Under the pieces are notes generated by a model. That model was not told the DNA's origin. It worked only from the letters and a program-made list of their open reading frames with translations, and made no database searches. A stretch of 63,972 bases of DNA, filler included, from Collodictyon triciliatum (Eukaryota): assembly GCA_043381765.1 (NCBI GenBank). It is 4 parts of 4 records of this genome, joined end to end, with 100 filler letters (N's around TTAATTAATTAA, not from the genome) between each part and the next. Parts side by side here need not be neighbours in the genome. Positions count along the whole stretch, not along the records: positions 48,163 to 63,972 come from JBHJMP010001632.1; 3 more parts are not named here. The stretch is one strand, 5' to 3'. The position numbers and the translations under genes are program-made. Shown piece by piece: positions 1 to 63,972 of the stretch. Positions within the stretch are counted from its first letter, which is position 1. Each line of letters begins with the position of its first letter.

Positions 1-93
<93 letters not shown>
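1..93. repeat. (AAT)n microsatellite, intronic in MMS19
   Basis: Pure AAT run. Similar AAT/TAT runs occur at ~2895-2988, 11981-12079, 34974-35052, 44952-45061 and 45850-45962. Confidence 0.97.
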
Positions 94-5879
<5,786 letters not shown>

Positions 5880-5989
5880 CGTGCTACAGGGATTTCTCGA
5901 TGATTTTCTTTAAATTGCGGAGCTGCAAATCTTTTTCATTAAAACAAAGATAAAAAAAAAAAAGAAAAAAGAGCTTTGCCTATAAGTCC

Positions 5990-6250
5990 ATCTTTTCCTT
6001 CTCTTCTCTTTTTCTCTTTTTTCTCTTTTTTCTCTTTTTTTCTCTTGTTTTCTCTTGTTTTCTCTTGTTTTCTCTTTTTTCTCTTTTTTCTCTTTTTTCT
6101 CTTTTTTCTCTTTTTTCTCTTTTTTCTCTTTTTTCTCTTTTTTCTCTTTTTTTCTCTTGTTTTCTCTTGTTTTCTCTTGTTTTCTCTTGTTTTCTCTTGT
6201 TTTCTTTTTCTCTTTTTTCTCTTTTTCTCTTTTTTTCTCTCTTTTCTCTC
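5990..6250. repeat. Pyrimidine-rich low-complexity tract (TTTTTCTCT / TTTTCTCTTG units)
   Basis: Degenerate 9-10-nt repeats upstream of MMS19. They explain the spurious F/S/K/R-rich ORFs. Confidence 0.9.
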
Positions 6251-7037
6251 ATGTCTTTTATGTGATGCGTGGGTCAGTGAACGCAACATATTTCCCAACG
6301 CTGCGAGTAAAGCGATAAACATAAAAACACGCAGAAAAGAAAGATTCCACCGCCGGAAGGTACGGAAAAGCCTCGAGTCGAGACACAGCCCCACCCACAA
6401 ACCGAAAAGGTGGTTATGCGCAAAAGATACACAAAGAACCGTCGTCCATAAAGTCTGTTTAGTGTTTATGCTTATGCAACTCTTTTGCGTGTATCTGCCT
6501 CGTGCAAGAGAAGAGAAAGAAGAGAAAGAGTGAAAGGGCAAGAGTGAACGGGCAAAAGAGCGAAAGAGGGATAGAGGAAGAGAATGAGAAAATGATTTGC
6601 GATGTTGGAGATAGAGCAAGAGAGCAGTTTATGGTTGTGATAAATGGTTTTTTGGGTGGTGGGGAAGTCGAGAAGCTGGGTAGCGAAAGGGGCAAGGGGA
6701 TGCAGAACAGGCAGGGCTGAGGGTTCATCAACAAACCGATACATCGAGATGCTGCGTGAATGCTCTTCTCTACAAACATGCTTTGGTGTCCAACATCTTT
6801 TCAAACAAAGATGCATCCAATATCATGCCGAAAATGAGGCAAAGAAAAGTGAAAGAAACAGACACAGCTCCATCTGAATAAATCAACTTGGCCAAAGAAA
6901 AAACGTCTCAATCTTATTGTCTAATCCCTGTCTGTGCTATGCGCCCAGAAACTAAAATATGAAGCATATTAGTGAACTATGCTCATTCCAAAACTCATTG
7001 CTAGTCCGCACCCGATTGACAATCCCTATTGTGTCGC

Positions 7038-10000
7038 CTAGCGGAAAAGGGGGTCATCGTCCTCGTCATCCGAACCAAAAAGCGGGCCAGAGACTTTGGG
7101 CTTGGGTCTTTCGGTCTCCTTCACCTTGGGCTCTTCAACCGGCTTCTTCGCCAAAAACCCATCGTCTTCGTCGTCAGACCCAAAAAGGCCTTTTGTCTTC
7201 TGTGCGGCGACTGGGGCAGGAGTTGGTGATGGCTTCGTTGCGGCTGGTGCAGCAGATTTGGGCTTTGCTGCGAACATGTCATCCGTCGCATCATCATCGT
7301 CACCAAAGAGAGCTGATGAGGAACTTGCCAACGGGGCTTTCTTGGCCACAGGTTTCGGTAAACTATCTTCCTCGTCGTCACCTTCAAAGAGTGGAGCCGA
7401 GACTTTGGGCTTGCTCAGTCCAGCAAACAGAGGGTCGTCTTCCTCTTCCGCAGCCACGGCCGCAAACGGTGAGGCGGAAGCGCCTGGCTTCGTGGGCGGC
7501 GCAAACATTGCATCCTCTTCCTCATCCACAGCTTCCGTGGCTGGCTCAACGACGGCAGCCACGGTTGCTTCCTCGACCGCTGGCTCGGGCACATACGCAG
7601 CAGAGGCCTCGCTTTCTTGAATTGGCTCATGGACAATACTTTCATGCTGTTGTGACTCGACAACAAGTGTGTTGGATGGTGTTGGGATGGCGCTGGCTTC
7701 TTCCTCTTGCTCCTCTTCGTTTTGAGGGTCTTCGTCCCAGCCATCGTCATCATCTGCGTTTGCATCCTTGTCCTCCGTCTCGACAGCCTCCGTTTCCACA
7801 TTATGGGGCGTGTGTGTAGATTCTTGAAGCTCGGCAACCGCATCAAAACTCTGTGAGCCGTGCGTCTTTGTTGCTTGTTCCTCGTATTGTTGATAGTTCG
7901 CATGGTCCTCGCTTTCAGACTGGGGTGGCTCGTAAACGTCGTATGGCGAAGCGGTTGGGGCTTCGACTGAGTTGACCATTTCAATGCCTTGTTCGGGCTC
8001 TTCCACGTAGGCGGGAACACTCTCGTATTGGGCAACATTCTATAATATTTGGTTTGTGAGTGTTGTTTGATGTTTGATTATGAATATAGATCAAGTATTG
8101 ATAAGAAACCATTTGGGAAATGATCGAGTGAATTGAAATCACATAAAATCGAATAGCTATGAACATGGGTGGTATCGAGTTTTACTTGGGCAGTCTCACG
8201 GATGTGGAGAGGTGCTGGTTCGGTTGCAACGGCCACAATGGCTGGTGGGTATACGTCCGACGAACGTGGAACAACTATAAATTCGTCTTCTCCTTCGCTC
8301 TCCTGTGCAATTGAAGTGTCAGTATCTTGGGAGAGCAAATTGAAATACGAGCGAGAGACTATCGAACAGCAGAGGGATTATAATGACCAGTCGCCTGGTA
8401 ACAGTTTGGAGATGAGATGATAACAGGTTGGATTCATATTAAACAGCTCACTTGCTCCTCGGGGATTTCATACTCTTCTCCTTCAAGCTTCTTCACGACC
8501 TTAAGTGTGTTGTGTTTGATAACGAATCTGACCTGGGTGTTAGACAAGGATGCGTGTCAATAGATGTGGTTATAAGTGGGGATAGGTTGTTTTCTAACGA
8601 GACCATCTCTCAAGTTCGTTTTAAAAAAAAAAATTGCAGCTTAGAGAATTGCGCTGTTGATAGATTCCGACTATCAGACTGCATATATTGATAACACTCA
8701 ATTAAAGTATTCAGCAACCTTGTCGATAACTTTGGAGCCACGGTATACACGCTCGTCCTCAATTTTAGCTCGCAGTTGACGGAAAACACCATTCATCACC
8801 TTTTGAAGAATTGTGAAATCAGCAGAGGAAGCGTTGTATGCTAAATACCACATTTTGCCTTCATTTAAATGATAGAGAAAACCGCACGCAAGCATGAGTC
8901 TTAATTTTGCAGCAAGAATATATCACATACATCTTTAATCTCTTGGGCAGAGTTCTCACGGTTCTCTTGGGCCAAAGCTGCGAAGCGCTCTCGACTTAAA
9001 GCCAATATACGTTCCTTCTCAGCAACAGCCTTCTCAAGCTGAACGGAAATCTCGGCAACAGTGGACTCTTGTCCTTCACTGGCCTCACGAAGGCGGTTAC
9101 GAGCGCTTTCGATAATCAGCTGCCTCTCGCGTTGCGTGGATTCTAGCTGCTCTGTCAACGAGACCACTCTATGAAATGTGTTGATATCAGTGGGCAAACT
9201 TGTAATTTACGGACAAGGCGGTAAGTGTTCAAGTATGGAATATCTATATCCCCTTTTGTGTGCGCGTGATTTATAATTTTCTAGTGGTAGGCTCTTAACT
9301 GTTTCTCAAAGTCCTCCTTTGTCCGGGCTGCAAGAATAATGCCTTCCTGCTTTCCATACTCCACTCCTTTGTTGAATGACTCACGCACTTCTTGGTCACG
9401 CGACGTGAAACCCTCCAAGCGTCCCTTTTCGCGGGCAGCTGCCTCAATCTCCTGGGAACTAGAAAGTCCTGAATCACGCCCAGCATTGAATCCTTTTTCG
9501 TAGATTGTATTCAACTGCGTTTGTTTATAGTCGTTAGACGAACCTTGAATTATTTTTTAGGAAGGTTTGGTCGAAATCGCCAAGGTAAAATGTTAATCAA
9601 ACAGACATACTTCCTTCTCTCGTTCAGCAAATCCATCCTTGTATCCCTTGTCATATCCAGATTTTTCGATTGCAGGCTTCTCAGCCTCGAATTGCTGTTG
9701 AGCCTTGAGCAACGTAGAGCGCTCTACTTGAGTCTATGCCATAGTAGCAGGTGAGATTTTGACAATCCCAAACAAAAACAGGACGATTAAAATAAATATA
9801 TACATTATAAAGGAGAGTTGAGCATGGAAAACGGAGTATGGAAAATGATATGCCCATTCTTGGGATAAGTTCTTGTGATTTATTGCTATGCATAAGATGA
9901 AACTTCATCAGTGATTACCTCAGTTTGTTTCACGATAACGGCCCATTTCGCCTCCACGTCCTGCTCAATGCGTTCAGCAATTTCCTTGCTCGTGGCACCC

Positions 10001-11980
10001 GAGGAGTATCTGAATAAAGGTGGGTGAAAATCTCAGTACTGTTCGACATACGACAATGTGATTTATCGCATAGGAACTTTGGTAGAAGCTGTGCTCTTCA
10101 TACAGAATTAAAGCGCGAATGAATACCTTTCCTTGCGGATACTTTCGCGAAGCTGTTCGATTTCGTCTTGCAGACGGCGCTTGTCTTCTTGGTGGAGCTG
10201 CGGAGATAACATTATTTATATATAATACCGGTGACTCGCTGAATCTGACAGTTTGAAGTATAAGAAATAGGTCATAGAATGAGTGTATCATAAGCAAAAA
10301 GGAAACCTCCTGGGCGCGGTTGTAGTCTTGTTCATATTTGCGCCTTTTTTCGTCGGTCAAATTCTGAAGTCTTTCGTAAGCGCGTTTCTCATCAACAAGC
10401 TCGTCCTGTATCATGACGATATGGAGGGAATAGGTCAATAATGAGTCAATATAGAGTTTAATCTTCAGTACTTCTAATTGTGAATCTTCTCCTTCATATA
10501 TCCAATCTCTGAAAAGTGGTATTCTATGAGAGGCTCACTTGCAAGCTTTGGACTTTTTCTTCACAAACTCGCAGCTGTTGTTTCGCTAATTTTGTAATGA
10601 ACATATATAAACAATTTTTATCTGGACAAAAATATTTCACCTAGGATATATCCTATTAAGACGACCCAAACCTTCTTTTGATGCTCGAACAGCCTCAGCA
10701 GCCTTGGCAGCTTCACGGGATACATCAAATCGAAGATTTTCATTGTCTCCAGTCATATGCTCCAACTTGGCCTATGGTTGCGTATACATGTAAGCATGGT
10801 ATATTCGACATTATAAAGTCACAAAAAATGAACATAATACCTGAAGCTCAGAATTTTTGGACACTAGCTCTGCGTTGGATTTATTTGCTGTTGTGAGCTC
10901 CTTCTTGGCATTGGCGAGCTGTGGAACATCAGAATAATTGAATAGAAGAAAGAAAAAAAAAAAGAAAAAGTATATGTCTGAATTAATTACCACTATCTCA
11001 TAATTGATTTTAGGAATTTATATACATTGTAAGCGAGATTTGTGTATCATGAATAATGCAATTAACCTGGACAGCTCCGTCAGCAAGTTCACGTTCCAAG
11101 CGTAGTTTGAGTTGTTGCAGTTCCACGATTTGGCTCATAGTATGCTCGGATGATTGAACAAGAGTTACGGTTCTTTGCTCCATGATGCGATTGCTCTCAG
11201 AAAGATATCTAGGTTATTTAATATGATGAGCGAAAACCATTTGAATATGGTGAAGAGGAAAAACATACTATAGAACATGCAAACTATAACAATAAATAGA
11301 AATAATGAGAGAAAAATCACATTCTAAATTTATATGTACTTCTCATTCTTTTCAAGCAGGGTGCGGATTCTCTCTTCTAGGGCCTCGATCTTGGCAGCTT
11401 TATCGGCATTTTCACGCTTGAGGGTTTCGTTTTCATTCGCCATTCGAGTCACATTCTGCGCAAGAATCACGCCAGACATCTTTTCGCCGGAGAAACCTTT
11501 CGAGAATCGAATTCATTTAAAAAATTCCGCATAAAAATTAACAAAATATTAGACCAAAAGAAAAAAACGCTATAGATGGTATATGTATTATAATGTAATA
11601 TTTTTGGGAAAAAAATCATACCACGACCGTACGGGCTATGGTCAAGCTTGGTGTTCATCTAGTCATACACAAGAGAACAAGTTTAGAAATGTATCGATAT
11701 CATAACCTGTTCGTATATAGTCATCATGTTGAAGGAGATGATTTAAATTGATATTGAGGGAAATGTACAGACCTCATCAATTTTCAGAGAAATAGACTTG
11801 ACGATAGCCTTTGTTTCCACAATCGCAGTTCCGGCCTCGCCAAGGTTGGCTGTTTGTGATACAGGCGCAGGCGCAGGTGCAGGTGCCGCAACGGGTGTTG
11901 GAATCTGGTTAGTTTCGTGTTACATTATGTTCATAACCATCAACACAGAGGATGGTAAGTTCTAGGATACTTTGATTCAC

Positions 11981-12079
<99 letters not shown>

Positions 12080-13863
12080 TCTTGTTCTTAGATGCTCAAA
12101 TCTGCAGCGATATTGCATATTTGAATTACACCAACATAATGACGAAAAGGTACTGTAACGAAAGTGAGAAATGACAAATGATGAAGAAATAAGGCTAACG
12201 GGTGCCGGTTGTGTAACTTGGACGTATCCGTTCTAAAAAAAATTGTGTTTTTTTTTTCCGTGAGTCGCAACTAAACGATTCGAAACGAGATAATATTTGC
12301 AAATGGTGTTGCTGGTAATTAGTACCGGTGTTTGAATCAGCTGTGTAATTGTTTGCTGCTGGGCTGGTTGCTGTGCCAACTGTTGTGCGTTATATGGAGA
12401 AACCAATGCAAGCTGGTTCTGTGGCTGGTTGGCCATCTGCATTTGGCCCCCCAAAGCCATACCCTGCATTTGAAGCTGCGTCCCGTATGGCTGCTGTGTG
12501 GCAAAAGCTTGTTGCGGCTGCTGACCCATATAAGAATGAAATAAAATGAGAGTAGGAAGAGATTTAGGTATTTTCAATAATTCTCAATGAAGCATTTGAT
12601 TGCATATAGAGATGATGCCTAGAGAAAAAAGAAAAAGGAAAAACATCCTGTGAGCTAAAAAAAACATGTAAAGATTAGATAAGTTTAGATTAGATTAGAT
12701 TACATTAGGTTGAAGGCTAACCTGTGCCCCATACCCAAACTGACCGGGATTAGCTCCGAATCCTTGGGCCTTTGATGAAAATGAAAAAAACAAGATAAAT
12801 CGTCAAGAACTCAGTCTTTTGTTTCAAAAATCTCACTCATGAACGGTACAGAATTATTTGCATTTTCCAAAGAAAAAAGAAAAATGGGATGTACCTGCAT
12901 CGGGTTGGCTCCTCCTTGTGCCGCCATGTACTAGACACATATTTGTGCATTAGTTAGCAATATATTAGATTGACATATGTTACATTCTGCCATTAGACTG
13001 ACATTTTGCTGTTGCTGCTGATACATTTGGCCTTGCTGCTGGGCAGCGTATCCACCGGTGTGAGTCTAAATGGAAAAAATATAAAAATGAATTAAATCAT
13101 GGATAAAGGCGAGAGAATAAATTTGAAGATTCTATCCATATTTGGGCTACATCTTGGCGAGAGCCTTGAAGAGAGCTTGGGTGCACTTGTTGGTCAGACT
13201 GGGCCTGGGTTCAACAAAAGAAGACAAAAATGTACATGCATTTTACTCATAAATTCAGATAATGGCTCGAAAAAAAATCATGAAGTAAAATATAGCGTAG
13301 TTCGTGCGCGGTAGGATTCAAGTGGAAGATAAGATTAATTATAAGTTATAGTCATACTGAAGGGATTCCTCTTAAAGTTAAAATAACTCTATTTAGTTGA
13401 ATACCTCAAAATGTGGCGCATTTGCAAGAGGTGTTTTTTGGCCTGGATGTTTAGTTAATTCACGTTAGCCCGAGACATTTAATTGTTTTGTAAAAAAAAA
13501 AAAAAATCGATTTAAAAGTACCCAATTTTGCAAGCTTAGCCAGGTTCTGTGCCTTTTCATTCGACTATATTTATTTGTTTATGGTCAGTAGTGATTAACA
13601 CCCAGACAATCGAATTTCTCATCACGATTTTATTTAATGACATATTTTATCAGGTGGTTAGGAAATAGAAAAGAATTGACCCACAACTATGTATGTCAGA
13701 CGAAAGTATACACTAGAAAAATGTGCAATAGAATAGAAACGATCGTTCTGAAAAATTGAAAAGGAAAAAAAAAATGATATAAATTGAAACCTCAGCAGCA
13801 GCAACACTTGATGCAGCTGATTCACCATCTTCATGCTTGCATTTGATTACTTCAATCTACCAA

Positions 13864-13926
<63 letters not shown>

Positions 13927-15775
13927 GACTTAAACGAAGTCAGGTATTTGCAACTAATGAGATGTGATATCCTCCTTTTTCACTATAATGCAATAAATAT
14001 AGACGATATCGTCAACTCAGAAACCTCAAAAAGTAATGTCGAGTTTCCAGGAATAGATGCGCTTCCATTCGGCCCGTAGCCGTACATCGAAGGCACATAC
14101 AACAAACGTCTTCCGCCTTTCTTTAAACCAACACAACCAAGCTCCCACCCTACGTGTAATGAAGAAATACAGATAGAAAATGATGCAAAGATCGTTAGAA
14201 ACAAAACGAGTAATCAAAACTGTCGTAGCTCAGTGCCGTTCAATTGAGAACCTGGACTTTTTCAGTTTACGGTAGTTGGCAAATATGTCGAGATAGAAAA
14301 CTCCTTAGAGATAAAGGCAAACCCTTGACCACTTTCCCTTCTCCAATCTTGAATCGCAAATCCTTCTTTGCCAAGTTGGAGTCAAAAAGCTCTCCTTTCT
14401 TGTGATTTGTCACTATCCATCCCGAGTAGCCCACCATGAGAGAATCACCCACCTTGACTGCCTATGAATCCAGTATTTTCAGTGGTCAGAAGGGTTGCTT
14501 TTAGTTCTTACATACTCTTGATGTATCCTTGTCAATAATGAAAAATATGGCGATGGTTTTTATAGTTATAGTCGAAGCTATAATTACAGTTATAGTTATT
14601 GTGTTATTGTGGTTAAAGCTATACAACCAAAAATGGAGTAGGCGAGTTATTTCCGCGAATCAACCGTAAGTGAACTTTAAAAAAAAAAAGCTATACTTGT
14701 CCTTTCCCGGTGACAAAGTCGATAAACCCAAGCTTGCTATCAACAGCATGTTTTGCGATGAGAACTTGAGTGGCAAAGTTAAGTGCCTCGTCTTCGGAGG
14801 TGAAATTAATCGACCATGTCTGTCCCTTTTCATCGGTGAAGTTTGCGTAGTTGCTTGGGGCGCACTATGAAAGAAAGAAAAAAAGATTAAAATAAGATAG
14901 GGCTAAACGGGGTTAAATGCATAAGCGATTTAAGCGGATGTATGGATTTTATTATTATGAAATTGCAAGCAGCAAAGTCGAGACATAAAATCCATTCAAT
15001 ATACAAGTCCGCGTCTGAATATCGCGGGATATTAGAGTTATCAGCGAGATTGTAACTGCCTCTTACAAGATATTGGAAGTCAGGATTCAGAGTGACCGAC
15101 GTGATTCGATTGTCATTGGAGACATATAGGAACATGGTTGCGTAAGTTGCTGTTTTAACCACAGCAGCACCAACAGTTCCCACGGTGGAGTATTGTTTAC
15201 GGTCAGCATCGCTTTAATGCAAGAAAAAAAGAAACAAGATACTATAGAGTAAGTAAAAGTAAAGTAAAATAAAACGAAATGAAAAGAAAAGAAAAGAGAT
15301 TCAATATATAGAAATCGAGGGTTGCCCTCTAAAGTATTACAGGTTTCTTTCAATCCCCCATTAAGTGAGGATAAAAGTGAATGGACAAATGAAAAGAAAC
15401 TTAATCTGGAAAAAAGCAAGATAAAAATATTAAAAAAAAAAGACAGAGAGAAAAAGGAACGATAGGTACTAGAATAGGGGAATAGAGTCATTCGTTAGAA
15501 GGCTCACAATTTGTAGAGGTGAACTTGAAGAGCAATCAAGACTTGTGGTGTGTTGGTGGCGGGTTTTGGGGCGGCTGTGGGGTTGCAAGTGAGTGACGTG
15601 TTTCCTTTCTGTTGTCCCGCTGACTCAGAGTCGAAGAGTGAACGAAGTTGGCCGCCGCTGCAAGGTTGTTATATGCACGATGAGTTTGACTTCTTCGTTA
15701 TCGGTTGACCCGATTTTGTAGGTTATTTAAACAATGCTCATTGGTTATCCTCTTTGGATTTTTGGTTGCGGCCAT
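7038..15775 (-). CDS. FKBP15: FKBP15-like protein (N-terminal WH1-like region, FKBP-type PPIase domain, coiled coil, acidic LF-repeat tail); multi-exon; exact start uncertain
   Basis: Exons read [12 protein letters not shown]...[22 protein letters not shown]...[40 protein letters not shown]...[13 protein letters not shown] and [25 protein letters not shown]...STLLFE. A Q-rich linker and coiled-coil exons (8.7-11.9 kb) follow, then a last exon ending [15 protein letters not shown]. This order resembles metazoan FKBP15. Confidence 0.85.
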
Positions 15776-15983
15776 GATCTTCTGTCTTTTTTCATTTCCT
15801 TGTTAACTACCTTTATGTTCTTATTGGCAAGTTTTGGTATTTATTCTAATATTTGCATTTATAATAAAATTACAGCCTTGTTTACCTTTTAAAAAATTAT
15901 TCATTATGTAATTTAAGTTTTTGTTTGTTTGTTTGTTTGTTTGTTTGTTTGTTTGTTTGTTTGTTTGTTTGTTTGTTTGTTTG

Positions 15984-16083
15984 NNNNNNNNNNNNNNNNN
16001 NNNNNNNNNNNNNNNNNNNNNNNNNNNTTAATTAATTAANNNNNNNNNNNNNNNNNNNNNNNNNNNNNNNNNNNNNNNNNNNN
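15984..16083. other. Artificial contig linker N44-TTAATTAATTAA-N44; identical linkers at 32020-32119 and 48063-48162
   Basis: The same 12-mer, with stop codons in all six frames, is embedded in Ns at 16028, 32064 and 48107. Confidence 0.95.
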
Positions 16084-16190
16084 GATTTTTGATTTTTGAT
16101 TTTTGATTTTTGATTTTTGATTTTTGATTTTTGATTTTTGATTTTTGATTTTTGATTTTTGATTTTTGATTTTTGATTTTTGATTTTTGA
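16084..16190. repeat. (GATTTTT)n tandem repeat at a contig end; (TTTG)n on the other side of the linker (15919-15983)
   Basis: Directly visible 7-nt and 4-nt periodicities flanking the linker. Confidence 0.93.
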
Positions 16191-16640
16191 TTTGTTTAAT
16201 TTCTCCATTAAATACGTATTTCTGTACCAATTCATTTTTAAAATGTTAATTGCTTTTTGTTTTTCATTTACTAGAGTCAATTGATGCATTAATTGGTTCC
16301 ATAAATTCGAAAATATGATAAAACACTATTCACCACGAAATATCTTCTATACTTATTAAGCTAACACTTTGTCATGGACTATCCTCTACTCGCCATATGT
16401 GCATGGCTTTTTAGTGGACCACGGAGCGAACCGATCTTGAAAAGAGGAATGAGGTCTGTAAATCTAAATAGCATGTTTTGTAGACTCCTTTCACATATGA
16501 AAATAGCAGAAAAGTTTAATTGTACTAAAAAGAACATATAAATTACAAAAATCATTTGTCGCAATAATGTCACTGCATAGCAGGGGTTCTGGAGAGTCGT
16601 TGGATATATCGACCGGTAGCCCACACTCATTTCTTGCATC

Positions 16641-18019
16641 TTAGCGCTTTTCATTCAACATTCTTAGGCTCTTAACTTGGTATAAATAATCACCTGCATT
16701 TTATATTCGGAATAGACGACGCAGACGAAAGACGCAACAATCGCAAGCAAATTGTTTCTTTTGCCATCCCCAAATCCTCGCAAACCCCTGACAAACAACT
16801 TCTCCCTTCGTTCAGCAGCGTGTTTAGTGTACGTTATAATGAATTTTTATTTAATTGCGACGATGTATCTTGCGGTTCGCTTATTCGTTTTGTAATCATT
16901 AAAGGAAAAAAAAAGACATCAGTGATTCTATTCAAAGTCTTAATTATCTCTTATACATGGTCATAATTTGCAATCATATAAATCCCAGCATCAAATACTT
17001 CTTTTTTTTTTTTTTTTTTTGATATAGACACACTCAACATCCCTAGCAGCGCACATGTCTCGCCCTATTTGGGCTCCTGATAAATCCACGACTGATTGCT
17101 TCCTATGCCGAAAAACGTTTTCCATGACGCTCCGTAAAGTACGCGCTCTATTGCCAATATTTATATGTAATTCACACCCGCCAGCTATGTCTGCACATTC
17201 ATTTGTCTGTTGCTCTTAATGGGATTCCATTATATCTATCTGATAAAAAAATCAACTATTTACCTACTGTACATCCAACCAATCACAAGCATCATTGCCG
17301 CAATTGTGGACGCATTTTCGTAAAGGCCTAATTCACTTCGAAATCGGCGTCATAACATCCCAAACTCTAAGCTTCTTCGGTAGGCGAAGACACATTTATA
17401 ATTGTATGATAAAATCACGTAGTGCAACAGCTGCTGCACAAACCGGATTGAACTTAAGGAGCTTGGATTCAAAAATGCTGTGCGTGTCTGCAATACCTGC
17501 TTTGCTTCCATCCACAAAGGTTCTGTTCGCGGCGCACCGCCTTCATAATTATGCTCGGCGATGGATGGAAATAAAATGCGCTTACACAAAGTAAACTTTG
17601 AAGCACGAAAGTAATTCATGGCAAATATAATCATCTTTTGTCTGTCCTATTGATTGCCACGCTGTGTTTAAATATGCACAGGTCCTCGAGCTCAGAGGAG
17701 AGTCAGAGAAAGGTAAATAAATATCAAAATACGTAGAAAATACAATTAAATAGAAAAGAAAAGAAAAGGGTTATGCTTTCAAAGAACGTGAACGCATCAT
17801 GGGCATAATCAAGGTGACGTGCTGAAGTGAGAATAGCGTCGAGTTCAGTTAACCTTGCATCCTAATTAGCGCGTGCCTTTGCGTGATTTTGCATATTCCT
17901 TCGCCTTTGGTTGCTTTAACCCTCGCATTTATTGCCATCGTTCTTGGAATACGGCGGATGATTAAGATACACTTTGACAGGGATGCCGCTCTTTCTTGCC
18001 GCCATTGTCCATCAATCAT
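16641..18019 (-). CDS. Hypothetical multi-exon protein (no family recognised)
   Basis: Several GT/AG-bounded open segments, e.g. AWQSIGQTKDDYICHELLSCFKVYF and YTKHAAERREKLFVRGLRGFGDGKRNNLLAIVASFVCVVYSEYKMQ, with a final SLRMLNEKR* (TAA at 16641-16643). Start and exon chain are uncertain. Confidence 0.35.
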
Positions 18020-18679
18020 ACTTGAATCAAGAGCCCACGCTATAGGGGCTGAGTTGACTGTAAGCAAATCTATTGAACTGCGTCAAAAGGAAACAGGCCA
18101 TTGAATGCGACGGTGACTTATATCGAGAGATAAGCCTATCTAACTTAATTAGCGCCATCCAGGTGGGATTTCTCTGCGAGCCCACGCCTTATCGCAATTC
18201 GGCTTGAATTGTGCCGTCCATCATTCTCAATTGCTTGCTTCCCAAAAGATTGTTCATATACGAACGCGCAATCGTATCAACTTCGTGCGAAGACACTTTT
18301 AATCGAATAAAGGTAAAAAAAAAAAAACTCGTGTGATGATACTATCTACCCACATGACTCAAAGGCACAACCGCAGAAGCCCCCAGCTAGGCCTTTCATC
18401 TCGACTTCAACAGAATGACAGTTTTGGCATGTTGGGCGGGAAAGTCTCAGTTGTTTTGCTCGTTTGAACTCGCCCAGAGGCAAAGAACGAAAAGTAGCGC
18501 AGCTCTTTCTTTATCAACTCATCACTTTATTCATTAAGAGCGGTTGCCTGAGAGGTGGTATTCGCACGATTGCAGGTAAGCGAAAAAAGAAACTGGTTTT
18601 GGCGAAAAAGAAAACGGAATGGAAAGACATGTTCATCTCCAAGGGGTGGGTTCTTTTCTCTTGTCTATCTATGTCAAAG

Positions 18680-21600
18680 CTAGTTGTTTGTTGATGCAAG
18701 GATGGCTTGAATGAGACCGGCGCTCTGAGATGCAGTCTCAAAATCTCGCCATAGTTTTCCAATCAGCTGTGTTTTTCTGTTTTTCGACGTGGGATTGATG
18801 TTCCACGAAAAGTAAACACGGCACTTGTACATATTGTAGGCCGCAGGGTCTGTGGCGGCAAGGCTCTTTCTGCGAGTTGAATCTGGGTGGGTAGGTGTAG
18901 AAGCTTTGACGCTTTCCGTATGACTCGAGTCCGCCAAGGTCTTGTGAGAGAAGTAGGTTGGAGTTGCTCCGGGTGAGTTTGGCACAAAGGTCAATGTCTT
19001 CGAGAATCGGAACTGTGGTGGAGGACCAAGCTTGAGATATGCCTTCAGTTGCTTGCGAAGATGCTCCTTTTCTTTCTTTAGCTCTTTGTGTGCCTCCTCG
19101 TCATAGTACTTACTGTGGCGAAAGCCGAACGGAAGCGAGGTTGATAAGGAGAAAGATTGAGAGCGATTAGTTGATGTGTTTTGCAACTGGTAAGGTGACG
19201 CAGAGTTTGTCGATAACTGAGAGAGTGACAGAGCATCTGTCTGCGTAACGTGTTGCGATTGANNNNNNNNNNNNNNNNNNNNNNNNNNNNNNNNNNNNNN
19301 NNNNNNNNNNNNNNNNNNNNNNNNNNNNNNNNNNNNNNNNNNNNNNNNNNNNNNNNNNNNNNNNNNNNNNNNNNNNNNNNNNNNNNNNNNNNNNNNNNNN
19401 NNNNNNNNNNNNNNNNNNNNNNNNNNNNNNNNNNNNNNNNNNNNNNNNNNNNNNNNNNNNNNNNNNNNNNNNNNNNNNNNNNNNNNNNNNNNNNNNNNNN
19501 NNNNNNNNNNNNNNNNNNNNNNNNNNNNNNNNNNNNNNNNNNNNNNNNNNNNNNNNNNNNNNNNNNNNNNNNNNNNNNNNNNNNNNNNNNNNNNNNNNNN
19601 NNNNNNNNNNNNNNNNNNNNNNNNNNNNNNNNNNNNNNNNNNNNNNNNNNNNNNNNNNNNNNNNNNNNNNNNNNNNNNNTTTACGTGCCAGGATGCCCCT
19701 CCACGTCCTCTGAATCTTCAGAATCTACACGGAATTAGTTTTATTTAAAAAATCGTTTTGTTGATAAAATTGCTATTTTTCATGCGATGGTAAGTGATTG
19801 GTTTCTATATCTCTTTCTTTTTAGGAGAATCAGGAAAAGAATGTAATAAATATTTGTTTTTAGGCACATAGTCTTGGTGCACTAAAAGGAAAATACATAG
19901 CAAGATTCAATCGTTGGCTTGACATATTCCTCGCATCAATTTCAAATCCAATCTAATACTTACGCAATCCTTCATGTAAACAAAATCGTCTTTAACCAAG
20001 AGTGCTCTCCACCATCTCTGGATGTAAACTGCTGCTTCTTTTTTCTTCAAGAAAGCTAAGCGCTGTAATGAGTTGGCATTAACATGAAGTATTGGGCAGT
20101 AGTAAAGGCATGACAAGATGAAGAGTGCTTGCAATCCGTTCATCAACAAATTGATTAGATTTTTATGGGAAAGTTTCAGGGCTTATTCGGTCTCTAATCA
20201 TGTTTTGCATCACTCACTTCTGCCTCTGCCCGTTCCATAGCCTCAGCTTCATCCCTGGCGTTTTCATCCGCAAGCTAATAGTTCCCATTAACAAATTGAA
20301 TGTTAGCTTCATGTCATCGCAAGATTCTATTAAATTAAAGCGCGCAGTATATGATTGTATTTCTTTTTGGATCCTTGCTGTTAAAAAAACCTGCAGCTTT
20401 CGGTGCGATTTCATAGCATTAATGGACGAGCTGATAATCTCCATCGCATGTGGGAAAGGCATCACAGCAGCGATTTCTTCTGTTTTTTCAATCAAACTCT
20501 GCATCAAAGTGAAACATTTGACAGAAAAAAAAGGCAATAAAAATTTAGTTAATATATACCCCCATTGGATAATTAGGGGGTTTGAAAGAGTGACAATGTG
20601 CTATTGCTAAAAACATTCAGATAGTCCTTACTTTGCGAAGCTTTGATTTTCCATAGCTGACACGCCGTTGAATAAATATGGTAGACTTTTTCAGAGCTAG
20701 AAAAGCTCTTCTTTGTTTTTTCCTGAATTGTGTTTATGTTCCATAAATTTCATGCTATTTACTACACTATATGTCATATTATTGAAGCAATAAGGGGGAA
20801 AAGATCTATTAATCATGTTCGTCAGCATCTATCCATCAACCTATGATATCTCTTGCAAGATTCGATTAAGTTAAGTGGTTTGCACATTTTGAATAAAATC
20901 ACCACCTTTTGTAATTAGCCTGAATTCGAACGACGGCATTTTCCAGTTGGAAGTATCTCTCATCTCCAAGAAGGATGTGGTAGAATGTCTGGAAGTGCGA
21001 TGGTGTCATTAAATTGCCGAACGGTTGGCCATTTGTTCATGGATTAAGTCATAAATATAAGGTAAATATTCTTGGCTGTTCTATAAAACGATGCGAATAT
21101 CAAAGGCTAACCTTGATTAGAGCTGGGCGGTCAATCATGTGAACCGAACGCATCGCGTTCACGATAGTGTGGAAAAATTCATCAGCAGTTTCAGAAGACG
21201 CCACCAAGTTTTGCGCATCAGGTATGTTTAGGAGTACTAGCAATAACTGTAGGAGGAAGTTGAGATGTAAAGTTATGATGAAACAGGTAAAATGATTCAA
21301 AATTTATCTTAAAAATAGCAGAATGAAGCCTTGGCGACGATGTTTAGGTTGTTATGTCAAAGGCTTCTGTTTAGTATGTCTTACGGCAAAGTTGTCTCGG
21401 ATTTCAGCAAGACGCTGCTCGTACATGTCGATGAGTGCCTCATTTTCATCCGCTGTAAGATGCATATGAAGAAGTTTGATTCACAAATACATAAAAAAAT
21501 GGATGCTGACTGAAAGTGGGACATTTAATATTATGGTAAATTGACGCAGATTTAGAATTTTCTAGAACCGGTTGATTGTATCGTTTAATCGACAGAAAAA

Positions 21601-24600
21601 AAATGATTTACTTGTCTCTTCGACCCTCGAGATGAATGTTCTTGGTGTGCCGGGCATCTCTGCATCTTCCACGTCCTTTCGTGCACATATTCATTAATGT
21701 CAAAAATTTTATTTTATTGAGAGAAATAGTTAGACGAATTTATTGCAGTGTCATGCAGCTGAGAAATGAACAGTTTCAGAGGAACTTCTTGATGTCTTCT
21801 CACCTTTCCAACAGATTTTATTGGTGTCAATCGCCCGATGCCACTGACTTCCAGAGTTTTGTTTCCGATATCAAAGTGATCAACCGGCTGATTGTAGATA
21901 CGTACTGGTCAATAGAATGTTCATAGAACCCAGCATTTATTAAAAAGAAATATGTGAAAAGTAAAGTCTTTGAATGTTGAAAAGCAAAGCAGGTAAAAAA
22001 ATACACCTTTGTTTTCTTTCCAATAGCGTCTCCTTTGGCCGTCCCGAAACTAAGTGATAGGAATTAATTAATAATGCTTTTATAATACTGGCAGCGTCTT
22101 GGGTCCAACACTTTATATATCTATACAAGATTAAAATAATATGAAAGAGGATGACAGACCTGCTCGTTGATTCGCAACATGAAAAAAAAGATGACCTTTG
22201 GGCCTGAGGGTGTGTTAATTTCTCTTTCAGAAAAAAACTCTATCGCATGAAAATTATTCGGTTGCGTCCTCATGAAGTATCATGAGAATATAAACTAAGT
22301 AAAGAAGTGTCGCCTCACTTTTGGTGGGGAGTGTGGCCCATGGCTTTTTCGCTTCATTCTTTTAAGAGACTCGTTTTCTTGTGAGAGTGACGCTATTTCT
22401 TTCTCATACTATATCACGGATATAAAAAAATAATTAAAAAGTGCTTAATATCATACTTGATAAACTTTTCAGTATTGCCTAATGACTTCAATGAGCTATC
22501 AGAACATTAACCTGGGCCACTAATTTCGAGTTCGTCTCATTCTTTTCAGCCTCCTCGCGCAAGTGGGAGCGATACTAAATTATGGAAAAGCAAAAAATGT
22601 TTCAAATTCTCGGCCAGGGGTAAATTATGTAAATGCCTGCTTTCATCCTTTGCGTATAGAAAGATAGCTTCGATAAAGATACACAACGATAATATTTGTT
22701 TTTATATATTAGTTCTTTCCGTGCGAGAAAATCACCAACCATTTGGATTTCGAGGTTCTTTCTATCAGCTTCGATTCGCAATTGGTCTAACTCGAATTCA
22801 TATTTCCACTTCTGAATAATGTTCAGTTTGATATATTTAGGTTCAATTCTTTTCAAAGGTATGGAAGGAACACAAGAAAATAGCAATGATGGTTGTGTAG
22901 AAACGGCAAGGAAAGGAATTTGGGCATTTCTCGATGGACTTCTTTTCTTTTCTTTTCTTTTCTTTTCTTTTCTTTTCTTTTCTTTTCTTTTCTTTTCTTT
23001 TCTTTTCTTTTCTTTTCTTTTCTTTTCTTTTCTTTTCTTACCAGCTCTTCGATACTTTGAAGCATTTTAGCTACATCAGCAGGCTAATTTGTTGGTCATG
23101 CAGTTAGTTAAATATGAAGGCTTCATTTTTGGGATATGAAAAAACAATTTCCTCTGCTGATAGTGTCATGTATATTGGAAATACTTTGCTTTAATATTTC
23201 TTAAGGTTTGTTTTAATTATATTATATCAACCATAAACCAATTATTTTGGAAATAATGAACATGCATTTTCGGAGTTCCCCATTTTTTCATCGCGAGAGT
23301 TTGTCTCTGATGCCTCCCGAATATAAGATTCCAGCTCTGCAAGTTTGACCTTATAATGGCTTTCTGTTTTGGATGCATTCGTGATTGTAAGCGTTTCTCA
23401 TTAGTGCAAGAGGAATATTGAATCCTTGCAGATGAACAAACTCGGAGTTATCAGGTCACTGGAACGATTTTTTCTTAAATAAAAAAAGTAAAGCTGCAGA
23501 GAAAAAATCAGCAGAAGATTAACCTCTTTGTTCCAATATAGATATTTTTAAAGCGTATGCTTCAGCATCCAGCGCATGAGGATTCGGACTCATGGAAACT
23601 TCGATGTTCTGAATGGCTTTATTTTGAACCTATTACACGTAAAAACTGAATTCATGAAGACATAAAGAAGGTGTACACAGTTCATGGCAACCCAGTGGAT
23701 ATGATATTTGCTGTTGAATTTCTTAGAGGGCATTGCATGACGGAAGAAAATGATGGAACCTCAGATGCCCGCTGAGCAAAACGGAGAGTGGAGAGTGTTT
23801 CAGAGGCGCATGATTCCGAGGGAGAAATATTTGCAACCAACCAGGTTTTGCTATTGCCTCCCAATGAATCCTAATTGAAAAAGCAAGCGAGGTTTAGACT
23901 CTCTCGGTCTCTATGTTTCATCTTATGTTATCGAGAAAATGGACACTATTGTACATATTTCGCAAGGCTGGTATGCACCTTAAGGTAGAGCGTAAGCTTT
24001 GAGTCTCTGTAGCGTATGTGTCCTTGCTTGCCTATGATAAATTTTTATTCTTTAGAACAATATGGAAAAGAACTTGGACGGATAATGTAGTAGGTAGGTG
24101 ATACAGAATGTATAAATGTCGGAGAGGATAAACACCAGTTTTTGCACGAGGCATGTGAAGATAAGCATGCTGTTGGTTGAGAAAGAGTAAAAGTGGTTGA
24201 AGGAACACTGACCGTTGTTCGATTCATATAGCGCATTTATTACAGAACCCAGGACAGAGAGAGACCCATTGATTTTGCTGGCCTCTTGTAGCCTCACACC
24301 TATGAAATTAGTTCATTCCTTGTGGGTTATGTGTTGTAAGAAAAATATATGCTTTGATGGCGGTCGATTCGAAAACAGGAATGAAATCAGCTGCTAGTCG
24401 CGTTTGTGGGGCGGGAAGACCTGAAGTGTCGGTGAGCTTTTGTCTTTCGGAACCAGCCAGATCAACAAGATTCAAGACTGACTTGCGCCTAGTGACTTTT
24501 CCATTCTCATAGGTCAGCTGCAGATGATAAGGTTTTGTTAGTGAGTACTTCAGATGATTCATCACTGATACATGAAAGCAAGTGCGTTGGGTAGCCATAA

Positions 24601-26187
24601 ATACATCCATGAAGCTGTAAGAAGATTAATTTTGTCGTATTTGAAACCCGAGGTCTGGAGTTTGGGGTGGATGTTCCCCTGTCAAGGTCTCGAGAAAGAG
24701 ATAGGATGATTGAATGGAGGAGAGCTTCGGGAGCAATCAAAGAGATGATTACGGTAATCTGGATTCGGATTCTGAAGATCGCATGAGAGCGGCTACTTGC
24801 AGAGTTCATGGCTGTGGAGGCAACTTGACGCCGGGCGATTCCGCGTAAAAGAATAGCAATGCCCTTATTGCGATGATTCATGAGATGGTTTATACAAGGA
24901 ATTTGGTTTTTGTTTATTTTAAAAATATGGGGGTTTGGAAAGTAGTAAGAAAGCGAACAATTTGAACTGTCAAACAAAAAGTATATATCCGGATGTAACA
25001 TTTGAAACAGATATGTTAAATATCGAGGAATCATTCAATTGGGTCGATGACAATCAAAGGCACGCAATGCTGAATCATAAAAAAAAAAGAAGGGTACCTC
25101 CGAAGGGGACCTGATCTCCTCTTCTTTCAGGTCTTCCACATAAATACCAGATTTTGTATCTTCTCGAAGACGTAAAATAGTGTTATGGAAACATTTGGAA
25201 TGAGGATGATGAGGATGAATTTGTCTGCGCTCAGGTATATATTTCAAGTTTGTGGAGGTGAAATTCTGAGTGATGACAACTCTTCAAAAATTGGAAAAGG
25301 ATATGAAGGAAGCGCCCAGAATTGTCAAGCAAATCTGCGATGTTTTCGTTGTATATCTCAAAGAAAGAGCACGCAATAGAACAGGTTTCGTTGGTTTTCT
25401 GGATATGTTAGATTTTGAGGGGGGAGCTCTTTGAGATTCGATTAAGAAAAACATTAAAGGGTAGCAGTGGCATGTCTCAGGAAATAAAAAAAACAAGGTA
25501 ATAAGAGTCTGTAATAAATAATTTGTCATTCAAGGCAATATATGAGGAAATGACAGTTGTCAGGATGAGGTTGAATATTGCGTTCCTTCGTTGGTATGGC
25601 GCGTGTAATAAATTGAGACTTCTTTTTTTTTTTGCGTACCAGAATAGCAGAGCGTTGGTATATATACTCAAACACCCGAGGGATAATACCGCGAGTCTTT
25701 TGCGTTGATTGGAGTTGTGAAGCTGTAAGTTCTAGTGGAAGAGAGAAAAACATCGATAAGAACGAAGGAAAAAATTAAAAAGGGCTTCTATCGCGTGATA
25801 ACTGGAGAACCAAATGCAGTAACACGCAATATGTTTATCAGTGTGCGAGCAGAAACAAGTATGGTTTTCATGAGCTGACCTTGTCCCATCATTGTGTATG
25901 TCTTTCCTGACGAAGTCTGACCATAAGCAAGTATGGAGGCATTGTATCTATGAATTGATTGTCATGAGGATGAAAGGAGATTGAGAAGGAAGCATACGCC
26001 TTAAAAGATCGCAACGTCTTGGCAGAACAATTTGCTACAAGAAAAGTGACTCAGAATGCGTGCACCATATACGTGACATGTATCCACATTGCAAATTATA
26101 CCCTAAAAACACGTTGTCCACAGCAGGCTGGCCAATCATACCAAAAACATCCTCCTATGCGAATCAATAAATCAATAAATCAATGAA

Positions 26188-26266
<79 letters not shown>

Positions 26267-27217
26267 ATCAGAAAGAAATTTATTTATATATACCTGGCTC
26301 ACAGATGAGTCCAAAACCGTGCGAAATCTAAAAGACTTCACATCGCCTCCAGCATCGATACTCAGTTCATGCTTTTCCCGACTCCACACAGCATTTTTCT
26401 CGCGTGAAGTCTGCTCTTTTGAAGTAAACGGCCTGAGACGAATACAGACACTGATGCTCGCTGCCTCATCTTTGAAATCTCTGCAAACGTGCGAGTGTAT
26501 TGAATCAATATTAAAACAGCTCCCAAGCTTTAGACTATTTCTTCAATACAAATACTCCCATGGATAAATATGAAAGAAAAAAAAGAACATGAATGTGTAA
26601 GAAACCAGTTCCAAAGTCGAAACTAAAGGAGAAATCATTACAGCGTCACAAGAAACAACAAAATCACAAGACACTAATTTTACTATTGACAACAAACCCA
26701 ACATTAGCAATAAAATGAAACCAAGGCACATACAAAGTCTAGTTTGTGTAGCCATCGAAAAAAAACTCCATTCTCACAAAAGCATATGGATTATGTCTAA
26801 CCGTGACTCCGTGTGCCCAGCAGTGGTCGTCAATAGCGACAGGTTTCTGGCAAAGTTTTCAGCCTTGGATGCGGCAATCTTTGGCGATGCGGCCTTTGCA
26901 GGGGTCTTCAGTGTTTTCTGCACAACCGGGCTGCAAAGCTGACTCTTTGAATCTGTTCGGCTGTGGAGTGTCTGGGAATGCGGTTTGTGGCTGGGCGAGT
27001 CAGTTGCAATCGGAGCGTTTCTGGGTGAGTTCCGCACCTCCGCAACCACAAAGTCGGCCGACGTGCTTTTGTCTTCGGGCGACGGATTCTGCGACGCGCA
27101 GCGATCGGCGCTGTCGATGAGTTTGAAGCTTGGCTCGTTTGTTGCAGCATCAAAGAGCGTTCGCTGTGAACGAGGCGTGGTCGGTTGGTTGACGCAGTTT
27201 CCAGCTTGCTGAGGCAT
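18680..27217 (-). CDS. Kinesin-12 (KIF15-like) N-terminal motor protein, followed by coiled coil, a helical region and IQ motifs; multi-exon and spans an N gap
   Basis: Motor motifs: [30 protein letters not shown] (P-loop), [12 protein letters not shown] (switch I), [13 protein letters not shown] (switch II), [10 protein letters not shown] and [18 protein letters not shown]...[12 protein letters not shown]. The [11 protein letters not shown]...[16 protein letters not shown] context resembles KIF15. Joining the distal exons ([21 protein letters not shown], and the exon ending at 18680) to this gene is inferred. Confidence 0.8.
22940..23038. repeat. (TTTTC)n microsatellite; (AAAT)n runs also at 13863-13926 and 26186-26268
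   Basis: Pure runs in introns. Confidence 0.93.
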
Positions 27218-27875
27218 GCTCTGTTTGCTGCTTCCTCCCTGTCTCTCTGTGTCTGTCTCTGTCTCTAACTCTGTCTCGTTTTATGCATGCACGAATGAGA
27301 AAAACAATGCTTATTGAATACAGTCTGTCTGTTTTTCTGTGTGATGTTTTATGCAAAGCTCTGTTCAGGTGTTCTTTTTTAGGTTGTTCTTTGTGTTTTT
27401 GCAGGACATTTTCTTCTCTCGTTCATGCTCGATAGAGTCCACACAAACACACCAGCTCAGCAAACATGAGATCAAAGAAGCAAACTTTGCCAGCGAAGAA
27501 AGATCACTAGAGCAAACGCCACGAAAAAAGCCGAGCCGATATGCGGAAAAAAAAAAAGATCCATAAATATTTAATAATTGAAATGCCAGTCAAGTTTTTT
27601 TTTGTATTTTTGAATTTTTGAATTTTTGGATTTCATACTGCAATTGATATCCGAAAAAGGCATCAAGAGTCAAATTATTGCACTGCTTTTGATGACTAAT
27701 CTGGAATTTTCAGTTTTTGTTTTTCCATCAACCACAGGCAAAACAAAGCACACCATCAAAGCCGCGTTGCCTTCTTCACGGCTGCTGCTCTACCCAGCCA
27801 GAATGACGAAGGAAAGCAAACAAACGAATCAACCTATTAAAAATAAGAATAACTCAGAGCTGACTCAGCACGGAA

Positions 27876-28121
27876 ATGAGCCAAGCAAGCAGCACAGCTT
27901 CAAACGCCTTCCTGGCGAATCTGCAGGCCCAAAACGGACGCGAGACGCTCGACCTGATCTGCGAGATGTCTGCGCTTCTCAAGACCGGCCTCGACCGCGA
28001 AACCCTCGGCCTGCTTGTTGGCCTCTGCGAAGCCGGAGTGTCGCCGGACGCCCTTGCCGCCATCGTGAAGGAGTTGAAAAGGGAGGCTGCGAATCGCCCG
28101 GCTTCGTCCTCTGCAAAGTGA
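27876..28121 (+). CDS. MZT1: MOZART1 / mitotic-spindle organizing protein 1 (gamma-tubulin complex regulator), intronless
   Basis: 81-aa ORF with the family signature RETLDLICEMSALLKTGLDRETLGLLVGLCEAGVSPDALAAIVKELKRE. Confidence 0.93.
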   Translation: MSQASSTASNAFLANLQAQNGRETLDLICEMSALLKTGLDRETLGLLVGLCEAGVSPDALAAIVKELKREAANRPASSSAK

Positions 28122-28444
28122 GTCGGCTTCGTGGGCAGAGTCTTTTCTGTTCTCGGGTGTTGTCCGGCCGCTTTCAATAGGGTCCCTCTTTTCCCAACCT
28201 GAAGCGTTGGTTTGTGCTTCCTTTGCTCCCGCTGTTTCTTGCACTTGCAAAAAGGCAAAGTCTGAGTTTGTGGGATGGTGTCCTGCGTTGATATCTCCGC
28301 TGCAATGAGATGTTTGTCGTTGGCCTGCAGCAATAAAGTCACTGCTGTTTCACCCTTCTTCCTTCTTCCTTCTTCTCTTCTTTACACTTTGTCTTGTTTT
28401 ATCCGCAAAACACGAATGCTTTACATGCACAACCTGCTTGTTTT

Positions 28445-28479
<35 letters not shown>

Positions 28480-28837
28480 CAGACATGTCCCCTTCGCCCT
28501 TTGTTTCAGGGGCAGTCGCATTCTCCTTGGTTTTGTTCTTTCAACCACCAAAACAAAATAAATATGGATGTGATGCTGTTTATACCCCACGCATTGAAAA
28601 ATGATGAAAAACTAAACTGTTTGGGTTCCTCGCAGATGGAGGGGAAGAAACACTCACGTTATCCCTGTGGCGGGCATTAGAACTAAAATTAGAATTGTTG
28701 ATTGGCTGACACGGCAAGTTACCAACTGGCATGTGCTCTTCAATAATCATCTATTTTTTGTTAAGTGAGCAAAAAAAAAAAAAAAGAGTCAATTTGTGAA
28801 TAAAATATGAACCTCTTTTCGAATGACAAAAAACTCT

Positions 28838-29335
28838 ACGAGCTGGCAAAGTCTCCCAACAATGCACACTTTGCACCAACCGTGATGAACCCATGGAGCA
28901 CACGTTTGTACAATGTCCCTTCGCTCAAAACCTGCGCGAAACAGCCGGTGAGATTCTTCGACTGACACTCAAGATGCTGCGGCTGTTGTCCAATCCAGGC
29001 GATATTTAGGCCTCTGCAACAGCTGCGTCCAGATGCAAAAACATTCTGGGCAGTGACGCGAGGCCATTTGGTATGGACTATGTGGACAGCGCGCATATAC
29101 TCACGCAAAGCAAGACTCAACAACCAGCCACCCATTCCTGATAATAAGCTGGACGACATCGTACAAATCTCTTTCCTCAACAGCTTTCTTCGCCACCTGC
29201 ACGTTCTCTACTACTCAGACCCTGTGAGAAGAAACATATGAAAGGAGGCTGAGAAAGATATTAAACCTCGCCTTGTCTCTCTCATGCAAGCACAAGACCC
29301 AGGCTACAGGCCAGTCTGCATAATCTAATCTGATA
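28838..29335 (+). mobile_element. Degenerate truncated fragment of the same non-LTR retrotransposon as at 48.2-49.4 kb
   Basis: Colinear nucleotide similarity to ~48803-49305, e.g. shared CAAAACCTGCGCGAAACAGCCGGTGAGATTCTTC and GATGCAAAAACATTCTGGGCAGTGACGCGAGGCCATTTG. It carries small indels and a TGG>TGA stop near 29239. Confidence 0.9.
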
Positions 29336-30606
29336 AAGAGAGCAATTGTATTCGCCCTGCGACCGTAAACCTCAGGTCATTCCTCCTCATCTGAGACTGG
29401 ACCAAATCACCGGGGAGTCAGGGTTGCTCAAGACGCTGCATGAAGATGGGTGTGCTTCTTTCGGGGTGTCTTTGTGTTTGTGTATCGGGCGTGTTTGTTT
29501 GCAGATGCCTCGCTTCTCTCTCCGTGGCTTTTGCCTGCGCGTTGTTTCTTTCAACGGGCGGAGAAATTTGCTGTTTTGACAGGTTGGTTTGTACATTCAG
29601 TGATCCGTCTCCAGAAACCCGTGATCATATGTCATTTGCGTTCTGGCACTTTTGTAATGCCGTGTGGCGTTGGTCAAACCCTCTCTGCTACTATTTCCGT
29701 TTTTCTCTTTTTCTTTTTCTTTTTCTTTTTCTTTGTCTTTGTCTTTTTTCGTTTTTCTTTCCTTTTTGTTTTTGTTTTTTCTTTGTCNNNNNNNNNNNNN
29801 NNNNNNNNNNNNNNNNNNNNNNNNNNNNNNNNNNNNNNNNNNNNNNNNNNNNNNNNNNNNNNNNNNNNNNNNNNNNNNNNNNNNNNNNNNNNNNNNNNNN
29901 NNNNNNNNNNNNNNNNNNNNNNNNNNNNNNNNNNNNNNNNNNNNNNNNNNNNNNNNNNNNNNNNNNNNNNNNNNNNNNNNNNNNNNNNNNNNNNNNNNNN
30001 NNNNNNNNNNNNNNNNNNNNNNNNNNNNNNNNNNNNNNNNNNNNNNNNNNNNNNNNNNNNNNNNNNNNNNNNNNNNNNNNNNNNNNNNNNNNNNNNNNNN
30101 NNNNNNNNNNNNNNNNNNNNNNNNNNNNNNNNNNNNNNNNNNNNNNNNNNNNNNNNNNNNNNNNNNNNNNNNNNNNNNNNNNNNNNNNNNNNNNNNNNNN
30201 NNNNNNNNNNNNNNNNNNNNNNNNNNNNNNNNNNNNNNNNNNNNNNNNNNNNNNNNNNNNNNNNNNNNNNNNNNNNNNNNNNNNNNNNNNNNNNNNNNNN
30301 NNNNNNNNNNNNNNNNNNNNNNNNNNNNNNNNNNNNNNNNNNNNNNNNNNNNNNNNNNNNNNNNNNNNNNNNNNNNNNNNNNNNNNNNNNNNNNNNNNNN
30401 NNNNNNNNNNNNNNNNNNNNNNNNNNNNNNNNNNNNNNNNNNNNNNNNNNNNNNNNNNNNNNNNNNNNNNNNNNNNNNNNNNNNNNNNNNNNNNNNNNNN
30501 NNNNNNNNNNNNNNNNNNNNNNNNNNNNNNNNNNNNNNNNNNNNNNNNNNNNNNNNNNNNNNNNNNNNNNNNNNNNNNNNNNNNNNNNNNNNNNNNNNNN
30601 NNNNNN

Positions 30607-31860
30607 TTTTCGTTGCAAATCATTAAAGCTTCTATCGATTGGAGTCGCTGGTGGATTGATATGGATAATTTCTAGTCTTGTATGTGACTTACAAATAACC
30701 ACACATGTTAACTTGTTTCACTCTGTGGATTTTGCATGCTAACAAATCAAAATGAAAAAAAATCAAGATTGTCAACGGACAAATACACATCGATATGCAC
30801 TCAAAAACAGAATGCATCATAATAACCTGTGAGTTTCAAGAAGTTTCAGTATTGTTTAGCATTAATCCATGACTCAATTCAAATATCAAAATTCATCCAC
30901 AATTGCGACCAAATTATGCTTCAATTGATCATTTTATATGTAATAACATTTTATTTATTCATTTATTTATTTATTTTATTTATTCATTTATTTTATTTAT
31001 TCATTTATTTTATCAATTCATTTATTTTATCAACATGGCTGCAAAGGTGGGATCTTATGATTCATTCTTTCTTACATGCAGCAGATTTACTGACTGCAAA
31101 TAAATATTGTTTTTTCATACCCCAAGATTTCGGCCTGCATTTATTTGGCCAGAATCTTTCTGTCAGTGCACTGATTGTGAGGCTCTTCCGCCTGTACTAT
31201 ATTCTCGTAAGAAAGCAGAGCGTGCCACGGGGAACATACCACAACATCCTATTGCTGATGTTACCGACTTTTTTCATTGCCATAGGTATGAGCGATTTCA
31301 TGTTCTTGAACGATATACCCATGGGAACCAAGTTTTTTTTATTACCAATCCTCGCTATCCCCTTCCGCATTAGCATTTATCACGAGTTTCTTATTTATTC
31401 TAAAATATTGAATTAGCTGCATTGTATTCGGATGGAGCGACTGCAGAAGACGGTATATGCATGATTGATGATGAATTCTGGTCTGCATTTCTGATGGCTT
31501 CGTTTTTGTATCCGTACATAATCCTTCTGGTGAGACTCGAACGAGCTTTTTCTCCTATTAAGTATAATCAAAAATGTCACTGATTTATCTAACATCATAA
31601 ACATGCGTTTCAATGGCATTATACTCTAGAGTTTTTATGAGAAAAAAAGTGTGGGGGTTTTTTAAAAGGAATCTGACACTCTATCTTGAATCCCAGAACT
31701 TATCGTGGACAACCCGTAAAATACGCAAAGAGTTTAACGAGTTCAAGGTGACTTTGTTTGGAAGTGTTTTTTCACTTTTAATCTCTTTTGCCATTCTGAT
31801 ATCAATTTTGCTCGATGGGAGGAACGATACTTATGGAAGAGCCTTCGTCACACTGATTGT
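30607..31860 (+). CDS. Seven-transmembrane protein, class C GPCR (7tm_3 / GABA-B-like), partial; N-terminus in or before the N gap, C-terminus cut by a contig linker
   Basis: Hydrophobic exons RCKSLKLLSIGVAGGLIWIISSL, YCFFIPQDFGLHLFGQNLSVSALIVRLFRLYYIL, EFWSAFLMASFLYP and LSWTTRKIRKEFNEFKVTLFGSVFSLLISFAILISILL. The last resembles the class C ICL3/TM6 motif (TRKxxxxFNExK). The hydrophobic segment at 29440-29582 may be an upstream exon. Confidence 0.6.
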
Positions 31861-32349
31861 AATACGTTTTCTATCACACATTATGTCACCACATCTCGAT
31901 GCATTCCAGAGTCATCCATCCCTTTTTTTTTTTTTTTTTTTTAACCCCCCCCCCCCCCCCCCCCCCCTTTTTTTTTATTTTATTTTTTTCTCTTTTTTTC
32001 TTGTTTTCTTTTTTTTTTTNNNNNNNNNNNNNNNNNNNNNNNNNNNNNNNNNNNNNNNNNNNNTTAATTAATTAANNNNNNNNNNNNNNNNNNNNNNNNN
32101 NNNNNNNNNNNNNNNNNNNAAAGAAAAAAGAAAAGAAAAAAGAAAAGAAAAAAGAAAAGAAAAAAGAAAAGAAAAAAGAAAAGAAAAAAGAAAAGAAAAA
32201 AGAAAAGAAAAGAAAAAAAGAAAAGAAAAAAGAAAAGAAAAAAGAAAAGAAAGGGAAAAGAATAATGTTCTTGATCGAATAAGAAGCAGATGCATCATGC
32301 TTCCGCATGTCAGAGCTTTTTGTAAGAAATATGTGCATAGTGTTTCGTG

Positions 32350-34972
32350 ATGGCCACTTTGGCCGTTAGCGTTGTTCATGCAGAGCTCCGCAGCTTAATG
32401 ACGGTTCTACGCAAGTATTCCCGATGGGCAAACACAGGATACACAGTATGACACTCGCTATTCGATAGTTATGTCTTTTCAAGTCCAATATTTCTAATTA
32501 AGGGTCACACACTTTTTTTTTAACCTATTTAGTTGTTCTTTCTACCAAAATGCATTTTTATGGGCCCTGTTCATTTTACATATGTAGAGCTCATTATTCT
32601 ATTGAATTGGTTCCGTAATTTTCTTATTTTACCTATTCTTCGAGTTTGCTGGAAACATATCAGCCATAGAATCTCCCATCCTTGTGCACCTAAGGCGACT
32701 CAGTCTTGGACTTGCAACTCACGGTGAGAAAGCAAGACCTTCATCATTTTCATGGTGTTTGGCCATTTCCATCCAACAAAAATATTCTCTTTTCGAAATT
32801 ATCCAGATAAGAGGCGGATTTGAATGATATTCATCGTTTATATATAATCAAATAATATTATCCCGGCTGTATATGACAATATAGTATTTCTTGTAGGCGA
32901 CTTGTCGATGACTGACCCACTGGGCTATTTACAACCATTCCTTGACATAATTTCTTCTGAGGTAATTTTTTTAATGTATTTTCTTCAATAATGATCATCA
33001 AAATTATCGCACTCGCGATTTTTACATGTATGGTGTTCATATTTCTTCGAATTTAACCAACAGATCACTTGCGGACCTATTACTGGTGCGGCACTTTCCT
33101 CTCTCTACACATTTATCACCACAAATTTAATTCGTGAGTATTTAAGACTCTTTTATCATTCTGCTTCCATATATTTCACTCGCGTAGAAATCAACTGATT
33201 CACAATTAAAAAGAAAAAGATACACCGAAATCAGCTTTGGCAATCAACGCAATCGTGGACGTGAGTTTTCATTTATAATTTTAGTATTATCTGATTTCCA
33301 CCTTTTAATCCGCACTCTATTACTTTTTTTTTTCTCACCAGTCGTTTTCTCTGATAGGCCACTACCCACTGCAAGTTCGTAGCCACTGATTCAAAACAAG
33401 ATGAAGTTGTTCTCTTGAAAATAATCGAGGTATATCTCTTAACCAGATGATTTTCTATCAGAGTAAGATGATGGCATAATCCCAGCTCAAAATGGTACTT
33501 CTGTGTGGTATGTTTTCCTATAATTACCAGTGAAATAATTCTGGGTGCTTTTAGGTTTTGGTTGCCTGCGTAAAGTCTGAAGTGGGATTTTTAATTGGTG
33601 ATGAATCAATATGCGAGATTGTACAAAGCTGCTTTAGAGTTTCCCAGCAAAGCAAAATGAGTGGTGCGTTGCAAAGTTACCTATTGATAGGAGTAATATA
33701 TATATTCCGATTTTTTGTATTTCTATTTATTTATATAGAAAGTGTATGGATAAAACTAAACTGATATGTTCATCTTTGCGTAGACGTTTTGAGGTATAGT
33801 GCAGAAAAATGTTTGTGCGAAGTTATTCGGGAGATTTTTTCAAGGTCGTTGTTTCCATCATTCATTCAATTTTTGAGTTTGTTTGGAAGAATGTTTATCA
33901 TAGCTTGTAATATGGTGTAGAAGTGTTGAATAATTTGAATCAATATGCAGAGCAAAAGATATGGAACTACTACCTGGACAGCGGTTATCTTTCCAGTACA
34001 TTTATCCTTATATCAAGAAACTGAGAAATCAATCTGCCCCTAATTTTTTTGAATTGAAAGTTTTTCATTTTCGCTATTTTTATTTTAAGAAATCCTTTGA
34101 ATGCGCACCACATAAAGGTACCGAAAAGCCTTAATAGACCCTGCTACCGCCTCTTTAAATTCGGATGAGTCAAACGGAAGAATGGAGGATGATAGATTGA
34201 TGATGCAGCCTCAAACCGAAATTATTTTAAATTTATCAGCAGACCGAAAGGGAGCCATCCAACATGAAATCATCAAACAAAACGAAATAGTTGTCGACAC
34301 TAATCATCCTGGGATTCAAATGATTCAAGAAACAGAGTATCTCGAACCAAATTCCAGACCTGGACGAAACACAGTTGTCAACTCTCTGGGTGTCACATTT
34401 AAATATGATGAATCAAGTCCAGGTTGGCATTATGTTAATTATATATTATTACCACTTGTACGATTTTCACTGATAATTGAAGAACATATATATAAGGTAA
34501 ATTACCCTTTGTGGAATATAAATAACGTGCACTACAGGATACGCTGCACCCAACAGCTATGGTCTTACGAGTCTATATGATATCCTCCAATTTGTTTCTA
34601 CTCTAATTGGAAAAGTACTTTTTTTTTTTCATATTTTCTATAAAATAATAATAATAATAAAATTTATGATTTTTAAAGAACCAAATATCGTCTAATAATT
34701 CTGAAACGCATGCACTCGTATAACTCGAAGGATTCAGCCAACTGTGTGCCGACACTTCAATTGTTTGGACTGCAACTCCTAAATCTCGCCTTGGAAACGG
34801 GACGCAATAATCTACAGAAATTTCCCTTACTTGTTTCTTTTATTCAAGAAGAAGTTTGCCACCAACTCATGCAGGTCAATCTATTTACGATCTGGTGTCT
34901 TTATTGAAATATTTTATTTTACTATATTACATTCTCGCTAATATATCTTCATATAACTCGTGCACATGTGGC

Positions 34973-35053
<81 letters not shown>

Positions 35054-38000
35054 TAAAAACTAAACCACTATAACTTAAACGAAATGCATAGCTTGGTGCA
35101 ACGAATGATCTTTCTATTTTAGCATTTTGTCTACGTGCTATATTGAATCTCTATTCATTCATGAAGGTTTTTTTCAACTCTTTATTTTCTTTTCTAATCG
35201 TTTTCAAGTCCTAAGAATTATGTGACTTATATACCCATCAAAATTTCATAGGTTTTTTTTTTCTGTCAAGTTCCTAACATCCTTGATTTATTTTAACAAA
35301 ACTAAATATATCTCATAGGAATGCCTAAAGATACAAATCGAAGGATTTTTAAGCGAAGTTTACCTTGATATTCTCCAAAGTAAAGATTCTCCTATCGAGA
35401 AGCAGGAGGTTTGTTTTCATAACAAAGTAATCGAATTTTTATTAAGTTTGAGTGTATTTAAAAAAAATATGGAGATGAGATTGAGTTTCATTCGCTGACC
35501 ATTTGCTTTAACACATTTCACTATCAAATTTGCTTTTATCAGGTCGTATTGGAAAGTCTTTTACAATTTTGTCAAATACCAAATTTCATGCTGGAGCTGT
35601 TTCTCAATTATGATGCCAGAATTCATTCTATTAATTTGTATGAGGAATTATGCGAATTTCTGTATAAGGTGGGTTAGACTTACACATGCTTCAACTCTAC
35701 TACATGAATTTTAATATATTCCTTCTCAGAACTCGATGCCCGTTCGTTCACAACTCCATCCAATACATATACTTTCATTGGAGTGCCTGATAGCAATCGT
35801 GTCATCTACTCATGAAAGATGTAGGTCTTTTTCTGGTAGAGGAAAATTATTTGTGGTAAGTTATTCTGCGTTTGTTATTTTAGACAAAGTAAATTGCTAT
35901 ATATACTCGTGATTCTGGTGCTATGACGGTTTTTTTTTTATTTTCTGGTATTTTTTGTTTCTATTTTGTAATATTAGTTTATTTTAACGAATTTCAAAAA
36001 AAAAAAAAAAAAGGAATCTATAGCTCCTCCAGTAGATGTTAAGGACCTTACCAAACTAAGAGCACGAAAAAGAATATTAAATTCTGGTGCAATACTATTC
36101 AACAAGAACCCTACAAAAGGAATAAAGTATTTACAAGGTAGAGCCTCTCCTTCTGTATAAATTTTATTCTAATGCAACATTTTTGATATCAAAGAAAATT
36201 ACCCTCTAAAATTAAAAGAATTTATAATTCTGCTATAGAAAATGGTGTCTTTTCTTCACCTTTGAACCCTCTCGATGTCGCTAGTTTTCTCAGAAATACT
36301 CCAACCCTTAGCAAAGAAGCAATAGGAACCTTTCTTGGAGAACCAGGGTAATTTTATACTTACATTTAATAAATAATATTAATGTAAATGAAAAAATAAG
36401 TGTGTCGTTTCTTTACATGACAATATATTACCAATAAAAGAGATGAACATATTGCCGTGATGAAGAGTTATGTCGAGACTTTTGATTTCTCGGGAATGTC
36501 ATTTGATGGCAGCTTGCGTATGTTCCTGGAAAGCTTTCGACTTCCTGGAGAAGCTCAAAAGATTGACAGGTAGGGTCAGGGAAATATCACGAGACTTTCG
36601 ATAATATTTCTAGTATGGATTGCTTTTCAACAGCCCATTTATTAACATCCTTAAGAAATAAATAAAAACCATCTAGTTGATATTTATATTTATTTTGTCG
36701 TTATTTTATGATAGAATTATGGATGCTTTCAGCGAGCGCTTTTATGTTCAATGCCCGTCCCCATTTGCCAATGCATCAGCTGCATATGTTTTGGCATTCT
36801 CTGCTATTTTGCTAAACACAGACCACCACAACTCTGTCATAAAGGTTCTAATGAAAAAGGGGACCACTTTTTTACTATCTGAACTCCTTTTATAATAAAC
36901 ATTTATCTTTAATCAACACCCTTTCAAAGTATAACAATTTTATCCATCTGTCGCAAACAGATCAGTTTTGATATTTTACTAACAAAAAAAAAAAATGATC
37001 GTAGAGAAAAATGACTCTGGCAGAATTTATGCGTAACACTTCAGGAATTAATGACGGAAAAGACCTTCCGTCTGAACTACTGATTGAGATTTATAATTCA
37101 ATCACCACAGTAATCCATTTTGAATAGATTACACATAATCCTTTCTTGTTTCTTTTTTTTTTTTTTTTTACCTTCTTATATCCCCACAGATTTTCAAGAG
37201 TCATCTACTTACTGATCTATATCAATGTATGAAAGAATGAAATCAAGCTCCCTGGTCGTGTTCGAGAAGAAGGTGGCACATCGAGATGGGATGAAATGAT
37301 GAACAGAGCGCGTCATGACTCCAGATTTCGCTCAATTGGACCTGAAGTAAATGATTTGTTGGCAATTGTAATTTATTGAAGACAAATTAATCAATTATCT
37401 CTTCCAATGCGTCCATTTATTTCTTCGAAATAGTCAGGTTAATAAATCAATATAGGATTCATCATCGGTTCCCTTCTTTGATAAAGAAATGTTTCTAGTT
37501 ATATCCAAGCCCATTGTCGCAGCATTATCGATTGGTACATATTTTTATATTAAAATTTCATCCTCTGTTTTTTAAAGAAAATTCCTCCTCTCTCATTTTA
37601 CCAGTGAAGAAACCGTGTGTGTTTACTTTTTCATGTTTCTAGTTTACGACGCCGCTGAAGATGCAACCTTACTGAAGGAAGTAACTGAAGGAATCACCAT
37701 GGTAGCTGAAGTAGCTGCTATTTTTGAATGCGTCGATGTTTTTGACAGCATTATCGTATCCACCAATCTCTTTCTCTTTATATATATAATCACAAGGTGA
37801 TGTTGATTTTATTACATGTTCATGATTAGTATGAAAATTGGTGGTCCTTGACATGCTGAATTTGCAAAAGATGACGCTATGTAAACACTCAACTCTTATT
37901 GAGTTGATACCACTTGAAACACAAATATCTGTTTTTGGATCCAGCCTGAAAGCTCGATTGTCAACGCAATCGTTATTTTCTCTCATTCATAAGTTTGGTG

Positions 38001-41000
38001 ATGTTCTCAGAGAAGGATGGAGAACGGTTATTTTTTTTTTTTTGATGATTTTTGACATAGTCATCTTGTTAAAAAAAATTAATTATTTCATATCACAAAC
38101 TAGATTGTCGAATGTCTTCTTCGTTTGCACTTGCTGAATTTACTACCAAAAACGATGGAAAAAGTGGATGATTTTCTTGCCCATGGAACCAAGTACATAG
38201 TGCCAATAGCTTCAAGTTTGTGAAAAAAAAAACTATACTTACCCTAGTCGTATAATAGTAAAAACTTAAAATCGTACATGACCGATTACATTTTATCATA
38301 TCTCTCTTTTGGTTCGTACGTGTAGCACCCATAAAGACACAAAGATACTCATTTCTGACCTCATTTTCTCAGGTATTGTAAAAAAAAATAATTTATCAAA
38401 GCATGGACCAAAATCATTGTAGTTGTACAATAGATTGCATGGATTGATTTTTGTACGTTTAAAAAATATTCTGAATAATGAATTATCACATTTTAGTATT
38501 TATCCCTAAATGTTGATTTGCCCGTGGATAATTACCAAAATATGGAGGCAGAGAAGCTTACTCGCGACTGCATAAATTCTTGCCTTGTGGCTGATATTAT
38601 TCCAAATACAAGGTATTATTCTCAGAACAAATTCCCCAAAACTGCTGAATGTATGCCTTTGAATACATATACCTTATTACTCATATATTTAATTGTAATG
38701 ACGACGACATTTTATATACAAACTCTACATTGTGAACTTCATTCACATCTTGATTTATAATTGTCTTTATTTGCCAGACGCTTATGTATCGAGTCAGTAA
38801 ATCAACTGATTCGGGCCTTAATCACTGCATCTACTCGCGTAAAATTACAAGACCAGCAATCTGCAGTATTTTTCTTGGACATGATGACCAGTATATGTAT
38901 TCTAAACAAGGAGCGAAGTCACTTCCTATGGTAGAATAGTATTTATGGAATGTGTGCTCCTTTGTCTGAATATGGATTATCTGCTGACTGCACTTGATTT
39001 GAAAATAAAAATGGAGTCTTTACTGATTTGATATCTAGGTACCAAATCGGAGAGCACTTTTCAAATATATTTACTTCAGAGCTACAATCCCATTATCTTG
39101 TCGAACGAGCGACAGTTTGTCTTTTGCGCTTAGCGATTCGACTCGTTCAAGTTTGTTCCCAACCATATTCAATTATCAGTATCGAAGAATTGGCATGTCA
39201 TATTTTCCATCCGTCATCCAGCCATGTGTAACTTAAGAACATATGAATATAACTCCTTTCTTATTATTCACATGAATAAAAGTTTATGTCCACTTAAAAC
39301 GCACTTAATATAAAAAAAACTCGTCCAAATTTATCTTTTCACTTCACTCTTGTTGGGATTTGTAGAAAGAGGACATAATTGAAAATATTTTCAAATCGCT
39401 GAGCCTCATAAGGTTTGCATAATTTAACCACTTATTTGAAAGGTTGGTCCTTCATCACACACATAAACCCCTATAAAAACTCCACTATACCAGTTAAATT
39501 ATATGTTTAAAGCGCCCATCTAAATTGCAGCAAGCTGGATCGACAAGTATTGATGTGCCTGTCTATATCTGAACAAATTGCTGCTGGTGTCCTGCAACTG
39601 ATTCAGACTCAATCAAAATTCTTTCGGTTTTTTTATTCTGTCCAATGTTATATCAAAATACTAAAAGAATGAATTAACTGATAACGCCAATGAAAAAATT
39701 GATGTAATGCTACTGTGGTATCTGGTATAGAAATGACAAATCAAGGTTAAATTAATTTCATGCGAATACATCTATATAGAAAACCGGAACACTGGTCTAT
39801 CTTGTTGTCATTAATCGTCAAAGTGGCTGACCACCCTACAGCCTATGCATGCGCATTTGAAGCAATTATGCATATTATGCAAGGTAGGATAGTTTTTAAC
39901 ATTTTCATGTGACATCGACTATATTTATTTAGATTATATGCATCGTAGATACAAATTTTGAGTGTAAAATATCATATCCCGAGGCTGCCAATACTCTGGT
40001 TATGTTTGCCACCCACTCGGTATGATCAACCTCCTTTTTTTCTATTTTCAAAACCACTTAAGCAAATCAAACTTACTGAAAGCCATATGGTATCTTGTCA
40101 TTACCCTTTAGTCGTCAGGTAGTACTCGCACCAAGAAAGCACTAGATGCGTGCATGTCTTTCTATTTAAGGCTCGTTGATAACGCTAGAGAAACAGAAAT
40201 ATCCGGCAAACTTTCTCACCAGATGTTATCGACATCGATGCTCAACACTTCGTTTACAAAATATTTATCTTCGCCCTCTCTTATGAGGCAAATACCTCCA
40301 GAACATTCAAAGTTTTCTACATGTGATTCGGGTTTGTGCGTAAAAAAATACACTTTACAGAGTATAGCATAGTATTATCAGCTTTTAGAAAGGATACTGA
40401 ATCGTTTTCTTTCTTTTTTTCATTCAGAGTGTCTGAATATATGGCTACCCATTCTCAATTTTTTCTCCACTGTGGGTCTCAGAAGGTAAATTACCTACAT
40501 AACATCTGATTAAATAAAGTAAAATGAATTATAGTGATTCGACTCGAGACTATCTTGTATAATCATTCCTGCACTTATGAATTTCAATTTGAATTTGAAG
40601 CTCGAAAATGGATATCCGCCTGTACTCCGTTTCTCTCCTTCAAAGGATTTTACTCTCTTCAAATTCGATGATATATTCGCCGTTCTACGCTCGTTCGGTT
40701 ATTACTGATGTATGCAAAGAAGAGTTTTTTTTTCTTTTTTAATTTTTACTCAATATCTTTGTTCAAAAAAATCTGACTTTTCTATCTCTGTGGCACAATT
40801 TTAGTGCCTATTGCATCTAGTCAACAGTTTGGTAACCCAAGAAGCCAATTTCTCACGGGAACCAACAGATACAACAAAAGGTAATTATCTTGCAATTCAA
40901 AACAAACCTCCTGCAATCCAAGCGAAATAATATATGGGATTACAATTTATTTTTGTTTCATTTTTTCCTTTATTCGATTTTTTTGTTTTATTTTATTTTT

Positions 41001-41974
41001 CCTTTATTCGATTTGTTTTTGTTTTGTTTTGTTGTCATTTTTTGTTTTATTTTATTTTTCCTTTATTCGATTTGTTTTTGTTTTGTTTTGTTTTGTTGTC
41101 ATTTTATTGTTATTTTATTGTTATTTTATTGTTATTTTATTGTTATTTTATTGTTATTTTATTGTTATTTTATTGTTATTTTATTGTTATTTTATTGTTA
41201 TTTTATTGTTATTTTACCTCTGGGGAGATATATGTTGATGATAATATTCGAGAACAATAGGCTCAATTTCCTTCTTTTTTTTTTCTTTTTAAGTGATCTC
41301 TTATCCCAAAATAGAGAGGAACAGTCCGCTAGCGGATGAAGTTTTGCTGCGATCATATGAGCTCCTGACCAAAACTTTTCTTCAGTATCCGATACAAAAT
41401 GAAAGAAAAAAATATGCACAGCTCAAACCCTAATGAATGTAATTTTTCGAAGCGATGCACTCAGGCCATCCTTAATCGATTCGTAGCTTTCTTCCTAAGC
41501 TTCTCGTTGCAGGCAACTTTGAGACGGTCTGGTTCCAGGTCATTAGCGCTTCTGAAACCATATCTGGCGCTCGCTTGTCAGAGTCTTTGGTTTGCAATTC
41601 ACAGATTTATACAATCTTACTATCCTTCACTCTATGAATCCCTTTCATCAACTATCTACTTGTGATTATACGACTCGTTTGTTTATGGAATCGAATCTAG
41701 TTATCTGCATTCTATTGCTTGCAGGCTCGTATGCTAAACATTTCACCATCCCACACACAAACAGATGGAATCAGTTCGCGAGCGCTTGAAAAATGTTATT
41801 TTCGTGCTCTCTGTTCAATGCGTCTTTGTGGACGACTCAGAACGTGTGTGGAACGAGACTTGGAAGCGTGTTGGCGCCATCTACCCACAACTGCACGCCG
41901 AGATGAGCCAAATGCTGGCATCGCCCGAGGCAGAGGCAACCCGATCGTTGCCTGAGGAGGCTGGGGCGGCATAA
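32350..41974 (+). CDS. GBF1: GBF1/GNOM-type large Sec7-domain ARF guanine-nucleotide exchange factor; many exons
   Basis: DCB region: [73 protein letters not shown] box: LFLNYDA. Sec7 domain: [73 protein letters not shown]1-type C-terminus: [14 protein letters not shown]...VWNETWKRV ending at TAA 41974. Confidence 0.92.
41101..41215. repeat. 11-nt minisatellite (ATTTTATTGTT)n in a GBF1 intron
   Basis: Visible 11-nt periodicity. Confidence 0.9.
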
Positions 41975-42201
41975 GGGAATTACTAGTAGTTAAATAAATA
42001 AAGGATCCGACACGCAGCATTTGTCCAAGGTGTCGGCCGCGCTGTGAGGGAGTCAGCGGAGTATATTCGAAGCATTTTGCACGAGTCAACCATCGTCCTT
42101 TTGTTTTAATGCAAGGCGGGGGTAAGGGGAAGAAAGGGAGAAGCCAGCCACGGAGGTTGGCATGCATTTTGTAGGGGCGGGCACAAAAGTTGGCCGGGTA
42201 G

Positions 42202-42726
42202 CTAGGAAAGAGGGGTCTGGCTATCCAGGGATTCGACTGGTGGCAGGAAGGTTTGGTAGAGGAAGACAAAAAAGTTTTGGTTTTTAAGATCTTGGTTGCT
42301 TCTCAAGGCCGGCAGGACGTGGTTGACACCCACATAGAGGAAAACAAGCTGGGGCAGCAGGAAGAAGGCGACCCAGCAGAAAAGCCCGGTGACAGAGTCC
42401 ACGACCCGGCTGAGGGCAGCGTATATTCTGTATGAAATGTAGACGGTGCAGAAGAGGATCAAAAGGTAGCCGATGGTGGCGCGGTGAGCGTACAGATCCT
42501 CTGGGAGATGGCTGTAGTCGTACGACAGCAAGGCCTCCACGCAGCTCTTCAGAAGGTTGGAAACAAACTCCAGGACGTGGGGCGCGGCGCTCAGAATGAG
42601 CTGGAACACATATTGCACGAGAGTCGAGATCGTCTGCCAGAGCGTGCCCAGAATCTTGGCGATGGTACCTGAGTCGCCATCCAGGCTGGCTAGAAGAGAC
42701 TTTACGGTTTCGCCCACGGACTCCAT
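42202..42726 (-). CDS. Intronless 174-aa predicted membrane protein of unknown function
   Basis: Clean GC-rich ORF with an ATG and hydrophobic stretches (IGYLLILFCTVYISYRIYAAL; GLFCWVAFFLLPQLVFLYVGV). It is convergent with GBF1. Confidence 0.65.
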   Translation of the reverse strand: MESVGETVKSLLASLDGDSGTIAKILGTLWQTISTLVQYVFQLILSAAPHVLEFVSNLLKSCVEALLSYDYSHLPEDLYAHRATIGYLLILFCTVYISYRIYAALSRVVDSVTGLFCWVAFFLLPQLVFLYVGVNHVLPALRSNQDLKNQNFFVFLYQTFLPPVESLDSQTPLS

Positions 42727-43649
42727 CTTTGTGTGCTTTGCTGCTTTGTGGGGTTTCTGCTCGTGAGCTCACTTGTTCTATAGGGAGTGAGTACACAGCG
42801 AAAAAATAGTGGCCACTGGTTGTCTTTATGTACCTTGTACATTCTGTAATATTATAATTATATTATTACTTGGTACAGCATATGCCACTATGTCATGCAA
42901 AACTTTCTTAGATTAAAATATGGCGATTATTATATTTCCCATAAATAGAAAACTGGCCTCGTTGTTATTTCCACATTTGAGAAAAGGGAAGTTCGATACC
43001 TGTTTGTGTCACCAAAAAAGGGGCGAGACTAAGACCTGCGCTCGATTGGGGATTTTAGTCTCCTCTCAACTTTCCATGGCCGCTCCTTCTTGTTTGACTA
43101 AGCATTACAGTGCTCTCGACTTGCCCCAGCAATCTAGTTTTCCATAAAGCAGTTGCGACAAAATGGAACGCAACGAGATTATATCGAACGTGAGTGCTCA
43201 AGTAATGAGAATTCATACTATATTTAGAAGTATTACATTCAACAGGGCTAGACAACAATCTTGCAACCACAAGTCAAAATCACATAATGATTAACACATA
43301 TAATAATATTGAAAACCCCGGCATATTTATATACAATCACATGTTGATTACCAGACGACCCCTTCACTGGGTAAGGATGGCATGAATATATGACACGTCC
43401 TGAATCAAGCGGTCGCAGATCTTTTTGCTACAGCCTTTCATTTTCATGGCGCCCTTCGCCGAGGAGCCGTGTGCCTTCTTGCCCCACAAATACTTCAATG
43501 TTCCGTTCTCGCCGAACGCACCATATACCTTGTGACAGTTTATTTGCTTCTAGCTGAAACAGACGGCCTATTTCGGCATAGGAAAGAGGCTAAGGGTAGC
43601 TGGGCACTTGAAAATCGTAAAAATACTGCAAACGCACAGGTCCCTTCCT

Positions 43650-47874
<4,225 letters not shown>

Positions 47875-47945
47875 CGTGCCGGGAAAACGTGAGGAGCAGC
47901 CATGGTGTGTGAGAGTGTGAGTGAGTGAGTGAGTAAGAGAGTGAG

Positions 47946-48062
47946 TGTATGTATGTATGTATGTATGTATGTATGTATGTATGTATGTATGTATGTATGT
48001 ATGTATGTATGTATGTATGTATGTATGTATGTATGTATGTATGTATGTATGTATGTATGTAT
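47946..48062. repeat. (GTAT)n microsatellite at a contig end
   Basis: Pure tetranucleotide run abutting the linker. Confidence 0.95.
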
Positions 48063-48162
48063 NNNNNNNNNNNNNNNNNNNNNNNNNNNNNNNNNNNNNN
48101 NNNNNNTTAATTAATTAANNNNNNNNNNNNNNNNNNNNNNNNNNNNNNNNNNNNNNNNNNNN

Positions 48163-49440
48163 TTCAAGGCACAGCTCTGTGAGAGCAGAATCCCATCACC
48201 ACCACCAAACACGCCCGAGCCGCTACTAGCGCGGTGGAAGGTTCTGTATGAAAACTGTGAAATGTGCGAGTCTACCCAACTACTTGATGGTACAGGCCAA
48301 CTTCGCTGGGATAGAGCAAAAGGCTTCTGTATCATCAAGTCGATAGAAGGAAACAGCTCCTTCATCCTGCAACAAGTCGCATTCCAAAAGGATGGAAGCT
48401 TCGCACCGTCGAAAAATGCAACGATATTTCACTCGTCGAATGCAACCCCAACCACAGCCGTCCTGAATAACAAAGGAAAGTGGCGCTCGCGCAGAACAAT
48501 CTCATACGGCATCCAGTCGCCATTCTTCTTCCGCTTCAAGAACGAACGCTCGTCTAACGGTGCGCAGTCTATGCTGTTCACGATGGCTATGACCTACTCC
48601 AAATTCTTTCGATACAAAATATCGCCGCCTACACCTTACAAAAAGTCAAAACATCAACGATGGGGAGAAACACTGGGCATCACCCACACCCCGCTCACCG
48701 CGAGCTGGAGACAAGCACGAAACCCGCTAGTCATCCCAAATCACCGGCTCTCTAATGCTTAATATCACCAATAGGGAGCTATGGATAGGCACACGCGCGG
48801 CAAAAGCTGGCAAAGTCTCCCAAAAATGCACACTTTGCAGCAACGGTGATGAGTCTACTGAGCACAAGTTTGTGCAATGTCCCTTCACTCAAAACCTGCG
48901 CGAAACAGCCGGTGAGATTCTTCAGCTGACACTCAAGACGGCTGCAGCTGTTGGCCTAATCCAGGCGATATTTGGGCCTCTGCAACAGCTGCGCCCAGAT
49001 GCAAAAACATTCTGGGCAGTGACGCGAGGCCATTTGCTATGGACTATGTGGGTAGCACGCATATACTCACACAAGGCAGAATTCAACAGCCAGCCACCCA
49101 TTCCTGATAATAGACTGAATGACATCATACAAATCTCTTTCCTCAATAGCTTTCTTCGCCACCTGCGCGTTCTCTATTACTCCGACCCCGTGAGAAGAGA
49201 CATGTGGAAAGAGGCTGAGAAGGACATTAAACCTCGCCCTTGTATCCCTCATGCAAGCACAAGACCCAGGCTACAGGCCAACACGCAGGATGCAATTCCT
49301 GATAATTGAATACTTCTTCGCCACCCGGCCACCAAGTAGCATCCTTGCAAACGATGACTAGCGAACCAAAGCCAACATCTTCACCATCCTGCACAAAATT
49401 TAAAGGAATAATAGAAAAGATAAAGCGAAGAGAGGGAATG
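48163..49440 (+). mobile_element. 3' part of a non-LTR retrotransposon (L1/Tx1-like ORF2 C-terminus with zf-RVT zinc finger, plus 3' UTR); frameshifted
   Basis: ORF 48755-49309 contains KCTLCSNGDESTEHKFVQCPFT (CxxC...ExxxH...C) and a LLWTMWVAR helix typical of L1-clade ORF2 C-termini. It is joined to the upstream ORF (48262-48762) by a frameshift near 48755. The 5' part is cut by the contig linker. Confidence 0.85.
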
Positions 49441-49871
49441 AAAAGTATGTCTTGCTATGGTCAAAAGACAAAATGAGACGCCGAACAAAGGGAGTGCTGA
49501 GCAGCGAAGATGAGGGTTTACGACAGACAAAGACGGTAAAGGATAAACTCCAACAAAGAGATGAGTGACCCATATCCAAGCGATCTTCTAGCGGACAGCA
49601 AAAGAACAAGATGCTACTGAATAAATAGTTACTGGACTATTTGCTCTAGCTGTCGAATCAAGGTTGGGATGACTACTTAAAATCATGTGCCGAAAAAAAT
49701 CCCTCTAAATTTATTATCAGTAGTATATTATTTAACCTATTTATCTTTTCTCGTAATCGACGAGAAACACGAGTCAACTTATTATTATACTATAGATCTT
49801 GTAATTAATGATATAGAATGTCAATTATTTTCTTTTATTCTGAGACTCATCCAGAGATATATTGGAGCATT

Positions 49872-51368
49872 CTACTTTATAATCTCTATCATTTTATCAA
49901 CATAATTCATGACTTTGGTTATGTTGTAAAAACTCCTATCTCCTTCAATTCCCATATACGGAAATTGTAGCTTTCTGGCCATCACGGCGTAACAATCAAC
50001 TATTCCAGGTGATTTAGTAGGGTCCATCGGAGAAGTGTCATGTATCTCGATGATACCTGTAGATGTCGAAAAGAGCATATTTACGAACCCTGCTCCGTGT
50101 TGTCCAATAATTATCTTAGCATTTTTGAATAACCTGATTGTGTCCTCCATCGATTCGTGTACGTACTTGATGACATCCCATTTATTGCCATATTTTTCAA
50201 TAATAGCAGATACCATTTCATCTGTATTATTTACAGGCCTCAATTGACGTCGATCAAGAACAATAATAAGATTTTTATCCATATTTGAATTGACTGAGGA
50301 GAAACTGAAGATATTGGCGCGGTGAGGTAACGAGTATTGCGTGAAATTTAATTCCTTCACACCAAAATGATGCCTCATCAGCATCATCTGAGGTAGAATG
50401 GGCTTTATGCATATCGGTAATGTTGGCAGAATTATTTCTTTGAACGATAATAAACACTCATTTTCACGAGTAAATTCTATTATGCGACTCTCAGATATCC
50501 CAAATTTATTTATTGCATACTTAGAAAACACTGTTCGTCTGTCGACCAAAACTTTAACTGATTCATCTTTCCTTATGTTTTCTGGCAATGTGAACCAGTG
50601 TAAGAGAGAATCTACCCATATATGATAGTAATTTACTTGTCCCCACTTGCTCATAGGAAGAATCACTACTCGTTCCTTGCTCATATCTGATTTGCTACTG
50701 GTAGTACACTTGTTTGAGGATACACTAACGTTAGCTTGACTATATCCCATCAGAGACAATTTATCTCGACATGTGCCAGCGAATACACTTTTCGAATCAG
50801 TAACGAAAACTTCATGATACTGGTGCAGCAAAAATTGCGGGTTGTCAGTGAGTGATACCCAGTGTTCCCCTTCATGCATGGATGAAGGAGAGAATTGCTC
50901 AAGTTTTACAAGATGCCCTGATGAATCGCGTTGAAGCAAGCCAGCTGTGGGCCATTTTTTACCTCTCATGTAAGCTTTATATAGTCCTGGGTAGAAAAAT
51001 CCTGCCCTTGGCCTTTCTTCCCAATGTTTACTCAATGTATCCTCCACGAAAAAATAATTACTTTGAAACCAATACATTTCATCATATTCTGCGAGTTTTT
51101 GTAACACGTTGTTGTGGTAATTTGGGCTATTAGCAACGTAATAATCTACGTATTCCTAAATAGTAATTTATTAAGCACAAAAGCTTATGTTGGATTAAGC
51201 TCAGGACTAATCACCAGTGATAGGGACACTATACCGATGGCAAGTGAATAAACAAACCTTAATGCTGTAGTTGTTCACATTACTTCGAAATATGATCTGT
51301 ATGAGTTCACTCGCTTCACATTTTATGTTTAAGAAGAAATAAAAGATAAATATTATCTTGATCACCAT
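49872..51368 (-). CDS. Glycosyltransferase family 61 (DUF563-type) protein with N-terminal signal/anchor; two exons (51368-51258, 51155-49872)
   Basis: NYYHIWVDSLL and IRLFKNAKIIIGQHGAGFVNMLF...IIEI are GT61 motifs. Exon 1 (MVIKIIFIFYFFLNIKC...) splices in phase 0 via GT-AG into the 411-aa ORF. Confidence 0.85.
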
Positions 51369-52019
51369 CAGAAACCTATCACATTTAAAATCATTCAATA
51401 TATTTTGCAACTTTCATAATTTGAATAGGTTATCTCTGACTTGTTTCATAAAAAATACATGGAACAGATGAGTCATGTTTGAATGCAAAAAAGGGACAGA
51501 AATCGATGGGGACCAATGGTGTTTTATGACATTAGGTACGTATTTGAGTAACAGTCCGCCACTTTGACGTCTGATTGAAGATGTTTGTGGCACTGAAAAT
51601 TCGTTTCGAAAAAAAGAAGGAACTTCAGTCTCGGGTGATTTTGAAAAAAGTATTAAAAAAATTCACCAAGATAACTGGGCGCTAAAGAACTTATGGAAAA
51701 TCCGATCTATATGAAGTAATGTAAGCAAGATATCTTCAAAATACTGAGGATGATTTTAGACATATGGACTATAGTAGACCATGTAGGAGGCAATGATGTA
51801 CTAATTGGCCCCATTTCCGCCACGTTAGGTTACAACGAGGTGATATACAGTCTTGTTCATGGTCCAACTTACATTGGCAAGGAGAACCTCCATTAGATCG
51901 CTTACGACTAACATACCGCGATCAGAAATTGCAGCCGGGATCGACCTATGCTAAAAAGGAGACTACTTTATCTGCCCCCAGGGCAAGATATGGCCTATCC
52001 TCTCTTTCACAATCCATTT

Positions 52020-52515
52020 TTCTTCCTTTCAGCTTTTTTGCAGGACCGAGGGGGGTGTTGGCTTTGGTTCGCTAGCCATCGTTTGTATGGGCGCTACTTG
52101 TCGGCGGAGAAGTAGTCGGTACTCAGGATTGCATCCCGCGGTTTGGCTTGTGGCCTGGGTGTTACAAAGGGGTGTCTGGGGGGCATGGGGGGATATTCCA
52201 AGAAGGGCAGACATGGAATAGAGGGGGGACAATTCTGTGGGGGTGTGTTTTTGTGGGGTCGAAGCTCGGCGTAGATATGGCATCTCATTCCTCTCTCACG
52301 GAAGCACTCTTCTGATGACGTCATTTTCTTCGAAAGTTGTGGGGTGTGCTCCGTTGTCCGGCGAAGCACAACCCCGGCTGCCCTGGATTGGGTATAACTG
52401 AGGGCACAGGAGGAGGGCTCAGGGAATGCGTGGTACAGGGCCGGAATCACACACACCGCGCACCCTGTGGGGTTCGAACCACGTTCGCGCAGGTCAGACG
52501 CTGTCCCATGCCAGC
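52020..52515 (-). mobile_element. Putative SINE: tRNA-like head, structured GC-rich body and 3' tail derived from the local LINE
   Basis: Minus-strand head ...CGTGGTTCGAACCCCACAGGGTGCG (B-box/T-arm-like, ~52459-52483). The tail (52160 down to ~52022) aligns with LINE 49264-49408, including CAAACGATG(G/A)CTAGCGAACCAAAGCCAACA with a single mismatch. Confidence 0.7.
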
Positions 52516-52654
52516 TGAAGAATTTACACAACTTATATTCAGTGTTTTGCCGACACGATTAAATATTACATTTATTGACCAGTACAACAATCAGGTCAAC
52601 TTCCCGCAGACAGCTAGTGTAGAAATTACACTCAAACTCGTTCCCGTAGAATAA
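52512..52654 (+). pseudogene. C-terminal remnant of a minor capsid (penton-like) protein, truncated at the SINE
   Basis: AEEFTQLIFSVLPTRLNITFIDQYNNQVNFPQTASVEITLKLVPVE* resembles the terminal strands (I.F.DQ.G..VDF....FTL) of Polinton/PLV/virophage pentons. The upstream part of ORF 52337-52654 is SINE sequence. Confidence 0.55.
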
Positions 52655-52675
52655 TTTTGTATATATTTCTCGGCA

Positions 52676-52707
52676 TTGTAAACATTTTTTAAAAATAATG
52701 TTTACAA
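52676..52707. promoter_or_regulatory. Palindromic intergenic motif, copy 1, just upstream of the fibre ATG
   Basis: TTGTAAACATT-TTTTAAAAAT-AATGTTTACAA followed by ATATATG (ATG at 52712). Confidence 0.6.
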
Positions 52708-52711
52708 ATAT

Positions 52712-54913
52712 ATGACTTCATATGAAATCGGATCATACAGTTCTAGGTACCCCTATGACTATTCATTTGTGACAGACGGGACAAACTCAGAATATACAGA
52801 CACAACAGAATCAAATTTTATTTTGCCAACTATAACGGGAGCAGACGCGGATAAATTTCTACAAGTTAACGCGCAGGCAACTGGATACGAGTACACAGCA
52901 GTCGATGCTGAGCTTCCTCCACAGGCTGGGCAAGCTGGGAAATATCTTGAAACTAATTGCACATCAGTTTTTTGGGATACAGTGAATCAAGTATCTGGTG
53001 TAACTGGTGGTGTCGCCAACCAGTATCTAACAAACAATGGTAGCACAGCAAGTTGGGGGTCTGTGAATCAAGTACCTACTATAATACCTGGAGCTACTGG
53101 AAAAAGTGGGTATGTATTATCAAACGATGGGTCAAGTGCAATCTGGACAAACGGGCCTATAGGTTTGGGTACAACTGGGCCTGCTATTCCAATTATTTGG
53201 TTTGGAAGCAATAACAACGGCTTTGCAGAGGCGTGGACGGCGAGGGGCGGGGCCACGGGTGTCTCAGCAATTACAAATGGCGCAGTATGTTGTACATTTC
53301 AATCGAGTGCCATCCGACTGCCCGGGGGCAATCCAATACGATCTAATGGAAATGCGGCGTCTAGATTTCAGTTTACCTCTGATGTACCTAATATGCAAAA
53401 TTCTGTTGCTGCCGGGACTACTGGAACCGACCGTAGTGTTAATTTGAGTTCAGCCAATTGGGCATCAACTTCACTAGACTTGGTATGCAGCAATACAAAT
53501 GATACACCAGGCGCATTAAATGCTAGTTCGATGGCAGTTGAAATAAAACAAAATCAAATTGTTCTTAGTGGAGCTGGGACAACGGCATCAACTACGTTAC
53601 CAGCTCGTCAAACAAGAATGACTATTAGTAACGTAGAAGTAGCTACATCTTTACCTTTGGCTGTAAGCAACTATATAACTGCGACAAGTACTATTATAGC
53701 CACGACTGACTTTGTGATGAATCAACCTGGAACAGAAGCCAATCAAGCTTACATGTTTCGAAATTTTGACACTTCTGACGCCAACCGAAATAAAAATAAT
53801 AGACAAGGAATATATAGTCCTGATATCGGAGCCATAGCAATTTCAACAAACTCTGTGAGCAATATATCAGGAAGTATCGCTGGTAGACCCAATGCGGTAG
53901 AGCGTTTTAGGGTCGATGATAATTATGTGACTGTGACAAATTCATTAAATATAAGTAGAACTACATGCGTTGGTGCAACTGCCCCGCATTTATCTTTTGG
54001 TGACATTACTGCGCCAGTCAGTGGAGTATGGGGTACAAATGACAGTTTATTTTTTAGTTCAAGTGGGGCACAACGTGCCAATATATCAAACACAGGTATG
54101 AGTATAACAGGCGACTTGACTGTAATTGGAACAATATCAGGGAGTATATCAGCCCCTCAAGTAGTCAAAAGAACGCACGTGATTGGAGCAACTAGCAGTA
54201 CAGCATACGTATATGATTCAGGCAATACAGGGCTAGCTACAACACTTATATCTAATTCTATTTCATCACAAAAGAATATTACACTTGGCAATATGGGTGC
54301 TGCATATGAAGGCTTTGAATTTATGTTAACAGGTGACTTAGACAGCTTTGGTGTTGCAGTGACTCTTGCGTGTACCGGTTCATTTGTAAAAGTCAGGTCA
54401 GGTGCTATTGGTATAGATGGCAGCACAGCTGCTAACCAGGTATTTACATTTTCAAGACCAATGAATGAGTTTAGAATTACAGGTGCGTTTGTTTGGAATG
54501 GTGGAACAAATCCTTACTGGATTGTTGTTGATAAGGGTGTATATAAACAGAGGGCAACAAATGATCTATTTGCAGGTGGCACATACAGTGTAAGCAGAAA
54601 CACACCGGAGGATTTGATGTTGACACGCGCGAGTGCTACAAGAATTGATTTTTTGAATCTTGTTACCAATGGAGGTAGTCAAGAAGACTATGATGGATTT
54701 AATTTTTGGCTGCCACCCTCACAAGACGTAACAAGCTCGTTGAGTTTTAAAAAAAGCACATCAGTTGGATTAATTATAAATGACGGTTCTGCAATAACTA
54801 CAATCAATGCAAATAGCACATTACAAATCCATGCAGCTAGTGCTGTTGGAAGTTGTTATATGTGTGTTTTTCGTAATAACTCTGGCTTTAGATGGTATCT
54901 GTATGCAATGTAA
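52712..54913 (+). CDS. 733-aa viral fibre/spike-like protein (G/T/S/N-rich, beta-strand repeats), intronless and intact
   Basis: N-terminal repeats LPPQAGQAGKYLETNCTSVFW / VTGGVANQYLTNNGSTASW / IPGATGKSGYVLSNDGSSAIW resemble viral tail-fibre repeats. Later segments QGIYSPDIGAIAISTN...VERFRVD and SGAQRANISNTGMSITGDLTVIGTI are also fibre-like. Confidence 0.75.
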   Translation: MTSYEIGSYSSRYPYDYSFVTDGTNSEYTDTTESNFILPTITGADADKFLQVNAQATGYEYTAVDAELPPQAGQAGKYLETNCTSVFWDTVNQVSGVTGGVANQYLTNNGSTASWGSVNQVPTIIPGATGKSGYVLSNDGSSAIWTNGPIGLGTTGPAIPIIWFGSNNNGFAEAWTARGGATGVSAITNGAVCCTFQSSAIRLPGGNPIRSNGNAASRFQFTSDVPNMQNSVAAGTTGTDRSVNLSSANWASTSLDLVCSNTNDTPGALNASSMAVEIKQNQIVLSGAGTTASTTLPARQTRMTISNVEVATSLPLAVSNYITATSTIIATTDFVMNQPGTEANQAYMFRNFDTSDANRNKNNRQGIYSPDIGAIAISTNSVSNISGSIAGRPNAVERFRVDDNYVTVTNSLNISRTTCVGATAPHLSFGDITAPVSGVWGTNDSLFFSSSGAQRANISNTGMSITGDLTVIGTISGSISAPQVVKRTHVIGATSSTAYVYDSGNTGLATTLISNSISSQKNITLGNMGAAYEGFEFMLTGDLDSFGVAVTLACTGSFVKVRSGAIGIDGSTAANQVFTFSRPMNEFRITGAFVWNGGTNPYWIVVDKGVYKQRATNDLFAGGTYSVSRNTPEDLMLTRASATRIDFLNLVTNGGSQEDYDGFNFWLPPSQDVTSSLSFKKSTSVGLIINDGSAITTINANSTLQIHAASAVGSCYMCVFRNNSGFRWYLYAM

Positions 54914-54938
54914 TAAATTTATTAATTACTTTCAATTG

Positions 54939-54971
54939 TTGTAAACGTTTTTTTAAAAAAAATGTTTACAA
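54939..54971. promoter_or_regulatory. Palindromic intergenic motif, copy 2, just upstream of the small TM gene
   Basis: TTGTAAACGTTTTTTT-AAAAAAAATGTTTACAA followed by GGATATATG (ATG at 54978); near-identical to copy 1. Confidence 0.6.
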
Positions 54972-54977
54972 GGATAT

Positions 54978-55140
54978 ATGGACCCGGTGTTGATTTTTTT
55001 GTTGATATAACTTGTGTTTGATTGCTGAGAGTGCGATGAAGTATTATTTAAAAAAAATTCGCAAGTCTCAGCGCTGTAATAGCGTAATGCAAACGCGTGA
55101 ACCAAGTCCTGATATTGAGCTTGAAAAAATAAATATTTAA
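54978..55140 (+). pseudogene. Small membrane-anchored viral protein, frameshifted
   Basis: MDPVLIFLLI then, after a frame change, YNLCLIAESAMKYYLKKIRKSQRCNSVMQTREPSPDIELEKINI*: a hydrophobic N-terminus followed by a basic patch. It sits directly behind the conserved intergenic motif. Confidence 0.45.
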
Positions 55141-55146
55141 GAATGC

Positions 55147-55443
55147 ATGGACTGGCACAAAGAGTTAAAAATTAATAAAGTAACATACAGAGTCAAAAAA
55201 GCAAACGACAAAAAACACAAATATGTCGTGTATATACTTGACGGAGGCATGGAACGGTCCCCGGTACGATTCGGGGCGCTTGGCATAGAGCATTACAAAG
55301 TTAAGTTTTAACAGTACTCGCAGTCAGACCATAAGGATAAAAAGCGCCTGGACAATTTCCTCTCTCGATTTGGTTCTCAGTATGAAAACATTAAGAACGA
55401 CCCCAGCAGCGCGTTGTTTTGGAATTGGAATTACTTGTGGTAA
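55147..55443 (+). pseudogene. Tlr6F-like protein (conserved in Polinton-like viruses, virophages and Tetrahymena Tlr elements) with an internal stop
   Basis: MDWHKELKINKVTYRVKKANDKKHKYVVYILDGGMERSPVRFGALGIEHYKVKF*QYSQSDHKDKKRLDNFLSRFGSQYENIKNDPSSALFWNWNYLW*. It shows the KY...V.FGA.G...HKD..R...F..R...SA.FW...LW pattern, with an in-frame TAA at 55309-55311. Confidence 0.8.
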
Positions 55444-55531
55444 TTTTTTTGGAAAATGATTCTGTCGAAAAAATACAAGTGCGTTTGAATTCCAGATTTT
55501 TTAATTTGCCAGAGAAGGAATGGAATCCCCC

Positions 55532-56019
55532 AGCAATTGCCAATTTTTGAAGTAAATCACAATAAAATTGAGGACTTGAAGTTATGTATTTATTTAACCT
55601 TGGTGGAGGCAGCTGTGCACATGTATAAAATGTATAAGTATGATTCCAACAATTTTACTAATCTACAAGAATGTAATTTATGAGTCTGTGAGGTGTCATA
55701 TATTACATGTCCGGATGAGTTTCAATATTGGTATTCATCTAGAACCAATGAAATTATTGATAGACTCAAATCAGTATCATATGGTAACATAGACGAATAT
55801 ATTTGGAGGAATTGGCAAGGTAGTCATGGAGAAATGTATAGATTTTTAAAAAATAATGAACATCCGGTAATTGGAACATATGAAAATAATTTGATTGATA
55901 AAGACATTATTAAACGTATTCTTAATAGTCTTGATTCTGTTTTATATGAGTTAGAAGTTGAAGACATTACCGTTGCAAGATTTAAACACATAATGTGGGA
56001 AGATTTATTAAAAGACTAA
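55532..56019 (+). pseudogene. Unknown viral-type ORF interrupted by a stop (the 108-aa ORF 55693-56019 is its distal part)
   Basis: Frame QQLPIFEVNHNKIEDLKLCIYLTLVEAAVHMYK...ECNL*VCEVSYITCPDEF... runs through a single TGA (~55681) into the listed ORF. It is intronless and AT-rich, with no family recognised. Confidence 0.45.
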
Positions 56020-56603
56020 CTCTTACCCTGGCGCGCCAAACATTACAATAAACTATTTAATTCACTTGTATAATTTACCCAGCCCCAGACCTTGCCGCAG
56101 CTTTTTGCTCAAAACCCAGCCCCCCGCCAGATAACTCTCCACAAAATTTGCCCTCGGAGGATTTCGGAAATTTCCGGAAAAATCCAGAGCCTCGGTAGAA
56201 GCCTGCTGGGGTAGCCGGGTGGGTAAGTCAGTAGCCTGGCCCCGCACTAAAGATATAAGAAAATTAGGAGGGAGAATTTCTCAATTTCGACGCCCTTTAA
56301 GCAAGGATTTCCGGAAATTTCGATTTATGAAAAAAAGAGGGTGGTCCCCACCACCCTCTTTTTTTTAATTTTCTGGAAAATTCCGGAAAAATATTAATAA
56401 TCCTCTTACTCCTTTCAATCTTATATTTCATATTCTATATTGGTAATTATTTTGAAAGGATGTGAGGGTTTGTGGATGTTCATTTCCATCTAGCTGTGAC
56501 GATGAAACTTTTGGAGGGTGGGAATTACGGAAATCGGAAATTTTGTTTTTAAACTAATGTAGGGGGGTCCAAAAAGTACCCCTCACACCACCACACCCTC
56601 TCT
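56020..56603. repeat. Putative right terminal (TIR-like) region of the viral element
   Basis: Non-coding and GC-richer than the adjacent ORFs. It has repeated GGAAA(T/A)TTCCGGAAA-like motifs (~56166, 56307, 56375), a perfect 16-bp stem AAAAAAAGAGGGTGGT-CCCC-ACCACCCTCTTTTTTT (56330-56365), and ends in CTCTCT (56598-56603). Confidence 0.5.
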
Positions 56604-59600
56604 TTTTCCGCAAACCTACAGACGAACACAAATGGCGAACCGGGACAAATAAATGAGAGTGGGGGAGCTCGTTCAGTTATTGTGAACCCTTGCAACTGAA
56701 GTTCTACCCAATACAAACGGCGACACCCAAAAGAATAAGTTACGGAGATGTTTCATATATAAAAGTGTGTGGGGAAGCCTGGAGGGTTGCCAATATCCTC
56801 GCCAGGGCTTGAGAAAAGCCTCGCCAACCCCCTGGATATACTTAAAGTATGTTCAAAATCGCAGGTTCAGAAGAATAGTGAAGGCGAATATATATATTTA
56901 TATTAATATATGTATTCGGTTTCATCGTTTTCGTTTTGATAAATGGTTCAATCTAACAACTTCGTGGACTAGCTGAAAAATCGCATAATTTTATTCAATC
57001 TATCATATTAAGCATTAATTATTCATCTTGAATTAGTAAATGTTCGAACTAAAGTCATGGGCAAAACTCAGATACAGTTGAAAAGGAGAGGGACAAAAGA
57101 CAATATCCGTGGGAAAGGGAACTGTTTCGATCTACTACTTGGAGGAGGTGGGAGCGGTGGTGGATCGGCGGCTCCTAGTTTTCCCGATGGTCTGAAGTAA
57201 AGGTCTAAGAACGTACGGTGGGGGTGTTGGGTTGTGTTGTGTGTGGAAGTATGTCTTTGTCTAGTCATTCATGACCAAAAAAATAAATAAAATAATAATA
57301 TTCGTTGTAAATTTTTGTAATCGAGAGTAATATATCCTTTTTTGCGGTAAGGAGGCTTAATCTTATTAGAAAATATTGCCTATTTAACATATAAAATATA
57401 GCATGCATTAAGTCGACAAGTTTATAATTAAAAATATTTCCGTTGTAAAACTATTAATAATAATGTAGAACAAAAATCTATAAAATCGAGAATTATCATC
57501 AGAGTCTGGCCGTGCTAGTTAATTATTATTCAGTTGATAGATTTAATATAGTATGAAAAATGAAATCAATATTTAATATTTATAATCGTCTCAGATATAT
57601 ATTTTCTAATGAAGTCAAATAAAGATGAATGGACTGCCTAATGCATCTGCATCGCTATGTCGTTTATTTTTCAATAATCGTATTACGTATCGCCTTTTGA
57701 ATACTAAATATACAGAAAAATATTTAAATTACTTATCTACTAGAGAAGCTTAGTTATCTGCATACTCTTGGTATCCATATTTTAAATTCCGTTTTAATTA
57801 AATCAATAGATACACAATTGCATCAAATGTGAATTTTAAAAAACCAACTAACCAACACAAAAAACCATTATATTATCCAAATCGAAAAACACATACCATA
57901 TCCCCGCTAAAAACCAGTTTGCCGCTGAATGATACACCACCCCTCCCCTTGACCGACCTGCAATCTTTTGTCCACAGCTTCACACCCATACTCCTCACCT
58001 TACTAGACCTTGTTCGTTTCTCCAAGTGAAATGAATTGTAGGTTTATCGCTCAATAAATAAATCTATATATTAGTTAATCGTTGTTATATCATCTAAATT
58101 AGTTCAATTTTCTCCCTTGCTTATATAGATGTCGATTTATCAAATCCAACAAACCCACCCTTCCAATTCCAAGTCAACCAGAGGTAATGAAAAGGTATTT
58201 GTTATATGTATTATTACGTACCCCCGACTAATCGAGGATTTGGTGGACGGTTCACGCCCTTTTTATTTTGTTTTACGATTACCATCATTCAAATATATTA
58301 AGAAAATCATTTTTATGCATACAAATTATATTTTCGTGTATTTATTGGTTTATATAATGATTAATTATTTTATCAATACATACAGTATGGCTTCTATGAT
58401 TGTTCATATTAGTGATTCTATCTTATCAATAAATACTTGATATTGTTCGGTTTATTCCTATCTGGTCAAAATATGGCCGATTACCAGTATTAATGCATAT
58501 ACAATTTTATTGATAATCTACATTATTCATTTTCTATCAAATATTCAAATACAAGGATTCAATTCGTCTGCATTGATAGAAGTGTAAACTAATTGAATAG
58601 CTAAACTTTCAGTTTTATAATATCTCTTGAAATGATTGTGATTGCAAATTGAATAATATCAATACCTTTTTTATTCTTGTATCATAATGAGTTTAGCTTC
58701 TTTTAAACACTGATTTTATCTTGGGTTCCAAAGGAATTTAAAAATCACATGGTTTAGAGCTCAAAGAAATATAAGATTTGCGTAAAACATATCGCTATTA
58801 ATAGTCAAAAGAATAAAGTCAAATTTTTGTCGATATAACTAAGCAGTGCTTTGGATTTGATTTAATGAATAATATTAACATGGAAATTGACATACGATTG
58901 GATTTTTAAGATAGTTGGTTGATTAGAACCCACGATTAAGAGCTATCTTATAGAGAACGAAATAATCACGATGAAACAGATGAATACATGCAAATCTATA
59001 GTGAAAATTATTGACAATCACTGAACCTCTTAGAGATGATACCCAGCTCTCACAAAACATCATATTTTGGTACTTCAATCAGTTGTTAATGTAACTTTAC
59101 CGAATATTAGGATGTCACTCATCGCTTGGCCATTTCTATACACATATGGTTGTACTTCACGAGTAAGCATAGTTCTAAAACAATTAATAATCCAGCTAAC
59201 TGAATGAAGATTTCATATACTCAATTTTAGACTTTTAAATCCAGAACAAATTTTATCGGAAGCTATTTTCAAGAGCGATATTTTTTTCTCATATAAATAT
59301 TTTTTGATATTGTCAAGAAAACAAGGTTTTTTAATAATTGATTCAATATAAATTATCTAATAATATGGCTGTTTTATCCTCTGGTTGTTTGATTAATTAC
59401 TGTGTAATTATTTAACACTAAGAGGATTCGAATAAATGGTTCTTATCCCAATATTTTTTCATTTTGATAATGAATAACAATATACGAATGCAACAATAAT
59501 GAACATTTTTTTATGATTTGGAACTGACATTTATTATTTTAGGAATGACTAAAGTTCTAGCCGGCACGATGATTTTAAGCACATAGTTCCATTCTGTTTT

Positions 59601-60358
59601 ATTTTTTTTAGTCATTAATCAACTCATATGAATCACAAACTCATGATTCTCTTATCTATCAAAATTCATTTGTATTTGCAATCATACGTTTTAGCTTATC
59701 GGTGAATATCTCAAGATGCTGAATAATAGATTATTTACCTGGTTTATTTGAAATTGAAAGATGAAAGAGGATTAAAATATTGAATCAAGATATATGAGTG
59801 TGCGGAAAGACAAGTGGTTTACGGATAAGAGATTGATTTGTTTGAAGGAAAGTTTAAAATAAAAATAAGACAGTTAATTTAAAAAAATTATAAAATCAAA
59901 TAATGAAAATAAATTTGTACACTTAAAAAATTCATTCATTTTTTCCTATGCAATATGTTTGTGTTGATTTATTTTTATAAATAATGCATTTCTTTCATCG
60001 TATCAACTTTATATCATATGAAAAATCAATAATATTTGATAAATAGATACAAAATTAAGCTTCAATTTAAGAATTACTTTATTTAATACTGAATATTCTT
60101 GAAATCATACTTGCTGAATATTCCTATGTTTGGTGAATAAAATATCAGCAGAACTGATGATATTCAACTTATAATGAGAAATTGGTTGCAATAGGATACA
60201 AATGCACTCACCAGACAAAAAAAGAACCAATTCCCGACGCGATAATTTCTTCGAATCGAGAAGGTCATCTCCCAATAATCCTGCAACGTGTGTTTCATAA
60301 TTCAATCTAATAAATACATTTGATTAATTAGTCTTAATTTAAATCTATAACCAGAAAT

Positions 60359-63300
60359 ATGATGCTTTTGACTGCCTTTGTTGCCATCTTTTTCTTTGTT
60401 TCATCGGCATCCTCAATTCATCCACGTCAAAGGTATATTTTGATTTATAAATATTTATAAAATACACTTTCGACTCAAATAAGGAAAACAGATGCCAGTA
60501 TTCAAGAGATGAGTTGCTTTCCATGAAAGTCGAAGATGCGTTCCAAATTCTGTTGAGCCACTACGATGAGACATGTCCTTTGTTAAAAGAGAGTGAAGAT
60601 AACTTTTCAGGGATGATGAATGGCTGGAAAGACGGAGAATACTCGCTAGAAAATGGACATGGTGCTGAATGGAATTATGGAAGAAAATCAACAACTAGTA
60701 AGGTCGATTTCTACAAAGAAATTCATTCGCCAATACGAAGTAGAAGCAGGGAACGGGGATTAGAGAACGAAGAGAACCGAAATGTGGCCGATGGAAATCC
60801 TGGGACCCAATACGAACTGCTCGTTCAACTTTACGCTTTACTTGGAGGTGATGGTTGGTATTCGAGCTATGGATGGAATGATTTGTACACTCCAATTTGT
60901 GGGTGGTATGGGATATACTGCTACCAGTGCCCTTATGAAATGCACAGGGTTATTCTTCAATACATAAATCATTCATTTTGTTCCGTCTGAATCGAATAAA
61001 GAACAAATTCATCTTGATCTAACATGTATATGCCATTAGGATAACACATGCCTCATCTATGCAATAAGCCTGTCAGGAAATAATCTTAACGGTGACATTG
61101 AAGCTGCCTCTGCAATTTTCGAGAAGTTCCAATTGTTGGATTCCTTGGACATGAGCTACAACTCCATTTACGGAAATCTTCCAGACTTTAATCTCCCAAG
61201 CATTACGTATTTGAATCTCTATGTGAATCAAATTACAGGAACAATTCCAGACTTTCAAGGAATGCCGAATATTGAATTTCTTGATATTGATGGGAATGGA
61301 TTGGAAGGAACAATACCGGATTTTTCTGGAATACAGTCGCTGAAAGCATTATACATTGGTGGAAGTGAAAAAATTACAGGTACAAAGTAATTTCCTTTAA
61401 GATTTATTCTGAATTCTAATGATTTTTCCATTTCAGGAACTCTTCCTGACTTCTCAGCGTTGCCAAATGTTCACTATCTTTGGATTTATATCTGCAAAGT
61501 TCATGGTTTGATTTTCATCCAATTAAATATGATGGCATACAAGTTGTCGTATTATCACCTATATAATATAGAGGTGATAATACCACACAAGTACTAATTT
61601 TTTTATATTAATTACAGGCATGGTTCCAAACTTCAGTGGAATACCAAATGTTTTAGAGATATATCTTAACAGCAATCAATTGGATGGTAAGTTTTCATTA
61701 TTATTTTCATGTATAATATATAAAAGAATCTAACTTTACATTACAGGAACCGTTCCAAACTTTAATGGAATTCCGAATGTTGAAATAATTTCTCTTGACA
61801 ACAACCATATGACTGGTTAGTTTTATTACTATTTCATATATCATTGAAGCAAAAAAAATTAACTTTACATTGCAGGAACGGTCCCAAACTTCAGTAGAAT
61901 TTCGAATGTTTTAGAGATATATCTTTTCAGCAATCAATTGACTGGCAAGCTTTAATTATAATTTCATGTGTTATTGATAAAAACTAACTTTACATTACAG
62001 GAACGGTCCCAAACTTCAGTAGAATACCGAATATTTTAGAGATATATATTCACAGCAATCAATTGACTGGCAAGCTTTAATTATAATTTCATGTGTTATT
62101 GATAAAAACTAACTTTATATTACAGGAACGATTCCAAACTTCAGTGGAATATCGAAGGTCGAAATAATATCTCTTTCCGACAACCAATTGATTGGTAATT
62201 TTTATTATTTTCGTGTGTTAATGATAAAAAAAAACTAACTTTATAATACAGGAACGATTTCAAACTTCAGTGGAATTCCAAATGTTTTAGAGATATATCT
62301 TTCCAGCAACCAGTTGATTGGTAAGTTTTATTATTTTTCATGTTTTATTGATAAAAAAACTAACTTTATATTACAGGAACGATTCCAAACTTCAGTGGAA
62401 TTCCAAATGTTTTAGAGATATATCTTTCCAGCAACCAGTTGATTGGTAGGTTTTATTATTTTTCATGTGTTATTGATAAAAAACTAACTTTATACAACAG
62501 GAACAGTTCCAAACTTCAGTGGAATTCCAAATGTTTTAGTAATTTATCTTTCCAGCAACCCATTGAATGGTATGTTTTAATTATTCTTTCATGTATTATT
62601 GATACGCTAACTTCATATTGCAGGCACGGTCCCAAACTTCAGTGGAATTCCAAATGTTTTAAGAATTCACCTTGATAGAAACAGACTGGATGGTGATTTC
62701 TATTCATTTTTCTTTTTTTGATTTTCATATTTACATTAATTCAATGAGTAATTTTAGGCAAAATCCCAAACTTTTCAAATATGCGTAAACTGGAGATCAT
62801 TTCTGTCTCTGATAATCAGTTGGAGAGAGAAGTTCCAAATTTTAGAGATTGCGAAAACATCAAGGGAATAGTATTGTTCCGAAATAAGTTGTCGGGCACA
62901 TTGCCAATGTTTAATCTTAATAGTCTTACTAGGCTGGATGTGAGCGAAAACCAAATCAGTGGCTCTATTCCAGAAAATTGGATATTGCCTTCAATTAAAT
63001 ACATCGACTTGTCTTGGAACAAAATGAACGGCACAGTCCCAACCTATTTTCAGGAATTACCAGAGCTGCAGTCACTCGTTTTATCACACAATAAATTCTC
63101 TGGAAGCATGCCTGATTCATTCTGGAATCTGCCGAATCTAGTCACCATTGATTTGAGAAACAACTCGTTTTCAGGAGACGTTGGTATTTTTATTGTTCCA
63201 GATACAGACAAAGTCGATTATTTTTATGAAAATCTTTTGCTTGATGATAACCAATTGAATGGAGAACTGAATTGGAGACTTTTTCACTATGTTAATAACA

Positions 63301-63972
63301 TAAAAACATTAAGTCTTATGAGCAACAACATCACCAGGCTTGATGACCTTACAAATCTTCTTACATGGACTTCACTAGACTTGTCTGGAAATCCTATTGT
63401 TGGAAGCATACCTGAATCTTACGATTCATTCACCAAGCTTGAGTATTTAGGATTCAAAAATACGAGCATGAGTCATGGTTCTTCATATTTTCTTCCATCC
63501 TTTATAAATATCACTGACTCCTACAATTTCGAAAGGACGACAGATAGATATTCATGCCCATCAGTTGCCCCTCTCTCAGGGTTGGTCGAGATGGAAGTGG
63601 ACATTGACCCAAAGTACCACGAATATGGGCTGTGCAAATGCTTACCTGGTTACTTTGGATTTGGAAACCATTGTGTGAAGTGCCCAAGAGAATGTGAGTG
63701 TAGTGACGGTGTTTCCTTGGAAAAATGCTATTTCACTCCAGACGTTCTTAAGATAGTCCAGATAGTTCCGTGCATGAATCCAGACGTGTGCAAATTTTAC
63801 ATTCCAGAGTCTATGTCAGAGAGAATGCTCATAAGCAATAAAACTTATGATTTCCCGTGTGAAAAAGGATACAAAGGAAGAAGTTGCTCTTTTTGTGAGG
63901 ATGGATACTTATTTGACAGCGGTGAATGCAGGGAATGCTCATCCGATTACTCTGCTCTCAAGGTTATTGTTT
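60359..63972 (+). CDS. Secreted/receptor-like LRR protein (signal peptide, LRRNT cap, many plant-type LRRs, Cys-rich region, probable TM beginning at the window edge); 3'-partial
   Basis: MMLLTAFVAIFFFVSSASS signal peptide and cap LLVQLYALLGGDGW...WNDLYTPICGWYGIYC. LRRs include LDMSYNSIYGNLPDF and LNLYVNQITGTIPDF. Ten 69-nt single-LRR exons precede a long exon from 62758 that ends CEKGYKGRSCSFCEDGYYLFDSGECRECSSDYSALKVIV. Confidence 0.9.
61618..62692 (+). repeat. Tandem array of ~125-130 bp exon+intron units, each encoding one 23-aa LRR
   Basis: Exons 61618-61686, 61747-61815, 61876-61944, 62001-62069, 62126-62194, 62252-62320, 62377-62445, 62501-62569 and 62624-62692, all 69 nt and phase 1-1. 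The introns are homologous to each other, ending ...CTAACTTTA(C/T)ATTACAG. Confidence 0.92.

Follow-up and report, generated by a model that had tools for sequence, protein, structure and literature searches.

Short retroposons that borrow the tail of a LINE reveal what the reverse transcriptase of that LINE recognises. A segment of about 500 bp in the genome of the freshwater protist Collodictyon triciliatum raises the question of whether it is such an element and, if so, where its 5' part came from and which LINE moved it. It lies in a stretch of 64 kb (63,972 nucleotides, spacers included), referred to here as the window. On a sequence-only reading the segment had been taken for a tRNA-derived SINE, accompanied in the same contig by its partner LINE and abutting a truncated viral penton gene.

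The window is made up of four separate contigs joined by spacers at 15984-16083, 32020-32119 and 48063-48162, each consisting of 44 N, then TTAATTAATTAA, then a further 44 N, so that features on different pieces are not linked. Both the element and the LINE fragment closest to it, termed LINE B, fall within the last piece, 48163-63972.

Boundaries and parts of the element

The segment proved to be GC-rich and non-coding, on the minus strand, as first described, and the features previously read from it were all recovered to within 2-3 nt. Its ends are now placed at 52517-52017 in place of 52515-52020, giving a length of 501 nt. The GC content of the element is 57%, in flanks of 37-40%. Its parts are as follows.

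52017-52517, minus strand: the whole element, a retroposon copy with head, body, LINE-derived tail and short A-run, delimited by environmental contigs and by a jump in GC content at both edges
52164-52517, minus strand: head and body, 354 nt, 58% GC and C-rich, from local comparison with LINE B and the window
52500-52515, minus strand: D-arm-like hairpin GCTG-GCATGGGA-CAGC, with the A-box-like TGGCATGGGA (52513-52504) inside it, read from the sequence
52470-52480, minus strand: perfect B-box match GGTTCGAACCC, within a T-arm-like 4-bp stem with an 8-nt loop (52482-52467)
52341-52375, minus strand: strong hairpin of 13 bp and one bulge, from folding against shuffles; a perfect 13 bp in three other samples
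52020-52163, minus strand: LINE-derived tail, comprising the last 15 or so ORF2 codons, the stop and the 3' UTR, from alignment with LINE B
52056-52085, minus strand: conserved 30-nt block, from the same alignment, and part of an exact 34-mer (52052-52085) seen in the public RNA run X2
52017-52021, minus strand: short A-run (five A) at the 3' end, read from the sequence; other copies have T and at least 10-11 A there

There is one copy of the element within the 64-kb window, and a comparison of head and body with the rest of the window gave no match. Exact scans with a 24-mer from the head and a 25-mer from the tail returned 0 matches in the metagenome-contig or viral-contig collections. The copy is not framed by a recognisable target-site duplication, the 63 nt of 5' flank and the 72 nt on the 3' side having no word of at least 6 nt in common. 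No long open frame is present in the left flank, 51156-52016.

A tail derived from a LINE

Two LINE fragments in the window bear on the origin of the tail.

48163-49411, plus strand: LINE B, an L1-like LINE of which the contig start leaves only the 3' part; it comprises the ORF2 C-terminus with zf-RVT and the 3' UTR, then an A/G-rich run
49261-49411, plus strand: stretch of LINE B homologous to the tail of the element, from alignment
28841-29313, plus strand: LINE A, on another contig and without the tail, 90% identical to LINE B 48805-49280

The last 140 nt or so of the segment had been aligned with the ORF2 end and 3' UTR of this LINE, and this homology is secure. The tail (52163-52020) is 73.9% identical to 49261-49411 over 153 columns (E 1.8e-19), with a Smith-Waterman score of 109, where 200 shuffles averaged 20.4 and reached at most 28. 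The homologous stretch spans the ORF2 stop of LINE B at 49307-49309, which closes a frame containing zf-RVT. Element and LINE end at a common point (49411 = 52020), past which the two are no more alike than expected by chance (matched by 137 of 1000 shuffles). The head and body compared with 1.1 kb of LINE B, its 3' part lacking 5' UTR and ORF1, gave a best local score of 13, the shuffle maximum being 18.

Within the tail, the block 52085-52056 is identical to 49348-49377 at 29 of 30 positions, compared with about 68% identity outside it. A stretch as well conserved as this arose in 341 of 20000 permutations of the alignment columns, and the environmental contigs also point to the block as the best conserved part of the tail, in agreement with what had been proposed for it. 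The 30-34-nt block is thus a candidate site of recognition for an L1-like LINE, in a protist that has been little studied. A small hairpin in the block, TGGCT...AGCCA, was considered as a covarying structure and rejected, since the only base that differs from LINE B breaks one of its pairs.

The homology of LINE A to LINE B stops exactly at 29313/49280, about 130 nt short of the LINE end, and is followed by unrelated DNA; LINE A is, as judged from its sequence, 3'-truncated or rearranged. The window contains no full-length LINE by the measure of Pfam reverse transcriptase and endonuclease families, which were matched by none of the 84 frames scanned (of 101 of at least 90 aa).

The unit in environmental samples

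Public sequencing runs holding 11-18% of the sampled words of 51600-52900 accounted for 20 of the 24 listed (16 studies, 12 RNA). Four runs were examined, X1 and X6 (DNA) and X2 and X3 (RNA), all from freshwater or subsurface samples, at a likeness of at least 90%. The element is detectable in freshwater DNA and RNA libraries of several studies, and could be used as a sensitive marker of the organism or its relatives.

Contigs from these runs cover 52020-52517 at 92-99% identity, and the match ends at 52517 and at 52020. The junction between body and tail (52163/52164) is crossed both by X2-14, an RNA contig of 431 nt spanning 52084-52517, and by X6-26, a DNA contig of 298 nt spanning 52131-52431. 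Head, body and tail thus form one unit that is present outside the window locus, RNA libraries included. The proposal of a non-autonomous element with a LINE-derived 3' end is upheld by these contigs, in which body and tail are one piece. An ordinary 5'-truncated LINE copy of about 145 nt, lying by accident beside unrelated GC-rich DNA, would account for the lack of a second copy of the body in the window, but in contigs from other samples body and tail are contiguous while the flanks are unlike this locus, and this explanation is barely credible.

At the 5' edge, the DNA contig X1-4 reads GACTACAACGTCTGCCC past 52517, where the window has AAGAATTT, which is penton sequence. The RNA contig X3-20 continues with GACT and then Illumina adapter, and X2-14 stops 2 nt past 52517. 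The window copy is therefore without at least 4 nt of 5' end that are present in other copies. That the RNA contigs from two studies end 2-4 nt past 52517, while the DNA contig continues, is a weak hint that the 5' end of an RNA lies near this point. Presence in RNA libraries is no proof of transcription, because DNA carry-over is possible. X1-4 runs 17 nt upstream of 52517 as a single path, which fits one dominant context in sample X1, for example one source gene.

At the 3' edge, the contigs of X1 and X6 have T followed by 10-11 A before 52020, compared with five A in the window, and those of X6 then enter other DNA. The unit ends like a retroposed LINE tail. In X6-23, only 52020-52052 and A10 are found, set in unrelated DNA and flanked on either side by CATTAAG, the classic picture of a truncated insertion that has duplicated its target site, and on the evidence of this insertion the tail type of the element is mobile. 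The element is found in at least two contexts, which have the 3' end at 52020 and the poly(A) in common. The 34-mer 52052-52085 recurs exactly, with 0 other letters, in the RNA contig X2-13, preceded by 119 nt of unrelated purine-rich sequence; X2-13 is a third context for the 34-nt block, and represents either another element or a truncated insertion in a transcript.

In none of the contigs of the four runs do a foreign flank, the body and the tail occur together. The left flank (51600-51995) is covered by no contig of the four runs, which says nothing on copy number or on the presence of the organism. Contig depths for the body were 10-17 in X1 and 12 in X6, with tail pieces reaching 47, depth here not being equivalent to copy number. 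Where covered, the window copy differs from all runs by seven substitutions (52137, 52148, 52195, 52213, 52299, 52315 and 52433) and by indels near 52239 and 52370, amounting to about 2% total divergence. Divergence of this kind would be expected of an older copy derived from a common source.

The environmental contigs also bear on the LINE responsible. Several tail subtypes co-occur in them, including one like LINE B (X1-2) and an intermediate form (X6-24). LINE B does lie in the same contig as the element, as had been noted, if only the last piece of the window (48163-63972) is meant, but the claim that it is the partner fares less well. The tails are only 74% identical and the environmental tail resembling LINE B is distinct from that of the element, which makes LINE B a relative of the partner and not demonstrably the partner itself; its designation as the direct partner is probably wrong. 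A search among longer proteins with the last 46 codons of the element frame found no ORF2 ending in the tail peptide of the element.

A further explanation is that the element is a one-off chimeric retrocopy of the U6/L1 kind, made when the reverse transcriptase switched from LINE RNA to an abundant cellular non-coding RNA, in which case the contigs covering the head would derive from the cellular gene itself. The arrangement of cellular RNA, LINE 3' end and poly(A) fits, such products of L1 have been described in the available accounts (PMC4476161, PMC11838501), and the two contigs that bear foreign 5' letters, X1-4 and X3-20, extend over head or body and not tail. Against this, one RNA run and one DNA run of other studies contain the fused form too, in versions that are 2-3% different (X2-14 and X6-26), and the body matches no RNA family in Rfam, so that the 5' part does not correspond to a known small RNA. 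A one-off chimera is accordingly considered very improbable.

Origin of the head

The B-box or T-arm-like and acceptor-like motifs reported at the start of the segment are indeed there, the former as GTGGTTCGAACCCCAC at 52482-52467 and the latter as AGGGTGCG at 52466-52459 (minus strand). Their interpretation as the remains of a tRNA does not follow. ARAGORN found 0 tRNA genes over the window, and Rfam searches at E<=10 gave no match to tRNA, 5S, 7SL or snRNA, either on 1.5 kb or on the 131-nt head. The head has no acceptor pairing, and it has no anticodon arm, since only 17 nt lie between the D-arm-like and T-arm-like stems. Its folding energy is no better than that of shuffled sequences (z 0.70), and the cloverleaf is not the minimum-energy fold. 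The head is thus homologous to none of tRNA, 7SL RNA or 5S rRNA as far as ARAGORN and Rfam can tell, as a SINE in the strict sense would be, and tRNA descent is unsupported.

A Pol III-transcribed SINE with a tRNA-derived head draws on the 4-bp D-arm-like and 4-bp T-arm-like stems and on the perfection of the B-box. This is the single match in the window, where 0.13 were expected, but at least one such match was present in 13 of 100 shuffles. The A-box-like TGGCATGGGA is a weak match, agreeing at about five specified positions of the consensus. With an RNA start at the GACT of X3-20, the A-box-like motif would lie 9 nt and the B-box 42 nt from the start, distances that would suit a Pol III promoter of the internal type. 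Runs of four T are absent from the element, but this is uninformative, TTTT being absent from 1332 of 2000 shuffles as well. Judging by these motifs, transcription by Pol III is possible, while a Pol III SINE with a head of tRNA origin is quite unlikely.

A bolder form of the same idea would make the element the founding member of a Pol III, tRNA-related SINE family in a deep-branching freshwater protist, with the 34-nt block as a sequence-specific signal for an L1-like, poly(A)-type LINE. This is distinctly improbable. The L1-type poly(A) LINE clade is usually regarded as ‘relaxed’ in its tail requirement. A Pol III SINE with block-specific recognition would, if confirmed, represent a ‘stringent’ requirement in this ‘relaxed’ clade. 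A full-text literature search retrieved no publication dealing with SINEs or retrotransposons from the protist group of the host.

Folding and coding capacity

Two strong hairpins had been reported in the element, of which one stands up to comparison with shuffled sequence. The hairpin at 52375-52341 folds with -22.7 kcal/mol (z -4.9), and none of 500 shuffles folds as well. Without the letter at 52370, which is left out in X2, X3 and X6, it becomes a perfect 13-bp stem of -26.5 kcal/mol. The ACAGGG...CCCTGT hairpin exists, but is no better than chance (z -0.14, with 209 of 500 shuffles folding as well). The fold of the whole element is likewise no better than that of shuffles (z 0.10).

A frame of 140 codons runs through the window copy, in frame with the LINE ORF2 end. 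It is broken in X2-14 by 7 substitutions and five single-base gaps, leaving longest frames of 115 and 64 codons, and a search for protein relatives of the frame found none. The element is on these two grounds non-coding. In X1-4, a stop codon lies one codon upstream of 52517 in the same frame. An open frame of 154 codons, 52094-52558 on the minus strand, passes through the element in frame with the LINE ORF2 end. Other copies do not conserve it, and it most likely results from a composition that is C-rich and poor in stops.

The junction within the ORF2 end, in frame with ORF2 in the window copy, is one of the features that would be expected if the element were an internally deleted LINE of the RIME/ingi or NARTc/L1Tc type, its head and body being the LINE 5' UTR, internal promoter included, joined by a deletion to the last 145 nt or so, with transcription as in the LINE and mobilisation in trans. 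Head and body are C-rich on the sense strand and have more C than G there, as does the LINE (C 0.35 versus 0.29), and the RNA has an apparent defined 5' end. RIME and NARTc are, according to the portion of PMC2996970 that treats them, similar to their autonomous partners over the whole length, whereas head and body here are without similarity to 1.1 kb of LINE B, a stretch that does not include a 5' UTR. Moreover, X2-14 is unbroken through the body and the junction, where a co-expressed full-length LINE with the same head should break the contig; this continuity is weak evidence, as contigs drop rare variants. Descent from a LINE by internal deletion is considered unlikely, though it stays a live alternative.

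Nature of the element and comparison with known systems

The interpretation preferred here, and given an even chance of being right, is that 52517-52017 (minus strand) is a dead, nearly full-length, non-coding and poly(A)-ending non-autonomous retroposon of about 0.5 kb with a LINE-derived tail. The element is classed as a LINE-tailed non-autonomous retroposon, and a SINE in the wide sense: its 3' end and that of a LINE in the same genome are homologous, it is short (501 nt) and without a conserved ORF, and it has a poly(A) 3' end and copies in two or more different places.

How such a retroposon might have arisen and moved can be set out as follows. Its first 355 nt or so, head and body, show no relation to the LINE sequence present in the window. 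An L1-like LINE lineage of the same genome, of the poly(A) type, has supplied the last 145 nt or so from its ORF2 end and 3' UTR. The element RNA would start about 4 nt upstream of the 5' edge of the window copy, which would put the B-box and the weak A-box-like motif at plausible distances from the start. The LINE reverse transcriptase would then take this RNA in trans, accepting it through what is the LINE's own 3' end, namely the conserved 30-34-nt block and the poly(A), and the RNA would be copied into the genome by target-primed reverse transcription. The window copy has landed at, or been joined to, a broken penton gene of a Polinton-like virus.

The closest described design is the EhSINE1/EhLINE1 pair of Entamoeba histolytica. 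EhSINE1 is described in the relevant part of PMC2996970 as 500-600 bp long, transcribed, polyadenylated, ORF-less and not tRNA-derived, and as having in common with its LINE only some 70-100 bp at the 3' end. The present element is of similar length, is seen in RNA libraries, ends in poly(A) and likewise has no conserved ORF. In it too, only the 3' end (about 145 nt) is common to the LINE and the remainder is without similarity, as far as LINE sequence is present, the comparison being with EhSINE1 as portrayed in that account (PMC2996970). Neither is a SINE by the strict definition as worded there (PMC2996970), since homology to tRNA or 7SL is lacking in both. The two differ in that EhSINE1 is reported in the same account to be abundant, with target-site duplications and internal repeats (PMC2996970), whereas the window copy has no duplication. 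The LINE-shared part of the element reaches into the coding end of ORF2, unlike that of EhSINE1 as outlined there. The host is a free-living freshwater protist, unrelated to Entamoeba.

The element also resembles UnaSINE1/UnaL2 of the eel, in being a short non-autonomous element with the conserved 3' tail of a LINE (PMC1636434, in the section available); a 3' tail of the UnaL2 type is stated there to be required for retrotransposition (PMC1636434). As in that pair, so far as the source presents it, conservation is concentrated in one short block and is far lower around it. UnaSINE1 has, in the same description, a tRNA-derived Pol III head, whereas a tRNA head is not confirmed for the element, and the UnaL2 tail is depicted with short terminal repeats and a defined stem-loop, whereas the LINE concerned here is L1-like with poly(A).

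Like RIME/ingi and NARTc/L1Tc of trypanosomes, as summarised in part of PMC2996970, the element is a short (about 0.26-0.5 kb) non-autonomous retroposon of a protist and LINE-dependent. RIME and NARTc are deletion derivatives with whole-length similarity in that summary (PMC2996970), whereas the element is similar in the tail only, when compared with the 3' part of the LINE. With the U6/L1 chimeras, as characterised in the passages available from PMC4476161 and PMC11838501, it has in common a foreign 5' RNA that is continued by the 3' end of a 5'-truncated LINE and by poly(A). Those products are portrayed there as one-off template switches from a known small RNA, whereas the fused form of the element recurs and its 5' part belongs to no Rfam family. 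The general picture of SINE and LINE biology is unchanged by the element.

The penton remnant and neighbouring genes

The 5' end of the element adjoins a viral gene fragment.

52514-52654, plus strand: remnant of a penton gene of Polinton-like-virus or virophage type, consisting of the last 46 codons and the stop, from C-terminus matches and the fold of relatives

The frame 52514-52651 is 78-85% identical to the C-termini of three proteins of 291-293 aa. An AF2 model of one penton relative, P0003 (12-sequence alignment, pLDDT 80.5), matches the mavirus penton 6g41 (E 9.4e-12) and, lower down, the adenovirus penton base and the Sputnik capsid entry 3j26 (chain N); further matches are to minor capsid proteins of virophages and Polinton-like viruses, including that of mavirus, and to Tetraselmis viridis virus S1 proteins. 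On this model, the full-length relatives of the remnant are predicted to have the single jelly-roll penton fold. The first 245 codons of the penton are nowhere in the window, tblastn giving no other match with E <0.5.

Penton and element are joined at 52517/52518, with a 2-nt overlap, TG, common to both parents; on the plus strand the joint reads CCAGCTG|AAGAATTT. The related virus contig X1-5 continues upstream at the point where the window switches to the element. That the element abuts the penton gene is therefore plain, as had been claimed, but the suggestion that it caused the truncation is unproven, as there is no target-site duplication. The combination of a missing duplication with 2 nt of microhomology indicates either insertion with deletion of target sequence or a repair-type joint. 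An insertion with a large target deletion, a repair-type joint and an assembly join through a repeat would all fit. Element insertion is a possible cause of the truncation. The element marks the edge of the viral remnant, and the joint provides one case of a retroelement at the edge of a decayed endogenous virus.

An intron-less ORF of 733 aa (52712-54913, plus strand) follows directly after the penton remnant. A stretch of 45 nt between the penton stop and this ORF (52663-52707) is replaced by GTAG in the related virus of X1 and X6. Neither Pfam nor PHROG has a family that matches the ORF. All the look-alikes proposed by the language model are viral, a T4 gp9/10-like annotation being present on 12% of one cluster, and the start of the ORF is matched by environmental contigs at about 91-97% identity. 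This ORF probably codes for a fibre or spike of the same Polinton-like virus.

In the interval from LINE B to the element lies an intron-less gene for a 427-aa protein of glycosyltransferase family 61 (49872-51155, minus strand; Pfam E 9.3e-18). It looks eukaryotic, a tentative lead from its mostly eukaryotic look-alikes. A search of IMG/VR found no related viral loci for either the 733-aa ORF or the glycosyltransferase gene.

Most of the window looks like intron-bearing host genes, with kinesin, LRR and Sel1 exons. Inside a leucine-rich-repeat gene region at 61594-62724 there is a tandem array of 9 copies of a unit of about 125 nt, which are 67-100% identical to the reference copy.

Follow-up and report, generated by a model that had tools for sequence, protein, structure and literature searches.

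Ten consecutive exons of 69 nucleotides, each encoding a single leucine-rich repeat (LRR), occur in one gene of Collodictyon triciliatum, near the end of the DNA stretch of 63,972 nucleotides analysed here (the window), and they raise the question of what kind of process produces such an array and what, if anything, the array does for the protein. An earlier note on this DNA had described an LRR receptor gene built from duplicated one-repeat cassettes and had proposed a rapidly diversifying, immune-like recognition module. In this work, we conclude that the array is probably the product of a recent amplification or homogenisation of one LRR cassette by unequal crossover, and that the cassettes are constitutively spliced in an expressed LRR protein gene. 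An immune-like diversification system is not indicated by the evidence at hand, which has given no sign of it so far.

The gene model comprises 14 exons and 925 codons, contains no stop codon, has intact splice dinucleotides, remains open in frame across the ten exons of the array, and runs off the window at position 63972. The gene uses standard stop codons and the surrounding DNA has 37% G+C. A signal peptide, 24 LRRs and then a Cys-rich module are predicted, and the exons that flank the array are as follows:

60359..60432, + strand: exon 1, with the ATG, a hydrophobic, signal-peptide-like N-terminus and a GT donor
60492..60948, + strand: exon 2, N-terminal region with a Cys-containing cap motif at its end, before the LRRs
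61040..61379, + strand: exon 3, five LRRs, ending in phase 1; Pfam LRR_4, LRR_1 and LRR_8
62758..63972, + strand: last exon, still open where the window ends; encodes about nine further LRRs and the beginning of a Cys-rich module; Pfam LRR families

Twelve of residues 3-17 encoded by exon 1 are L, F, I, V, A or M. The count of five LRRs in exon 3 consists of four pattern matches and one missed repeat deduced from a spacing of 47 residues. Exon 2 was matched at 60493-60921 by residues 54-156 of P0002, a Diphylleia rotans homologue, in a tblastn search, and no Pfam family, LRRNT_2 included, was detected in this exon at E<=0.01. A motif resembling Cys-x-W-x-G-[IV]-x-C can be recognised by eye in exon 2, and the relative P0013 matches LRRNT_2. 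The best matches among solved structures in the PDB were the plant ectodomains of GSO1 (6s6q, E=2e-71) and FLS2 (4mn8, E=1e-69), which together with Pfam LRR_8, LRR_1 and LRR_4 assign the repeats to the plant-type consensus LxxLxLxxNxLxGxIPxx. The product thus has the appearance of a secreted or surface LRR protein (Pfam LRR families, signal peptide and plant ectodomain matches), in agreement with the LRR receptor described previously; it would be either secreted or membrane-anchored, with a likely location at the cell surface, where it might recognise a ligand such as one from prey, a mate or a microbe.

The small exons were located by scanning 60501-62800 for the pattern AG/69 nt/G[TC] with an open inner frame, which yielded 12 candidates. 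Two were discarded as encoding no LRR, one (60766-60834) lying inside the long exon 2 and the other (62679-62747) overlapping mini-exon 10 and its intron. By scan and translation, the other ten are consecutive, span 61437-62692, have phase 1-1 and encode one 23-residue LRR each:

61437, 61618, 61747, 61876, 62001, 62126, 62252, 62377, 62501 and 62624, + strand: starts of the ten 69-nt mini-exons

All ten coincide in position with the ten 69-nt, phase 1-1, one-LRR exons of the earlier note, and the nine beta-strand strings quoted there, as well as the framework GT[VI]PNFSGIPNV, are identical in our own translation. The first two bases of each mini-exon complete a codon and its last base opens one; since all ten start with GA or GC and end with G, every junction codon is GGA or GGC, and therefore Gly. 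The two features by which a cassette array is recognised, a constant exon length that is a multiple of three and a single intron phase, are both present. With phase 1-1 throughout and a junction residue that is always Gly, the reading frame would indeed survive the gain, loss or skipping of any unit, as had been suggested.

The mini-exons are not all of the same age, and the following features describe the young part of the array, its two edges and its unusual introns:

61611..62661, + strand: young tandem array, in which a 125-bp unit made of a 69-nt LRR exon and a 54-60-nt intron is repeated 8.4 times
61437..61505, + strand: mini-exon 1, older and of phase 1-1, encoding an irregular LRR; its identity to the remaining mini-exons is 48-55%
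62624..62692, + strand: mini-exon 10, a chimera at the right edge of the array
61945..62000, + strand: intron with a GC donor (GCAAGC)
62070-62125, + strand: intron with a GC donor (GCAAGC), 98% identical to the intron at 61945..62000

Tandem Repeats Finder delimited the array at 61611-62661 (period 125, 8.4 copies, 81% matches, score 1132), and the identity matrices agree with it that the duplicated unit is exon plus intron, as originally described. The program gave its highest score (1303) to an alternative period of 376 bp. A higher-order block of three units, to which this best-scoring period and the pairing of units 3 and 6 in the tree (support 82) would correspond, was rejected because the pattern is too irregular. 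The young array runs from exon 2 to exon 10 and includes the eight intervening introns; its units are 70-99% identical, with a mean column identity of 80% in their alignment (A2), and the copies at its edges are the most diverged. The ten-exon array of the earlier description therefore holds for exons 2-10 but not for mini-exon 1, which shows the low identity listed above and is followed by a 112-nt intron unrelated to the array introns (42-46% identity). Similarly, the introns had been called homologous from 61618 onward, which is correct for the eight introns after exons 2-9 (54-60 nt, 68-98% identical) but not for the 65-nt intron after 62692, whose identity to the array introns is 53-62% and whose homology is not clear. 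Two introns, after 61944 and 62069, begin with GC and not with GT, and the GC donor common to both shows that exon and intron were duplicated together. Between units 4 and 5, 1/56 intron positions differ, and between units 7 and 8, 1/69 exon positions and 4/55 intron positions, which marks the array as recent.

Mini-exon 10 contains the right breakpoint. Compared with the other units, 3-10 of its first 38 bases are different, but 12-16 of the 31 in positions 39-69 (Fisher p = 0.0001-0.07 in eight comparisons), and this jump in divergence places the end of the array inside the exon, in accord with the end point given by Tandem Repeats Finder. The first 38 bases of mini-exon 10 belong to the young array, and its last 31 bases together with the next intron are old. 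No orphan cassette or paralogue was found in the remainder of the 64-kb window: on its two strands, a tblastn search with P0002 matched 60493-63947 on the + strand only. A 28-base pattern of the unit had 0 loci in either viral_contigs or metagenome_contigs, and a search of metagenome_contigs with a further alignment (A1) matched 100 pattern stretches, 0 of which were confirmed by tblastn.

The gene is transcribed. RNA contigs from runs X1 and X2, which belong to two metatranscriptome studies, match it at >=99%, and five predicted splices were seen directly in RNA, four in the array and one at its left flank, including:

61505/61618, + strand: RNA joint, runs X1 and X2
61686/61747, + strand: RNA joint
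62569/62624 and 62692/62758, + strand: RNA joints, both in one X1 contig

The RNA contigs are 100% identical to the gene across junctions 1>2, 2>3, 9>10 and 10>11, and two further contigs are compatible with exons 7>8 and 3>4>5; junctions 5>6, 6>7 and 8>9 have no RNA cover. An X2 contig of 99 nt contains exon 61876-61944 and then 24-25 bases common to the starts of exons 61876 and 62001, which is consistent with use of the GC donor of intron 61945..62000. Exon skipping, which the earlier note proposed to look for in long-read cDNA, found no support: all five joints link neighbouring exons, and no skipping joint was present in the 12 contigs of 99-351 nt from 4 runs of four studies, a thin cover from which rare forms have been dropped. 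No differing letter was found in the four runs at this cover, to which a DNA run contributes 63300-63650 and run X7 contributes 63220-63558, both outside the array; the runs contained at most 0.18 of the sampled words. The exons are probably spliced constitutively in genomic order. One contig retains the 57-nt intron 61380-61436, which would put a stop codon in frame, and another spans 60490-60706 in exon 2 and starts with 7 unplaced letters, no joint being listed for intron 1. The last exon is partly covered by RNA and DNA contigs.

The nearest relatives of the gene form a large, unnamed LRR/Cys-rich/multi-pass family in the transcriptome of Diphylleia rotans (EukProt EP00002), for example P0002, P0003 and P0125, and are known from transcriptome data alone. 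The Cys-rich part as a query retrieved 21 library representatives at E<=1e-30. Identity to the window gene is 34-47% across the final LRRs plus the Cys-rich module, and both share a 23-residue unit with GT[IV]P[DN]F. In an alignment of the translated last exon (P0001) with four Diphylleia homologues, 24 Cys, Pro and Gly columns, among them those of the Cys-rich module, are invariant in all five sequences. Pfam detected LRR families in four full-length relatives and, in some of them, FG-GAP_2, LRRNT_2 and DUF7630, and found no kinase. Their C-termini are long, hydrophobic and multi-pass-like; for the window gene, such a membrane domain would lie beyond the window end and is known from the homologues alone. 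As a lead only, language-model look-alikes of these C-termini were TRP C-terminal and Ephrin_rec_like clusters, with scores of 0.92-0.94.

The spacing of LRR core motifs is common to the window gene and P0002, its best homologue, at the start (27, 22, 23, 47) and at the end (22, 23, 24, 24, 29/30, 25, 46). The two have 24 and 26 LRRs, respectively, within a family range of 8 to 38, and the central repeats of P0002 are diverged, with a top pair identity of 0.52. A block of near-identical repeats is present in the window gene only: 14/231 of its repeat pairs reach at least 70% identity, compared with a single such pair (in P0150) in 36 Diphylleia relatives together, none of which has such a block. 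Of the Trinity isoform pairs from Diphylleia, 0/38 differ by 23 residues or a multiple. Large length differences in these 38 pairs are all terminal, and internal gaps measure 3-34 residues. One isoform gap of 22 residues sits in a messy, 90%-identical tail.

These observations suggest the following scenario. The region is the central stretch of an LRR solenoid in a family whose layout is a signal peptide, a Cys cap, about 24 plant-type LRRs and a Cys-rich module, followed, to judge from full-length homologues, by a multi-pass membrane domain. One LRR exon with its short intron was probably amplified recently, or spread over older adjoining units. LRR exons that had paired out of register most likely underwent unequal crossing-over or gene conversion, which would have generated the intragenic 125-bp array of 8.4 units. 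Because the exon is 69 nt long with phase 1-1 and the junction rebuilds the conserved Gly, each such event would preserve both frame and fold. Turnover may be preferred to simple growth, since the end spacings equal those of P0002, the LRR totals are 24 and 26 and the centre of P0002 is diverged; older units would then have been replaced, with no net growth. After duplication, purifying selection continued to act on the framework, and the solvent-exposed beta-strand positions would have drifted at a roughly neutral rate. The unequal-crossover step is itself an inference, given that a PHI-like permutation test for recombination among units, which the earlier note had called for, was not significant (p=0.09-0.44) and so does not show crossover or conversion directly.

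The main alternative is that the array is a rapidly diversifying immune-like module whose cassettes are gained, lost, swapped and alternatively spliced, as has been proposed for brown-algal ROCO genes. We consider it unlikely, although several observations fit it. Any cassette is neutral for the reading frame and its junction residue is invariably Gly, LRR number varies from 8 to 38 in the family, two weak GC donors and the contig with a retained intron show non-uniform splicing, and Ectocarpus provides a precedent with 72-nt one-LRR exons, positive selection and several splice variants in the parts of the reports cited here (PMC3341825, PMC11378527). Moreover, non-synonymous change clusters on the concave face, defined as codons x2, x3, x5, x7 and x8 of LxxLxLxxN: pN is 0.39 there and 0.11 in the framework, and parsimony gives N/S counts of 20/4 versus 21/18 (Fisher p=0.028) on a single tree, which is doubtful for units that may recombine. 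Minimum changes per column are 0.87 in concave columns versus 0.46 in introns (about 1.9 times). Part of the dN/dS expectation of the earlier note is therefore borne out, namely the concentration on the concave face, but an excess over neutrality is not. The concave N/S of 5.0 compares with a ratio of non-synonymous to synonymous sites of 4.8, and as this equals the neutral expectation, omega is about 1, not above it; relaxed constraint fits as well as diversifying selection. The dN/dS of the framework is 0.25-0.28, and that of the five concave codons lies near 1.0-1.15 when units 2-10 are compared and reaches 2.6 when the comparison is confined to units 2-9; the latter value and the 0.87 changes per column mean that some positive selection may have occurred. 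Four phylogenetically independent sister pairs show no difference between concave sites (9/60), introns (31/222) and other exon sites (25/216). Also against this alternative are the five RNA joints, all between adjacent exons, with no variant letters in four runs, the 0/38 Diphylleia isoform pairs differing by 23n residues, and a 64-kb window that holds no paralogue or orphan cassette on either strand. The young units even make the surface more uniform, as two of their beta-strands are identical and three carry LEIYLSSN or LVIYLSSN. Between units 4 and 5, 5/27 sites differ in a mid-exon window that was picked post hoc, versus 2/98 elsewhere (p=0.005), and this cluster could be a patch of diversification rather than a conversion tract.

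A bolder version, in which either frequent unequal recombination or regulated skipping aided by the two weak GC donors would vary a prey or microbe receptor between cells or strains of this CRuMs protist, is improbable. If it were true, cassette-based variable LRR receptors would have arisen independently of those in brown algae, ciliates and jawless vertebrates. Evidence of polymorphism or alternative splicing in the array would add greatly to the interest of the case.

It is also quite doubtful that a short-read assembly has expanded, collapsed or shuffled the repeats and so misrepresents how many 125-bp units there are or how they are arranged. The units are 70-99% identical and just 125 bp long, parts of the window read N, and the array copy number rests on one assembly with no read set across the array, the DNA run being confined to 63300-63650. 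However, the order is fixed by private differences in most units, the frame is intact across ten exons, and the exact RNA matches over four junctions, with the contigs compatible with 3>4>5 and 7>8, agree with the assembled arrangement. That the array is a neutral minisatellite in a gene losing its function, with mini-exons free of selection, is largely refuted and very improbable: raw divergence is alike in framework exon sites and introns (0.161 vs 0.189 per site; 0.48 vs 0.46 minimum changes per column), but framework dN/dS is 0.25-0.28, 925 codons are free of stops with all splice sites intact, and two metatranscriptomes contain spliced transcripts of the gene.

The array is an unusually young and clean snapshot of LRR solenoid growth and turnover, with introns that can still be aligned, a right breakpoint within an exon and a mutated GC donor copied with its exon. 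The gene architecture is a clean new example of an already known kind, which extends the design of one LRR per exon cassette to 69-nt exons of phase 1, a size and phase new to it, and to a new protein family; because relatives occur in Diphylleia rotans (CRuMs), the design probably reaches a poorly sampled eukaryotic lineage. Our literature search found no LRR paper among the 18 mentioning a 69-bp or 69-nt exon, and no paper naming both Diphylleia rotans and leucine-rich repeat.

Plant LRR repeats are 24 residues long. The window gene resembles plant LRR receptor kinases and receptor-like proteins (GSO1 6s6q, FLS2 4mn8, PEPR1, BRI1) in its LxxLxLxxNxLxGxIPxF repeats and in an extracellular solenoid after a signal peptide, but its repeat has 23 residues and LRRNT_2 was not detected in it, and its relatives lack a kinase and have C-terminal parts that look multi-pass rather than single-pass. 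Brown-algal ROCO (LRR-ROC-COR) genes, as far as the cited parts of the two papers describe them (Zambounis et al. 2012, PMC3341825; Teng et al. 2024, PMC11378527), share one LRR per constant-length exon, a symmetric phase that allows in-frame shuffling, a plant-like GxIPxxL motif and variable concave-face residues. In contrast, their one-LRR exons have 72 nt (PMC3341825) instead of 69 nt and intron phase 2 (Teng et al., PMC11378527) instead of 1, and they encode cytoplasmic GTPases, whereas the window gene encodes both a signal peptide and a Cys-rich module; no ROC-COR domain was detected by Pfam in the window exons or in four full-length relatives. For brown algae, those parts report positive selection, several splice variants and, within introns, relic exons in inverted orientation, and none of these was found in the window gene. 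Tetrahymena, with which a parallel had been drawn previously, is loosely comparable: the portion of Xiong et al. 2019 (PMC6564038) used here describes tandem, equal-length LRR exons in a single phase that forms an interlocked unit, and a young lineage-specific expansion, but its exons are exactly 90 bp with phase-2 introns in thousands of genes, and the array described here has 69-nt, phase 1 exons in one gene. In vertebrate glycoprotein-hormone receptors, as cited in the part of PMC11378527 used here, single-LRR exons of one common phase are read as growth by exon duplication; those duplications are ancient, with long, unrelated introns of phase 2, whereas the introns of the window gene are still 68-98% identical.

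As to the viral insertion that the earlier note places in the same contig, no viral hallmark was detected when 96 ORFs of >=90 aa lying upstream of 60300 were compared with Pfam; they matched MMS19_C, DDHD, kinesin, Sel1, zf-RVT and GT61 only. A 743-aa ORF had weak language-model look-alikes, with 161-163 shared features.

The one-LRR-exon array is real and stands well above chance. When 60501-62800 was scanned for 69-nt segments with an open inner frame between AG and G[TC], 12 candidates were obtained, ten of which match the phase 1-1 LRR exons listed in the earlier note (mini-exons 1-10). The other two were dropped, 60766-60834 falling within a longer exon and 62679-62747 overlapping mini-exon 10 and its intron. 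Translation gave one 23-residue LRR per mini-exon (10/10) and returned exactly the framework GT[VI]PNFSGIPNV and the beta-strand strings that had been read before. All ten mini-exons are in phase 1-1, with two bases completing a codon and one opening the next, and since they all end in G and start with GA or GC, glycine is encoded at each junction. They form part of a gene model of 14 exons with 925 open codons and AG/GT or AG/GC at each boundary.

Exons of the gene model
60359-60432 (+): exon 1
60492-60948 (+): exon 2
61040-61379 (+): exon 3, five LRRs
Starts at 61437, 61618, 61747, 61876, 62001, 62126, 62252, 62377, 62501 and 62624 (+): ten mini-exons from the scan, 69 nt each
62758 to the window end (+): last exon, about nine LRRs

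The encoded protein has a hydrophobic, signal-peptide-like N-terminus, 24 LRRs (23 core-motif matches and one missed by the pattern) and, where the model is cut by the window edge, a Cys-rich module; one-repeat exons are confined to the central solenoid. Only LRR families were detected by Pfam, and the best matches among solved structures were ectodomains of the plant LRR receptors GSO1 and FLS2.

Tandem Repeats Finder placed the young array at 61611-62661 of the assembled sequence (period 125, 8.4 copies, 81% matches). Exons 2-10 are 62-99% identical to one another. The proposed homology of the introns from 61618 onwards holds for the eight that follow exons 2-9 (54-60 nt, 68-98% identical) but not for the 65-nt intron after 62692, which can hardly be aligned with them (53-62%). 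Mini-exon 1 (61437-61505), previously counted in the array, falls outside the young family, with identities of 48-55% for the exon and 42-46% for its 112-nt intron. Within that intron, a near-perfect palindrome at 61545-61587 (21-nt arms, 90% complementary, 1 nt between) occurs only once in the window; it is perhaps a hairpin, or else the remnant of a small inverted-repeat element. In the chimeric exon 62624-62692, the initial 38 bases are young (3-10 differences) and the final 31 old (12-16 differences), which places the array edge inside mini-exon 10. The adjacent introns 61945-62000 and 62070-62125 are 98% identical and both have GC-AG boundaries (GCAAGC), indicating that the donor T>C change was copied along with the unit.

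We consider it probable that the exon-intron unit was recently amplified or homogenised by unequal crossing-over and that the mini-exons are spliced constitutively. The framework is under purifying selection, with binding-face positions changing at close to the neutral rate. Between units 7 and 8 there are differences at 1/69 exon and 4/55 intron sites, and between units 4 and 5 at 6/69 exon sites, yet at 1/56 intron sites. The unit tree recovers (4,5), (3,6) and (7,8) with support of 91, 82 and 57, respectively, and unit 10 is on a long branch. Core-motif spacing at both solenoid ends is the same in the window gene (24 LRRs) as in P0002 of Diphylleia rotans, the best homologue (26 LRRs), and the central repeats of P0002 have diverged (highest pair identity 0.52), a combination suggesting that the young units took the place of older ones that had diverged. 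Such turnover would have proceeded through unequal crossing-over or conversion, net growth from a single unit appearing less likely. Repeat pairs at least 70% identical amount to 14/231 in the window gene and to one pair in total (in P0150) among the 36 relatives examined, a comparison weakened by the possible collapse of near-identical repeats by Trinity; this contrast points to a near-identical block peculiar to the window gene rather than family-wide.

Near-identical sequence is present, in small shares, in freshwater metatranscriptomes and metagenomes. Twelve contigs from four runs were matched to the window, all at least 99% alike and with no variant letters listed. Direct joints among the contigs comprise 61505/61618, found in two runs from two studies, and also 61686/61747, 62569/62624 and 62692/62758. 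One 99-nt contig steps back by 69 bases at 62444>62376, the pattern expected of an exon 7>8 splice because a single base distinguishes these exons. A second contig of 99 nt contains exon 61876-61944 followed by 24-25 bases that start both this exon and the next, consistent with splicing of exon 4 to exon 5 from the GC donor of intron 61945-62000. In a 211-nt contig of the metatranscriptome run X2, the 57-nt intron 61380-61436 is retained, leading to an in-frame TAA after three codons, and the next intron is spliced.

That the array is an immune-like recognition module with shuffled and skipped cassettes, as the earlier note proposed, is unlikely and was supported by none of the tests run. No exon-skipping joint was found in the 12 contigs from the four runs (99-351 nt, rare forms dropped, junctions 5>6, 6>7 and 8>9 outside cover). 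Differences of 23 residues or a multiple were seen in 0/38 Trinity isoform pairs within Diphylleia clusters, which are known as transcripts only; what distinguishes the members of a pair is truncation at the ends and short internal gaps (3-34 residues). A PHI-like test for the suggested recombination among units gave no significant signal.

Substitution at concave positions (x2, x3, x5, x7 and x8 of LxxLxLxxN) and framework codons
Nei-Gojobori pN, units 2-10: concave 0.39; framework 0.11
Nei-Gojobori pS, units 2-10: concave 0.35; framework 0.36
dN/dS, units 2-10: concave 1.15; framework 0.25
dN/dS, units 2-9: concave 2.6; framework 0.28
N/S, parsimony on ML tree: concave 20/4; framework 21/18

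The suggested dN/dS comparison did reveal more non-synonymous change at concave positions, both as N/S by parsimony (Fisher p=0.028) and per codon (one-sided Mann-Whitney p=0.003), but not an omega above 1: the concave N/S (5.0) equals the ratio of non-synonymous to synonymous sites (4.8), so the contrast reflects a difference in constraint. Four independent sister pairs showed no significant contrast (9/60 concave, 25/216 other exon and 31/222 intron differences). Minimum changes per column were 0.87 at concave positions, 0.48 in the other exon columns and 0.46 in introns, which leaves room for some positive selection. Introns, however, make a poor neutral yardstick, given their shortness and the conserved signals within them (CTAAC in 7/8 array introns). 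Units 4 and 5 have five differences in bases 27-53 and two in 98 elsewhere (p=0.005, interval picked post hoc), and this cluster takes in only one concave position.

With the last exon as query, full-length relatives of 1200-1800 residues (35-40% identity) were recovered; apart from these, matches were limited to generic LRR proteins of plants and bacteria. The last LRRs and Cys-rich module, compared with 1.84 billion representatives, gave 541 matches at E<=0.001, 72 at <=1e-10 and 21 at <=1e-30, the closest being 43-47% identical. Eighteen of 20 clusters looked up are transcripts (EukProt) of Diphylleia rotans, a collodictyonid of the CRuMs clade, and the remaining two are proteins on 1-2 kb contigs. 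Judged by these best hits, the window probably stems from a freshwater protist related to D. rotans. Full-length relatives consist of a signal peptide, cap, 23-residue LRRs, Cys-rich module and long hydrophobic C-terminus, for which language-model look-alikes include TRP C-terminal and Ephrin_rec_like clusters (scores 0.92-0.94, a lead only). ROC-COR and kinase domains are absent from all relatives examined. LRR counts in the family lie between 8 and 38, with partial proteins counted, and P0013 stands out by additional FG-GAP repeats together with three LRR modules. In this one transcriptome, such LRR/Cys-rich/multi-pass proteins (P0002-P0321) make up at least 18 distinct clusters at 90% identity, a large and apparently undescribed family of receptor-like proteins in a protist of the CRuMs clade; no paper combining 'Diphylleia rotans' and 'leucine-rich repeat' was found. 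An N-F-S sequon (PNFS framework) is present in 8/9 young units (61618-62692) and at the start of the next exon (62758-62790), whereas most Diphylleia relatives have PDFS there, suggesting that amplification created a series of potential N-glycosylation sites spaced 23 residues apart.

One-LRR exons of a single intron phase are known elsewhere. Brown-algal ROCO genes have such exons of 72 nt, for which positive selection, relic exons within introns and splice variants are reported (PMC3341825, PMC11378527), vertebrate gonadotrophin receptors are cited for the same organisation (in PMC11378527), and in Tetrahymena the arrayed exons measure exactly 90 bp and their introns are in phase 2 (PMC6564038). 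The window array follows the same principle, but its exons are of 69 nt and phase 1; it is also set apart by protein family, probable lineage and youth, its introns being still alignable. None of 18 papers mentioning a 69-bp or 69-nt exon deals with LRRs.

Elsewhere in the window, a 743-codon intronless open frame at 52682-54910 (+), without a Pfam match, has weak language-model look-alikes in small virus-labelled clusters (score 0.92, 161-163 shared features) and may be what the earlier note called a viral insertion. The open frame at 48731-49306 (+), adjoining the filler 48063-48162, matches zf-RVT (reverse-transcriptase zinc-binding) and is probably a retroelement fragment. Paired 44-base N runs are likewise present in the filler at 15984-16083 and 32020-32119. 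A G+C-rich island at 6001-8100 (0.47 versus 0.34-0.38 around) is occupied on either strand by long open frames that overlap and have no Pfam match, and longer N runs are located at 19263-19679 and 29788-30606.
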